The position numbers and the translations under genes were made by a program. The notes under the pieces are model-generated. The model searched no databases, had not been told where the DNA came from, and saw only the letters and a list, made by a program, of their open reading frames with translations. This document shows, in pieces, positions 1-64,000 of a stretch of 64,000 bases of DNA. Within the stretch, counting starts at the first letter, position 1. Every line of letters begins with the position of its first letter. Origin of the DNA: an uncultured Gammaproteobacteria bacterium (GTDB lineage Bacteria; Pseudomonadota; Gammaproteobacteria; CAWCPV01); contig CAWCPV010000004.1 in assembly GCA_963797555.1 (NCBI GenBank), forward strand, positions 288,001 to 352,000. The letters are read 5' to 3'.

Positions 1-1059
1 GCCCCCGGCTTGAGTGCTTGCGGGACAGGCCGCGCAAGAGCAACGCGGGGCGCAAGCCCTACGATGCTGTGCTCATGTTCAAGGTGCTCGTTCTGCAGCA
101 CCTGTACAACGTGAGTGACGAGGGCATCGAGTACCCGATTCGGGACCGATACTCCTTCAGCCGATTCCTGGGGCTGTTGCCCGAGGACCGGGTGCCCGAT
201 GCCACCACCGTATGGCTGTTTCGCGAGGCGCTGGCGAAGGAGAACGCCGTGCAAGAGCTGTTTCGGGCCTTCAACCAGCAGCTCGAGCGGCGGGGGTTCA
301 TCGCCCGCAAGGGACAGATCATCGATGCGAGCATCGTCTCGGCCCCCGAGCAGCGCAACAGCCGGGAAGAGAACGATGCCCTCAAGCGGGGCGAGACGCC
401 CGAGGCCTGGAAGGACAAGCCCGCCAAGCTTCGTCAAAAGGACACCGAGGCGCGCTGGACCAAGAAACATGGCAAGAGCTATTACGGGTACAAGAACCAC
501 GTGAGCGTGGACGCTGCCCACAAGCGGGTGCGCAGGTAGGTCTTCGAGCCGCTGCTCGATCGCGCCAACACCAGCACCGAGGTCTGGGCCGACAGCGCCT
601 ACCGCTCCGAGGAGACCGAGCGGCTGCTGCGTAAGAAGGGGCTCAGGAGCCGGATTCACCGCCGGGGTCACCGCCACAAGGCGCTCAGCGTGTACCAGCA
701 AGCGCTCAACCGGCGCCGCTCAAGCATCCGGGTGCGCGTCGAGCATGTCTTCGGCTCCCAGCACAACGAGCAAGGCGGCAAGCTCGTGCGAACCATCGGA
801 GGGGTGCGTGCGAGGGCCAAGATAGGGCTCATGAATCTCGTCTACAACATGCCCCGGCTGAGCTACCTGGTCAGCTCAGGCGGTAAAGGTCCGATGCCGG
901 CACCGGCCTGATCGCCGCCGGAGCCTCCGCCCGGCGCCCGCAAGGCGAGCGGGAGCCCTCCCAAAACCCCTCAAAAACCACTCGCTTCGCCCCCATTCTC
1001 CTATCCGTGACCCGATCGGAGCGACCGACCGGCGCCAAAACCAATTATTCGAGGTGCCC
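1..1059 (+). mobile_element. IS5-family element, left end outside window; transposase broken by in-frame TAG (537-539)
   Basis: IS5-type motifs MFKVLVLQHLYN, VPDATT, IIDAS (D), WADSAY (D), RVEHVFG (E). Right IR CCAATTATTCGAGGTGCCC at 1041-1059 matches the ends of the copy at 8714-10027. Confidence 0.9.
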
Positions 1060-1152
1060 TTGAAGTAAAGCAACCGAGAACATCGAGTCAACGTCAATCG
1101 GGGCGATAAAGCGAAAACTCGAGACCCATTCAGCCCGGACCGCCCGAGAGCT

Positions 1153-1507
1153 GTGTCTTTGGACCGTCCGGTAAGAAAGGTGGCATTGCGTGAGCAACAT
1201 CATGTGCATGAAGCCATGGTCCTAAACGCAGTACGCCAGTTCCTACGTCTGGAATCAGCTAGTGGCCTATTGCTCGTCGTCGCAGCCGTGGCTGCGATGT
1301 TGGCCGCGAACACCCCGTTCAGACCACTTTATGATGCCTTACTCGAAACCCCTCTAGAGATTCGCGTCGGTCACTTGGAGATAGCCAAGCCATTGCTGCT
1401 GTGGGTAAATGACGGACTCATGGCTATTTTCTTTTTTCTTGTGGGGCTGGAGATCAAGCACGAGACGGTCAGAGGAGAGCTTTCGACCGCGGGGCGCGTC
1501 GGTTTAC
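1153..1507 (+). pseudogene. nhaA: Na+/H+ antiporter NhaA, N-terminal fragment truncated by ISL3
   Basis: FLRLESASGLLL, KPLLLWVNDGLMAIFFFLVGLEIK(H)E are NhaA N-terminal signatures. An ISL3 end starts at 1508. Confidence 0.88.
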
Positions 1508-1950
1508 GGCTCTTTCCGGAATCGTGTGGGTAGCAATGGCTATGGCGTGGGGGCATCTGCCTGATCTCTGACACCAGGGGGTGTGTTGAACGGCGAGGCG
1601 GGCAGGTGGGCGAGATTGCCGGCGATGAGGTAGGCGATGGTGATGAGCGAGTGCGTGGTGCGGTAGCCCCGGGCGCGAGCCTTGGCGGCCTGGATGAGGG
1701 AGTTGATGCCCTCGGCGCGGCCGTTGGTGAGGCCTGAGTGGAACGCGGCGAGTACGCCGTCCCAATGCTCTTTGAGGGTGGTGGCGAGGCGCTTCATGGG
1801 CTGCAGACGGCTACGCCGTGCCCAGCTATACCAGCGCCCGAGGGCGCTCTCGGCCTGCTCGAGGGTGCTGGCCGTGGCGTAGATATCGCGTAGCGCCTCC
1901 TTGAGGCGCCAGGCGCGGGCGGTCTGGAGGCGGGCGCGGGAGAGCCAGTG
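1508..1950 (-). mobile_element. ISL3-family 3' fragment (variant copy)
   Basis: IR GGCTCTTTCCGGAATCGTGTGGGTAG at 1508. Encodes LTNGRAEGINSLIQAAKARARGYRT, near-identical to the 5006-6519 element. Confidence 0.9.
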
Positions 1951-4095
1951 CAGAACTCCTGACTTGGCGCTAAATTCAATGCGACTGGACGGTGTCGTAG
2001 ACCAGGCGCAGGTGGGTGCCAGGGTATTTCATCTGCTGGGTATTCAGATATTCGCAAAGAGCGATGAGAGCTTGTTGAGATCGATTATTGGCCAAGCCGT
2101 AGAGACGCACCCGCAATTCATGGCGCTGGTAATCCGGGATAATATCGCCGGGTAAGCAGAACACGGCTTTGAGGAAGGCGCGAACTTCGTCGTCGTGGCG
2201 CACGAAAAAGGGTTCGACAATGCTCGCGAGACAACTCTCACTGCGATAAGCGACGACCTTGATGAGCTGGGTAATGGTTTTTCGTTCGCGTTCGTGATGT
2301 ACGATCTTGTCCGCCTCATAAATGCTCTTCAATGGCACGCGCTTTTCCATCGCGTTGATGCGTTCGCTGAGTTGCTCGCATTGCCTTTCCAATCGTTCGA
2401 TGGCCTCTGTCGCCTTCTCTTGCTTCGCCGTCGATGCCCTGTTACGTTGGTGCTTGCCACGCTGGGCGTAGGCTCTGCCGAGCTGCGCCTTGGTTGCCTG
2501 GAGCGATTTTATCAGCGCTCGGCGCTCAGGATTGGGAACCATCCGCTCAGGATCGGCTGGTTCGGTGGCATAGGTGCTCAAGTGGTCGATGTTGAATTCG
2601 TCCTGCAGGTATTTGAAGAAGTTCTCTTGGCGCCAACGGCCGAACATGCGATGGGCGATCTCTGCGGCAGGTAAGTCCTGCCGGGTCGTCAGGATCGCGC
2701 TCTGATGTCCGTTTTTGCATAAGCGGCGGATCTCGCGCATCCACAAGGCGGGTTGTTTGCGATTGGCAGCGATGACCTGCACGCTGCACTCGGCCAGACT
2801 ATAGCCTGGATCCGTGACTTGAATCTCCGAGCGCCCGGGGCGCGAGAGAATGGGAGCTATTCTCAGTTGAGTTGGTTAGTTTTTAGCCAACCGGTGACGC
2901 CGGCTATGTACAGCGGGCGTAGACCCTCGTCGGCGCAGGAGTGACGGCGGGGCTTTGAGGCTTGGACGCTGAATTTCGGGCGTAGGTTTACACCGGGGTC
3001 TGGTGAGGCCCGGGTCGAGTTTCTATGGAGGTCGTCCTATCTACCCGAAGGCGAGTTGGTAATACACCTGCTCGAAGGCGCGGAAGCCGGGACAGAGCCG
3101 GCTGAAGCGCAGCTTCAGTCTGCGGGCGGTGGCGACCAACCGGGCGGCGAGGTACATCAGTTCCTGGAGGACGGTCTTGATCCGCCGGCGCTTGGCCGGA
3201 TGGCGCAGGGGAGCCGACTCGCCGGTCAGCCCGATGAGCCCGATGAAGCGCAGGATGTTGTAGGCGAACACGGCAAAGGCGAGCACCAGGTCATTGGTGT
3301 CGAATTTCCCGGAGGGCAGCCGTTCGATATCGAGGTCGGTCTTGAACTCGCTGTGGCGCTCGGCGCGCTCCAGCCAATGGGCAGGGTCCTCGCCCCGAGG
3401 GTTCCACTGGATAATGAAGTCCACCTCCTCTTCGAGGTAGCGCAGCCGGTTCTCCAAGGCGTCGTGGGCGCTGTCCTGGCGCACCAGCAGCGGCAGTTTG
3501 GTCAGGCGCCTGGCCCGCGGCAGGATGCGCTCCCAGACCTAGCCGAATTCCTTCTGACTGTGCTGCTTGCCTTCTCGCAGCTCACAGCCGACGCACCACC
3601 CTTCGGTTCCCACGTAGGTCGCGATCGGCGCATAACCGTCATAGCCGTGGTAGGTGCGCGAGACTCCTTCTTGCTTGGTCCCGGAGTTGTCCATGGGAAA
3701 GACATCGATGTCCACCGGCACATGACCGGTCTTGAGCGCACTGACCGGTGCCTTGGCGTTGACCATGAACTCGATATCGGCCTCGTACAACACCGCCGCC
3801 AAGTCCTCACCCTTCGCTAAACCCTGCGTCATGAACACCGCCCCGAGGTAACGCTTAGCCGTCGTATCCGTACGCGCGCAGCTCATCAACGGACCGGAGG
3901 CATTCATGAACACGAGTTCCTTGGGCGTTTCGATGACCGTCAACCGCAAACCCAATGTCACAGCCTGTTCGGGCAGCAGGGGAAGCTCAATGGTGCCTGG
4001 CATAGCATTCCTCTGGTCTCGTATTTATATTTCGATACCAGCATCGATTATAGCGCCTTCTCAATCGGTTAGGTAGCGCATGTCAGGAGTTTCTG
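1951..4095 (-). mobile_element. Unclassified IS with IRs CAGAA(A)CTCCTGAC; transposase split (N-term 4003-~3788, C-term 2782-1976) by an IS1380 remnant
   Basis: IRs at 1951-1963 and 4082-4095. The C-terminal ORF has the DDE-type motif MFGRWRQENFFKY. Confidence 0.7.
2805..3787 (-). mobile_element. IS1380-family remnant with internal deletions
   Basis: VPVDIDVFPMDNSGTKQEGVSRTYHGYDGYAP and SEFKTDLDIERLPSGKF...AYNILR motifs. Probable CC-starting end CCTGGATCCGTGAC at 2805. Confidence 0.8.
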
Positions 4096-4193
4096 CAGTG
4101 GCTCTCCCGCGCCCGCCTCCAGACCGCCCACGCCTGGCGCCTCAAGGAGGCGCTGCGCGATATCTACGCCACGGCCAGCACCCTCGAGCAGGC
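4096..4193 (+). mobile_element. 98-bp ISL3 fragment, inverted duplicate of 1853-1950
   Basis: Reverse complement of 1853-1950 with 3 mismatches. Confidence 0.9.
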
Positions 4194-4246
4194 TGCTCGG
4201 CGCCCTGTATCGGCGTGGGCCATGCTACAGCAGCGCCGAGCAGTAC

Positions 4247-4834
4247 GTGTACGATCACGATTTTCGTCACCTGGCCAGCGGTCTGTTGGTGCCCCATGGC
4301 GTTTACGACTACTTCGCCAACGTCGGCTTCCTGACGCTGGGCACCTCGCGGGAAACCAGTGCGTTCGTCTGCGAGGCCATCGCACTGGCGTGGGAGGAGG
4401 ACCGCCGCGCCCATTACCCCGAGGCTGAGGAGATCCTGTTGCTCTGCGACGCCGGCGGCGCCAACGCCGCGCGCTCCCATCGCTTCAAGGAAGACCTCGT
4501 GGCGCTCGCCAAGCGCTTGGGGCGTCGCCTGCGTATCGCGCACTACCCGCCTTATACTTCCAAGTGGAATCCCATTGAGCACCGCTTGTTCAGCCACGTC
4601 GAGCGACCCTGGCGCGCCGTCATCCTGGACTCACCCCAGACCGCACTGGAAACCGTAGAGCGTACCCATACCAAAACTGGCTTGCGGGTTACCGCCCGTA
4701 TTCTCGACACAAGCTACGCACTGGGGCGGAAGTGCTCCGATACATTCCACGCTATTAAAGACAAATTTATTCGCCACGATGAAGTTCTCGGACAGTGGAA
4801 CTATGTCGTGGATCCCAGCGGATCATTTTCATAA
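4247..4834 (+). pseudogene. ISAzo13-family transposase, C-terminal part
   Basis: DHDF, VPHGVYD, LLLCDAGGAN, HYPPYTSKWNPIEHRLFS are ISAzo13 motifs. N-terminus is absent. Confidence 0.88.
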
Positions 4835-5005
4835 AATGTTTTACTGTTTTTGCACCGTCACTAAGGATACCTCGGCAAGCCGGTAACGGGCGCCTCAGAG
4901 TGGCTTCGGCTTTGGTGCGGCTCTTCTTAAACGACGCCGGGCGCGCGGGAAACAAGGACTTAGCGAGGTAGCGCCGGACAGGCATGGAAGAAGGGGCTCA
5001 TTTGG

Positions 5006-6519
5006 GGTTCTTACCGGAATCGTGTGGGTAGATATGCTTACGCTGCGGCAGCCTCTGCCTGAGGTCTGACACAAGATCGTGTGTTGAACGGCGAGGCCGG
5101 CAAGTGGGCCAGGTTGCCCGCGATGAGGTAGGCGATGGTGATGAGCGAGTGCGTGGTGCGGTAGCCCCGGGCGCGGGCTTTGGCGGCCTGGATGAGGGAG
5201 TTGATGCCCTCGGCGCGGCCGTTGGTGAGGCCGGAGTCGAACGCGGCGAGCACACCGTCCCAGTGGTCTTTCAGGGTAGTGGCGAGGTGTTTCATGGGTT
5301 GCAGGCGGCTACGCCGTGCCCAGCTATACCAGCGCGTGAGCGCGGTCTCGGCCTGCTCGAGGGTGCTGGCCGTGGCGTAGATATCGCGCAGCGCCTCCTT
5401 GAGGCGCCAGGCGCGGGCGGTCTTGAGCCGGGCGCGGGAGAGCCAGTGAAAGTCGGTGAGCTGCTCCCAGGTCCAGTCGTGGGCGTCTTTGAGCCAGGTC
5501 CAGCGGGTGCCTCTGAGGGCGGGCTCGGTCTTGACCTCCTCGCGGTGCACTGTATCGACGGCCTGGTTGGCGAGCTGGATGACATGGAAGGCATCGAAGC
5601 TCACCGTGGCTTTAGGCAGATGCTTGGTCACCCCGGCGAGATAAGCGGCGGACAGGTCGATGCACACCTGCTCGATGGCCTGCGGGTCGCCCCCGTGCGC
5701 CTGGAGGTCGGCGGCAAAGGCCGCCACGGTGCTCCGGTCGCGGCCCTCGCAGGCGAACAGCAGGCGTTTGCCCGTGAGGTCATGGAACAGGCTGATGTAG
5801 TGCTGCCCACGCCGGGCGGCGGTCTCGTCCAGGCCCACGGCGCGCACCGGGGAGTGGTCCTCCTGGGCGCGGGCCGCCTCCACGTAGTGCTCGAGCACCC
5901 CCCACAGGCGCTCATCGCCCACGCCCAGGTGCCGGGCGACGGTCGCCACCGGCATCGCCTGGCACAGCGTCACCACCAGTGCCTCCATCAGCGCCGTGAA
6001 GCCACTCTGTGCGCGCGCCCACGGCGGCTCGACCTGAGTCGTCTTGCCGCAGCTCTCACAGCGCACTCGCGGCAGATGCGCGTGCAGGTCTGCCCGCGAC
6101 TTAAAGAAGCTCAGGTGCTGCCAGCTGCGCTTGCGGGTATCATGCACCGGCTGGCCTGGCGCTCCGCACGCCGGGCAGGCGAAGCGGCTCCCCTTGGCAA
6201 AGGCCACCTCGAGGTCGATGCGCCCAGCCTCGGGGTCAAAGCGTACGCCGGTGACTTCCCAAGGCGCCGTGAGACCCAGTGCCGTCGTGAATAGATGCGT
6301 TGGCTCCATGGCGCTCCCCCCTTGATGGCCTGTGGATTTGTGGACGAGTCCTGCGGAGCGGCCCGCGTCCCAAGGACCGTGTGGACAACCTCCCGGTTGC
6401 CCACACTCGCGGGCCTCTCGCCCACAACCCCACAGGCCAACCACAAGATGTTGTGATAGACGATTGCTCAGAACGGATGCTACTCGACCACCACGATCCA
6501 CACAATTACCGAAAGAGCC
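5006..6519 (-). mobile_element. Complete ISL3-family element (transposase 6309-5038) with 8-bp TSD TCATTTGG
   Basis: IRs GGCTCTTTCGGTAATTGTGTGG / GGTTCTTACCGGAATCGTGTGG. TSD at 4998-5005 and 6520-6527. Zn-finger CPACG...CESCG, GLDET, CIDLS, FDAFHV, AEGIN. Confidence 0.96.
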
Positions 6520-6554
6520 TCATTTGGGATATGAGACAAGCAGAGACGAGCCTT

Positions 6555-6984
6555 ATGCGACATACGCGGGAGGCCCCTTCCATGAGAGCTTATAGCACGC
6601 TGCCGCTGCCATGGAGCACCACAGCGCTGCTGTCGCCCAGTTTGAGCGCCTGCTCGGAAGTCTCGGGCACGAGCAGAGCCAGAGGTTGAGCCACGGGAGT
6701 TGGAGGCGCTGGTGCACAGGGAAGGCAACGAGCTGCTGCGCCGATTGACCCAGGGTACCTGGACCAGACGAAGTGCCAAGGAGCTGGTGCGCGAGCACGT
6801 GCTAGCCGAGGATGGGGTGGCCAAAGGGCAGGCCAAGGAGGTGGCGGTGCAGCTGAGCCAGGACTTCGTACCTTCTATGCTATGGCGCTATGCGCAGCCG
6901 CCGGCGCCCGTGCCCGAGGTGGGGGTCCAGCAGATCCTGGTGATCAGCGCCTCGCGACGCCGCTATCGGACGTGCAGCAGATGA
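6555..6984 (+). pseudogene. ISKra4-like transposase remnant
   Basis: QFERLLGSL...HGELEALVHREGNELLRRLTQG resembles ISKra4 N-termini. Frameshifted and internally deleted. Confidence 0.6.
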
Positions 6985-7221
6985 AACCACAAGCTCTCAG
7001 TCCGCTCCCAGGTGCGGGCGTTCCGCCGTGGGTCGCAATGTCGGAACCGGCGAACGGGCGCGGATGCCCTGTGCGGTGGCTGCGTGCGAGCGTGGTTGGC
7101 GACGGCTCAGGTACGTGAGCTTGCGAGACCCGTTGGGGGTAGAATATTCAGGACGGGCTCTCCGCGCGCGTGTCCCGCGGGGTGGTACAGTGGCGTGCCG
7201 ATTCGTCGGCTGGTGCACATC

Positions 7222-7237
7222 TGGAACGTTTCTTGCT
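7222..7237 (+). promoter_or_regulatory. Possible sigma-54 promoter
   Basis: TGGAACGTTTCTTGCT has GG-N10-GC spacing with TTGC. Confidence 0.45.
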
Positions 7238-7435
7238 TAATGCTACGCAGCGATCCCAGCGCGCCAGGCCGCCGACGGCCTCTTTTAGCTGCGCTTTCTA
7301 TGGAAGCAGTCCGGGGTCACGTCAGGTTGCGGCGTCGAGCCGACAAAAAATTGTGCGACCCTCTTCCCGCCGTCTTCCACCCCTAAGTTTCTTATCACCA
7401 TACTGGGGTGGCGCTAGACGCAATAACTGTTAGGT

Positions 7436-7804
7436 ATGAAAATACCACACGACAAGATTGATTTCGATGAGTGGATGGTGCTCGCACGTTCCGACCCCGA
7501 CGAGTTTGAGAGGAGGCGTCGAATCCTGATCGAGAAGACCATCTCCCGTGCTTCGGCGCGTTCTCAGCCTCGGCTACGGTGCCTACAGTGGCGCATTGAC
7601 ATGGAGCGCCACCGCGCGCGGACCCCCTTGGCTGCCTGTCTGCGCCTCTCATCGATGATGTGGGACTCGGTGGTCGGGGAGTCGGGGTTGCTCCACGCTC
7701 TCGATGCTTTTCGCAAAGGTAATCTTACCGCCACTCGCTGCCCGGGCGCCGGCAGCGACAATCATGGTATTCCCACGACACCCTCCGCGTCGAGACAGTT
7801 GTAG
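7436..7804 (+). CDS. DUF3135-like protein
   Basis: DFDEW..LARSDPDEFE..R..LIE..I...RLRCLQWRIDMER....PL.AC..LS.MMWDS pattern. Confidence 0.8.
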   Translation: MKIPHDKIDFDEWMVLARSDPDEFERRRRILIEKTISRASARSQPRLRCLQWRIDMERHRARTPLAACLRLSSMMWDSVVGESGLLHALDAFRKGNLTATRCPGAGSDNHGIPTTPSASRQL

Positions 7805-7917
7805 CTGAGTACTGGCGCCCGAAGTGGCCTTGGCGGACTCAGACGCGAGGGCCGGCCCAGAGGCTGTCGCGCACCCCCAAGAGAGAGTCGGCTGGCGGGT
7901 AATGTCCTGCTAAGAAC

Positions 7918-8100
7918 CTAACCGTCGTCGTTTTCCCACGAATTCTCGGCCACCTCCTTGACCGCTACAGACTTTCCGGGCCCCGGGTACTGGCGTTCGA
8001 GTACAGCGCAAGCATGCTTAGAATCCGTCGCTCTCAGCATGCCAGTGCATGTCCGGCCTTCGACCACAAGGTAAACCTGATACGTAAACACTCTCATCAC
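7918..8100 (-). CDS. Small hypothetical protein (60 aa)
   Basis: Globular-looking composition; GAGG upstream of start. Confidence 0.45.
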   Translation of the reverse strand: MMRVFTYQVYLVVEGRTCTGMLRATDSKHACAVLERQYPGPGKSVAVKEVAENSWENDDG

Positions 8101-8713
8101 ATGATCCTCTGCCCCGGGTCGACCGGCGGGGGTTCGTGTGCATCCGGTGATGGATGGGTGCGGGACGCGGCAGGGTCAACAACATCGTCTTGGAGCATCC
8201 GGAAGTGAAGTAGACCACCAAGTGCATGTATTGTGCCACTTGCACGGGTGTTGCGCGCGCGTGCGGCGCCTGCTTGCGATGCGCCAAGTTGGTCGCAAGA
8301 GCGCACCATCGTGGTGCCCAACCACTCGCGGGATGATCGCGTTCCGCAGGTTGAGGTCGCGGCACGTGGTCTTCCCGATGTCCATCGGCTCTGGTCAAGT
8401 TGGCCAACGATAACGGAGGCCACACCCGCGGGGGCGAACGGAGACACACCAGAAGGGATAACGCAAACGGACCTTGGTCAGATGGTCACTGCTTTGCTAA
8501 AGGTCGAGGCGGGCACCCAGAAGCGGGCGGCCACCGGCTTTGCCGCTTGGGATTGTGGTGTGCCTACACGTGGGGTTCGCGAGCGGCCGTCGAGGCGCGG
8601 CCCGCGGGCGCGAAACGACTTCATCTCCAACTGGCCGCCCGGGTCGGGTCCTCCACCGCGACGGACACCTCAAACAGACGGGCGCGGGGTTGACCGCGTG
8701 GATTCGGTAGTCA

Positions 8714-10027
8714 GGGCACCTCGAAAAATTGGCACTGGGGGCGGCTGCCCGGTAGACTGGCGCCAGTTCGTGGCCGATGAGGAACAGAGCGATGCCCCAG
8801 CCCGGATTCTTCGACCTCGACGAGCGCTATGAGCGTCTGAGCCGGCTCGGTGACCCCCTGGTGCACATCCAGCAGGTGGTCGACTGGGAAGCCTTTCGTC
8901 CCCGGCTTGAGCGTTTGCGGGACAAGCCGCGCAAGAGCAACGCGGGGCGCAAGCCCTACGATGCTTGTGCTCATGTTCAAGGTGCTCGTTCTGCAGCACC
9001 TGTACAACGTGAGCGACGAGGGCATCGAGTACCCGATTCGGGACCGTTACTCCTTCAGCCGATTCCTGGGGCTGTTGCCCGAGGACCGGGTGCCCGATGC
9101 TACCACGGCGTGGCTGTTTCGCGAGGCGCTGGCGAAGGAGAACGCCGTGCAAGAGCTGTTTCGGGCCTTCAACCAGCAGATCGAGCGGCGGGGGTTCATC
9201 GCCCGCAAGGGACAAATCATCGATGCCAGGAAAGCTGTTAGCTGGAGAGCCTAAGCACATAGTGGTTCATCGCCCGCAAGGGACAGATCATCGATGCGAG
9301 CATCGTCTCGGCCCCCGAGCAGCGCAACAGCCGGGAAGAGAACGATGCCCTCAAGCGGGGCGAGACGCCCGAGGCCTGGAAGGACAAGCCCGCCAAGCTT
9401 CGTCAAAAGGACACCGAGGCGCGCTGGACCAAGAAACATGGCAAGAGCTATTACGGGTACAAGAACCACGTGAGCGTGGACGCTGCCCACAAGCGGGTGC
9501 GCAGGTAGGTCTTCGAGCCGCTGCTCGATCGCGCCAACACCAGCACCGAGGTCTGGGCCGACAGCGCCTACCGCTCCGAGGAGACCGAGCGGCTGCTGCG
9601 TAAGAAGGGGCTCAGGAGCCGGATTCACCGCCGGGGTCACCGCCACAAGGCGCTCAGCGTGTACCAGCAAGCGCTCAACCGGCGCCGCTCAAGCATCCGG
9701 GTGCGCGTCGAGCATGTCTTCGGCTCCCAGCACAACGAGCAAGGCGGCAAGCTCGTGCGAACCATCGGAGGGGTGCGTGCGAGGGCCAAGATAGGGCTCA
9801 TGAATCTCGTCTACAACATGCCCCGGCTGAGCTACCTGGTCAGCTCAGGCGGTAAAGGTCCGATGCCGGCACCGGCCTGATCGCCGCCGGAGCCTCCGCC
9901 CGGCGCCCGCAAGGCGACGGGAGCCCTCCCAAAACCCCTCAAAAACCACTCGCTTTGACCCAATTCCCTCATCCGTGACTCGATCAGAGGGACCGACCGG
10001 CGCCAAAACCAATTATTCGAGGTGCCC
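8714..10027 (+). mobile_element. IS5-family element with both IRs; transposase disrupted (frameshift ~8965, 71-bp insertion, TAG at 9506)
   Basis: IRs GGGCACCTCGAAAAATTGG (8714) and CCAATTATTCGAGGTGCCC (to 10027). Start MPQPGFFDLDERYERL. No obvious TSD. Confidence 0.92.
9193..9297 (+). repeat. 34-bp direct repeat (1 mismatch) flanking a 37-bp unique insert
   Basis: GGTTCATCGCCCGCAAGGGACA(A/G)ATCATCGATGC at 9193-9226 and 9264-9297. Confidence 0.95.
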
Positions 10028-10115
10028 ATCAATGGGATCCGGGCTCCCACCCGCGACGTCGACCGAGCGGGAGGTCGCAGAGATCGGAGGCGATCGCGAG
10101 GATGCACCCCGCCCT

Positions 10116-10712
10116 TCAGGTCTTTAGCGCTTGCGCCAGCTCGGCGAAGGTGGAGGCAATGGCGCCCGTCTCCACCGGCACCCCGATTTGGCGGCTGATC
10201 TGGGTCGTAGAGAAGATCCCGCGGATAGCCCGGTTCGCGCCCTCGTGGTCGGTCTCCTCCACGAGCGCGTGTTGGCGTCCCACGCGCTTCAGGGTCGCGA
10301 TCACATCGCCTACCGTGGCCTTCCTTACCTCGTCTATGCTGAGGACGTCGACGTGCTCGGCCGGGGTCATGATGTCACGTACCATGACCTCCTCGTAGCC
10401 GACGCCGACGGAGGTCGCGAACTGGGTGGGTTTCTCGCCCTGGATGTCGTGGGCGGTGATGACCCCGATCACGGCGTTCTGAGGAGTTGTCACCAGCAGC
10501 AATCGTACCCCACCGTAAATCATCTTCTCCAGGGCTGTCCTGATCAGCACACCTGGGTCCACGGTGACCGCGGCCACTTGGGTGAGGTCCGTCATTACGT
10601 CCACCGCGGGGCTGTCCAGGGTTACCCGCCCCACCCGCTCCAGCTTGGGACGGAAGTACGTGGTTCCGCGCCGTAGCGGGTGCAATGGCAAGAACCGGTG
10701 TGTTTCGGCCAT
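10116..10712 (-). CDS. CBS-domain protein
   Basis: Tandem CBS-like motifs (DVMTD, GVRLLLV...VIGVITAHDI, VRDIMTP, RGIFSTTQI). RBS GGAGAGAGGGG. Confidence 0.85.
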   Translation of the reverse strand: MAETHRFLPLHPLRRGTTYFRPKLERVGRVTLDSPAVDVMTDLTQVAAVTVDPGVLIRTALEKMIYGGVRLLLVTTPQNAVIGVITAHDIQGEKPTQFATSVGVGYEEVMVRDIMTPAEHVDVLSIDEVRKATVGDVIATLKRVGRQHALVEETDHEGANRAIRGIFSTTQISRQIGVPVETGAIASTFAELAQALKT

Positions 10713-11458
10713 CCCCTCTCTCCGTCAGTGCCGCCAGCAACCCGCACAAGATACTGTCCGCTTCATCGCGGCACAACCCCGCGCCCACGCCCGACGTTCC
10801 ATCCGCATGCGGCTCGGCGGGGAATGCCGCTTCGGCGGTGCCGTGCAGCGGTCCTGCCGGAAGCGGCGCCGAGAAAGCCCGGACGTTCCGGGCGAGTCGC
10901 GGCGGCTTTGCACCACCCGGCAAGCTGAGAGGAAAAGCTCCTTCCCAGCCCTGGACCTCCCAGACACGGCAGCGCGCACTAGCCCGAGAGGTTGTCGTTG
11001 GCGAAACCCCGGTGCAATGACCCCCGGCATAGATGGTCGCCCTGCGCACGGTGATGGGCGTGCCCGCCATTCTCCACACCGCCGACTGCCAGTCCATGGC
11101 CCTGGAAGACCGCCCCCTAGCGCAGGCGGTTGCCCAACCGCGCGCAGGCCCAGGGTGTGATGCGCCCTCACCTTGTCCGCTCTTGGTCACGACGACCTGT
11201 TTTGCCATGGCTTCCACAGGGAGCCGACCTGCTTGTCCGAACACTCCGTCGCCTGTCTGTCCCGGGGCACCGGACGGCTCCGTCCTGATGACGCCCCATC
11301 CTCCTGATACGAGGGCGCCGTGCCAAGAAGCGGGCTTTCGCTCACCGATGCCCACCACTGGGGGCGTGTGTGGAGTTGGCAGTGCCCTGGAAGGATGCCC
11401 AAGCCAGAGTGCTCCGGAGTTACAGGGACGCTTGCTTAGGCCACAGGAGCGGAGCGTT

Positions 11459-13484
11459 GTCGCGCCGGGATAAGTTCGGTGCGTCTTGCAGGGTGAAAGT
11501 CCCCGTCGGGTAAGGGCTAGCCACCCGCCCGTATCGAGTCTTGCGTCTGTGGCGGAGCCGAGGGAGCGGCGAACAAGACAGGCGAAGCGTAGACAGAGCA
11601 TCCTGTAGGCCGTAGGGGTGACGCGCACCCTGAAGTGCTGGTACAGCTTCGAGATAGCTTGTTGCGGATGCCGAGGGTTTTAACGTGCCCGAAGGCCACA
11701 CGAAGCAGCCGTGTTGGCGAGGCTGTGGAGGTCCGCCGGAGTCCTCAGGCCGCGGCATGCAGGACGAGATGCGTCAGAGAACCCGGGAGGCCCCAACGGC
11801 TCCTACCGGAGGGAAGCATGGGTGTATGGCATACCGTTATTGAGGCACGCAAGGGGAAACCCCGACACAGGGTTAGACGGGAGCCTAAGCGCGTATGTGG
11901 AAGTCCGGTGCAGGCAGGCGGAGGAGTACTGTCAAAGGGAAAGCCCGCCGCATGCCGTTGGGGAGTCTTATCAGGCGTAGTACTCTGAGCATGGGAGAGC
12001 CATGTACCTGGGGAAGGACCTGACGGAAGTACGTAGCCTGCACAGGCCCCTCGTGCCGGACGGAGTCGGGCCGGGTCCACACGAGCCAACCTTCTTGCGG
12101 GCGATAGCCACCAAGGCGCAAGCCTGTCAGCAACATCGGTTTCAGGACCTCTGCCGGTGCCTGGACGCCGAGTTCCTGCGGCACTGCTGGGGCGACCTCA
12201 ACCAGGATGCGGCCAGTGGGGTGGACGGGGTGACGGCGGCCGAGTATGCGCAGGACCTGCATGCCAATATCCAGGCCCTGGCGGAGCGACTGAAGACCAA
12301 ACGCTACCGTGCCCAGCGGGTACGGCGTGTCTATATTCCCAAGGAGAACGGAACTGAAAGGCCGTTAGGCATCCCGGCGCTGGAGGATAAGCTGGTACAG
12401 CTCGCCTGTGCCAAGCTGCTCGTCGCCATCTACGAGCAAGACTTCCTCGCATGCAGCTATGGGTACCGACCAGAACGTGGCGCATTGGATGCGGTGCGAG
12501 AGTTGACCTTTGACCTGCAGTACGGGGTCTATGGCTATGTGGTAGAAGCCGACGTTAAAGGTTTCTTCGATAATCTCGACCACGACTGGCTGTTGGAGAT
12601 GCTGCGGTTGCGCATCGACGACCGGGCCTTTTTGGGACTGATTCGTCAATGGCTGAAGGCCGGTATTCTGGAGACCGACGGAGTGGTCATGCATCCCGAG
12701 ACCGGCACGCCGCAGGGCGGCATTGTCTCGCCGGTGCTGGCGAACGTGTACCTGCACCATGTGCTGGACCTGTGGTTCGAGCGGGTGGTCAAGCCCTATT
12801 GTCGTGGCGAGGCGCTGCTGTGCCGTTATGCCGATGATTGGGTGTGCGCCTTCCGCTACCGCGGCGATGCCGAGCGGTTCTACCGGGTGCTGCCGAAGCG
12901 GCTGGCGAAATTCGGCCTGCAAGTGGCGCCCGAAAAGACCCGTTGCCTGCGCTTCAGCCGCTTTCACCCGAGCAGGAAGCGGCGCTTCACCTTCTTGGGC
13001 TTCGAGTTCTACTGGATGCCCGACCGACAAGGTGTCAAGCGGGTGAAACGGCGCACTGCCCGCAAGAAGTTGCAGGCGGCGTGCCGTCGGATCAAGACAT
13101 GGATCAGGGACCACCGGCATCTGCCGGGGCGTGAGTTCTTCGCCGGCCTGAACCGCAGGCTGCGGGGGCATTACCACTACTACGGCGTTCGGGGCAACTT
13201 CGGCTGCGCTTTACCGCTTCTTTGACTGGGCCATCCGCTGTACGTTCAAGTGGCTCAACCGACGCGGCGGCAAGCGGCGCAGCTTCAACTGGGCGACCTT
13301 CGTCCAAGCCCTTGAGCGCGTGCAGGTAGAGCGCCCCCGCATCACCGAGGTCCGTCGGCGGAGGGTGTTCGCTTGAAGGCTGCACCTTGCGCGAAAGCGA
13401 GTACAACCGAGGAACCCGGTGCGGAAAAACTGCACGCCGGGGTCTGTGCGGGGGGCGTCGGGTAACCGGCGTCCCTACCGCGGA
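11459..13484 (+). mobile_element. Group II intron (boundaries approximate)
   Basis: 5' GTCGCGCC...GGGTGAAAGTCCC domain I motif. Internal RT ORF. D5 at 13412-13444, followed by D6 GGGGGCGTCGGGTAACCGGCGTCCCTACCGCG. Confidence 0.9.
12002..13376 (+). CDS. ltrA: Group II intron reverse transcriptase/maturase, no endonuclease domain; frameshift near 13205
   Basis: GVDGVT, RVYIPK.NG.ERPLGIP, SYGYRP, EADVKGFFD, GTPQGGIVSPVLANVYLH, RYADD, FTFLGF. The X domain continues in another frame (KWLNRRGGKRRSFNW) to TGA 13374-13376. Confidence 0.93.
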
Positions 13485-13812
13485 GGATGCGCCGGGTGGA
13501 GAGTATCGGAGCCCCCATCGAACGTCATTCTCGGCGTCGCACCCAAGCGGGAACTGATCGTCGAGCGCGGCCCGCACCGGGTTCCGGCGAGTCGCAAGGC
13601 TTTCTGGGCAGGTGTGCTAGGATCCGTGCCGCGGTGGGCGGAGTGACTGGCCGAGCGCGAGGGAATCACCCTGGAACAGGCCCAGCAATGTGCCGCCCAG
13701 ATGCGGGAGGACCTGGGCGAGCTTCGCGTCTCAGCTTTTCGGCACGCGGCGACCGCCTCGTAAGGTGCCGCGAGGGTCATTGCACGAGCAGCCACGCCTT
13801 ACGGAGCATCTA

Positions 13813-14442
13813 ATGGACGTTGCCCATACCATCGCTCTGACTCTCGGAGTCGGCTGGGCCAGCGGGATCAATCTGTATGCCGCGATGCTCACGCTTGGCC
13901 TTCTCGGCGCGACCGGGAGCATCCACCTGCCACCCGGATTGGACATCCTTTCGAACCCGCTGGTATTGGGGCCGGCGGGGCTGATGTACGTGATCGAGTT
14001 CTTCATGGACAAGGTGCCGGGGGTGGATACGGCGTGGGACACCCTCCACACGTTTATCCGCATCCCCGCCGGCGCCATACTCGCAGCGGGTGCGGTGGGG
14101 CATGTGGGCACGGCAGCCGAATTGGCCGCCGCGATCGTCGGCGGCTCGCTGGCAGCGGGGAGTCACGCCGCCAAGGCCGGCAGCCGAGTGCTCATCAATA
14201 CGTCTCCCGAGCCATTCAGCAACTGGGTGGCCTCCATCGGAGAGGACGTGGCGGTGATCGGCGGCCTTTGGGCCGCCCTCAAGCACCCGTGGGTCTTCGT
14301 GGCCCTCCTTGGGCTATTCATCCTGTTGATGGCCTGGTTGCTGCCAAAGATCTGGAGAGGAACGCGCCGGGTGTTCTCCGGGCTCGCCCGCGTGTTCGGC
14401 AGCGGGAGAGGAGAGCAGCCTCGGGACCCCAAGGGGCAGTGA
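13813..14442 (+). CDS. DUF4126-family membrane protein
   Basis: WASGINLYA, EFFMDKVPGVDTAWDTLHTFIRIPAGA, INTSPEPFSNWVASIGED. Confidence 0.88.
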   Translation: MDVAHTIALTLGVGWASGINLYAAMLTLGLLGATGSIHLPPGLDILSNPLVLGPAGLMYVIEFFMDKVPGVDTAWDTLHTFIRIPAGAILAAGAVGHVGTAAELAAAIVGGSLAAGSHAAKAGSRVLINTSPEPFSNWVASIGEDVAVIGGLWAALKHPWVFVALLGLFILLMAWLLPKIWRGTRRVFSGLARVFGSGRGEQPRDPKGQ

Positions 14443-14492
14443 CGGGGCTAATGTCAGGGCCGACCGCTGGCGTCCCGGCCAGCCCGTTTCGA

Positions 14493-15095
14493 CTACTGGG
14501 TGGCAGGGGTAGCGGAGGGGTCAGGCACGTCGCCGCGCGTCTTGGTGTGTGGATGGGCAATGCCTGCGCCCGAACCGCGTTCCGGCTTGGCCGGGGCCTG
14601 GTTAGAGGTCTTGGTGTCCCGACCGGCAACGGCAGACCCTCCGCCGGGAGTTGCGGCAGGCGGTTCCTGCAAGGGCTTGGGGTTGCCCAAGGATGCCCGG
14701 ATCTCCTTGCCGTCCTTCTCCAGAAGGACCTGTTTCTGGTCGATGTGCTTTATGCGATAACCCTCCAGCGTGGAGCCTTCCTTCAAAGTCAGCGCCTTTC
14801 CGCCGCGCCCCGTGGCATCGACGACGATGATCTGCACTAGCCTCACGTTCGGAGCGACGATAATTCCGGCAATGCGAAACGGCGGCTCGTCGGCGTTCCG
14901 GCGTGGCGAGCCCGGCACAATTTGGTGGCCCGCCACACCGGCCGCGCCCCTTGAAGGTGTCCCTGCCAGAGCCCTCGAGCAGGCGACGGAAAGGACCAGA
15001 GCCACCGCCAAAGAGCGGCCTCGCTTCCGTGCCGGCAAGGCGAGACAGGGAAACGCCGTCCACCTCCCACGGTCGGTGAGCGCCGGGGCCAGCAT
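14493..15095 (-). CDS. Exported protein with PilP/GspC-like beta domain
   Basis: Signal-like LAVALVLSVACSRALAG; FRIAGII...LKEGSTLEGYRIKHIDQKQVLLEKDG. Start uncertain. Confidence 0.6.
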   Translation of the reverse strand: MLAPALTDRGRWTAFPCLALPARKRGRSLAVALVLSVACSRALAGTPSRGAAGVAGHQIVPGSPRRNADEPPFRIAGIIVAPNVRLVQIIVVDATGRGGKALTLKEGSTLEGYRIKHIDQKQVLLEKDGKEIRASLGNPKPLQEPPAATPGGGSAVAGRDTKTSNQAPAKPERGSGAGIAHPHTKTRGDVPDPSATPATQ

Positions 15096-15154
15096 GGATG
15101 CGCGCTTCCGGATCCTGAATCCTCTTGGTGGGCTTTCGCGCCAGGTGTGTCGTT

Positions 15155-15547
15155 TCACGCCAGTGGGCGAAGATGTCGGGCGCGGGGCGCGACCCCGACG
15201 GCGCTGCACGAACGCTCCAACTCCGCTAACAGCCGTTTCGCCTTGCGCAACCACGAGCAGGTATCGCAGCGACAGCTCCCCCGGTTGTGGCCCGGTTCAG
15301 CGGGGCGAATATGGAGCAGCTCGACAGCGAAATCCAGAGAGCCCCGCAGTTGCTCGATCGACTTGGCCTGCAGCGCTGAGCACTCGTCGTTCATGCATAG
15401 CCAGCGGCATTCCGGGCCGTAGTAGCATCCATCGCAACGGGAGTCAGTCGAGCAGTATTGCCCCGCGTGGCGGCACTGCTGCAACTCGATGGTGTCCCGC
15501 ACGACTTCTCTGGCATAGACCAACGTGGCGACGATTCTTGCTTTCAT
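15155..15547 (-). CDS. Cys/His-rich hypothetical protein, possibly metal-binding
   Basis: CRH...C...CDGC.....C and H....CRCDTC clusters. RBS GGGGGA. Confidence 0.7.
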   Translation of the reverse strand: MKARIVATLVYAREVVRDTIELQQCRHAGQYCSTDSRCDGCYYGPECRWLCMNDECSALQAKSIEQLRGSLDFAVELLHIRPAEPGHNRGSCRCDTCSWLRKAKRLLAELERSCSAVGVAPRARHLRPLA

Positions 15548-15887
15548 GGCAGTCCCCCGGGGCCGCAAGGGCCGAAGTCACGGCACCTATCATGATGAGG
15601 GCTCGATACGCTCATCCAGCCTGATAGAAGTATGGCATGGCTGCGGCACCAGCGAGAACCACTTTTGGTCGCTGGTGCGCCCTCAGAACTCGCGTCTGGG
15701 CAGACTCCTGCCGGGAACCAAAGACCCGGCCAGGGGGTCAACTATTCCGAGTCTGCAGGTCACTGCAAGGGAGATAAGTGATGGACCGGGCCGTGGTGCC
15801 CGTATCTCGCAGTGCCCTCGCCTGCGGCGGAGAGGATCTCCGACCGGCGCAAAGACGGCGTAAAGACGTAGAACGTGGAGAACGGCC

Positions 15888-16214
15888 ATGAACGCCTCCG
15901 AGTTTCAAGAGTTTCTCGAAGGGATGTCCGACAGGGATCTCCTGCGTTATGCCAGGGAGTATACCCGGCGCTCCATTGCAGAGTCGGACGATCCCCGTTC
16001 AGAGATCCACTCGATGCTGGATCTGGTGTTCGGAGAGTGCCTGCTGCGTGGCAGGGAATGGCTATATGACAAAGCGCGCGAGCACGTATTGCGGGAGAGC
16101 GGCGCCTCCGCGGAGGCCCATCCGCCGCGCCGCCGCGCGCGGCCGCGCGATTGGATTCCAGCGGAGCCAATCGACGACGAGGAGCCCCACGACCTCTATC
16201 TGGAGATCGACTGA
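15888..16214 (+). CDS. Hypothetical helical protein
   Basis: GGAGA RBS; normal codon usage; lies directly upstream of ftsH. Confidence 0.7.
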   Translation: MNASEFQEFLEGMSDRDLLRYAREYTRRSIAESDDPRSEIHSMLDLVFGECLLRGREWLYDKAREHVLRESGASAEAHPPRRRARPRDWIPAEPIDDEEPHDLYLEID

Positions 16215-16226
16215 CCCGAGGACGTT

Positions 16227-18149
<1,923 letters not shown>

Positions 18150-18343
18150 CCACGGTGCCGCCCACGCGCGCGGCGAGCCGCCCCGGTGTCACGGGACAGA
18201 GGAGAAGTGGCGCGATGCGGTGCGGAGAACCCCCGTGTTCGCGGTGAGCCGCCCTGCTGGCGCTATGAACCTCGGGCCTGCTGCGGCGCGCCGCGCAGTC
18301 ACGCATTCATCATCGCCGGCGTAGCCACCTCTAGCCACGGCAC

Positions 18344-18811
18344 GTGCCAGATCTAGGCAACACGGCGGGCGCGCGGCGGACCGTCGCCTTCCACCGCAGC
18401 GCCCAGGGCGTCCCTCTGGCCGAGGCAGCGTCGTGGGCAGACGCGCTGTACGGGCTGGGGTGGCTGCACGGTCGGGATCGGGGCGCTCAGGTCTGCCTGG
18501 CGCGAATCGTTGCACAGGGGCGGCTCTGCGAGCTACTGCGGGACGAGGCCGAGACCCTGGCCGCGGATCTCTATTTCCGCAGGCTGGCGCTCGCGCGCGA
18601 TGCCCGCGATCACATCCAACGCCTCCCCTCGGCCTCCCTCACTCTGCTCGATGCTTACTGTCAGGGGTTGACCGACGCACTGCAGGCCCATCGGCCCTGG
18701 CCCCTGAGGCTCGCTGGGTATCAGCCGGAGCCATTTTTGCCGTCCGACGGGCGGAAAGCGGGGATCCTCGCGGACGCGCGCTTGCCTCGCAGCCGATGCG
18801 CATCTATCTAG
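18344..18811 (+). pseudogene. Penicillin acylase-family N-terminal fragment
   Basis: HRSAQGVP...[15 protein letters not shown]...[12 protein letters not shown]...DAYCQG. Ends before the beta subunit. Confidence 0.7.
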
Positions 18812-20037
18812 TCGGCGGAGCCGTCCGCGACAAGCTGCTGGGTCGCCCGGTCGAGGAACGGGACTGGGTGGTCGTGGGGGCCACATACGAGATCATGGAG
18901 GTTCGGGGTTTCCGCCAAGTCGGCAAGGACTTCCCGGTATTCCTGCATCCAGAGACCCACGAGGAGTACGCGCTCGCCCGCACCGAGCGCAAGGCGGGTA
19001 GGGGCTACACCGGCTTCACCGTTCACGCCTCGCCCGACGTTACCCTGGAGCAGGACCTCGAGCGGCGTGACTTGACCATTAACGCCATGGCGCAGGCCGA
19101 AGACGGGGCCATCATCGACCCGTTCCGCGGCCGGGAAGATCTCGCCCGCGGCGTCCTGCGGCATGTGTCTTGCGCCTTCGTCGAGGACCCCCTGCGCCTC
19201 CTGCGGGTCGCCCGCTTCGCGGCCCGCTTCGGGTTCCACGTGGCTCCCGAGACGAACGAGCTGATGGGCGAGATGGTACGTTGCGGGGAAATAGACTACC
19301 TGGTCCCGGAACGAGTGTGGAAGGAGCTGGAGCGCGCCCTCGGCGAGCCGCGCCCCAGCCGGTTCTTTCAGGTTCTGCGGGGTTGCGGCGCCCTCGCCCG
19401 GCTGTTCCCCGAGATCGACCGGTTGTTTGGGGTGCCGCAGCCGCGCCAGCACCACCCGGAGATCGACGTGGGCGTGCACACGCTGCTGGTGCTGGAACAA
19501 GCGGCTCGGCTCACCGACGATCGGACCACCCGCTTCTCGGCCCTGACCCATGACCTGGGTAAAGGGCTCACGCCGCCCGAGGAGTGGCCGAGGCACCTGG
19601 GGCATGAAGAACGGGGGATCGGCCTCGTTCGCGAGTTGTGCGGCCGGCTGCGCGCCCCGAACCAGTACCGAGCGCTGGCCGAGCTGGTGGCCAGATACCA
19701 TGGCGACTGCCACCGCGCGACGGAGTTGCGACCCGCAACGCTGCTGAATATCCTCACGGCGCTCGATGCCCTGCGCCGCCCGGGCCGGCTGGCGGCTTTC
19801 TTGGCGGCATGTCAGGCGGACTCCCAAGGCAGACCGGGTTACGAGGAGGGACCTTACCCGCAGGCGGACATCTTCAGACGCGCGTTGAAGGCCGTGCGAT
19901 CGGTGAGCGCCCGGCCGCTTCAGGAGGGCGGACTAACGGGGGCGGCCTTGGGAGAGGCACTGCACCGCCAGCACGTCGAGGCCATCGGGCGCGCCCTGTC
20001 CGTCCGCGACGGCCGAACTCCCCCTGAGCGTCTGTGA
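18796..20037 (+). CDS. cca: Multifunctional CCA-adding enzyme
   Basis: [45 protein letters not shown] domain HDLGK. Confidence 0.97.
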
Positions 20038-20283
20038 AAAACCCCCGCTCCGTCGGTAAGATTCGATGTGGGCGAGACATATACAGTTGATAGGCGAGGA
20101 GCGACCGAATGGCAGGATAGGCATTCGGCACGTCCGCGGGACGCCCCAAAGGGGTGGCGCACAGGGAAGTACGCCATGAAAAACCGCGCAAAGCTGCCAG
20201 GGGCACGCGCAACGCTTCGTGGGCCTTGCGCTCGGGCCGCGCGCGACGATTCTCTCACAAAACTTTGAGCTTGAGGGTCTTTC

Positions 20284-21504
20284 TCAGGGCATCGTTTCGG
20301 AGAGTCCCAGACGGTGGCTACGATCCCGGTCGAACCCCACCCGCGGCCGCGCTATTCCCCGCGTCAGCGCCATGACCTTGAACAGTTCCCCCATCTCGCT
20401 CGGCATGACGAGCCGCTTGACCTGCTGGGCAACCTCCATCTGTGCGTGCGCATCTTTTCCGGCCGCAGTCTCGGCGAACTCCGCCAGCCCAGTCGCGAGC
20501 AGGAAATCCGCCTGCGTCGTGTAGCCAGCGAGAGTCAGCCCGGCCTCGATCCCCGCCTCTGCCAGGCCGGTGAAGTCCAGGTGGGCGGTAATGTCCTGCA
20601 GACCCGGGAGAACCCGTGGATCTCCGTGGGCGCGGTGCCGATAGTGGCACATGAGGGTGCCTTGGCTCCTCTGCGGGTGGTAGTACTCCGGGCGCGGAAA
20701 ACCGTAGTCGATGACGAGCAGGGTGCCCCTCTCCAGGATCTCAGCCATGGAGCGGACCCAGGGGCCCATCGTGAGGTTGATCTCAGTGTCGTACTCGGCC
20801 GGCAGGTCCACCACCGCCCTCAGCCGCGCCACGGCCTCCTCGACCGGCGCGGACGCGGGCCGCAGCCTCCAGACGAAGGCCGAGCCCTCCCAGGCTATGT
20901 GGTACTCCATGACCTCGTTGGCAGCGATGCGGACCCGGTGCACCGGCAGGGCGTCGAGTACCTCGTTGGCCAGCATCACGCCTTGGAATGGTATCTCGGG
21001 CAACCGGTCGAGCCATCGAACGCGCTCGGCGAGACCGGGAATGCGCTGACGGATCAGGCGCTGCTGGCGCTCGCGCAGGTCAGCGCTCACCTCGAGGATC
21101 AGGTATCGCTCGGGAATGCAGTTGTGGAAGGCCAGGTCCTCCAGCAGCCCAGCGGCGAGCCGCCCAGTGCCCGCCCCCAGTTCCAGCAGGTCCCCCCCGC
21201 CGAGCCCCTCCAGCACCTCTCGGCACTGGCGGGCGACGCAGCGAGCGAACAACGGGGAAATTTCGGGAGCGGTGACGAAGTCACCGTCGGGGCCGAGCTT
21301 GGCCGTTCCGGCGCTGTAGTAGCCCAGCCCCGGGGCGTAGAGCGCGAGCTGCATATAGCGGGCGAACGGGATGCTCCGACCGCCGCGCGCGATCTCGTCG
21401 CGGATGAGGCGAGCAAGCTGCGCGCTGTGATCCCTTGCGGCGCCATCAGGCTCGGGCAGGCCGGCGGAGGCGGCACCTGGGTCACTGCGAGGCAGAGTCG
21501 TCAC
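20284..21504 (-). CDS. SAM-dependent methyltransferase, MidA/NDUFAF7 family
   Basis: YMQLALYAPGLGYY, GDFVTAPEIS, LELGAGTG, ANEVLDALP, IDYG, QDITAHLDF, EMGELFKV. Confidence 0.92.
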   Translation of the reverse strand: MTTLPRSDPGAASAGLPEPDGAARDHSAQLARLIRDEIARGGRSIPFARYMQLALYAPGLGYYSAGTAKLGPDGDFVTAPEISPLFARCVARQCREVLEGLGGGDLLELGAGTGRLAAGLLEDLAFHNCIPERYLILEVSADLRERQQRLIRQRIPGLAERVRWLDRLPEIPFQGVMLANEVLDALPVHRVRIAANEVMEYHIAWEGSAFVWRLRPASAPVEEAVARLRAVVDLPAEYDTEINLTMGPWVRSMAEILERGTLLVIDYGFPRPEYYHPQRSQGTLMCHYRHRAHGDPRVLPGLQDITAHLDFTGLAEAGIEAGLTLAGYTTQADFLLATGLAEFAETAAGKDAHAQMEVAQQVKRLVMPSEMGELFKVMALTRGIARPRVGFDRDRSHRLGLSETMP

Positions 21505-21608
21505 CGCTGCGCAAAACTGATTTAATAGCCCCAAGGTGGCGGACGCCCAATGGCACCGCCCCAAGCAGGCACTTCGGACGGTTGGGGCCACAGTCTTGGA
21601 GGCGCAGC

Positions 21609-22359
21609 GTGGAGAATCGTTCCCGTCTGTCCGGCAAGGTCGTCCTCATCACCGGGGGAGCGCGCCGCGTGGGCGCAGTCGTCGCCCGCGCCCTGCACGG
21701 TGCCGGCATGAACCTGGTAGTGCACTACCGCTCTTCGGAGGGCGAAGCGCGCGCCCTGCAGGACGAACTCCAGTCCGGGCGACCTGCCTCGGTAGCCGTA
21801 ATACGGGCAGACCTCCTGGAGACGTCTCCGCCTCTCGGCTTTTGTCCAGGAAGCGGCCGCGACGTGGGGTCGCCTCGACGCCCTGATCAACAACGCGTCC
21901 AGCTTCTATCCGACGCCCGTCGGAACCGCCACGCAAACCCAGTGGGACGAGCTGCTGGGCTCCAACCTCAAGGCCCCCTTTTTTCTGTGCCAGGCCGCCG
22001 CCCCCTATCTGGAGCAGACCTCGGGCTGCATCGTCAACATGACCGACATTTACGCAGAGCGACCGCTCAAGGCATACCCCATCTACAGCGTGGCCAAGGC
22101 AGGTCTCGTCATGCTGACCAAAGCGCTGGCTCGGGAGCTGGCGCCGGCCGTGCGCGTCAACGCCGTGGCGCCGGGCGCAATCCTCTGGCCGGATGACATG
22201 GACGACGTCATGCGCAAGCACATCCTCTCCCGCATTGCCCTGAAGCGGGAGGGGCGTCCCGAGGACATCGCGCGCGCCGTGTTGTTCTTGGTGCGCGACG
22301 GCGACTACGTCACCGGCCAAGTGATCGCCGTGGACGGGGGTCGCTCCATATACGCGTGA
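21609..22359 (+). CDS. folM: Pteridine reductase (FolM-like SDR); frameshift near 21830, likely sequencing error
   Basis: TGGARRVG, NNASSFY, YSVAK, VRVNAVAPG across two frames. Adjacent to folB. Confidence 0.85.
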
Positions 22360-22379
22360 GAGTCCCCCGCCTCTGCTCC

Positions 22380-22736
22380 TCAGGCCCTCACCCCGCGTTC
22401 GATCAAGACACCCACGTCCCTGGCCCCGCGGACGGCTCCGGGCTTGTTCACGCGCAGCCTCAGCCAGTCGATGGGAAACTCCTCGAGCAGGAGTTCGGCC
22501 ACGCGCTCCGCCAGGGTCTCTACCAGGTGGAACTGGCCCGCCCCGACGAAGGCGGTGAGGCGCTTGGCAACGGCCTTGTAATTCAGCGCGTCGCCCAAGT
22601 TGTCGCTGGCAGCGGCCCCCCGGATATCGAAACCCAGGTCCAGGTCGAGGACGACGGTCTGCTCGATGCGCCTCTCCCAGTCGAAGGCGCCGATGACCGT
22701 CTCAATCCTGAGACCGTGCAGGAACACGATGTCCAT
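22380..22736 (-). CDS. folB: Dihydroneopterin aldolase
   Basis: MDIVFLHGLRIETVIG...WER...LVETLAE...KPGAV...VGVLIER. Confidence 0.96.
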   Translation of the reverse strand: MDIVFLHGLRIETVIGAFDWERRIEQTVVLDLDLGFDIRGAAASDNLGDALNYKAVAKRLTAFVGAGQFHLVETLAERVAELLLEEFPIDWLRLRVNKPGAVRGARDVGVLIERGVRA

Positions 22737-22820
22737 CCTCGGACCTCTCGGCAGGCGCGGCTCGCCCGTAGTCGCACCCTACGCTTGACCGAGAGTCATT
22801 TTACCCGTTTCAATAGCGCC

Positions 22821-23414
22821 ATGCTAAGCGCGCTGCTAGCAGTGGCGTTGGCCTACCTGCTGGGCTCGGCGTCGAGCGCCGTCATCGTGTGTCGGCTCCA
22901 GGGCTTGCCCGACCCCCGAACCATCGGTTCGGGCAACCCCGGGGCTACCAACGTGCTGCGCGTGGCGGGAAAGGGCACGGCAGCCGTGGTGCTAGCCGCA
23001 GACATGCTGAAGGGCTTCCTCCCCGTGACCATGGCGGGCGCCCTCGGGGCTTCCGCGGCGGTGATGGCTCTGACTGGGATGGCGGCCTTCCTGGGACACC
23101 TGTATCCGGTATTCTTCCGGTTCCGCGGCGGCAAGGGTGTCGCCACTTACCTGGGAGTCCTCATCGCCCTCTCATGGCTGGCGGGTCTCGCCACGGTGGC
23201 GACCTGGCTGGCTGTGGCCTTGGTGTTCCGATACTCCTCGCTCGCCGCCATCACAGCGTCCGTGCTCAGCCCTCTTTACGTGGCACTCGGCAGCGCCACG
23301 CCGGAGTGGACGTTGGCCTGCGTCGTAATGAGTGCGCTGTTGCTGTGGCGCCACCGCACGAATATCCACAAACTCCTGTCCGGAAACGAGGAGAAGATCG
23401 GCACCCGAGCGTGA
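22821..23414 (+). CDS. plsY: Glycerol-3-phosphate acyltransferase PlsY
   Basis: AYLLGS, GSGNPGATNVLR, GHLYPVFFRFRGGKGVAT, RHRTNI. Confidence 0.96.
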   Translation: MLSALLAVALAYLLGSASSAVIVCRLQGLPDPRTIGSGNPGATNVLRVAGKGTAAVVLAADMLKGFLPVTMAGALGASAAVMALTGMAAFLGHLYPVFFRFRGGKGVATYLGVLIALSWLAGLATVATWLAVALVFRYSSLAAITASVLSPLYVALGSATPEWTLACVVMSALLLWRHRTNIHKLLSGNEEKIGTRA

Positions 23415-23428
23415 GCGGCCGCGGCGCT

Positions 23429-24442
23429 TCATAACGGCGCGAGGCTTTCCAGCGACCAGCGCGGCTTGACGCGGAAAGCCAGCGGCTCGCGGTGTCCGGC
23501 CTCCAGGCGCCGGGAGCCCGCGTAAGCGATCATGGCGCCGTTGTCGGTACAGAACTCCACTCTAGGGTAGTAGCAGCGCGCCCCCGCATCGGCCGCGAGG
23601 GTTTGCAGCCGCTGGCGCAAGCGGCGGTTCGCCCCCACGCCTCCGGCCACCACCAGGCGCTCCAGGCCGGTGTGCTCCAGTGCCCGCCGGCACTTGATGG
23701 CAAGGGTGTCGACGACGGCCTCCTGGAACGCCGCCGCGATGTCGGCCCGAACCTCGGGGCCACCTTCGCCCGCTCTCAGCATGGTGATGACGTGGGTCTT
23801 CAGTCCGCTGAAGCTGAAGTCGAGCCCGGGACGGTCGGTCATGGGGCGCGGGAAGTGCAAGCGCTGGGCGTCCCCGTCCTCGGCAAGCCGCGCCACGGCG
23901 GGGCCGCCGGGATAGCCCAGCCCCAGCGCCTTCGCCACCTTATCGAAGGCCTCGCCCGCTGCGTCGTCCAGCGACTCGCCCAGCACGTCGTAGCGGCCGA
24001 TGCCCTGCACCTTCACCAGCATCGTGTGGCCCCCCGAGACGAGCAGGGCCACGAAGGGGAAATCCGGGGGCTCCGGCTCGAGCAGGGGCGCCAGCAGATG
24101 AGCTTCCATGTGGTGTACGCCTACGGCCGGAACCGACCACGCCCACGCCAGGCTGCGGCCGAGGGCCGCCCCGACCAGCAGGGCGCCCATCAGCCCCGGA
24201 CCCGCCGTATAAGCCACCCCATCGATGCCCCGCGCGCCACACCCGGCTTCTTCCAGCACTTGGCGTAGCAACGGCGGCAGCTTGCGTACATGGTCTCGGG
24301 AGGCCAGCTCGGGCACTACGCCGCCGAAGGGAGAGTGGATCGCTATTTGGCTGTGGAGGGCGTGGGCCAACAGGCCCCGGCTGTCGTCGTAGACCGCGAC
24401 ACCCGTCTCGTCACAGGAGGTCTCGATACCGAGCACGCGCAT
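23429..24442 (-). CDS. tsaD: tRNA t6A threonylcarbamoyltransferase TsaD
   Basis: [48 protein letters not shown]. Confidence 0.98.
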
Positions 24443-24617
24443 GGGGAGGAGTTGCCAGGTTGGCTGCTGGACCGGGTCGCCGCAGACCGGCACCGGCGAC
24501 AAGGGCCACCGGCCCGCTAACTTGGCGATTTGCACCAGGCAGGGCGTAGCTATTATACTTTACAGTTTGTCGCTCGTCCCAGCGGCTCGCCAATGACGCC
24601 ACGTCGAAAGGAGAACT

Positions 24618-24833
24618 ATGCCCTCTGTTAAGGTGAGAGACAACGAGCCCTTCGATATCGCCTTGCGGCGCTTCAAACGCGCCTGCGAAAAGGCCGGAGT
24701 GCTCACGGAAGTGCGTCGTCGCGAGTATTACGAGAAGCCGTCAGAGGAACGTAAGCGCAAGTCCGCTGCAGCGGTCAAACGCCACCTGAAGAAACTCTCC
24801 CGGGAGACAGTGCGTCGGCCCCGCCAGCACTGA
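24618..24833 (+). CDS. rpsU: 30S ribosomal protein S21
   Basis: [31 protein letters not shown]. Confidence 0.98.
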
Positions 24834-24839
24834 TGTCGC

Positions 24840-25295
24840 ATGGAACCTCTGAGGAGGCGCATCCAGGAGGACATGAAGGCGGCCTTACGTGCCCGTGACA
24901 AGCGTCGTCTGGGCATAGTGCGCCTCATCTTGGCGGCTATCCAGCAGCGCGAGGTGGACGAGCGTATCGAGCTGGACGAAACTCAGGCGCTTGCAGTGCT
25001 GGAGCGCATGATCAAGCAGCGCCGGGACTCTCTCGCGCAGTTCCAGGCGGGTGGACGGCAAGATCTGGCGGATCAGGAGGGCTACGAGATCGAAGTCATC
25101 CAGTCCTACCTCCCGCCACTCCTCTCCGCGACAGAGCTGAATACGCTAGTCGACGAGGTCGTTCGTGAGATGGGCGCCCGCTCGCCCCAGGATATGGGCA
25201 AGGTGATGGGAGCGCTGAGACCTCGCATCCAGGGACGCGCGGACATGCGCCAAGCCAGCGATCTCGTGAGAGACCGGCTGCAGGGGCCGTACTGA
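24840..25295 (+). CDS. yqeY: GatB/YqeY domain protein
   Basis: DMKAAL, KQRRDS..QF, DMGKVMG. Conserved position after rpsU. Confidence 0.93.
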   Translation: MEPLRRRIQEDMKAALRARDKRRLGIVRLILAAIQQREVDERIELDETQALAVLERMIKQRRDSLAQFQAGGRQDLADQEGYEIEVIQSYLPPLLSATELNTLVDEVVREMGARSPQDMGKVMGALRPRIQGRADMRQASDLVRDRLQGPY

Positions 25296-25366
25296 GGGTG
25301 TCCGCACCGACCGGCGGCGGGGCGTCCGGGAGCGCAGGCGCGCGTTAGCCGCCACGCCATCGGCCC

Positions 25367-27169
25367 ATGGCTCTGGCGGCCGCTCACGCTGCGCCGACCG
25401 CGCGGTCAGCTCCAAGTTTGCACACCAGAATCCCCCAACAGTTCATCGACGAACTGATGGCCCGCGTCGACGTGGTCGAGGTCATCGAGCGGCGCGTGCC
25501 CTTGCGCAAGGCCGGCCGTAACTACCTGGCCTGCTGCCCCTTCCATCACGAGAAAACCCCCTCCTTTACGGTGAGCCCCGAGAAGCAGTTCTACCACTGT
25601 TTCGGCTGCGGTGCTCACGGAACCGCAGTGGGGTTTCTCATGGCCTATGACCACATGGGCTTCGTCGAGGCCATAGAGGATCTGGCCCGGCAGGCGGGCA
25701 TGCAGATCCCCCAGGAGGCCCCGCTCGATACAGACAGCGGTGCAGAGACCCTGTACCCGCTTCTCGCCCGTGCTGCGGACTTCTATCAGACTCAGCTGCA
25801 GCAGTCGCGTGGTGCCCAGGAGTACGTGGCGTCCCGCGGGCTGGGCAGTGCCGTGGTCGCCGAGTTCGCCATCGGCTACGCCCCGCCCGGTTGGGACGCA
25901 CTAACCAAGGCACTCGGCCAGAGCGCCGCAATCCGAGCCCAGATGGCGCAGGCCGGTCTCTTGGTGGCGAAAGCGGACGGCGGCTACTACGACCGCTTCC
26001 GCGACCGGCTGATGTTCCCTATCCATGGCTCGCGCGAGCGCGTGATCGGCTTCGGAGGGCGCGTAATCGGAGAAGGCACGCCGAAATACCTCAACTCTCC
26101 CGAGACGCCCATCTTCCACAAGGGCCGCTCCCTCTATGGCGTGCACCAACTGCGTAAAGCCCACGCGAGGCCGGAACGGGTTCTGGTAGTGGAAGGCTAC
26201 ATGGACGTGGTCGGGCTGGTCCAGCACGGCATCGGATACGCCGTCGCCACACTGGGAACGAGCACTACCCCAGACCACATCAAGCACCTGCTGCGCCTCG
26301 CGCCAGAGGTCGTGTTCTGCTTCGACGGCGACGCGGCGGGCCGACAGGCGGCCTGGCGTGCGCTGGAGAGCGCGCTGCCCCTGGTGCGGGAGGGGCACCA
26401 CCTGCGGTTTCTGTTCCTTCCGGAAGGGGAGGACCCCGACAGCTTGGTGCGCGCCGAGGGCCGAGCCAGTTTCGAGGCCCGTCTCGCGACTGCGGTCCCG
26501 CTGTCCGCCCTGTTCTTCGACACCTTGGCGGCGCAGGCCGACACCAGCAGCCTAGATGGCAAAGCCCGTCTGGCGGAACTCGCGAGACCCTTGCTGTCTA
26601 AGCTTCCTGCGGGAATATTCCGCCAGATGATGGTGCACCGCTTGGCGGACATTACGGGCGCGGGCGCCTCGGCGTTGAATCGCTTTCTGGGAAGCGCGTC
26701 GCCGCAGCCGATTCGCCCGCCTCCGGCAGACCAGCCGCCTCACGTATCCCCGGTACGCCTAGCGATAGCGCTGCTGCTGCACCGCCCGGCGCTCGCCGAA
26801 GGCTTGGACCCCGGTGACTTGCGGGACATCGACTTACCCGGCATAGCTTTGCTAGTAGAGATGCTTGATTTGCTGAGGCAAAACCCCCAACTCAGCCCCG
26901 GGGCGCTGCTCGAGCGCTGGCGTGACCGTCCCGAGGGCCGGCACTTGGAGAAGCTGGCGCAGTGGCCCCTGATAGTCCCCGATGACGGCATGGAAGCCGA
27001 GTTCGACGGTGCAATTCGCCGCCTCCGCGCCAGGCGCTCCGAAAAGCGCACCGATGAATTGCTCGGGAAGGCCGGACGCACGGAGCTGACCGCCGCCGAA
27101 AAGCGCGAACTGCGCGGCCTCCTTGATGCCGGCCGGCGGGGGTCACAACACAACGCCGGTCCCGAGTGA
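25367..27169 (+). CDS. dnaG: DNA primase (true start may be TTG 25418)
   Basis: [11 protein letters not shown]...[43 protein letters not shown]. Confidence 0.98.
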
Positions 27170-27249
27170 GCTGGCAAAGTCCGGGGTTTTGTCCTAAACC
27201 TTATACGTCACGCCTATCCCAGCGACCGTCAACAGAGCTAGTGCGCCAT

Positions 27250-29065
27250 ATGGACCAGGAGTCACAACTGAAGCTGCTGATCGCCAAGGGCAAGGAGCAG
27301 GGTTTCCTGACTTACAGCGAAGTCAACGACCATTTGCCCGACGACATCGTCGATCCCGAGCAGATCGAAGACATCATCTGCATGATCAGCGATATGGGCA
27401 TCCCGGTGCACGAGGAGGCGCCGGACCTGGACACCCTGCTGATGTCCGAAACCATCGCAGATGATGAGATGGCGGAGGAAGCGGCTGCTGCACTGGCCAT
27501 CGTCGACAGCGAGTTTGGTCGCACCACGGACCCCGTGCGCATGTACATGCGGGAGATGGGCGCGGTGGAGCTTCTCACCCGCGAGGGTGAGATCGAGATC
27601 GCAAAGCGCATCGAGGAAGGACAGGTCCAGATGCTCTCGGCGCTGGCTACCTATCCGGAGACCATCGCCGCGCTGCTGCACGAGTACGAGCGCGTGGAGG
27701 CCGGTGAGCTGAACCTCGCAGACCTCATCACGGGATACAGCGAGCCCGCCGGTCTGGACGAGGAAGCAGCGAGCGAGGAGTCCGAGGATCTGGAAACCGA
27801 TGTAGAGGGCGATGACGCGGAAGACGACGCAGACGACGCGGTGGAGGCGGGTCTGGACATCGAGGCGGCGCGCGCCCGCTTCACGGCGCTGCGTGAGCTG
27901 TACGAGAAGTGCCGCGGCGTCACGGCCGAGTATGGACGCGATCACCAAGAAAGCCGCCAAATTCGCCAGGCTCTCGCAGAGTGCTTTCTTGGGTTCAAGC
28001 TGCTCCAGAAGGTCGTCGACCGCATCGTCAACAAGCTGCGCGCCACGGTGGAACGGATTCGTAGGGAGGAGCGCAACATCATGGAGATCTGCGTCAAGAA
28101 AGCGCAGATGCCACGCGGGGAGTTCATCGCGTTATTCCCCAGTCATGAGACCGATCCGGACTGGATCCGGCACTGCATCCGCGCGGGTGGACCCCACGCC
28201 GGCGCTTTGGAGCGGGAGTCGGAGAGTATCCGGCAGGCGCAACAGATCCTGCGGGCCATCGAGCGGCAAACCGGCCTATCCATCGGTCAGACCAAGGAGA
28301 TCAACCGCCAGATCTCGATTGGAGAGGCAAAGGCACGGCGGGCCAAGAAGGAGATGGTGGAGGCCAACCTGCGTCTGGTGATCTCCATCGCCAAGAAGTA
28401 CACCAACCGCGGCCTACAGTTCCTGGACCTCATCCAGGAGGGGAACATCGGCCTCATGAAGGCGGTGGACAAGTTCGAATACCGGCGCGGCTACAAGTTT
28501 TCGACCTACGCGACGTGGTGGATCCGGCAGGCCATCACCCGCTCCATTGCCGACCAGGCCCGCACCATCCGCATCCCAGTGCACATGATCGAGACCATCA
28601 ACAAGCTGAACCGGGTGGCCCGGGCGATGCTCCAGGAGATGGGGCGTGAGCCGACGCCCGAGGAACTGGCGGTGCGCGTCGAGATGAGCGAGGACAAGGT
28701 GCGCAAAGTCTTGAAGATCGCGAAGGAGCCCATCTCGATGGAGACACCCATCGGCGACGATGAGGATTCTCACTTGGGCGACTTCATCGAGGACTCCAGC
28801 GCGGCCTCGCCGGTGGACGTGGCCGTCTTCGAAGGCCTTCGCGAGGCCACGCATGAGGTACTGGCCGAGCTCAGCCCGCGAGAAGCCAAGGTGCTGCGCA
28901 TGCGCTTCGGGATCGACATGAACACCGACCACACTCTCGAGGAGGTCGGCAAACAGTTCGAACGTCACCCGCGAGCGTATCCGCCAGATCGAGGCCAAGG
29001 CTCTGCGGAAGCTTCGCCACCCCTCCCGCTCCGAGCAGTTGCGCAGCTTTCTCGACATGGAGTGA
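27250..29065 (+). CDS. rpoD: Primary sigma factor RpoD; +1 indel near 28961, almost certainly an assembly error
   Basis: [34 protein letters not shown]. Removing one A restores [25 protein letters not shown]. Confidence 0.97.
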
Positions 29066-29313
29066 GGGTCGGACCCCCTGCCAAGACCGCGGGCTAGCAC
29101 TCGCGGTTCGTATTTCGCGTGGGCCCGGTGCGCGACACGGGCTTGGGACCGGGGAGGGCTGCCTAAGGCTGCAGCGGATAACGAGGGAGGTCCGGCGGCC
29201 CTTTCCCCGCCGGCGACCGAGGCCTCTGCATCCCAAGCGCACGGCGACATCGAGCGAGGAGGCGGCGTAACTCTACGGTGGCCGCTCCGCCATGCAAGCG
29301 ATGGCACCGCACA

Positions 29314-29390
29314 GGGCCTGTAGCTCAGCCGGTCAGAGCGGGGGACTCATAATCCCTTGGTCGCAGGTTCGAATCCTGCCAGGCCCACCA
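29314..29390 (+). tRNA. ileX: tRNA-Ile2 (CAT anticodon, lysidine type)
   Basis: Cloverleaf GGGCCTG/CAGGCCC, anticodon loop CTCATAA, TTCGAAT T-loop, encoded CCA. Position after rpoD is typical of Ile2. Confidence 0.9.
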
Positions 29391-29559
29391 ACTCCCACAA
29401 GGCTTTCAACGTTGTCCGCTTCGGTCTCGAAAGGCTCTTGGGACACTGGTGGGACATTTGCTCTCACGGGACACCCAGACAGCGCGTCGTTCACCCGGCG
29501 CAGGGCCTCGGTCAAAAAGTTCTCTAACAGCCCCGAGTATAGGATCTCTTATATCTACA

Positions 29560-29643
29560 ACCGGTAAGATCGGTAATAAGAAGCCCTGTGCCAGTAGGGC
29601 TAGCTGCATTACCGGTTTGAAAGGGGACCGGTAAGATCGGTAA
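29560..29643 (+). repeat. 17-bp direct repeats ACCGGTAAGATCGGTAA x2 plus inverted TTACCGGT
   Basis: Copies at 29560-29576 and 29627-29643; inverted core at 29609-29616. Confidence 0.85.
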
Positions 29644-29646
29644 GGT

Positions 29647-29880
29647 TCACTGCCCGAACAGCGCCTCGTTCATCCGGCCGAGCGCTTCCGCCTTGTGCTG
29701 GTCCGACAGGTGGGCGTAGCGCTTCACCATCTGGAGGGTCTGGTGGCCCAGCACGTCGGCGATGGTCAGCATGTCCGCGCCGCTCATGGCGAGGTAGCCC
29801 GCGGCGGTGTGGCGCAGGTCGTGGAAGCGGAAGTCCCGAATGTCCGCTCGTTTGAGCGCAGTCTCCCAGGGTGTGCGCAG
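29647..29880 (-). pseudogene. Tyrosine recombinase/integrase C-terminal fragment
   Basis: FRFHDLRHT, LGHQT..M..RYAHL (H-R-H-Y catalytic residues). N-terminus is missing. Confidence 0.9.
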
Positions 29881-30170
29881 GTCGTCGTGGAATATGAAGT
29901 GCTGGTGGAAGAACCACACCGCACCGAGCAGCGAGTGCATGCACGCCTCGCCAACGTTCGAGAGCGGAAGGAATGGTTTCGTTGTTCCCCGGAACAGGCC
30001 CTTGAGATACAGAGCACGGTTGGCGGTTTAGCCATCTTCGGGGACTATAACGGGCGAATCGTCAGAAAGGTCGAGGAGCTCCGTAGACAGCAAGAAACGG
30101 AGATTCACCGCCAGCATCAGCGGCAAGAACAAGAGAAGAGAGAACCCTATCGTTGCAAAACCTTTCTGAT
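29881..30170 (+). pseudogene. T5orf172/GIY-YIG-like domain fragment
   Basis: VVEYEVLVEEPHRTEQRVHARLANVRERKEWFRC matches the E..vH..L......EWF motif. Confidence 0.7.
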
Positions 30171-30415
30171 CATGCCGCTTTCTGCAGGGCCTGCAGATAA
30201 TGCAACAGGTCGTGCTGGACGGCTGAATTGGCGCTCATCGACAGGGTCAATCGACCTTGTGGACGGATCAGGCGACCGGCGCGCTGGATGAGCCGGCAGC
30301 GCAGCGTATTGAGACGGGCGAAGTCCCACAATGCGGGCCGTTTCTGCGAGACACGGCGGGGTAGTGGACGCGCTATCATCTGAAGCTCCCGGCTGAGGTT
30401 GTGGGCGAGCAGTGT
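30170..30415 (-). pseudogene. IS1380-like transposase C-terminal fragment
   Basis: LAHNLSRELQM...TLRCRLIQRAGRLIRPQGRLTL. Confidence 0.7.
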
Positions 30416-30538
30416 CGAGAGGCGTTGTCGATCAAATAAATTTATGGGCGCATTAAATGTACTATGGGCCTGGCCCCAGGAGGGGTTTCCCCGGTTTTCC
30501 CCCTATTTGGCGCGTTTGGGCAGACCGAGCCTGTTCAT

Positions 30539-32054
30539 GGCTCTTTCGGTAATTGTGTGGATCGTGGTGGTCGAGTAGCATCCGTTCTGAGCAATCGTCT
30601 ATCACAACATCTTGTGGTTGGGCCTGTGGGGTTGTGGGCGAGAGGCCCGCGAGTGTGGGCAACCGGGAGGTTGTCCACACGGTCCTTGGGACGCGGGCCG
30701 CTCCGCAGGACTCGTCCACAAATCCACAGGCCATCAAGGGGGGAGCGCCATGGAGCCAACGCATCTATTCACGACGGCACTGGGTCTCACGGCGCCTTGG
30801 GAAGTCACCGGCGTACGCTTTGACCCCGAGGCTGGGCGCATCGACCTCGAGGTGGCCTTTGCCAAGGGGAGCCGCTTCGCCTGCCCGGCGTGCGGAGCGC
30901 CAGGCCAGCCGGTGCATGATACCCGCAAGCGCAGCTGGCAGCACCTGAGCTTCTTTAAGTCACGGGCAGACCTGCACGCGCATCTGCCGCGAGTGCGCTG
31001 TGAGAGCTGCGGCAAGACGACTCAGGTCGAGCCGCCGTGGGCGCGCGCACAGAGTGGCTTCACGGCGCTGATGGAGGCACTGGTGGTGACGCTGTGCCAG
31101 GCGATGCCGGTGGCGACCGTCGCCCGGCACCTGGGCGTGGGCGATGAGCGCCTGTGGGGGGTGCTCGAGCACTACGTGGAGGCGGCCCGCGCCCAGGAGG
31201 ACCACTCCCCGGTGCGCGCCGTGGGCCTGGACGAGACCGCCGCCCGGCGTGGGCAGCACTACATCAGCCTGTTCCATGACCTCACGGGCAAACGCCTGCT
31301 GTTCGCCTGCGAGGGCCGCGACCAGAGCACCGTGGCGGCCTTTGCCGCCGACCTCCAGGCGCACGGGGGCGACCCGCAGGCCATCGAGCAGGTGTGCATC
31401 GACCTGTCCGCCGCTTATCTCGCCGGGGTGACCAAGCATCTGCCTAAAGCCACGGTGAGCTTCGATGCCTTCCATGTCATCCAGCTCGCCAACCAGGCCG
31501 TCGATACAGTGCGCCGCGAGGAGGTCAAGACCGAGCCCGCCCTCAGAGGCACCCGCTGGACCTGGCTCAAAGACGCCCACGACTGGACCTGGGAGCAGCT
31601 CACCGACTTTCACTGGCTCTCCCGCGCCCGGCTCAAGACCGCCCGTGCCTGGCGCCTCAAGGAGGCGCTGCGCGATATCTACGCCACGGCCAGCACCCTC
31701 GAGCAGGCCGAGACCGCGCTCACGCGCTGGTATAGCTGGGCACGGCGTAGCCGCCTGCAACCCATGAAGCACCTCGCTGCCACTCTGAAAGACCACTGGG
31801 ACGGTGTGCTCGCCGCGTTCGACTCCGGCCTCACCAACGGCCGCGCCGAGGGCATCAACTCCCTCATCCAGGCCGCCAAAGCCCGCGCCCGGGGCTACCG
31901 CACCACGCACTCGCTCATCACCATCGCCTACCTCATCGCGGGCAACCTGGCCCACTTGCCGGCCTCGCCGTTCAACACACGATCTTGTGTCAGACCTCAG
32001 GCAGAGGCTGCCGCAGCGTAAGGCATATCTACCCACACGATTCCGGTAAGAACC
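30539..32054 (+). mobile_element. Complete ISL3 element (transposase 30750-32021), near-identical to 5006-6519; no TSD
   Basis: Same IRs as the first copy. Flanks CTGTTCAT and ACAAAAAG differ. Confidence 0.95.
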
Positions 32055-32167
32055 ACAAAAAGGCGCCAACGACAAGAAGCGGCGCGCGGACCGCCACGCA
32101 GCGTTATTGGCAATTATGCGACCGTCTTTCCACGCGGCTGCGGAGCAGCAATGAGAAACTGCAGACT

Positions 32168-32310
32168 GGGGTCAGCCTTCTAGTAGCTTCGCCTGCGGAC
32201 GATCCGGTCGACCGTAACCGGGTGGACCTCGAAGTGCTGGGCGATCTCACGATAGCTGAAGGCGCCTGTGGCGAGACTGCCACCATCCCCTCGTCCCGCC
32301 CCGGGACTTC
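32168..32310 (-). pseudogene. C-terminal HTH remnant resembling RAYT/Y1 transposases, followed by CTGACCCC
   Basis: ATGAFSYREIAQHFEVHPVTVDRIVRR then stop; GGGGTCAG at 32168-32175 on the + strand. Confidence 0.55.
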
Positions 32311-32422
32311 GCGGTCCAACACGCAGATGAGCGCGTGAAATACGAGGAACTGGATCGTTATGGCGATGAGCGAGAGCGATCGAACGCCTCCGTGTGCCCC
32401 GGGGCAGCACGCGTCTTCGTGG

Positions 32423-34095
32423 CTATTGATCGTCAGCGATGACGACCTGGTACGAGTATCCCTGTTCCGTCAGGAAGAGCTTGCGGTGGTGGGCAAACTC
32501 CTCTTCGCGCGTGTCACGCGAGACGAGGGTGAAGAAGTGCGCCGCGCGGCCGTCGCCCTTGGGCCGCAGGATGCGACCGAGCCGCTGGGCCTCTTCCTGG
32601 CGTGAACCGAACATGCCCGACACCTGGATGAGCAGGTCGGCGTCTGGGAGGTCGATCGCGAAGTTCCCCACCTTGGAGAGCACGATGCAGCGCAACTCGT
32701 TACGGCGGAATCGATCGATAGATCTGCTCGCGTTCGGCCTGCGGTGTCTTACCCGTGACCAGTGGCGCGTCGAGCTCCTTCGCGATGGCCTCGACCTGGG
32801 CGAGGTACTCGCCGATGATGAGCACCCGACCGTTAGTGTGCTGCTCCAGCAGTCGACGGAGTCGAGACCTCTTGGCCGGGTTCTCCGCGGCGATCCGGAA
32901 CTGCGAGCGTCTGTCCGCGAGGGCGTACTCCATCCGGCGCTCCGCACTCATGGCCACACGCTCCTCGACGCAGGTCGCGCTCGCAATCCAGGCCTGATGT
33001 TCGAGGTCCTTCCAGGGCACGTCGAATCGCTTGGGTCCGATTAGGGCGAATACATCTGCCTCGCGGCCATCTTCTCTCACCAGCGTGGCCGTCAGCCCCA
33101 GCCGCCGGCGCGCTTGCAGGTCGGCCGTGGCGCGGAACACCGGAGCCGGCAGCAAGTGGACCTCATCGTAGACGATGAGTCCCCAGGAGCGTGCTCGGAA
33201 CAGCTCGAGGTGAGGGAACTCACCCTCGCGATGCGCGCGCCAGGTCAGGATCTGGTAGGTGGTCAGCGTCACCGGCCCGGTGTTCTTCTGCTCCCCCGTG
33301 TACTCGGCGATCTCGTCCGGCCGCAGCGTGGTCTTGTCGCAGATCTCACGCCGCCACTGCTTGACCGAGGTCAGGCTGGTAGTGAGCACGAGCGTCGTCT
33401 GACCGACCATCTCCATGGCGGCGAGGCCGACGATCGTCTTGCCCGCCCCACAAGGGAGCACGACCACGCCGCTGCCGCCCCGCTCGGAGCCCGCCACGAA
33501 GAACGACTCGGCCGCCTGTCGCTGGTACTCGCGCACCACGAACGGCGTGCCGGACGCCATGCGCTCCCGGAAAAGCTATCGTGAGCCGGTCTCCGCTCAC
33601 GTATCCGGCCAGATCGTCGGCGGGGTATCCAGCCGCAACCAATGCCTGCTTGAGCAAACCTCGCTGTCCTGGATCGACGTGGAAGCTCGTCGCATCGGCG
33701 CGGTTCACGAGGTACGGTCCAGCCGCTCGATCGCGGTGCAAAAGCTCGGCTGTCGCCTCGTCTGCGCAGGCGCAGCGCAGAAGATCGCCATCGCGGGTGA
33801 TGACCACGCGGCCATAGCGCGCGGCCAGGTCGACGACCTCCTGCTCGACGCTGGCGGGCACCGGGTATCGCGCGTGCTCCTTCAGGGCTGCCACCACCTT
33901 CTCGGCAGGCAGGCCTGCTGCCCGGGCGTTCCAGATGGACAGCGGTGTGAGACGATAGGTGTGGACGTGCTCGGGGCTCTTCACGAGCTCCGCGAACGGA
34001 GCGAGCGCCGCCCTGGCCTCCTCGGCCCGCGGCGCGTGGACCTCCAAGAGGACGCTGCAGTCGCTCTGGACGATCAGGGCGTTGTCGGAGGACAC
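32423..34095 (-). CDS. Bacterial XPB/Rad25/Ssl2-family DNA helicase (frameshifts near 33570 and 32715)
   Basis: LIVQSD..VLLEV, FAELVKSPEHVHTYRLTPLSIWNA, VLPCGAGKT, IVYDEVH, GLTAT, QRLGRILRPK. Confidence 0.92.
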
Positions 34096-34105
34096 GGCCG
34101 TTCGG

Positions 34106-36016
34106 TCAGGCCTCGGCTGGCTGAGACGTCACTTCCCCGGATGAGGCCACGCGCCGGTTTCTCGTCGGCCGGGCCTCGCCCATGGCCAAGAGGTAACCGA
34201 GCTCCCGCAGGGCGCGCTTGAACGCCGCCTCCGAGGACGCCGGCACTACCAGGTGCCGTTCCCCGGCTCGCATGCAGTGCTTGCGCGTCCGCGAGTCGTT
34301 GGCGATGAGCGCGGCGAGCGCGGGATCGGCGCATTCGATCAAGCGAGCGAGGCCGCGGGTCCTGGACCTTCGCGCTTCGATCCGAAACGTCCTCGATCAA
34401 GCGGGCGACCGTATGGGGGATCGGGGCACCGCTCCGCGCCGCGAGGAACTCCCGGATCTCGGTCACCGGGCGGCCCTCTTCGATCGCCGCGAGCAGCTTG
34501 CCGGCGTCGAGCCGCCAGACGAGGTCCGAGACCTTGGTCGCGTAGGCGTCCAGGGCGAGCCGATCGCCCGGCTCCAACTCCGCGCCGATGGCTGCGATTT
34601 CCAGATTGGGCAGCACTCGCAGCACAGGCTTCACCTCGACCGGCGCCGGCTCGTATCCCGACTCGGCGCCGAGGCAGTGAGCGCCGAGAGGCGTGACGCG
34701 GAAGTACATCAGTCCGTCGTAGCGGCTGAAGTACACCAGTTCGTCCGTGCCCCAGAGGCCGCCGTAGTTGTAGCGCGCTCCAGCGGGAGGAATGAGCGCG
34801 ACATCGACGAGCCCGAGGCTCGCGGTATATTCGAGCAAGAGGCACAAGAGGTAGCGTTCATCGAGGATATATTTGCCATTCTCGTACCCGAGGGAGCCGT
34901 ACTGCAGCTCGCCGATGTAAAGATTCCAGGCGTTGCGGGTCACCGAGAAGTCGTTGCCCGAGGCGCGCAGGAAGCGCAAGAACTCGTCGGTGGAGATCCA
35001 GGCGCGGACTGGACATTCGGCCAAGGCGTCGGCCACTACAGCCCGCCGTGACGAGAGCGCAGTGAGCCCTTGCTTGCCCTTTCCGGTCTGACCCTTGACG
35101 CAGTCGATGCGCGAAAGCTCATCGAGGAGGGTCGTGTTCACCCACTTCGTCCAGACCGTTCGGAGAGTCTCGGCAGCCGGTTCGGAAAGCGCCTTTCGTC
35201 CCGCCTTGGTGAGTTGCAGCTTCGACCCCGAGAGCTGGGCAAGCCCGCCCGCCTGGACAAGGAGGGGCCAGGCGAAGGCGCGAATCGGTCCCGCATTCTC
35301 GTCGTGGCCACTTGTTCGTGACCGGGAGGCGCGGGTAGTAGTCGCCGCCTTCGAGGATGTTGGTGAGCGCATCGATGGTCGCGGACGAGGCACGCCGCGT
35401 CTTGTCGCTCACCGCGACCTTGCCGGCATCGACCAATCGCAAGATGGAGAGCAGCTCCCGCTGGGCGGTGCGCTCGGTTTCGCGCACCGTGAGAGTCACG
35501 TGCTCGGTGCCCTTCTCCTGGGTCTTTGTCTCCGAATTCCAGCGCGTGTACGGCAGACCGTAGGCAGCCGGAAGCTCTGCGAGGGTCTCGATCTTCGCCT
35601 CGACCGGCTGCGGCACGAACGCCTTGAGCCGCTCCTTGATGTCCGTCGGCATCACGCCGTTGCCGTAGAAGAAGAAGCCCAGCGCCGAGGGGCGGCGGTG
35701 GTGCCCGTACTTGTCGGTCGTTCCCCAGTCCGGATCTCGCCCGTACTTGGCGCGAAACCGAGCGGCGAGGAACTGGGTCGAGTTCGAACGGACGACCTCC
35801 GCCACTGCCGCCCGCTGTAGCTCGTCCAGGCCTTGCCAATCCGCCTCGCCGCTCTCCCTCGAGATGCCGCACGATCACGGCGACGAGGTCGGCTTTCCGC
35901 GTGGGCGGCTTCTCCTCGGTCAGCGCTACCAGCTTCTTGAGGTCGTCCGAGTTCATGACCTCGTTCAGGGCAATTTCGAGGGTGGGGATTCCGCCGTCGG
36001 CCTGGTATCGCTTCAT
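34106..36016 (-). CDS. XPB-associated Helicase_C_3-type protein (about 3 frameshifts)
   Basis: C-terminal YFRVTPLG, RVLPNLEI, WRLDAGKLLAAIEEG...IREFLAARSGAPIPHTV, EAAFKRALRELGYL. Confidence 0.75.
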
Positions 36017-36350
36017 GCTGTCTCCGTGGTCTGCGCGGAGCGCTGCTGCTTGGCAGCGCGGCGGGCTTCCTTCTTCCGTTGCTCGTGGCGAGCGCGCTCC
36101 TCGATGGACATCACGGTGTCAGGGGCGGTCTTGCCGAATCGCTTACGGTAGAGCTCCTCGATGAACTGCGGCAGGGGCAGCTTCCATGGCTCCTGCTTGT
36201 GGTTGTCGAGCTTGCCGAGCTTTGCCGGGTTCATCCCGACTCCCGCGCCATCTGGACCTGGGCGTGGGACAGGTGGTGGCGCTTGCGCACGTCGATCCAC
36301 GCCTGCAGCTTCTGGTTCGGCTTCTTGGCCTTGCTGGCCATCGCAGTCAT
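36013..36350 (-). CDS. Small conserved-type hypothetical protein (frameshift near 36240)
   Basis: WIDVRKRHHLSHAQVQMARE|GMNPAKLGKLDNHKQEPWKLPLPQFIEELY. ATGA overlaps at both ends. Confidence 0.75.
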
Positions 36351-37580
36351 CTCTCCTCTCGGCGGTCTTCCCAGGCCGTCTTTGCCCGCACCTCGTCGAT
36401 CAGGAAGCGCACGCCTTGGTTGTCCCAGGGGTCGAACCAGAGCATCCGGTCGAAGACGCGCTCGGCTTCCTCGAACCGCGTGAGCCGCCACAGGCACAAG
36501 CCGTACCCGTGCATGCAACGCAGGAACGGCCGGTTGTCGATATGCCCCCACGGAAGCAGGCCATCGAAGGCCGGGCCGAGCGACTGCTCGCCGATGCGGA
36601 CGCCGACCTCGTAATGCCGGATCGCCTCCTCGGCCCTGTCCCAGGCAAGGTTGCCGAGGTGTGCGTGGGCGTCCAGACAACGGAGGTCAGCGTGGCAAAG
36701 GTCCATCAGGATCTTGCACGCAGCAGCGCCATTGCCGGCTTCCTTGAGGTCGTTAGACTCGCAGATCGGGTCGGAGTCGAAGTCGTCCGGGTCGCGGCCC
36801 GGCACGATCTGTTCCATCTCGAATGCCCGCCTGGGTCCGCGGGCAATGATGGCCTTGGCCCACTCCTCGATCGGCTCCCCGTCCTCGCCCCAGTAGTGCT
36901 CGTCGGGGTCCATAGACCCCGGTCTTTGAATCTCGAGTAGCACGAGTCCCAGCGCCTGCACGTCGAGTCGTGCGGACTCGATCTCGCCGGACAGGTAAGG
37001 GTGAGCGGCGTAGCTCCACTGCTCGTGCGGCTTGACCACGGCGATCTCGCCGGGAACGACGTCCCAGAGATGACTGGCACGAAGAGTGATGACGCGATCG
37101 CTTCCCAGGACCCGGCAGCGCGCTGCTTTCTCCTTGACCGACAGCACGACAAGATCGACTGGGCCGCTCAGGTCGAGATCGGTTGCCGCGACCTTGTGGC
37201 GGCGCTTGCGGCGGGCGGTCGTCACGACCTCCGGAGGCCATGGATCGAGGCCGAGCCACTTGCGGTAGGCGGCAACGTAGCGAGCCCCCGCTCAATCGTT
37301 TAGGGAGCACGACATCGGAGGCCGCCACGACGTGCTCAGACCCGTCCTCGCGCCGACACCTTGCCGTCAACCCGCGCCGCTCGTTTCCGTCGTAGTCGAA
37401 TTCGACAACGGAGACCGGCGCACCCATGACAAACGCATCGCAGGGCACGGCGACCTCGTCTTCGAATACCTGCAGGAACCCCCCCAGTTTCTCGTCGTCA
37501 CCGTAGGCGTCCAGTGTGATCTCCTCGATGAGCCAATCCAGATCGGCCAGATCCTGGACCTCACTGTTCGTCTTTTTCAT
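36347..37580 (-). CDS. CcbP-like N-terminal domain plus TPR-like C-terminal domain (frameshift near 37285)
   Basis: LIEEITLDAYGDDE...F.....AVP; C-terminal DAHAHLGN, LPWGHIDNRPFLRC.HG, DNQGVRF. Confidence 0.7.
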
Positions 37581-38936
37581 TCGTTGTCTCTGCGCTGGCG
37601 TCCACTCCACCGCGCCTTGGCGCGCTCCAAGAAGGACGGCTCGTCGCTCGGACCAGCCCCGGCCACCAGAGCCTCGAAGCCCGACATGAAGCCCGTCTTG
37701 CGCTGGTGCTCAGCGCGCACCTGGCTCACGGTCTTCTCGGCGGTCAGGCCCGCCCGCTCGAAGCAGCGCTTGGCCCTTTCGAAGTTCGCCAGCGCGGCGT
37801 CGTAGTGCTTGCTCTTCTTGGCGTTGGCGATCCACATGCCCTGCGCCCGCCACAGACGGGCCGCGAGATCGGGATGGGTCCTGTCGAGCTTCTTGGCCAC
37901 GGGCTCGGCGGCATAGTGGCTCAAGCCTTCCAGCGTCTGATCCGGGGTCCGGCGCACGAGGTCGGCGAGCCGGTCCACCTCCTTCGTCGCCAGGAGGAAA
38001 TCCATGATGGAAGGGACGTCCGCTCCCTGGCTGCCTCGATGGCCTTGTCGTGCCACTCGGTCCGCTCGGCCTTGGGCACGAACTTCATGAGCTCGGGCGT
38101 ATGTGTACTTGCTCGGGTGCTTGCGGTAATCGGCCCAGGCGGCGTCGACGCCTCGTTGCTGCGCCCGAGCTTGGTCAGAAGCTCGCGCTCGAGCTTAGCC
38201 AGGTCGTGGCCGGCCATCGACCGACGCGGTGCCTTCTTGTGGAGATCGATCCCCGTTCCACCCAGCCGAGAGCCTCTTCTGGTTTGCGTCGGGTGACCCG
38301 AGCAGCGTGGCGATGGCGTGGCAATCCTGACCGGTGAGCCCGGTTTCATCGGCGAGGGTGACGTAGGCATCGACGTTCTTCTGCGCGAGGTAGAGCGCGC
38401 GCAATGCCTCGCCCCAGCGTCGGCGGACACGCTCCGGGCGACCTTCGAACGTGCCATCCGCCTTGGGTGTCGCCTTCGCCGCACCGTCGAATCTCGCCCG
38501 GACCTGCTTCACCAGCGCGGCGAGCCCGGCCTTGTCGAGGACCTTGGCAGCGTCTTTTTCGAGGCGGTAGCAGAAGCCGTAGGGGTCATCATCTATCCAG
38601 GCGAGCAAGCGCGACGCGGTTTCGTCTGGGTTGGCACCGTCTGCCTGGCGGGCCTCGATCCAGCCGCGGTACAGATCGGCGACGAACTGCCCGAACCTGC
38701 CGCTCGAATCGTCCAGCTCCTTCTATCTTGGCGTAGCAGCCGGCGAGGAACGTCTCGTACAGGGTGACGGCCCGGGCGGGGTCACTGCTGGTGAACTTGT
38801 CGATCTTGGCGGCAACCGCGACGGGACGGGTCACAAACGAGAAGCACGCGCGGTCGGAGATGAAGGCTCCAGCGTTGAGCGCACGCTCGATCTCTTGCTC
38901 CATCGGATCCGCCTTGGCGCGGGACTTTCGGATCAT
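37577..38936 (-). CDS. DUF6880-like alpha-helical protein (several frameshifts)
   Basis: LDDSSG.FG.F, W...DPYG, and C-terminal AARLWRA....NAKKSKHYDAA..F, H.RKTGF. Confidence 0.65.
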
Positions 38937-39148
38937 CGATCCTTCTCCCTCCGTTTGCAGGAGACCTTGCTGAGGACGGACTCCTGAATCCCGTTGGCCG
39001 AAAGCTCCCGTTCCAGCATCTCCACGGCAGAGTCCTGGATGATCGTGTCGAGATCGGCGCAACGAATCCGGATCTGTCGGTGAAGCTCCTCCTCCATGCG
39101 AATGTAGACCTTACTTCTCGTCGTTCTGCTCGGGCACCTCTCCCTCAT
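38933..39148 (-). CDS. Ribbon-helix-helix-type regulator
   Basis: KVYIRMEEELHRQIRIRCADLDTIIQD..VEMLERELS fits a beta-alpha-alpha RHH pattern. First gene of the operon. Confidence 0.65.
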   Translation of the reverse strand: MRERCPSRTTRSKVYIRMEEELHRQIRIRCADLDTIIQDSAVEMLERELSANGIQESVLSKVSCKRREKDR

Positions 39149-39168
39149 GTCCAGGGTGCAAAGAGGGC

Positions 39169-39234
39169 TCACGTATACGTGATCAGGACATCGCCCGTCA
39201 ACGCCGTATGTCGGACACCCACGCCGTATGTCGG
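39169..39234 (-). promoter_or_regulatory. Sigma-70-like promoter with operator-like repeats
   Basis: TTGACG-N18-TATACG. Perfect palindrome TCACGTATACGTGA at 39169-39182. Direct repeat ACGCCGTATGTCGG at 39201 and 39221. Confidence 0.65.
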
Positions 39235-39418
39235 CCAACGCGCCCCAGCTCGTCATGTGCGGTGTTCGCTGTCAGGGGGTCGTAACCAGTCGAAATACCC
39301 TTGAGCTTCGTCCCCAGCGACGCCTGAACGTGCTCAACCTCGGGACGGGTCCGAGGGGCAAACGAGCAGGCGAAGATGAGCACGACGACGAAACGAGAGG
39401 AACCGCCGGGCCAGACAC

Positions 39419-39500
39419 GGGTCAGGCGCGATGATCGTCCTTTCTCGGCCTGCCCACACCCTTGGATGCTGCACGCCGCTGCGCAGGGAAGGCGGGCCAT
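39419..39500 (-). pseudogene. Internally deleted RAYT-like gene remnant, followed by CCTGACCC
   Basis: Start MARLP joined out of frame to AQRRAASKGVGRPRK, resembling RAYT N- and C-termini. Confidence 0.45.
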
Positions 39501-39541
39501 GGCAGTTCAGGTCGTGAAGTGAGCGAAGGATAGCACGCATA

Positions 39542-39676
39542 TGGTGTCTGACCCTAACCTAAGACCCTAACCTAATGGTAACCTAATGGTGTCTGACCCT
39601 AACCTAAGGTGTCCTAACCTAAGGTGTCTGACCCTAACCTAAGGTGTCTGACCCTAACCTAATGACCCTAACCTAA
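39542..39676 (+). repeat. Irregular tandem array of 8 units, consensus (T)GGTGTCTGACCCTAACCTAA
   Basis: Unit lengths 21,13,11,21,15,20,20,14; all end in TAACCTAA. Confidence 0.97.
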
Positions 39677-41770
39677 TGGCGCTTACTTAGGCGCGCTTAG
39701 TTTAAGCGAAACCCCGAATAGCCGGCTAAGTCGACCACGGATGCGTTCTATGCGTTCTATGGTAAGGGCTTGGTCAGTTTCTCTCGGGCACGCTTCTCTA
39801 ATGGATAGAGAAAGAATCCGTTTCGGTGCGTGGCCGTGGCGCTGATGAGCGCGGTCCATGCGGCCGCGGCCAGTGGTTGAGCCCGCTTCGAGCCAGTTGG
39901 CGGCACGATAGCAGGTCCCGCGGTAGTGGTGCTCCTCGACCAAGCTTTCGAGCAGTAGAGGGCGGATGTGGTAGGCCTCCGTCCAGTCGGTGAGGATCTG
40001 CCGGGCGGTCAGTGCGAGCACGTGGCTTGCGAGGTTTTCACCTGGACCCAGGGCAGAATCAGGAAGCGGCTTTGGTTGACGATATGTTGTAGGCGCTGTT
40101 TTCTTATCGGCTCATTCCAGCCGATCCAGCGGTCGCGTGCGCGCATGCGCCAGGCGGGGCTGGAGTATTGCAGCGCCCCGAGCATCTGGGCCGGCTCCCC
40201 GCTCTGGATGAGATAGCGCAGGTGAGCCCCGAAGGGGGTCCGGTAGCCGAGGTAGTGGTGGTGGGCGATGAGGCTACGCCACTCGGTGTGTTGCTCGGGG
40301 GTATGGGCGATCACCAGACGCAGCGGTTGCAGGGTGGCCAGGGCGGTGGTGATCGGGGTGCGGGGTGTGGCGGGTGGCTCGGGGGTGCGGGTGGCGGCGC
40401 CAGTGGGCCGGCCTGCGGCCTTTTTGGGCAAACACAGCTCTGCGCGCTGATGCAGCCGCTCGAGCAGATCCCGGCATTCGCGGGTCTTGAGCTGCCCGCT
40501 CGGGCGCTCCCATCGGAGCAGCTCGCACACGGTGGCGGCCAGCTCCTGGCGGCTGAGCCTGGGGTAGCGGGCGACGAGCTGTGCGATGAGGCGCAGCTCC
40601 TGGGGGCTGAAGCTTCGTCCAGCGACCACGACCGGCTCAGCTGGTGCGTTGGGCGATGAGCGCACGGCGGGCTTCGGCGCGCGGTTGGGTGAGCAGGGGA
40701 TGGGGCTTGGGTCGTCGTTTGACCGCCCGCGGCTCGCACCGCCCGGGACGCTGCCCCACGCGCTGGGCGGCCAAGGTGGCGAGGATCGCCTCGATGAGGG
40801 CGCGCGGTAAGGGCTGTGGCCACCAGGGCACGCCTTGGGTGAGCAGTAGCTGCAGGGCCGCACTGAAGCTCAAGGTGCGCGGAGCGAGGCCGTGCTGATC
40901 GGCGCTCTTGGCCAGTAAAGCGCGGATCAAGTGGTAGGCGAGCACATGCACGGCCATCTCCTTCTCGACCATCGCCGGGGTCTGGCCGCGCAGCACCTCC
41001 ATACCGAGCACCTGCTTGATGGCGCGCAGGTCGAGCTCACAGTGCCAGCGCGTCTGGTAGAGGGTGCGCAGCGCCTCGGCACGAAACATCTGAGGGTCGA
41101 GCAGTGTGGTGACCAGGGTCTGGTGCCCGACCTTGAGCTCGCGGATGCGAAGCTGCTGCGGCAGGCGCGCATAGAGGCTCTCATCGAGCCAATCGGGGCG
41201 CTTGGGCTTCTCCCACACGGCGATGTGATCGTCTCGGCCGAGCGGCTCGCCGCAGCGAAAATCCGTCTTGCGCCGTTGGTGCTGGGGCAGTACCACATCG
41301 ACCTCCCGCTCGGCGAATAAGGCAATCATGAAGTACGAGGCGTAGTAGCAATCGCCGAGCATCACCTCCCCAGGGGAGAACCGATCGAGCAGCGCGCGCA
41401 GCAAACTCCAGCTCGCTGTTGTTCTTGCCTGTAACGCCACCGCTTGCATGCGCCAACAGCGCGCCGCTGCTCCAGCAGAACACACCGAGCAGCCGGGCGA
41501 TGGGAAATCCGAGGCCCGGCTGCTGGCCCCGCTGCTGCGGAAACCGCGCCTGATTGGCTGCAGTGTCGGCCATGCTCACCGTGGTGCCATCGACGATCCT
41601 GACCCGCCGCCCGCACCACAGCGGTCCACGCGCGTGCAGCTTCTCGGCCACGATTTGGATCAACGCCAGGATGAACTCGTGGCAGAGGCGCTGACGCGCT
41701 CGGCAATAAGCCCCCGTGCGGCCTGAGATCGCCCCCTCGCCCTGCATCTGCCGGCAGAGCGCTCAACTAG
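39675..41770 (-). mobile_element. IS4-family element, 5' end truncated: transposase (~41770-40637, frameshifted) plus downstream DUF4338 gene
   Basis: AYCRARQRL, IVDGTT, GFPIARL, LGDCYY, LYQTRWHCELDLRAIK (YREK-like). IS4-type IR AATGGCGCTTACTTAG at 39675. Confidence 0.85.
39683..40629 (-). CDS. DUF4338 (DruA-like) protein, frameshift near 40035
   Basis: SRQELAATVCELLRW, HHYLGY...GAHLRYL, RDRWIGW, NQSRFLILPWV, NLASHVL, GTCYRAANW..G.T.GRGR.D. Confidence 0.85.
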
Positions 41771-41801
41771 CATCTGAAATGCGAGGGGCAAGCTCCATCC
41801 T

Positions 41802-41864
41802 CTGCGACGGGATGTCCCGGCGGACCCGGCTCGATGGCGGCAACCCGACTCCCACAAGGGCTGA
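41802..41864 (+). pseudogene. Possible 3' stub of envC
   Basis: LRRDVPADPARW resembles the M23 C-terminal R.dG.PvDP..W motif and lies just upstream of ctpA. Confidence 0.4.
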
Positions 41865-41946
41865 GGGGTGGATAGGTTTTTCAGGTCTCCCCAACAGGTG
41901 TATGCTGTAGCGTTGCAGTCGCCCAGGATGGCGAGAGGAATTACAG

Positions 41947-43263
41947 ATGAGGTCAGCCGTTCGTAATGTGCTTATCTTGTGCCTGGGGATGACCCTGGGC
42001 GCCGCTCTGGTCATCGAGAGCGACGTATTTGCCGATCGCGATTCCGTGGTCGACCAAGCCTTGCCGCTGGAAGAGCTGCGCACTTTCACAGAGGTCTTCG
42101 CCAAGATCAAGGATGATTACGTCGAGCCAGTGCGCGATCGCGACCTGCTGGAGAACGCGGTGCGCGGTATGCTGGCCGGCCTGGATCCCCATTCTACCTA
42201 CCTCGACTCAGACGCGTACCGCGAGCTGCAGCTCGGTACGACTGGAGAGTTCGGCGGCCTGGGCATCGAGGTGAGCATGGAGGGCGGGTTCGTCAAGGTG
42301 ATCTCGCCGATCGATGATACGCCGGCACAGCGGGCAGGGGTCCAGGCCGGGGATCTCATCATCCGCATCGACGACACCCCGGTTAAGGGCCTAAGCCTGG
42401 GCGACGCTGTGAAGCGTATGCGAGGGAAGCCCGGCACCACTATCGTGCTCACCATCGTGCGTGAGGGACAGGAAAAGCCCCTGCGCCTCACCTTGACACG
42501 GGCAGTCATCGAAGTGAAGAGCGTGAAGAGCCGGCTCCTCGATAAAGGCTACGGCTATGTGCGCATCACCCAGTTCCAGAACAACACCAGCACCGACCTG
42601 CGTAAAGCGATAGGAGAACTCCGCGAGAAAAGCGGTGGCAAGCTCGAGGGTCTAGTGCTCGACCTCCGAAATAACCCGGGCGGCGTATTGAGCGAAGCCG
42701 TGAGCGTTTCGGATACCTTCCTTACCGGCGGCCTGATCGTGTATACCAAAGGCAGAATCGATGAAGCGCAGCTCAAGTTCAAAGCGAGCCCGCCGGACTG
42801 GCTGAAGGGTGCACCGCTCGTGGTATTGATCAACGGCGGTTCCGCATCGGCCTCGGAGATCGTGGCCGGGGCGCTGCAAGATCAGCGCCGGGCCGTGATC
42901 ATGGGTACGAAGAGCTTCGGCAAGGGGTCGGTACAGACCATCTTCCCCATGGCGAGCGGTTCAGCGCTCAAGCTGACGACGGCTCTTTATTACACGCCGG
43001 CAGGCCGATCCATCCAGGCCGAGGGTATCTCGCCGGACATTGAGGTTCGTCCGGTGAAAGTTGCCGAGGCGCAGCCAGAGAACGAGGTAATCAAGGAAAA
43101 GGACCTTGCACGCCACCTCGAGAACGGCTCTGGGGCCAAGCAGAAGAAGGCTCAACCCGTCAAAGGAGCCGGCACGGGGGATACGCCCATCGAGGACGAC
43201 TACCAGTTGCGCGAGGCGCTGAACCTGCTCAAGGGTCTGCGCATCTTGGAGCGCCACAGCTAG
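41947..43263 (+). CDS. ctpA: Carboxy-terminal processing protease (S41)
   Basis: LDPHS, GEFGGLGIEV (PDZ), LDLRNNPGG, SASASEIVAGALQD, GKGSVQT. Confidence 0.95.
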   Translation: MRSAVRNVLILCLGMTLGAALVIESDVFADRDSVVDQALPLEELRTFTEVFAKIKDDYVEPVRDRDLLENAVRGMLAGLDPHSTYLDSDAYRELQLGTTGEFGGLGIEVSMEGGFVKVISPIDDTPAQRAGVQAGDLIIRIDDTPVKGLSLGDAVKRMRGKPGTTIVLTIVREGQEKPLRLTLTRAVIEVKSVKSRLLDKGYGYVRITQFQNNTSTDLRKAIGELREKSGGKLEGLVLDLRNNPGGVLSEAVSVSDTFLTGGLIVYTKGRIDEAQLKFKASPPDWLKGAPLVVLINGGSASASEIVAGALQDQRRAVIMGTKSFGKGSVQTIFPMASGSALKLTTALYYTPAGRSIQAEGISPDIEVRPVKVAEAQPENEVIKEKDLARHLENGSGAKQKKAQPVKGAGTGDTPIEDDYQLREALNLLKGLRILERHS

Positions 43264-43486
43264 CGGAGAGATTCGTGAATCGTCGCGAGCGACTTGAGAG
43301 CGAGGCGCGCGGTCCGCTGCGGCAAGACATGTCGAGTATCAAGTAGGTGGGTGAGGAGCGAGCACCGGGGACGCGCAGCAGATGTGATTAACAAGCTCCC
43401 AGTGGCGGCGTCAAGGGTTCTGTTTCGCGTGTTGATGCGCTGCGAAGCAGTCCAACTTTAAGCGTGAAGGTTGCCCTGGTGTGTCT

Positions 43487-45139
43487 TCAGTCTCCGGGCC
43501 AGGCCGTCAGCAGCGCGAGTATTCCCACGGCGCCAAGTACCCAGGTGAGCAAGGGAGCGTCCCCCAGCATGGTGGGGGCATACCCGTCCAGACCTTTGAT
43601 CAAAGCGGCGCTGATGACGAAGGCCGCACCGATGACGGCGGACACAGTCCGCTGGCTTGCGCGGCGTATATCGCGGCGCAGCCTATCCAATTCCTCCCCC
43701 CCCACATGCACACGCAGGCGCTCGTTGTTCACTCTGTGGAGCGCGTCGTGCAAGAGCAACGGAATCTCGGGCAGACTCTCTACCCAGTGAGGTGCATTGC
43801 GGCGCAACGCATGTGCCAGGGCGCTGGCGCCGATGCGCATGCTCATCCAGCGCTCGAGGAAAGGCTTGGCTGTTTGCCACAGGTCCAAGTCCGGGTAAAG
43901 CCGACGGCCGAGGCTCTCGATATTCAGTAGGGTCTTCTGTAACAGCATCAACTGCGGCTGCACCTCGATCTCGAAGCGGCGCGCGGTCTGGAACAGGCGC
44001 ACCAGAACCTGACCGAAGGAGATGTCCTTGAGGGGGCGCTCGAAGATCGGTTCGCACACGCTGCGGATGGCCGCCTCGAAGTCGTCCACTCGAATGTCGC
44101 GCCGCACCCACCCGGCATGGACGTGGAGTTCGGCAACGCGTCGGTAGTCGCGTTGAAAGAAGGCCAGGAAGTTCTCTGCCAGATAACGTTGATCGGCATC
44201 GCTCAGGGAGCCCATGATCCCGAAATCTACGGCGATGTACTGGCCCTCAGACGAAACAAAGATGTTGCCGGGGTGCATGTCGGCGTGAAAGAACCGGTGC
44301 TCGAATACCTGCGTGAAAAACAGCTCGACCCCATTATGCGCCAGAGTCTTCAGGTCTACGCCCTGACGCCTCAGGGTGGCCACATCCCACACTGGCGTCC
44401 CATGGATGCGTTCCATTACCATCACATTGCGGCGCGTGAGTGGCCAGTGGATCTCCGGCACATAGAGCAGCGCCGAGTCCTGGAAATTGCGCCGCAGCTG
44501 GCTTGCATTGGCCGATTCACGCAGCAGGTCCAGCTCATCCAAGATGGTCTTCTCCAGCTCGGATACGACGGCCCTAGGATGTAAGCGCCTGGCCTCGCGC
44601 CAGTAACTTTCTGCCAGTCCGGCCACGGTGTACAGCAAGGAGATGTCCCGCCGGATTACCTTTTCGATACCGGGACGCACCACCTTGACCACGACCCCTC
44701 GTCCATCCAGCAGGCGTGCGGCGTGTACCTGCGCGATGGACGCCGAAGCCAGGGGTTGCTCCTCGAACTCCAGGAACACCTCGCCTAGAGTACGGCCGTA
44801 GGCCTGCTCGATGATCGCCCTGGCGCGAGAGCCGGCGAATGGCTGGACCTTGTCCTGCAGGCGTGCGAGCTCATCGGCGATGTCATCGGGTAGTAGGTCG
44901 CGGCGCGTCGATAGGACTTGACCGAATTTGACATAGATGGGTCCCAGGTCCTCCAACGCGCACCGTATGCGGACCGCCCGCGGTGGGCGCGGGCCCTGTA
45001 GCCAGTACCAGGGGCTTACGTAGACCAGGAAGCGTAGAGGCCTGAACAGGTGGGTGGCGAGAATCACCTCGTCCAGCCCATGCCTCAGCAGGATGAGGTT
45101 GATGTGGAAGATACGCAGAGCCTGACTAGGACGCATCAT
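43487..45139 (-). CDS. ubiB: Ubiquinone biosynthesis kinase-like UbiB
   Basis: LGPIYVKFGQ, PLASASIAQVH, VVKVVRP, FFHADMHPGNI, VDFGIMG. Confidence 0.96.
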   Translation of the reverse strand: MMRPSQALRIFHINLILLRHGLDEVILATHLFRPLRFLVYVSPWYWLQGPRPPRAVRIRCALEDLGPIYVKFGQVLSTRRDLLPDDIADELARLQDKVQPFAGSRARAIIEQAYGRTLGEVFLEFEEQPLASASIAQVHAARLLDGRGVVVKVVRPGIEKVIRRDISLLYTVAGLAESYWREARRLHPRAVVSELEKTILDELDLLRESANASQLRRNFQDSALLYVPEIHWPLTRRNVMVMERIHGTPVWDVATLRRQGVDLKTLAHNGVELFFTQVFEHRFFHADMHPGNIFVSSEGQYIAVDFGIMGSLSDADQRYLAENFLAFFQRDYRRVAELHVHAGWVRRDIRVDDFEAAIRSVCEPIFERPLKDISFGQVLVRLFQTARRFEIEVQPQLMLLQKTLLNIESLGRRLYPDLDLWQTAKPFLERWMSMRIGASALAHALRRNAPHWVESLPEIPLLLHDALHRVNNERLRVHVGGEELDRLRRDIRRASQRTVSAVIGAAFVISAALIKGLDGYAPTMLGDAPLLTWVLGAVGILALLTAWPGD

Positions 45140-45271
45140 CCGAGGGGTCCGCAGGACAGGTGGGGTCGCGCGCCTACTCGTGGCCCTGGCAGTGATGCAT
45201 GAACTGCGTGAATGAGCAGGGCTCCGTCATTTTTTCTGGGGGGCCTTGCGCGCGCAGGGGTAACCCACGCC

Positions 45272-45925
45272 TCAGACCCCAGAGCGATGCCCGGCCAGCC
45301 GCTCGGAGAGGCGGCGGACGCGCAACTCGAGCCGGTCCACATCCATGCGCAGCCCGTCGACCGCGGCGATGAACTCCTCCACCTCGTACCGCCTGGCCAC
45401 CAAGCCGGCCTCTTCCTGAAGGTACTCCGCGACATTCCGCTCGAGGGTGCGGATCGCTTCCTTGCTCCAGCCCTGCGCGGCGCGCACCACATTACCTAGC
45501 TGGTGGGCTGCAACGTCACCCATTACGTGGGACATCTGCTCCTCCCAATCGATGTCGACAGCGTCCAGGATTGCTCGAAGCTGCCGGGCGGTCTCGACAT
45601 CGCCGGAGATGTCCATGGCCCCACCGAACAGGGCCCGCACGCGCTCTGGGGCGGTCTGAAGCCGCAGTAAGGCGAGGGGTGATCCACTGATCGTGGTGTC
45701 GACCGGCCCCGTCCAGACGTTATGGACCTGAATTCCCGCGTGGCCCGGGGTCAGGTAAAAGGTCTTTCCCGTCCCTCGGACCTCAACGGCGATGACCTTG
45801 CCATGGAGGTCTGCCAGCCGACGGGCGGTCTCTGGGGACAGGGCGAGACATCGGTTCAGGGCGGTTTCCAAAACGCCTGCGAGGACCTTGCCCGGCAGGG
45901 ACGTTACCGATGCTCGGGAGGTCAC
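45272..45925 (-). CDS. ubiJ: Ubiquinone biosynthesis accessory UbiJ
   Basis: SCP2-like domain, DIDWEEQ...GDVAAH, EYLQEE. Lies between ubiE and ubiB. Confidence 0.92.
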
Positions 45926-46680
45926 AACTTGTAACCCCGATGCAGCGCTACGATTCCTCCGCTCAGGTTGAAGTAGTCGCAGCGCTCCAGGCCAGCCGCC
46001 TCCATCATAGCTTTCAAGGTCTCCTGGTCCGGGTGCATGCGGATCGACTCCGCGAGATAGCGATAGCTGGTGGTATCGCCTGCGACCACCCGTCCGAGCA
46101 GCGGGAGCACGGAGAACGAATACAGGTCGTACAAGGGGCGCAGCGGTCGCCCGGGCTGGGAGAACTCCAGTACCAGTAGGCGCCCGCCAGGTCGCAGCAC
46201 GCGGTGCATGCAAGCCAGTGCCCGCGGCTGATCCGTAACGTTGCGCAGCCCGAAGGCGATGCTGACACAGTCGAAAGTTCCTTCCGGGAAGGGAAGACTT
46301 TCCGCGTCCGCTTGCACGTACCGGACATTGCCGACGATACCCCGATCGGCGAGTCGGTTTCTGCCGCGTGCCAGCATGGCAGCGTTGACATCGGTCAGCA
46401 CCACGCAGCCGGTCTCCCCAACGCGCTGGGCGAAGCGGGCGCTCAGATCTCCCGTGCCCCCGGCCAAGTCGAGGATGCGGTCTCCCTGCCCCACGCTGCT
46501 CGCCGCGACGGCATAGCGCTTCCACAGCCGGTGGACGCCGAAGGACATGAGGTCATTCATCAGGTCGTAACGGTCGACCACCGAATCGAACACTGCGGCG
46601 ACCTTGCGGGCTTTCTCCTTGGTGTTAACCTCGGTGAACCCGAAGTGGGTGGTCTTGCCCGGCTCGGGCATCGAGCGCAT
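45922..46680 (-). CDS. ubiE: Ubiquinone/menaquinone C-methyltransferase
   Basis: [49 protein letters not shown]. Confidence 0.97.
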
Positions 46681-46691
46681 CCCCCTGGAAC

Positions 46692-47078
46692 TTATGCGAG
46701 GCCGCCGTCGGGCAGCTTGCGTTTGTAACCTGCCTCCTGCAGCCGCTCCAGATAGCGGTCCCAAAGCTCGTCCCGATGCGTGCCCAGGTAATACAGATGT
46801 TGCCAGGAGTAAATACCGGTATTGTGCCCGTCATCGAATTGCAGCACCACCGCGTAGTTTCCCACCGGTTCGATGCTCGTGATATTCACGTTCTCCTTGC
46901 CGAGCTGCAGCACCTCTTGGCCGGGTCCGTGTCCACGCACCTCGGCGGAGGGCGAATACACGCGAAGGTACTCGCAGGGCAAGTGGAAGCGTGAACCGTT
47001 ATCGAATGCGACCTCCAGGGTGCGCGATTTCTGATGGAGGCTAATCTCGGTAGGGGTGGGAGTCTGCTCGGCTGTCAT
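46692..47078 (-). CDS. DUF971 (GBBH-like N-terminal) protein
   Basis: [23 protein letters not shown]...[12 protein letters not shown]. Confidence 0.92.
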
Positions 47079-47144
47079 GTCGCTTCGGACCTCGTGCGCA
47101 ACGGGAGGCGGGCACGGTGCAGCCCACCTGGTCCCCCGTGGATT

Positions 47145-48476
47145 CTACAGGATGTACCGGCTGAGATCCTCGTCCTTTGCCAACTCGCCCACATGCTCGT
47201 CGACATAGCCGGAGTCGACTGCGATTGTGCGCCCGGGCGAGTCGGGAGCCTCGAAGGATACCGTCTCGAGCAGACGCTCCAGCACGGTGTGTAAGCGCCT
47301 TGCACCGATGTTCTCAGTGCGCTCGTTGACCTGCCACGCGATCTCCGCGATGCGCCGAATCCCGTCAGGAGAGAACTCCACTGTCACCCCCTCGGTGGCG
47401 AGCAATGCCCGGTACTGTTCGGTCAGAGACTCATCCGGCTCGGTCAGGATGCGCACGAAATCCTCGACCGTCAGAGAGTCCAGCTCGACGCGGATGGGCA
47501 AACGCCCCTGGAGCTCAGGAATCAGGTCGGAAGGCTTCGCCAAGTGGAACGCCCCGGAGGCGATGAACAGAATATGGTCGGTTTTGACCGTGCCGTAGCG
47601 CGTAGACACGGTGCAGCCTTCTACCAGCGGCAGCAGGTCGCGCTGCACTCCTTCGCGAGACACATCGGGGCCGCCGTATTCCGAGCGCTGCGCCACCTTG
47701 TCGATCTCGTCGATGAATACGATGGCGCTCTGCTCCACGCTCTCGAGGGCTCGCATCTTGAGATTGTCCTCGTTGATCAGGCGTCCTGCCTCCTCATCGC
47801 GCAGCAGCTTCCGGGCATCCCGAATGCGCAGGCGCCGGCGCCGGGTCCGACCCCCCGCCAGGTTTTGCAACATGCTCTGAAGCTGGCTGGTCATTTCCTC
47901 CATGCCGGGCGGTGCCATGATCTCCACTCCGATGGAGGCCATGGCGACGTCGATCTCGATCTCACGGTCGTCGAGCTCACCGCCGCGTAACCGCTTCCGG
48001 AGCTTCTGACGTGTGCTGGACTCCTCGGCGGGAGTGGTTGCGCCGGACGTGATATCCAGCCTCGCGTGCGGCAGCAGGGCGTCTAGGATGCGCTCCTCGG
48101 CCGCGTGCTCCGCTCGCGAGCCGACCTTCCCGATCTCTTCCTCCCGCAGCATCTTAATGGCAGCATCCATCAGGTCGCGGATGATGGAGTCCACATCCCG
48201 GCCCACATAGCCCACCTCAGTGAATTTCGTGGCTTCCACCTTGATGAAAGGGGCGTTGGCCAGTCGCGCCAGGCGCCGCGCGATTTCGGTCTTGCCGACG
48301 CCGGTCGGGCCGATCATCAGGATGTTCTTCGGGGTGATCTCGGCGCGCAAGCGCTCCTCGAGTTGGGAGCGGCGCCAGCGGTTGCGCAGTGCGATAGCAA
48401 CAGCCCGTTTGGCAGGACCTTGCCCAATGATGTGCTTGTCGAGCTCGAGAACAATCTTGCGGGGTGTCATCGTCAT
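47145..48476 (-). CDS. hslU: ATP-dependent protease ATPase subunit HslU
   Basis: [38 protein letters not shown]. Confidence 0.98.
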
Positions 48477-48494
48477 GGCACGAGACCGCTCTCC

Positions 48495-49043
48495 TCAGGA
48501 GCTTGCCGCGGACAGCTCTAGGACGGTGCGTTGGTGATTGGTATAGATGCAGATATCGGCCGCAATGGCGAGTGATTTCTCCACGATGTGCCGAGCCTCG
48601 AGCTGGGTGTTCTCCAGCAGCGCCCGCGCCGCTGCCTGCGCGTAGAAGCCGCCAGACCCGATGGCCATCAGGGGATGCTCCGGCTCGATGACGTCACCGT
48701 TTCCGGAAATGATCAACGATGCTTGGCCGTCGGCGACCGTCAGCAGGGCTTCCAAGCGGCGCAGCAAACGATCGGTGCGCCAGTCCTTGGCGAGCTCCAC
48801 GGCGGCCCGTGTCAGGTTGCCATGATGTTGTTCCAACTTTGCCTCGAACCGCTCGAACAGCGTGAAGGCGTCGGCCGTCCCACCAGCGAATCCCGCGATG
48901 ACCTGATCGTGATAAAGGCGACGGACCTTGCGGGCGTTTCCTTTGACGATGGCGTTCCCGAAGGAGACCTGCCCATCGGCGCCCATGACCACCTTGCCAT
49001 TGCGGCGGACGCAGAGGACGGTCGTGCCGTGGGCGTCTTGCAT
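48495..49043 (-). CDS. hslV: Protease subunit HslV
   Basis: [33 protein letters not shown]. Confidence 0.97.
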
Positions 49044-49214
49044 GCGCGGTCCAATCGAGGAGGGGTAAAGCCGGGCGAGTTCGGTTACAGAGAACAATCG
49101 TGCATGATAGACGATTATACACGAGGCCCGAGCCGCTCTACGGCGAGGCGGACTGCATGGTGTGCGTGGCTGGGCCGGAGTTCACGGGGGTGCGTGAGCC
49201 GTGACCGGCGCCGC

Positions 49215-50609
49215 CTACTGCTTTTCCATGCCCAGTTCCTTGAGTTTCCGGGTGAGCGTGTTCCGGCCGCAGCCGAGCAGGCGCGCGGCCTCTTGGCGGC
49301 GGCCCCCGGTGTGCTGCAGGGCGGTCTCGATCAGGGTCTGTTCGAATTCGGGGCCGGCACGTTCCATGAGGCCCGTCTCCCCCCGCGCCAGATGTTGCTC
49401 GGCCCAGTGCTTGAGGGCGTTCTGCCACTCCGTAGTCTCCTCGATTTCTGGGTCGCTGCTTCTGAGTTCCAGGGGCAGGTCCTCCTCGTGGATGATTTGC
49501 CCCGGAGCCATGACCATGAGCCACCGGCAAGTGTTCTCGAGTTGTCGCACGTTCCCTGGCCAATGCAACGATGCGAGAGAGGCTTCCGTGTCCGGTGCGA
49601 GGGTCTTGGGCTCGACGTTCAGCTCGCGTGCCGCTTTGGCGAGGAAGTGGCGTGCCAACTGCGGAATGTCCTCCCGACGCTGCCGCAGGGCGGGCAGGTG
49701 AACGCGGATGACGTTCAGACGATGAAACAGGTCCTCGCGGAAGCCGCCTTCCTGCACGCGGCGCTCCAAGGCTTGGTGCGTCGCGGCGATGATGCGTACA
49801 TCCACTTTGATAGGTGTGTGCCCGCCTACGCGGTAGAAATCGCCTTCCGCCAGCACACGCAGTAGACGGGTCTGTAGCTCCATGGGCATGTCGCCGATCT
49901 CGTCGAGGAACAGGGTACCGCCGTCCGCTTGTTCGAAACGTCCGCGTCGCGTCTGATGGGCGCCTGTGAACGCGCCCCGTTCGTGCCCGAAGAGCTCTGA
50001 CTCCAGGAGATCCCGCGGGATGGCGGCGGCGTTCAAGGCGATGAACGGCCCTTGCGCCCGCGGGCTGTGACGATGGAGGGCTCGGGCGACGAGCTCCTTT
50101 CCGGTGCCCGACTCGCCCGTGATCAGCACCGTGATGTTCGATCGTGACAGGCGGCCGATGGCCCGAAAGACCTCTTGCATGGCGGGTGCTTCGCCGATTA
50201 TCTCCGGTGCAGCGGGCGTTTCTGCAGCGGCGACCGCCTCTCCGCGCCTCTGCTGTACGGCACGCCGGACCAACTCGACGGCCTCGTCCACATCGAAGGG
50301 CTTCGGCAGATACTCGAAGGCACCGCCCCGAAACGCCGCCACCGCCGCTTCGAGGTCCGAGTGTGCGGTGATGATGATGACGGGGATGTCCGGATGGTGT
50401 GCGCGAATTCGTTCCAGCAGTTCCAGGCCGCCCATTCCGGGCATGCGGATGTCGGTGATGACGACATCTGGACGGCCGTCGTCCAGAGCATCCATGACCC
50501 CCGTCGCGCTCGCGAATGGTGTGACCTCCATATCCGCCTGACGCAGTGCCTTCTGGAGTACCCAGCGGATGGAGCGGTCATCGTCGATGACCCAGACACG
50601 CTCCTTCAT
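49215..50609 (-). CDS. glnG: Nitrogen regulation response regulator NtrC
   Basis: REC domain, [30 protein letters not shown]. Confidence 0.97.
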
Positions 50610-51661
50610 GATGTGATCTCCACAGGGAGTAGTAAGGTAAAGGTGGTCTCCCCGGGGCGGCTGAAGCACTCGATGAGGCCGCCGTGTTGCTTGATCAGCG
50701 CCTGGGCGATGGTAAGACCGAGACCGGTCCCCTCGGCGCGCCCCGTCACCATCGGGTAAAAGATGTGTTCCAGCGAGTCCGGCGGGATGCCGGGGCCGTT
50801 GTCGGTGATATCGATTCGGGCGACTAGCCGGTGGTGTTGCTGTCCGATGGTATAGTGCCTAATGATGCGCGTCCGAAACCCGACCACCCCTGAGCCGTCG
50901 ACCGCCTGGACGGCATTGCGGGCAACGTTGAGTACGGCTTGTATGAGCTGTTCGGGGTCGCCCTGGCATTCCGGGATGCTGGGGTCGTAGTCGGTGGTGA
51001 TGGTGACCCCACCCGGGATCTCGGCTTCCAGCAGTTGGCGCACACGCTCTACCACTTCGTGGAGGTTCAGGGGACGCTTGCGTGTCGGCGTCCGCGGACT
51101 GAGCATGCGGTCCACGAGATTGCGTAGCCGGTCCGCCTCGTCGATGATGATCCGGGTGTATTCGCGCAGGGATGCGTCCGGAAGCTCCTTTTGCAGAAGC
51201 TGCGCCGCGCCCCGGATGCCTCCCAATGGGTTCTTGATCTCGTGGGCGAGGCCCCGGAGCAGAGCATGCATCGCACCCTGCTGAGCCAGCAGATGCTCTT
51301 CGCGGGCTATGCGCAGTTGCCGGTCCACTTGCAGAAGCTCGACGACTAGGCTCCGTTCGTGCTGTCCTTCCATGATGGGAGTCACCGTGCAGTCCACAGT
51401 GAGCTGCCGCTCGCCAGGCAATCGGAGTTGCCGCTCCCGCTCTGTATAGGGGTGCCCATTTTGCAGCGCGCGTTCTAGGGGTTCGCCGAAGCACGGCTCA
51501 CCGGGAGCTAAGGAACGAACTGGCTGTCCCGCGACATAACGCGCGCTCGTTGCGAACATCACTTCCGCAGCCGCATTCATATAGACCAGGTGAAGGTGTT
51601 CGTCGAGGACCAGAATAGCCGTGCTCAAATTCTCGACGATGCGCCTAAAGTCCGAGGTCAT
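50606..51661 (-). CDS. glnL: Nitrogen regulation sensor kinase NtrB
   Basis: PAS domain, LAHEIKNPLGGIRGAAQLL, DYDPSIP, DNGPGIP, GTGLGL. Confidence 0.97.
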   Translation of the reverse strand: MTSDFRRIVENLSTAILVLDEHLHLVYMNAAAEVMFATSARYVAGQPVRSLAPGEPCFGEPLERALQNGHPYTERERQLRLPGERQLTVDCTVTPIMEGQHERSLVVELLQVDRQLRIAREEHLLAQQGAMHALLRGLAHEIKNPLGGIRGAAQLLQKELPDASLREYTRIIIDEADRLRNLVDRMLSPRTPTRKRPLNLHEVVERVRQLLEAEIPGGVTITTDYDPSIPECQGDPEQLIQAVLNVARNAVQAVDGSGVVGFRTRIIRHYTIGQQHHRLVARIDITDNGPGIPPDSLEHIFYPMVTGRAEGTGLGLTIAQALIKQHGGLIECFSRPGETTFTLLLPVEITS

Positions 51662-51690
51662 TTGCTCGACCCTCCCCGCCCCAAGCAGCA

Positions 51691-51706
51691 AGCAAAAGCC
51701 GTACCC
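51691..51706 (-). promoter_or_regulatory. Sigma-54 promoter for ntrBC
   Basis: GGGTACGGCTTTTGCT has GG-N10-GC spacing. Confidence 0.65.
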
Positions 51707-51768
51707 GCTCCTGGGTCTATGGTGGGGCGGGTGTCATGCTTGAACACGCACCGGTTCGGACAAAGCGA

Positions 51769-51785
51769 TGCACCATACTAGTGCA
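51769..51785. promoter_or_regulatory. NtrC binding site
   Basis: TGCACCATACTAGTGCA versus consensus TGCACCA-N3-TGGTGCA. Confidence 0.8.
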
Positions 51786-51804
51786 TGGGTGGCCGGCTCG
51801 GGGC

Positions 51805-52410
51805 TCAGCCAGCGACAGGGGGAGTCGTGCCCGGAGCTGAGCGAAAACCCTGGGAGGGAGCAGGGGACCGGTTTCCGGGCTGCGGCGCGATGAGCGAATG
51901 ATGTCGCATGTGAAAGGTAACTGGCGAGGACTGGATCAACGTGTTGCCGTGGTTGTCCTCGATTTTCACCTGCAGAGAGTGGGTGCCCCGATAGACCGGA
52001 GCGATCTGGAACGAGTTGGCGCGGAAAGTGGCGTCGAGAACTTTGCCGTCGAGCGTTACCACCACCTTGTCGCCGGCGGTCGCCTTGAGGGGCGGATCCA
52101 TCTTGAGCTTGACCGGTAAGGTATCCTGGTCGCTCCACACGGTAGCATCGGGCGCAGGGATGAGCACTTGGAGGTGCTCATACGCGTGTCCCTCCTGCTG
52201 AGGGCTCGGCGAAGCCGACTCCAACGGCCGGCTGGGCTTGGGCAATGGAGGCGGCTTGTATGTCGGTAGCGGCGGTACATCCAGCTTCTTGGCGCCCGGA
52301 TGAGGTTGGTTAGAGAACGTGATGGTACCGTCGGGTGCCACCCACTGGTAGATCTCCGCCCCAAACGCCGGGCAAACAGACCACAGAGCGAGCAGTATCG
52401 TGTATCTCAC
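51805..52410 (-). CDS. DUF4124 domain exported protein
   Basis: Signal peptide, then IYQWVAPDGTITFSNQP. Typical position between glnA and ntrB. Confidence 0.85.
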   Translation of the reverse strand: MRYTILLALWSVCPAFGAEIYQWVAPDGTITFSNQPHPGAKKLDVPPLPTYKPPPLPKPSRPLESASPSPQQEGHAYEHLQVLIPAPDATVWSDQDTLPVKLKMDPPLKATAGDKVVVTLDGKVLDATFRANSFQIAPVYRGTHSLQVKIEDNHGNTLIQSSPVTFHMRHHSLIAPQPGNRSPAPSQGFRSAPGTTPPVAG

Positions 52411-52463
52411 GAAGTCAGCATAACCGAGCGCGCCGAGCACAAACAAGCGGGCAAGCGGGAGGG

Positions 52464-52488
52464 GACGCCCCCTTTGCGGGGGCGCTCC
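52464..52488 (-). terminator. GC hairpin after glnA (weak U-tract)
   Basis: GGAGCGCCCCCGCAAAGGGGCGTCC. Confidence 0.4.
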
Positions 52489-52505
52489 GGCGCCCGGTGA
52501 TCAAG

Positions 52506-53918
52506 TCACAGGCTGTAGTACATGTCGAACTCGACAGGATGCGTGGTCATGCGCAGACGGGTGATGTCCTGCATCTTGAGAGCCATGTACGCGTCCAACA
52601 TGTCGTTGCTGAACACCCCGCCCGAGGTGAGGAAAGCCCGATCCTTGTCTAATATCTCCAGCGCCATGTCCAGGGCGTGACAGACGGTGGGGATCTCCTT
52701 TAGCTCTTCGGGAGGCAGGTCGTAGAGATCCTTGTCCATCGGGTCGCCGGGATGAATCTTGTTCATGATCCCGTCCAGCCCGGCCATCAGCATGGCCGCG
52801 AAGGAGAGATAGGGGTTGCCGGTGGCGTCCGGGAACCGTACCTCGATGCGGCGTCCCTTGGCGCTCGCGACATGGGGAATGCGGATGGAGGCGGAGCGGT
52901 TCCGCGCCGAGTAAGCGAGCAGTACCGGCGCCTCGAAGCCGGGCACCAAGCGCTTGTAGCTGTTCGTGCTCGCGTTGGTGATGGCGTTCAGCGCACGGGC
53001 GTGCTTCATGATGCCGCCGATGTAGTAAAGCGCCGTCTCGGACAGCCCAGCATAGAGGTTGCCGCTGAACAGGTTGACCCCGTCCTTGGACAAGGACTGG
53101 TGTACATGCATCCCGTTGCCGTTGTCGCCCACCAGCGGCTTCGGCATGAAGGTAGCTGTCTTTCCGTAGGACGCCGCGACGTTCATCACCGCGTACTTGA
53201 GGATCTGCAGCTCATCGGCCTTGCGGGTGAGGGTGTTGAATCGGGTACCGATCTCGTTCTGGCCAGCGGTTGCCACCTCGTGGTGATGTGTCTCCGGGTG
53301 CACCCCCATTTCCTGCATCGCCAGGCACATGGCGGAACGGATATCCTGCAGCGAGTCGACCGGAGGTACTGGGAAGTAGCCGCCCTTGATGGACGGACGG
53401 TGCCCCAAGTTGCCCCTGTCGAAGACCTTCTCCGAGTTCCAAGATGCCTCGTCGGAGTCCACCTTGCAGAAGGAGCCCTTGATGTCCGATCCCCAGCGTA
53501 CGTCATCGAAGATGAAGAATTCGGGCTCCGGGCCGTAGTAGGCGGCGTCCGCAATGCCCGTGGACTTCAAATAGGCCTCGGCGCGTTTGGCGAGCGAGCG
53601 CGGATCCCGATCGTAGCCCTGCATTGTCATCGGCTCAACGATGTCGCAGCGCAGAATAAGCGTGGGCTCCTCGAAAAAGGGGTCCATGACCGCACTGTCC
53701 AGATCTGGCATGAGGATCATGTCCGACTCGTGGATGCCTTTCCAACCAGCGATGGACGATCCGTCGAACATCTTCCCGTCGCGGAGCACATCCTCGTCTA
53801 CAGTGTCCGCTGGCACGGACACATGCTGCTCCTTGCCTCGGGTGTCCGTGAAGCGGAAGTCCACGAACTTTACATTCTTGTCGCTGATGGTCTGCAATAC
53901 TTCGGCTACAGACGACAT
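52506..53918 (-). CDS. glnA: Glutamine synthetase type I
   Basis: [49 protein letters not shown]. Confidence 0.98.
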
Positions 53919-53990
53919 AGTGCTATCTCCAGTGAGGTTGTGGCTGACGATGAACCAGAATGGAACGACCGCACCTTGAGCCCTTGCCCA

Positions 53991-54140
53991 TGCAAGGCAT
54001 GTACCAAATGCCATGGACTCGGGAAGCGGCGCGACTCAATGTTTCTGCGAAGATACTTGGGGAGCTGTGCACCACAGAAGCCCGGGCTGGCTTGATTATG
54101 CACAAGATAGGTAGGTGTCCCTAAGCGACAGGCCGGTGCA
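53991..54140 (-). promoter_or_regulatory. glnA sigma-54 promoter with upstream NtrC-like half sites
   Basis: TTGGTACATGCCTTGCA at 54007-53991; TGCACCA at 54068, TGCACAA at 54099, GGTGCA at 54135. Confidence 0.7.
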
Positions 54141-54178
54141 TGGAGCGGCGTATGGTTTCCGTAGAGCCCGCCGTGCGC

Positions 54179-54415
54179 TCATCCATCACCCCCGCCGATC
54201 TCGATGTGAATACCGAAGCCGTGCTCGTCGCGCCGCGTCTCCAGTATCCGATGCCCGTAAATGCGGCACCATGCCGGGATGTCGTGCAAGGCCCCCGGGT
54301 CGGTGCACAAAACCTCGATCCGGTCGCCTGGGTGGAGGCTCTTGACCCGGTCCTGAACTCGTATCACCGGGAGCGGACAAAGCAGGCGCCGCGCGTCCAC
54401 GCGTACGCAGGTCAT
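54179..54415 (-). CDS. TusA-family sulfur carrier
   Basis: DARRLLCPLP, TDPGALHDIPAWC. Confidence 0.9.
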   Translation of the reverse strand: MTCVRVDARRLLCPLPVIRVQDRVKSLHPGDRIEVLCTDPGALHDIPAWCRIYGHRILETRRDEHGFGIHIEIGGGDG

Positions 54416-55455
54416 AGGTACCACTCCTGCGGGATGGACTCCGCCGCCAGCGGCGTGACGTCGATCTCGTAGACTCGTCCGCCGTACGGTGCGACCTGCA
54501 CCCGCACGCTTTCGGCCGCACGCCCCTGGCTGAAGCGTGCGGTCACCCGTGCGGCCAACTCCAGATCGGTGGCGTCGGTTTGTCCTTCGACCAAGGTGAG
54601 CGGGCCCTTGTGGCTAAGCGGCAGGAGGTGAGTGAACTGATAACGGTAGCCCTCCAGAAAGCGGCTTTCCCCTTCCTCCCGAGCGACAATGAGCTTGAAG
54701 TGGGAGCGCGGCCGGAGGTGTCGACCCACCTTGAGCAGCATAATGTCGTCCAGCCCGTAGTCGCGCGTACCACGCGTTCTCCACAGGTCGGCTAGCTTGG
54801 CCGCATATGTCCGGTCCGTCAGGAAACAGCAGCCGCCGGCCGGCTGGGCGTAATCTGTGACGCCGAACTGAACGGCCAGTGCCATCTGAGGCTTACGGGA
54901 GCGCCCAGTGAAGGCGTGCAGACGGTCACGATCCACCCAGCCTTCCCGCTCAGGCAGAGTCATCGGGAGGCGCTTCGCGCACAAAGGACGCAGCAGCCGG
55001 TCGCCGGCTCCTGACTCGCGCGCCACAAGGGGCAACATGTCCTTGCGCTGCGACATGGGCCGCTGCCCAAGCACCTCGCCCGTGATGATGAAGTCGAAGT
55101 CATGTTCACACATCCATTGGTACGCCTTGGATACCATGAAGCTCTTGCAGTCGAGACATGGGTTAAGGTTGGCTCCATAGCCGTGTCTCGGGTTGAGCAC
55201 GATCTGCTTGTATGACTCGACCACGTCGCAGATGTGCAGCTTGATACCGAGATGCTCCGCGACCCACAGAGCATTGTTGCGTTTGGGTCGGCTACCGTGC
55301 CCCTTGCGGATGGCGTGCGTATGTCCCTCGACGCAGAAGCCCGTGAAGAAGTTCATGCCTTCCACTTGGACACCCTGTTCCATCACGACTTTCGCCGCGA
55401 GCATCGAATCCAGACCGCCTGAGATGAGAGCTATCGCTCTGGGTTGCCTGTGCAT
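54412..55455 (-). CDS. PP-loop tRNA thiouridylase-like protein (MnmA/ThiI-related)
   Basis: SGGLDS, NPCLDC, TGEVLGQRPMSQ, PAGGCCFLTD, GRHLR. Confidence 0.85.
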   Translation of the reverse strand: MHRQPRAIALISGGLDSMLAAKVVMEQGVQVEGMNFFTGFCVEGHTHAIRKGHGSRPKRNNALWVAEHLGIKLHICDVVESYKQIVLNPRHGYGANLNPCLDCKSFMVSKAYQWMCEHDFDFIITGEVLGQRPMSQRKDMLPLVARESGAGDRLLRPLCAKRLPMTLPEREGWVDRDRLHAFTGRSRKPQMALAVQFGVTDYAQPAGGCCFLTDRTYAAKLADLWRTRGTRDYGLDDIMLLKVGRHLRPRSHFKLIVAREEGESRFLEGYRYQFTHLLPLSHKGPLTLVEGQTDATDLELAARVTARFSQGRAAESVRVQVAPYGGRVYEIDVTPLAAESIPQEWYL

Positions 55456-56251
55456 CGCAAAGAGTGTCGGTGGTGTCCACCACGATCGATCCGTAACGGT
55501 TCAGTTTATCTCAGAAAGCACGGTATGCCATCCGCGGCCGCGAAGCTAAGGCCGGTTTTATGGTAGGGTGTATGTGGCAGGTCTACAGGTTCTGTCCTCC
55601 AACCGGAAGGTTTACTGTGTCCCGCCGAGGCGGCCGAGGATGTCGAGGGGAGAAAAGATGACGCATGGGTTGGGTCCGCCGCAGGAGCCCGAATCGCGCT
55701 CGTAACCTGCCTTGCAGGGTAAGCCCGACTCGTCCCCTCGGAGGTCAAACAAGGATCGGGCGATGCCGCGGTTTGGCCTGGCCGGGCGGCGGGGTTTCGC
55801 ACCGGTATGCCGTTTAGTTCATGAGCGAGCGGAGCCAGCAGGAGGAAGCGGAGGTCACCGGGCAGCGGATTGGAGGCACACCAGACGTTCTACGATGGCA
55901 ACCCGTATTAAGGAATCTTTGGTTCAGGCCGCTCCACCGCACGTTTCCCGAGGTTGCCCGTACGAAGGCTGCGCTGAGAGCGTTGGCATCCGCGGCGGGA
56001 GGACCCGTCGCCGGCGGTGTCAGTTGCCGTGGCGGCCCTCCGGACGCTGGGCCATGAATCGTGAAGGCGCGGGACCGAGCGCCAGGAGACTCCGGGCCGT
56101 AAACTCACCGGAGGGCCGCCACACGCTTGGCTGCGAAATGACCTGTCGCGGGTCGTGGCAGTTTGTGCCATGCGCACACAAGAGACGGCTTGGCCACGGA
56201 TTATGGTTCGCCGCTGGAGCCTATGTGCCATGGATCTGTCTTCTTGCAGCC

Positions 56252-56926
56252 ATGGCCCCTGTTCCTCTAGACGCTGCGCGTGGCGCGTCGTTCGGACGCG
56301 GTCTGGGTGCTGATATCGGGCTATGGGGCTGCCCTGCCGGAGTGGGACCCGCTTCCGCCTCCGAACCCGCCGTTCTGCTGCGAGCTTCCGGGCGGATCTA
56401 CCGATGGGTCGACGAGCGCGGTCTGCTGCATTTCAGTGACAGGCCTCCGCCGCCACCGCCGCCGCCTCCCGAGCCGGAACAGCCTGGCGCCGGGCCGTCG
56501 CCCGCAGTGCCCGGCGCAGCCGCGCCTGGTTCGGCGCAGCCGGCCCCAGCCGCCGCCGAACCGCCTGCGGGCCCGCCATCGCCCGAGGCTCCCAGCCTCG
56601 CAGTTCCCAGTCGGCCGGCGATGCCCGCCGCGCCCTTCGCACCGGCCGGACCAGACCAGGCGTCGTCCGCGGAGAAGCCCGGTCCTGGCGGAGCAGAGGC
56701 TGCACCGGCGGACATCACCGTCGGAATGACACGGATCCAGGTGATGCGCTTGTGGGGCAGGCCAGACCACATCTTGCGCGCGCCGGGGCCGCATGGCTCG
56801 GATGAGCAGTGGGTTTACGAAGAAGGTCCGCGGGTGACGCAGCGCATCGACCTCGCTGGCGGAAGGGTAGTAGGCGTCCAGACTCCGGACCTGAGGGCTC
56901 GGCGCGGCGACGCAAGTTCCCGATAG
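56252..56926 (+). CDS. DUF4124 domain, Pro-rich linker and SmpA/BamE-like C-terminal domain
   Basis: IYRWVDERGLLHFSDRP; ITVGMTRIQV..LWGRP...EQWVY. Start uncertain. Confidence 0.7.
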   Translation: MAPVPLDAARGASFGRGLGADIGLWGCPAGVGPASASEPAVLLRASGRIYRWVDERGLLHFSDRPPPPPPPPPEPEQPGAGPSPAVPGAAAPGSAQPAPAAAEPPAGPPSPEAPSLAVPSRPAMPAAPFAPAGPDQASSAEKPGPGGAEAAPADITVGMTRIQVMRLWGRPDHILRAPGPHGSDEQWVYEEGPRVTQRIDLAGGRVVGVQTPDLRARRGDASSR

Positions 56927-56985
56927 GAGCCGGTTGCTGGTGGCCAACTCGTTCAGGGCGACACACTGCAGGAGGTGCGCCTAGA

Positions 56986-57705
56986 GTGTGGATCTTGCGG
57001 CTCGTCCATCGCGTGATCTTCGCCGGGGTTGCGTGGGGCGTTGGAGGTGCGATGTTCGGGGCCGGCTTCGGCGCGTTGGCTCGTGAGGTCGGGGTGCCCC
57101 TCGCCGGAGCGCTGGCGGGTGCGCTGGTTGGGGCCGTCTACGGGGCTGGACAGGTCGTTGCGGTCGCCGCGGTAGCCGGGATTGCCGCATGGGTTGCCGG
57201 GCAGTACGCGGCGGCAGCCGATTGGGCCGTGATGTCGGCGATGGTGAGCGGCATGCTCGCTGGGATGCTTTTCGTGGTGCTAGGGATAGGAATCGGCGCG
57301 GCGACCCCGAAGGCCCTGGCGGGTGCGGCCGCAGGCGCCGTGGCGGGTCTGATGGTATGGGCTTTGACGCGGGCGGCGACGCCGGATGTGGCAACGACAT
57401 CCGCCTGGCTGGTAGTCATCGCGGGGGCACTATACCAACGCATCCTCGGCGCCGTGGCGGAACGAGTCGCGCGGCGGGCCCCTCAACTGGGCGTGGGTGC
57501 ATTGAATGGAGCGCTCGTCGGCCTTATTGTCGGCGGACTGGTCTGGAGTCTGGGCCGGAGCGATATCGGCCCCGCCAGAGAGGCTCTGACTCAAGCCATG
57601 TGTGGCGCGGCGGGGGGCGCCCTGGGAGGGGCTGCGGCGGGCGCCCTCCTGGTTCTGGTCGCGGCCCTGCGGCGCCGAGGAGAGCCGCAGCCGCCTCCCG
57701 TGTAG
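56986..57705 (+). CDS. Gly/Ala-rich polytopic membrane protein
   Basis: GGAGG RBS; several GxxxG helices. Confidence 0.7.
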   Translation: MWILRLVHRVIFAGVAWGVGGAMFGAGFGALAREVGVPLAGALAGALVGAVYGAGQVVAVAAVAGIAAWVAGQYAAAADWAVMSAMVSGMLAGMLFVVLGIGIGAATPKALAGAAAGAVAGLMVWALTRAATPDVATTSAWLVVIAGALYQRILGAVAERVARRAPQLGVGALNGALVGLIVGGLVWSLGRSDIGPAREALTQAMCGAAGGALGGAAAGALLVLVAALRRRGEPQPPPV

Positions 57706-57706
57706 G

Positions 57707-57931
57707 TCAGCGGTTGTAGCGCACGATGAAGAGTGCCGACAGTGGCACAGATTGGGTCCACTCCTCCTCGTAAGCCGCATCGTGGGTGAACACGGCAAAA
57801 TCATCGTGCACCTCCACGAGCTTGAACGGCCCTTTGTCGAGCAGCATGAACTCGAAGAGCGGCCGCTCATGCGTGGCGGACAGCGTCCCGCGTTGGCCGA
57901 TCAAGTCCTCCAGATAGTCCCGAAAGATCAT
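57707..57931 (-). CDS. Small hypothetical protein (74 aa)
   Basis: AAGGAGG RBS; globular composition. Confidence 0.65.
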   Translation of the reverse strand: MIFRDYLEDLIGQRGTLSATHERPLFEFMLLDKGPFKLVEVHDDFAVFTHDAAYEEEWTQSVPLSALFIVRYNR

Positions 57932-58045
57932 TATGCCAAGCCTCCTTCGCCCAACAATTCCTGACCGCGGCGCAAAGCCGTGCTCGAGCTACTCGGCGGG
58001 CTACAGAGCAGGGCCGCTAAGGGCCGCAGGCCGATCGGCAAGATT

Positions 58046-58690
58046 TCAACGGCGCCCCAGCAGCACGTACACGGCCCCGGTACCGCCGTCCGCCGGTCTG
58101 GCCGAGCAAAACGCCAGCACCTCCTCGCGTTGCTGCAGCCACCTCTCCACCACGCCCTTGAGCACGGGCCGGCGGCCCGGTGAGCCGCGCCCCTTTCCGT
58201 GCACGATACGCACGCATCGCACCCCATCCCGCAAGCTGTCCCCGAGGAATCCTGCGAGGGCGGCGCGGGCCACTGGGACCCTCATCCCGTGCAGATCGAT
58301 CTCGCCCTGCACGCTGAACTGACCCCTTCGAAGCTTACGCAGCAGCCCTTGCTGCAAACCGGCTCGCCGATACCACAGCTCCTCCCCCGTCTCCAGCTCG
58401 GCTACCGCCGGGTCGATGGTCAACAACTCTCGGAGCACCTGCGCGTCATCGAGGCTACGTTGCGCGGGAATCGGGGGTGGCGCAAGAGCGTGCCAGGTGA
58501 TCCGGTCACTTTCTATGCGGTTCACGGGACCGACCGTTTGGCGAAAAAGCAGCGCTTCGTCGGCTGCGACCCCTGCATCGGACTCCGCTCGCGTTGCGTT
58601 CGGGCGGCTGTGTCCGAGTGCCCGCAGAAGCTCGCCCCGCAGAGCCCCAGGGGGGGGCTGCCCGGCTTTGGATCGACGGTCGGCGCTCAT
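58046..58690 (-). CDS. Smr-domain endonuclease (SmrA-like)
   Basis: LRKLRRG, IDLHG, IVHGKG, GGTGAVYVLL. Confidence 0.92.
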   Translation of the reverse strand: MSADRRSKAGQPPPGALRGELLRALGHSRPNATRAESDAGVAADEALLFRQTVGPVNRIESDRITWHALAPPPIPAQRSLDDAQVLRELLTIDPAVAELETGEELWYRRAGLQQGLLRKLRRGQFSVQGEIDLHGMRVPVARAALAGFLGDSLRDGVRCVRIVHGKGRGSPGRRPVLKGVVERWLQQREEVLAFCSARPADGGTGAVYVLLGRR

Positions 58691-58704
58691 GCGGTTACCC
58701 ACAG

Positions 58705-59439
58705 TCACTGGGCGTTGAAGGCCCCGCCGCTGACGCCGCGGCTGTCTGGGCCCATCAGGTACAGGTATCCACTCATGGTGGCTTCGGGTGTCTTGAGACG
58801 CCCCGGATCCTCCCCAGGATAGGCCCGGGCACGCAGCCCGGTCCGCACCGGACCGGGATCGATGCTGTTGCAGCGCACGCCGGCGGTCTCGAGCTCGTCC
58901 GCCCAGATCTGCATCAGCCCCTCCACAGCGAACTTGGAGACACCGTAAGCGCCCCAGTAGGCTCGCCCCTTACGCCCGACCGCACACGAGGTGAATAGTA
59001 GAGACGCATCCGGGGCTCTCTTCAGGAGCGCTTCGCATGCCCGGGTGAGCAGGAACGGCGCATTCAGGTTGACCCGCATTACCTGGTACCAGACCTTGGT
59101 GTCATAAAGGCCGAGCGGTGTCAGGGTTCCCAGCACCGCGGCGTTATGCAGCAGACCGTCGAGGCGTCCGAACTCGCGGTCGATCACTTGGGCCAACGCT
59201 TCGTAGTCGTCGACGGTGGCACCTGCCAAGTCCATTGGATAGATGGCGGGCTGTGGGCCGTCGGCGTCCACGATGGCGTCATAAACGCGGTTCAGCTTGG
59301 CCACCGTGCGACCTAGGAGGATGACGGTGGCGCCATGCTCAGCGAAGCTGAGCGACGCCGCCCGTCCCAGACCGTCGCCTGCCCCTGTCACCAGGATGAC
59401 GCGTCCCGTCAGCAGATGCGCCGCCGGGCGGTAGTCCAT
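58705..59439 (-). CDS. yciK: YciK-family short-chain oxidoreductase
   Basis: VTGAGDGLG, LLHNAAVLG, AYWGAYGVSK, RARAYPGEDP. Confidence 0.9.
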   Translation of the reverse strand: MDYRPAAHLLTGRVILVTGAGDGLGRAASLSFAEHGATVILLGRTVAKLNRVYDAIVDADGPQPAIYPMDLAGATVDDYEALAQVIDREFGRLDGLLHNAAVLGTLTPLGLYDTKVWYQVMRVNLNAPFLLTRACEALLKRAPDASLLFTSCAVGRKGRAYWGAYGVSKFAVEGLMQIWADELETAGVRCNSIDPGPVRTGLRARAYPGEDPGRLKTPEATMSGYLYLMGPDSRGVSGGAFNAQ

Positions 59440-59774
59440 GAGATGTTCCACAGCCAGCCCCATCCCCCGTCCCCCGCCCACGCACACCGCCGCGCGGCAT
59501 ACGCGGCCGGTGCCGCCACTCGATGCTCGACCCGATCCACAGCTCCCGTAACAGCGCGATCGCAATCCGACATGGCGGCGGGTGTTAGTTTCGCGACTCA
59601 GCGCTCCTCCCAGAGGGCCGAGCGTTGCCGGACGATCTCGTGCAGCTTCCCCCGGAAGGCAGGCGGGGCCGCCGGGGCGTTTCGTTCCCCCGCAGGGGGA
59701 GGGAGATCGCCCTGCGGCAGACAAGACTCGATCCGCTCGAAACGGCTCGCCCCCCGTAACACACGCCCGCCGGC

Positions 59775-60728
59775 TCATCGGACGCTGCGCTTGCGTCTGG
59801 AGACTGCCCTCCACCCGATCCAGACCCAATCTCTGGGGCCTAGGCCGGGTCTGGTAAATGGGTCCTGCCGTGTTTGCAGGCGCTGCAGCATGCATGCTGC
59901 GCTGGACAGCACCAGACGAACCTCCAGCCTCGCGCGCCCCTTGAGCGAGGCGGCGAGTGGGGCACCGGCGGCGAGCAGACGACGCACCCTGTCGAGCTGT
60001 AGCCCGACAAGCCGGAATAGAGGCTCGTCGCTGTAACGGCCGCGGAAATGTTCCTCGGTGACGCCGAAACGGGCCATCTCGTCCTGGGGCAGATAGATAC
60101 GACCGCGCTGATGATAGTCTGCCCCGACATTGCCGATGACCCGCATCAACTGGACCGCTGTGCAGATGGCATCAGCGCACGCGAGGGTGGGGGGGGTGGC
60201 GGTACGGTACAGGTGCAGCAGCAGGCGGCCGACGGGATTGGCCGTGCACCGGCAATAGTCGATGAGCTCGCGGAAGCTGGCGTAGCGCGTCCTCTCGACG
60301 TCCATGCGGCAACCTCGCAGAAGGTCGTAAAACGCCTCGGTGGGCAAGGGATGGCGCGCAAGAACGTGTGCCAATGCCACGAAGAGGGCATCGGTCAGGG
60401 TCCCGCCTGCCTTTAGGATATCAAGCTTGGCCTCCAGCCCGGCCAACGCCATGATGCGCTCCTCGGCGGTCTGTTCGCTGCGACTGGCCAAGTCGGTCGC
60501 CGTCCGCGTAAAGGCGTAGATCACGGTTACGGGCTTGCGTAGTTCCCGAGGTAACAGAAGCGAGGCGACCGGAAAGTTCTCGTAATGGCAGCGGGCGAGT
60601 GCCAGGCAGTGCGCGTAAGCATCCTGGAGCCGCAGGGTCGCGGATGGCGCCTGGGCTCGTTGCACGTCCGGATAGGGCGTCGGGACGGCGGGGGGAGGGT
60701 TGGAGTGAGTTGGGTCCATGCGCATCAT
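59775..60728 (-). CDS. Squalene synthase HpnC-like protein with degenerate catalytic motifs
   Basis: HYENFPVAS, YC..TANPVGRL, GRIYLP. The Asp-rich motifs are replaced. Confidence 0.85.
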   Translation of the reverse strand: MMRMDPTHSNPPPAVPTPYPDVQRAQAPSATLRLQDAYAHCLALARCHYENFPVASLLLPRELRKPVTVIYAFTRTATDLASRSEQTAEERIMALAGLEAKLDILKAGGTLTDALFVALAHVLARHPLPTEAFYDLLRGCRMDVERTRYASFRELIDYCRCTANPVGRLLLHLYRTATPPTLACADAICTAVQLMRVIGNVGADYHQRGRIYLPQDEMARFGVTEEHFRGRYSDEPLFRLVGLQLDRVRRLLAAGAPLAASLKGRARLEVRLVLSSAACMLQRLQTRQDPFTRPGLGPRDWVWIGWRAVSRRKRSVR

Positions 60729-61400
60729 CCCGGCGGCCGAACAGTTGGCCCGGACCAGTGCTGGCGGCGTGTTGGGTCAAACAACCGATGGCGCCTCGCG
60801 CCCCGGTCCGCTGCCCGGGCAGGATGCTCGTCGACAGATCCTGGCGGTGCGCGGCGCCTGTTGTCAAGAACAGTCACAATAAACGGGCAGGGGAGCCATG
60901 CGGGTGGCACCACGGTCGCATCCAACTCCCTCGATGCGTCTCTTTGGCGCACGCAAAGCGAGACCACAGGGGTGGGCGCTGCGGGAGCGCCGGGGGTTCT
61001 TGGGGGGCGCAGACTCGCCAGGACCCGGGGGCCGTTGTGCGGGTCCCGGAGGAGTAGGTGGCCCGGAAAATCGCTCGGTACCGGGCCTCGCAGGCCCACG
61101 GTGGAATGCGCCCTCATCCGCGCATCCCAACGCCCCCGCTCCTGCGGCCCAAGCAGGGGTCCCTGCACCTCCGGGAGCACGCTGGCATGCGCGTCCTTCC
61201 AGGGCACCGCCGACTCAGAAAGGCCCCGAGCGTTCGGGCGTGCGCGAGCGCGACTCCCCTTCTTGGCACAACGTCCTCCCTATCGGGAAGTTGGGAGACA
61301 CTGGGACAGAATGCGGGGATGGTGGTGGTACCGCCGAGTCCGCCTGCGAGAATCAGTTAGAATAATAGACTTCGGAGTCGGACAGCAGAGAAGCGACCGC

Positions 61401-62468
61401 ATGCGACCGACGCAGGTCCTTTCGGTATTGGACAGGGAGTTCGTGAGTGCCCGCGAGGGACATCACACTCCGGTGATGTTGTGGGGGCCGCCCGGGGTCG
61501 GCAAGTCTCAAATGGTGGGGCAGGTAGCAGCTCGGCACGGCGTGCCCGTCCTCGACATCCGGCTGTCCCAGATGGAGCCCACCGACCTGCGCGGGATTCC
61601 GTTCAGAGTGGACAGCCGCGTGGAGTGGGCGGTGCCGGTCATGCTGCCCGACGGTCGGCGCCACGGACCGGAGGGTATCTTATTTCTGGACGAGATCACG
61701 TCTGCTGCACCTACGGTATCGGCCGCAGCCTATCAGCTCATATTGGATCGGCGCCTAGGCGAGTATCGCGTCCCGGACGGGTGGGCCATATTCGCTGCCG
61801 GCAACCGCCAGGGTGACCGCGGGGTCACCTACAGCATGCCGGCGCCGCTCGCCAACCGGTTCTCGCACTTCGAGGTTGCCACCCACCTCGACGACTGGGT
61901 CGCATGGGCGCACGACAACGGCATCGACGAGCGGGTCATCGCCTTCTTGCGTTTTCGCCCGGAACTGCTGTTTGACTTCGATCCGGCCCGCAATCCGGTC
62001 GCCTTCCCATCGCCGCGTTCCTGGGAGTTCGCTCATCGTGCCTTGCGGAAGTTCGGCGATCTGCCCGACTTGCTCTTGGGTGCTCTCCAGGGCTGCGTCG
62101 GCCCGGCGGCCGGACTTGAGCTCAAGGCATTTATCGACAACTGGGACAAGTTGCCCGACATCGATGGCATCCTGCGGGGCGAGGAAGTACCCGTACCCAA
62201 GGAAATCGACCTCCAGTACGCCGTCGCTTCGTCGCTGGTCGGGCGCGCGCGAAGAGCCAAGAACATCGGTGGCGCGGCCGCGGTATACGGGCACATCCTC
62301 AACTACGCGCGCCGCTTTCCACAACGCGAGATGGGGGTCATGCTCGTGACAGACATGCAGCGAGCCGTGGGCGAAGAGCTATTCCGGGTACCGGAGTTCA
62401 CTGAGTGGGCTCAGGCCGTGGCTGGCGTCATGCTGTTACCGACTGAACGGGCTGCACGAGCCCGCTGA
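61401..62468 (+). CDS. MoxR-like AAA+ ATPase
   Basis: GPPGVGKS, ILFLDE, AAGNR, PLANRF, PSPRSW. Confidence 0.9.
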   Translation: MRPTQVLSVLDREFVSAREGHHTPVMLWGPPGVGKSQMVGQVAARHGVPVLDIRLSQMEPTDLRGIPFRVDSRVEWAVPVMLPDGRRHGPEGILFLDEITSAAPTVSAAAYQLILDRRLGEYRVPDGWAIFAAGNRQGDRGVTYSMPAPLANRFSHFEVATHLDDWVAWAHDNGIDERVIAFLRFRPELLFDFDPARNPVAFPSPRSWEFAHRALRKFGDLPDLLLGALQGCVGPAAGLELKAFIDNWDKLPDIDGILRGEEVPVPKEIDLQYAVASSLVGRARRAKNIGGAAAVYGHILNYARRFPQREMGVMLVTDMQRAVGEELFRVPEFTEWAQAVAGVMLLPTERAARAR

Positions 62469-63688
62469 TGGGCTCCCGCGCCAGCCCCGATACTCCCCTG
62501 GTCATGCAGGATGACGTCGAAACCAAGCTGAGCGCGGCGCGCACCCACCTCATCCTGGACAAGCCCTTTCTGGGCGCGCTGGCCCTGAGGTTGCCCCTGG
62601 TGGCTGCCGACCCCGGGTGGTGCCGCACCACGGCAACCGACGCCCGCACCTTGTACTACAACCGAGAATACATCGGCGCGCTGACCCTGGCTCAAACCCA
62701 GTTCGTGCTCTCGCATGAGGCATTGCACTGCGCCTTGCTGCACTTCATGCGCCGCCAGCACCGCGTGAAACACCGCTGGGATGTGGCCTGTGATCACGCC
62801 GTCAATCCCCTGCTCGTGGCCGATGGCCTGAGGCCGCCACCGGGAACCTTGCTGGTGGACGGCTTTGAAGGCATGACCGCGGAGGAAATCTATCCCTTCA
62901 TCAAAGACCAGACGCAAGAACAGACCCTCGACCAGCACTTGTACGACGCCGAAGGCGGCGAGGGGGAATTACAGCCGCACCAGGACGGGAACCGAAGCCC
63001 CGAGCCGGACCAGAAGGCCGGCGGGGCTCCGCGGCCTGGGCCGCTGACGCCCGCTGAGCGGGAGGCGCTCAGCGTGCAGTGGGAACAGCGACTCGCGGGT
63101 GCGGCGCAGCAGGCGTTGCAGGCGGGGAAGCTGGGCGGGGCGATGGCGCGCATGGTGGATCACTTGCTCCAGCCGCAGCTCCCGTGGCGCATGCTGCTCG
63201 CACGCCACTTGAGTACCGTGGCCCGGGACGACTACAACTTCACCCGTCCGTCCTCGCGCCGCGAGGGCCCCGCGATCCTGCCGAGTCTACGCAGCAGCCA
63301 GGTGGACCTCGTGGTGGTGCTGGATACCAGCGGTTCCATCAGACAGGAGGAGATGCACGAGTTCCTCGCCGAGATCGATGCCATCAAGGGGCAAGTGCGC
63401 GCCCGCATCACTCTGCACACCTGCGACGCGCAACTGTCTCCGGACGGACCCTGGACCTACGAGCCATGGGAGCCGGTCGAGCTTCCTAAGCAGTTTCGGG
63501 GTGGCGGGGGTACCAGCTTCGTGCCCCCGTTCGAATGGATCGACAGTTGGGATATTCCACCCGGGCTCGTTATCTACTTCACCGACGCCCAAGGCGACTT
63601 CCCGCCTCAGGAGCCCCCTTACCCCGTCCTGTGGCTGGTCAAGGGAAAGACGAAGGTGCCCTGGGGGCAGCGCATCCAACTGAACTGA
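62468..63688 (+). CDS. DUF2201-type metallopeptidase plus vWA-like protein
   Basis: TTATD, HEALH (HEXXH), ACD.AVN, DTSGS (MIDAS), GGGGTSF.P, YFTD. Confidence 0.88.
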   Translation: MGSRASPDTPLVMQDDVETKLSAARTHLILDKPFLGALALRLPLVAADPGWCRTTATDARTLYYNREYIGALTLAQTQFVLSHEALHCALLHFMRRQHRVKHRWDVACDHAVNPLLVADGLRPPPGTLLVDGFEGMTAEEIYPFIKDQTQEQTLDQHLYDAEGGEGELQPHQDGNRSPEPDQKAGGAPRPGPLTPAEREALSVQWEQRLAGAAQQALQAGKLGGAMARMVDHLLQPQLPWRMLLARHLSTVARDDYNFTRPSSRREGPAILPSLRSSQVDLVVVLDTSGSIRQEEMHEFLAEIDAIKGQVRARITLHTCDAQLSPDGPWTYEPWEPVELPKQFRGGGGTSFVPPFEWIDSWDIPPGLVIYFTDAQGDFPPQEPPYPVLWLVKGKTKVPWGQRIQLN

Positions 63689-63804
63689 CAGGCTGCTCGT
63701 AACGTCAGCGAGCCTCGTGTCGATGTCGCTGTCGCGACGCATCGGATGATGTACCGACCTGTCCTGTTGGCCCGAAGCCGTAAAGAGAAGGCCCGGTGCG
63801 CCGC

Positions 63805-64000
63805 CCTACGGGGGAACCAAAGCCCCCGGAGATCTTCTGTTTGGCCTTGGGCAGGCGCACGTCGCGTTCGGCTTGGTTGTTATCGAAGGGGACACGGAGA
63901 TCGGTGAGAAAGCGCAAGGTGTCGTCGCGGCGTTCGCGCAGCGCTAGTGCGCACAACGCGCCATTCTCCTCCCGCAGTCGCTCCAGCTCTCCGGCCAGGC
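63805..64000 (-). pseudogene. IS66 transposase remnant with internal deletion
   Basis: Coiled-coil LERLREENGAL joined directly to LRFLTDLRVPFDNNQAERDVR.PK.KQKISGGF. Confidence 0.8.

Follow-up and report, generated by a model that had tools for sequence, protein, structure and literature searches.

We found that an operon on the minus strand of the window (the whole analysed stretch of 64,000 nucleotides) encodes a bacterial XPB helicase directly behind a protein, named H, that is predicted to fold like the p52/Tfb2 subunit of TFIIH. Such a fold for a bacterial XPB partner is new here. H and XPB form the conserved core of the operon, and the operon is horizontally mobile. We tentatively propose, at slightly less than even chances, that the locus is a mobile XPB-p52-like translocase module serving as a conflict or defence system. 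We infer the binding of H to XPB, the roles of the accessory proteins (D, M and S) and the defence function.

Six minus-strand genes had been claimed in the preliminary description, and ORF pieces of all six are present between 32423 and 39148. The first five are chained by ATGA stop/start overlaps at 38936-38933 (RHH/D), 37580-37577 (D/M), 36350-36347 (M/S) and 36016-36013 (S/H), exactly where they had been placed. Locus L006 is coupled by ATGA as well (6283-6286, 7641-7644), so this coupling is more than chance. H terminates with a TGA at 34108-34106, ahead of the GTG start of XPB at 34095. The proposal that one promoter drives the chained genes was not confirmed: a simple sigma-70 scan gave no minus-strand site upstream of the RHH gene.

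Table 1. Features of the operon and its surroundings in the window
Feature	Coordinates	Strand	Remarks
RHH (ribbon-helix-helix) regulator gene	38933..39148	-	71 codons from ATG at 39148; read from sequence
D, DUF6880 protein gene	37577..38936	-	~453 aa if intact
M, 'cytoplasmic/TPR' protein gene	36347..37580	-	~410 aa
S, small basic protein gene	36013..36350	-	~110 aa
H, helicase-associated protein gene, p52/Tfb2-like by predicted fold	34106..36016	-	~635 aa
X, XPB/ERCC3-type SF2 helicase gene	32423..34095	-	~555 aa
Two 17-nt direct repeats, 20 nt apart	39201..39237	.	~55-90 nt upstream of RHH start (repeat family D3)
ISL3-family insertion sequence flanking the operon	30539..32054	+	Pfam DDE_Tnp_ISL3 244 bits; ~45 genome copies
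DruA/DUF4338-domain ORF and split IS4-type DDE transposase, other flank	40009..41747	-	PF14236 101.4 bits; DDE_Tnp_1 38.8 bits
tRNA-Met (CAT), core-genome edge of the variable region	29314..29390	+	ARAGORN

The window RHH protein matches RHH_10 (PF23807) with 16.2 bits only (E 0.013), and its L006 homolog reaches 35.3 bits against a cut-off of 27, which bears out the ribbon-helix-helix call through the homolog. The direct repeats upstream are a candidate operator. One repeat copy persists with one mismatch in a partial operon copy on contig C3; the repeat sequence is not conserved at the other loci with which it was compared. For D, the C-terminal piece in the window (37577-38056) scores 33.4 bits with DUF6880 (PF21810) and the intact D of L013 98.7 bits, both above the gathering cut-off of 27.3 bits. 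The calling of the third gene product as CcbP-like with TPRs holds at the fold level only, on an intact homolog. The M model (pLDDT 82.6) is predicted to comprise an acidic CcbP-like N-domain, a β-barrel middle domain and a C-domain of three TPRs. Its N-domain matches the fold of CcbP (3urg, E 1.6e-3, TM 0.65; 2k2v_A, Z 10.4 over 105 aligned residues), and M matches TPR domains with Z ~12. Pfam returned no match for the N-terminal 120 residues of M, the CcbP family PF11535 included, and the Atlas lists PF11535 for 18% of one neighbouring cluster. S contains a stretch that looks like a helix-turn-helix and gave no match in Pfam, PHROG, PADLOC or PDB sequences. Domain searches of the six proteins returned no effector domain, be it a nuclease or a toxin. 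The preliminary description had seen no WYL motif, and no WYL family was reported for any piece.

The N-terminal piece of XPB in the window scores 120.7 bits with Helicase_C_3; ResIII was found with 61.3 bits and ERCC3_RAD25_C with 116.5 bits. The intact L013 homolog matches NCBIfam NF045503 (XPB DNA repair helicase) with 831.3 bits against a cut-off of 610; frameshifts break the window protein into three pieces, which score 455.8, 179.6 and 161.7 bits and so stay below that cut-off one by one. The translation of 32700-33560 contains GAGKT, DEVH and VREDGRE, which we take, after the XPB literature, to be the Walker A, DEVH and RED motifs. The last of these names occurs in a paper on Mycobacterium tuberculosis XPB (PMC3353954). 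The intact homolog aligns with human XPB over its full length (14-558 to 25-572), and in the PDB it matches yeast Rad25 with E 2.5e-92 and archaeal XPB with E 1e-42. Judging from these alignments, it resembles eukaryotic XPB much more than the archaeal protein.

The structure model of H (pLDDT 92.9) finds TFIIH p52 as its top Foldseek matches in the PDB (8ebs_D, E 1.7e-7). All 23 matches with E <= 0.001 come from entries containing TFIIH or its p52 subunit; by entry title and chain assignment, they are presumably p52/Tfb2 or XPB chains. In the VIA comparison, residues 139-554 of the model align with p52 with Z 13-14 over 210-252 residues, and residues 140-452 with the N-terminal half of p52 (6tru_C, Z 10.3, rmsd 3.9, 156 residues aligned). 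The N-terminal part of XPB aligns with residues 458-617 (Z ~13.5), the p52 chains extending as far as residue 549-554, and the next unrelated rows have Z <= 5.8. The C-terminal residues 487-609 of H also align with residues 37-166 of XPB (hhalign E 5.6e-5), and Pfam assigns Helicase_C_3 to both proteins in intact homologs; the window piece of H, with 27.2 bits, stays below the cut-off of 34.2. The model of H shows an N-terminal winged-helix array and, behind it, a 'clutch' domain with homology to the N-terminal domain of XPB; both features are those of p52. In TFIIH, the clutch of p52 has the same fold as the N-terminal domain of XPB, and the two make up the recruiting dimer (Greber 2019). The predicted likeness is at the fold level only. 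Pfam reports Helicase_C_3 alone for H, with no Tfb2 match, and a profile of H against PDB sequences finds only the human XPB N-terminal domain (E 0.09), p52 being absent. We therefore file H as a p52 look-alike and not as a member of that family.

Compared with intact homologs, D, M, S, H and XPB of the window together carry 12-15 indels that break the reading frame, their lengths not being divisible by three. There are at least three and up to six in D (38722, +1; 38299-98, +2; 38096, +1; possibly 38254, 38149 and 38028), one at 37278 (+1) and a compensating pair at 36937 (+1) and 36908 (-1) in M, one base missing behind 36239 in S, three in H (35848, -2; 35307, +1; 34359, +1) and two in XPB (33570 and 32717, both +1). 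These are probably consensus errors of the long-read assembly in a mobile region with many variants. That the copy is dead, a decaying pseudogene array with real frameshifts in an IS-flooded genome, is somewhat unlikely, though several observations would fit it. Within 6.8 kb the operon has about 1.8 indels per kb, ~40x our rough estimate for core genes, where about one split gene was seen in the ~25 kb checked, mfd being the only split one. The genome is ridden with IS elements (~45 ISL3 copies) and holds frame-broken, truncated copies of the operon on contigs C14 and C3, the C14 copy with three frame changes and a TGA, and decayed versions are seen at other loci too (L004, L016, L064-66). 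The reading as errors is favoured by short-read contigs of run X4, which differ from the window by 0 or 1 other letter and lack the indel at both sites that they cover (32717 and 36239, two of the 12-15); run X4, however, may represent a sister strain. The G behind 36239 is present in contigs from runs X4, X1 and X2, and three X4 contigs over indel-free stretches show no gap. The core genes dnaG, rpoD, ctpA, dnaE, uvrA and secA, among others, are whole. There is also no in-frame stop in 2046 reference-frame codons and no large deletion, and dN/dS between the window and its homologs (0.08-0.27) is in the same range as among intact homologs, so the operon appears to be under purifying selection. 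Each of three marsh runs yielded 71 to 103 contigs of close variants, and such an abundance of variants in the sample type is a setting where long-read polishing goes wrong. Mobile multi-variant regions of long-read MAGs can mimic pseudogene arrays, which should be kept in mind in annotation.

The same gene order recurs in MAGs from several phyla with 60-90% protein identity. M proteins with 74-82% identity occur in Acidobacteriota, Binatia, Myxococcota-type, Gammaproteobacteria, Betaproteobacteria and Spirochaetaceae MAGs. Of 48 loci with 1800 nt or more of flank, 40 have XPB immediately downstream of H, in agreement with the statement that bacterial XPB is usually paired with a Helicase_C_3 protein; H occurs without XPB in the other eight, twice behind an SNF2-SWIM pair. 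The upstream genes are less constant. Among 28 H-seeded metagenome loci whose flank is long enough, 12 have D and M ahead of H; M is upstream of H in 16 of 38 H-seeded loci and S is present in seven of 38. The gene combination is found in six of 22 M-seeded genome loci. As the combination is conserved in other genomes, the idea that it might be peculiar to this one can be dropped.

M alone without H and D-H-XPB forms without M (L061, L086) indicate that the accessory genes are separable from the H-XPB core. The six genes might even be two independent units that often lie side by side, RHH-DUF6880-M and (S)-H-XPB, with no physical or functional tie. M alone is common (14 of 22 M-seeded loci have no H or XPB within the DNA covered, and a full H was found in none of five M-only genomes tested), H-XPB stands without D or M at the majority of loci (M is missing upstream in 22 of 38), and in operons of the L013 type a gap of 77 nt, not an overlap, lies between M and H. 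We nevertheless hold this division to be unlikely. Gene order and orientation are fixed wherever both parts occur, and the stop/start overlaps extend through S into H both in the window and in L006. The D-H-XPB forms, together with the M remnants directly before H in L064-66, argue for a common decaying unit.

The locus is bordered by rpoD/tRNA-Met on one side and ctpA on the other, with IS elements around it. It had been called a tRNA island, but marks of integration did not bear this out: neither an integrase nor a repeated tRNA 3' end was found, that of tRNA-Met having no second copy within the window. At least three copies or remnants of the operon exist in the genome, those on C14 and C3 being truncated and frame-broken. 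Across the loci, the neighbours, toxin-antitoxin genes and insertion sequences among them, include AbiEi/AbiEii, TacA-GNAT, ParE, HigB, Xre-RES, PIN, Fic, Wadjet JetB/C/D, TIR-CHAT-STAND, an HsdR fragment, transposases and a DndB-family (DNA-sulfur-modification-associated) protein. This neighbourhood, together with the patchy distribution and the cross-phylum similarity, suggests an anti-phage or anti-plasmid conflict system. It is the neighbourhood alone that points to conflict systems, and defence is a candidate role only. In PADLOC-DB v2.0.0 (2023), a comparison that the preliminary description had proposed, neither the window pieces nor the intact homologs of RHH, D, M, S and H match any family, and XPB matches generic helicase models only (PbeA, 81.8 bits).

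A rather unlikely alternative to the conflict system is an accessory module for DNA repair or linked to transcription, a kind of bacterial 'mini-TFIIH' with which D, M and S, as recruitment factors, would have DNA opened where lesions or stalled complexes occur. A repair-type role has reportedly been proposed, loosely, for mycobacterial XPB. The domain layout of the XPB is orthologous to that of eukaryotic XPB, its partner is p52-like, the operon has no effector or toxin domain, and M. tuberculosis XPB both unwinds and anneals DNA in vitro (PMC3353954). On the other hand, the distribution is sporadic (H in three of 401 genomes of the phylum, G000 among them; M in two of 61 class relatives) with high cross-phylum identity, the host already has uvrA and mfd, and the locus lies amid toxin-antitoxin, IS and defence genes and not among repair genes. 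That the operon serves not the host but a mobile element (a transposon, ICE or plasmid), for example in its replication, transfer or counter-defence, is very unlikely: transposases do lie beside it (rve_3 to either side in L006, IS66 in L059, Y2 in L048, ISL3 and IS4 in the window), its copies are multiple and the acidic CcbP-like domain of M could conceivably mimic a ligand, but no integrase, relaxase or replication gene is consistently linked in the loci examined, IMG/VR contigs yielded no H, PHROGs gave no match for D, M, S or H, and the transposases look like bystanders because they belong to different families.

As a conflict system, the operon would work through a two-protein DNA motor. 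XPB would be the ATP-driven double-strand DNA translocase and 3'-5' helicase, and the clutch domain of H may grip the homologous N-terminal domain of XPB and tune its ATPase as p52 does in TFIIH, while the winged-helix array of H would bind DNA. RHH may be a repressor that regulates its own operon via the direct repeats. The putative helical DUF6880 protein, the CcbP-like/β-barrel/TPR adaptor M and the small basic S, all translationally coupled to H, may target or trigger the motor. The system would act by translocation or DNA opening, with no nuclease of its own, and is in this respect a candidate new conflict system with unusual components.

Among the known systems close to the operon is the eukaryotic XPB-p52(-p8) submodule of TFIIH (Ssl2-Tfb2-Tfb5). 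The XPB domain order is the same, N-terminal domain included, and in p52 as in the modelled H an array of winged helices comes before a domain that folds like the N-terminal domain of XPB. In contrast to TFIIH, the operon has no counterpart, by known family, of p8, p44, p34, p62 or XPD, its genes are mobile and sporadic in bacteria, and H, to which Pfam assigns no Tfb2 match, begins with an additional region (1-140) at its N-terminus. The mycobacterial/actinobacterial XPB (Rv0861c) is likewise a bacterial XPB with a eukaryote-type N-terminal domain. The gene adjoining it is presumably the helicase-associated Rv0862c, and we know of no RHH-DUF6880-M module beside actinobacterial XPB. M. tuberculosis XPB is described as a 3'-5' helicase that also anneals DNA in vitro (PMC3353954). 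In archaeal XPB-Bax1, XPB is likewise encoded with a dedicated partner, which modulates its ATPase (PMC13024598). The nuclease Bax1 binds at the thumb and HD2 region, whereas H shows no nuclease fold and resembles p52. The helicase systems of PADLOC (Pbe PbeA, Dpd DpdF, Hma HmaA, type IV CRISPR DinG) share the SF2 helicase core and a setting like a defence island, but the match is to the generic core only and none of their partner genes is present.

The same 2026 review (PMC13024598) describes what bacterial XPB does as 'elusive', and the 2012 paper (PMC3353954) states that no bacterial p52 homolog had been found and that XPB thus probably works alone. The operon family gives the opposite picture, with XPB usually encoded beside a p52-like protein, and could offer a simple bacterial system of two proteins in which to test the XPB-p52 regulatory mechanism. 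The family also bears on the origin of the XPB-p52 pair of TFIIH. Speculatively, and unlikely as a whole, XPB and the p52-like subunit would be a 'mini-TFIIH' motor for opening DNA that powers a bacterial immune system, undescribed so far and widely transferred, in which RHH-DUF6880-CcbP/TPR-S would supply regulation and sensing, and the eukaryotic XPB-p52 pair would descend from such a bacterial conflict module and not from archaeal XPB-Bax1. As to the descent, the bacterial XPB with its N-terminal domain has much more in common with eukaryotic XPB than with the archaeal one. The H protein family comprises 2074 clusters at 50% identity, and its members are named 'helicase-associated domain-containing protein' at NCBI. 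The structural likeness of this Helicase_C_3 protein to p52 had been missed in the preliminary description.

We found six co-directional genes on the minus strand, spanning 39148 to 32423, as read from their ORF pieces in the sequence (see the table). The preliminary description had placed four ATGA stop/start overlaps at 38933-38936, 37577-37580, 36347-36350 and 36013-36016 and had seen no WYL motif. Both statements hold: on the minus strand every overlap lies at these coordinates, and no WYL domain, nuclease or toxin was seen in any gene of the operon. The ATGA overlaps are the same in the homologous operon L006. Pfam searches with the ORF pieces returned DUF6880, Helicase_C_3 (twice), ResIII and ERCC3_RAD25_C, and the GAGKT, DEVH and RED motifs are all present in the pieces of the helicase. 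With a GC content of 0.65-0.67, the operon is no different from its flanks. Just upstream of the first gene, two 17-nt direct repeats lie 20 nt apart (39201-39237). They are a candidate operator, and this repeat is not conserved in the other loci compared.

Genes of the XPB-helicase operon in the window
Gene	Coordinates	Strand	Description
RHH	38933-39148	-	ribbon-helix-helix regulator gene
D	37577-38936	-	DUF6880 gene
M	36347-37580	-	gene
S	36013-36350	-	small gene
H	34106-36016	-	'helicase-associated' Helicase_C_3 gene
XPB	32423-34095	-	helicase gene

The operon tightly links an XPB translocase gene to a p52-like gene that carries the fold of the XPB N-terminal domain. The translocase is a member of the NCBIfam family 'DNA repair helicase XPB' (831 bits for the L013 homolog, with a cut-off of 610). 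The alignment with human XPB spans the whole protein, N-terminal domain included, and the match to eukaryotic XPB (E 2.5e-92) is far closer than that to archaeal XPB (1e-42). Its partner H belongs to a family of 2074 clusters at 50% identity (E <= 0.001), whose members NCBI names 'helicase-associated domain-containing protein'. The structural model of H (pLDDT 92.9, pTM 0.87) gave 23 Foldseek matches in the PDB at E <= 0.001, all from entries holding TFIIH or its p52 subunit; judging by entry titles and chain assignments, we take the matched chains to be p52/Tfb2 or XPB. In VIA-align comparisons, H matched p52 with Z 13-14 over 210-252 residues, its residues 140-452 matched the N-terminal half of p52 alone with Z 10.3, and its residues 458-617 matched the N-terminal part of XPB with Z about 13.5, while unrelated rows did not exceed Z 5.8. 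Residues 487-609 of H also align with residues 37-166 of the neighbouring XPB (hhalign E 5.6e-5).

In TFIIH, the 'clutch' of p52 and the N-terminal domain of XPB have one fold and form a pseudo-symmetric dimer that recruits XPB, as described by Greber (2019). The C-terminal domain of H, with its XPB N-terminal-domain fold, mirrors this clutch. In contrast to p52/Tfb2 proteins, H is not a family member by sequence, and the likeness is one of predicted fold: the Pfam Tfb2 family had no match in H, an H profile searched against PDB sequences found the XPB N-terminal domain only (E 0.09), and H alone found nothing there. Neither Pfam nor the fold of H indicates a Bax1-like, WYL-type or nuclease partner for XPB.

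The M protein had been described as CcbP-like with TPR, and its model (pLDDT 82.6) bears this out. The N-terminal domain is CcbP-like (3urg, TM 0.65; 2k2v_A, Z 10.4), the middle domain is a β-barrel and the C-terminal domain consists of three TPR (Z about 12). The M family comprises at least 3406 clusters at 90% identity, and the model had zero matches in BFVD at E <= 0.001. D is a DUF6880 protein (98.7 bits) with no lead beyond this family, and its profile found no useful match among PDB sequences. S is small and basic, with a stretch that looks like an HTH by eye; it has no detectable relatives and nothing useful among PDB sequences. The RHH homolog in L006 passes the RHH_10 model. A complex prediction for D and M scored 0.01 against a mark of 0.32, which speaks neither for nor against binding.

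The gene combination is conserved in other genomes, as its reading as one module had implied. A search of GTDB species genomes seeded with M yielded 22 loci, six of which (L004, L006, L013, L014, L015 and L022) keep the order D (whole or in part)-M-H-XPB. L020 holds RHH-D-M on a contig that stops inside M, and in L016 M is followed by what is left of H (20 residues) and XPB (47 residues). M occurs without H or XPB in the flanking DNA of 14 of the 22 loci, some on contigs of only ~2 kb, and a full H is absent from all five M-alone genomes tested. M identity ranges from 43 to 82%, and the record titles name Acidobacteriota, Binatia, Myxococcota-type bacteria, Alpha-, Beta- and Gammaproteobacteria, Spirochaetaceae, Thermotogota and Planctomycetota. 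Seeding with H in metagenome contigs gave 80 loci. XPB lies directly downstream of H in 40 of the 48 with a flank of at least 1800 nt; where the flank is at least 1750 nt, 16 of 38 loci have M immediately upstream of H and seven of 38 contain S; with 3200 nt or more, D and M both precede H in 12 of 28. L061 and L086 have D-H-XPB without M, and a 51-residue M remnant precedes H in L064-66. Among relatives of the host the genes are rare (M in 2 of 61 genomes and H in 3 of 401, the host included). H-XPB is a conserved core and RHH-D-M(-S) a frequent but separable front end, with frequent decay and transfer. No fusion of H with D, M, S or XPB was found in the long H-family proteins P0234, P0317, P0329 and P0335. 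In L015 (269-2065) and L008 (7392-8882), a DUF6880 region that lacks its middle part is fused in frame to M; these fusions resemble intermediate stages in the decay of the front module. No XPB lies downstream of H in L114 (2165-7866) and L090 (739-6355), where H comes directly after an SNF2(DUF3670) helicase gene and a SWIM zinc-finger gene. This arrangement suggests that proteins of the H type could also partner SNF2 motors. In L013, too, the region downstream of the operon carries an SNF2(DUF3670) gene.

We then investigated the surroundings of these loci. Full operons lie near AbiEi-AbiEii, TacA-GNAT, RHH-ParE and HigB-HTH pairs, a DndB-family (DNA-sulfur-modification-associated) protein, a NOV_C-domain protein, and rve_3, IS66 and Y2 transposases. 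In L106 (777-9549), a Wadjet system (JetB/C/D: DUF4194/MksE-like, SbcC-like JetC and JetD) is directly upstream of and co-directional with an H-XPB pair that lacks D-M. The other neighbours of H-XPB without D-M include Xre-RES, PIN, Fic, a TIR-CHAT-STAND protein, Uma2, a YhcG nuclease, an HsdR fragment, UvrD and RecQ; those of M alone include a TOTE primase-helicase, Schlafen/AlbA_2, RhuM, a PLD-domain protein and AAA_14-DUF4143. The window operon sits between rpoD/tRNA-Met and ctpA, with an ISL3 element on one flank and, on the other, a DruA-domain ORF next to a split IS4 transposase. Neither an integrase nor an att-like repeat was found at the operon, and a search for copies of the tRNA-Met 3' end gave none that could mark the end of an island. 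The genome is flooded with IS elements. The flanking ISL3 element (30539-32054) has roughly 45 full or partial copies distributed over the 20 contigs, many of them 98-99.8% identical. On the other side (40009-41747, minus strand), the ORF with a Druantia DruA/DUF4338 domain (101 bits) adjoins the frame-split IS4-type DDE transposase, and this pair has weak DNA copies on several contigs.

All genes longer than RHH change frame in this copy relative to intact homologs. DNA alignments place non-triplet indels in D (38722, 38299-98 and 38096, with three more single-base gaps possible), M (37278 and 36937/36908), H (35848, 35307 and 34359) and XPB (33570 and 32717), and one base is missing from S at 36239, giving 12-15 frame-breaking events in 6.8 kb. 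In the window, dnaG, rpoD, ctpA, an ABC1 kinase gene, tsaD and a methyltransferase gene are whole, and elsewhere in the genome dnaE, uvrA and secA are in a single frame. Mfd (C3:509514-512313) and a second DnaE-like polymerase gene (C14:279113-281666) are each split into two frames, reflecting either a low background of frame errors outside the operon or pseudogenes. The rpoB and rpoC genes would have served as frameshift controls but are missing from the assembly, which is 84.6% complete. As the core genes are mostly whole, the background of assembly frame errors is low, and the operon shows a roughly 40-fold excess.

The frame breaks are probably an artefact. In the sequencing run X4, six of seven contigs are at least 99% alike to the operon. 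Over 32682-32885, one contig covers 204 positions with 203 letters, having a single gap and a single differing letter; over 36159-36356, another has no differing letter and contains a G absent from the window behind 36239. Three contigs on stretches without indels are free of gaps. X4 is therefore in frame at both testable sites (32717 and 36239), with DNA otherwise identical, and could come from a sister strain. At 35306/7, 37285 and 38097, the extra letters are likewise absent from relatives in the marsh runs X1-X3, as would be the case for functional genes. The 2046 reference-frame codons contain no in-frame stop, and no large deletion was found. The dN/dS between the window and its homologs (0.08-0.27) also argues for an artefact, being the same as among intact homologs, a measure that cannot date recent inactivation. 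Close variants of the element are numerous in samples of this kind, with 71 to 103 contigs matching the operon in each of the three marsh runs, a setting in which polishing would be likely to recruit the wrong reads. The competing explanation is real decay of this copy. It is favoured by the about 45 ISL3 copies and by two truncated operon copies in the genome, one of the XPB 3' end (C14:17486-18380; 94% identical, with three frame changes and a TGA) and one of RHH and the 5' end of the DUF6880 gene (C3:415347-416340; 91% identical). Across 21.3 kb of compared IS copies there are 225 mismatches and 20 gap openings, which does not settle the error model. The best run covers at most 0.18 of the operon's words, and X1-X3 hold relatives, not this strain.

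Bacterial XPB operons are already known; what is new here is the p52-like partner together with the RHH-DUF6880-CcbP/TPR front end. D, M, S and H have no match in PADLOC v2.0.0 or PHROGs, the latter matching RHH and the helicase core only, and H was not found in IMG/VR viral contigs. Neither DUF6880 nor this operon, nor a bacterial homolog of p52, is described in the literature searched. The role of bacterial XPB is called elusive in a 2026 review (PMC13024598). In our proposal, H would clamp the XPB N-terminal domain, tune its ATPase and bring DNA-binding winged helices, RHH would repress the operon, and D, M and S, coupled in expression, might act as adaptors or sensors. Since no effector domain is present, action would be by translocation, DNA opening or host factors. 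The sporadic distribution, cross-phylum similarity, modular front end and company of defence, toxin-antitoxin and IS genes lead us to propose, tentatively, a conflict (anti-phage or anti-plasmid) system. We favour this role over an accessory repair module, which is rather unlikely, and over a function for the mobile element itself, which is more improbable still.

Other repeats and unusual reading frames were observed. At 39543-39677, a 20-nt motif (GGTGTCTGACCCTAACCTAA) occurs in five tandem copies, and a ~76-nt unit of this region recurs on contigs C2, C4 and C7 at 80-87% identity; on account of this recurrence, it looks like a small repeat element. Just after tRNA-Met, there is a remnant ORF (29695-30291, plus strand) that encodes a MUG113/T5orf172 (GIY-YIG-like) domain. 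Beyond it comes a 278-nt repeat that five other contigs also carry; on C3, this repeat adjoins 40 nt copied from the 3' half of the tRNA. A 1928-residue open frame (C4:511393-516981) has two UvrA-family matches in tandem and represents either a double-length UvrA or two fused genes.
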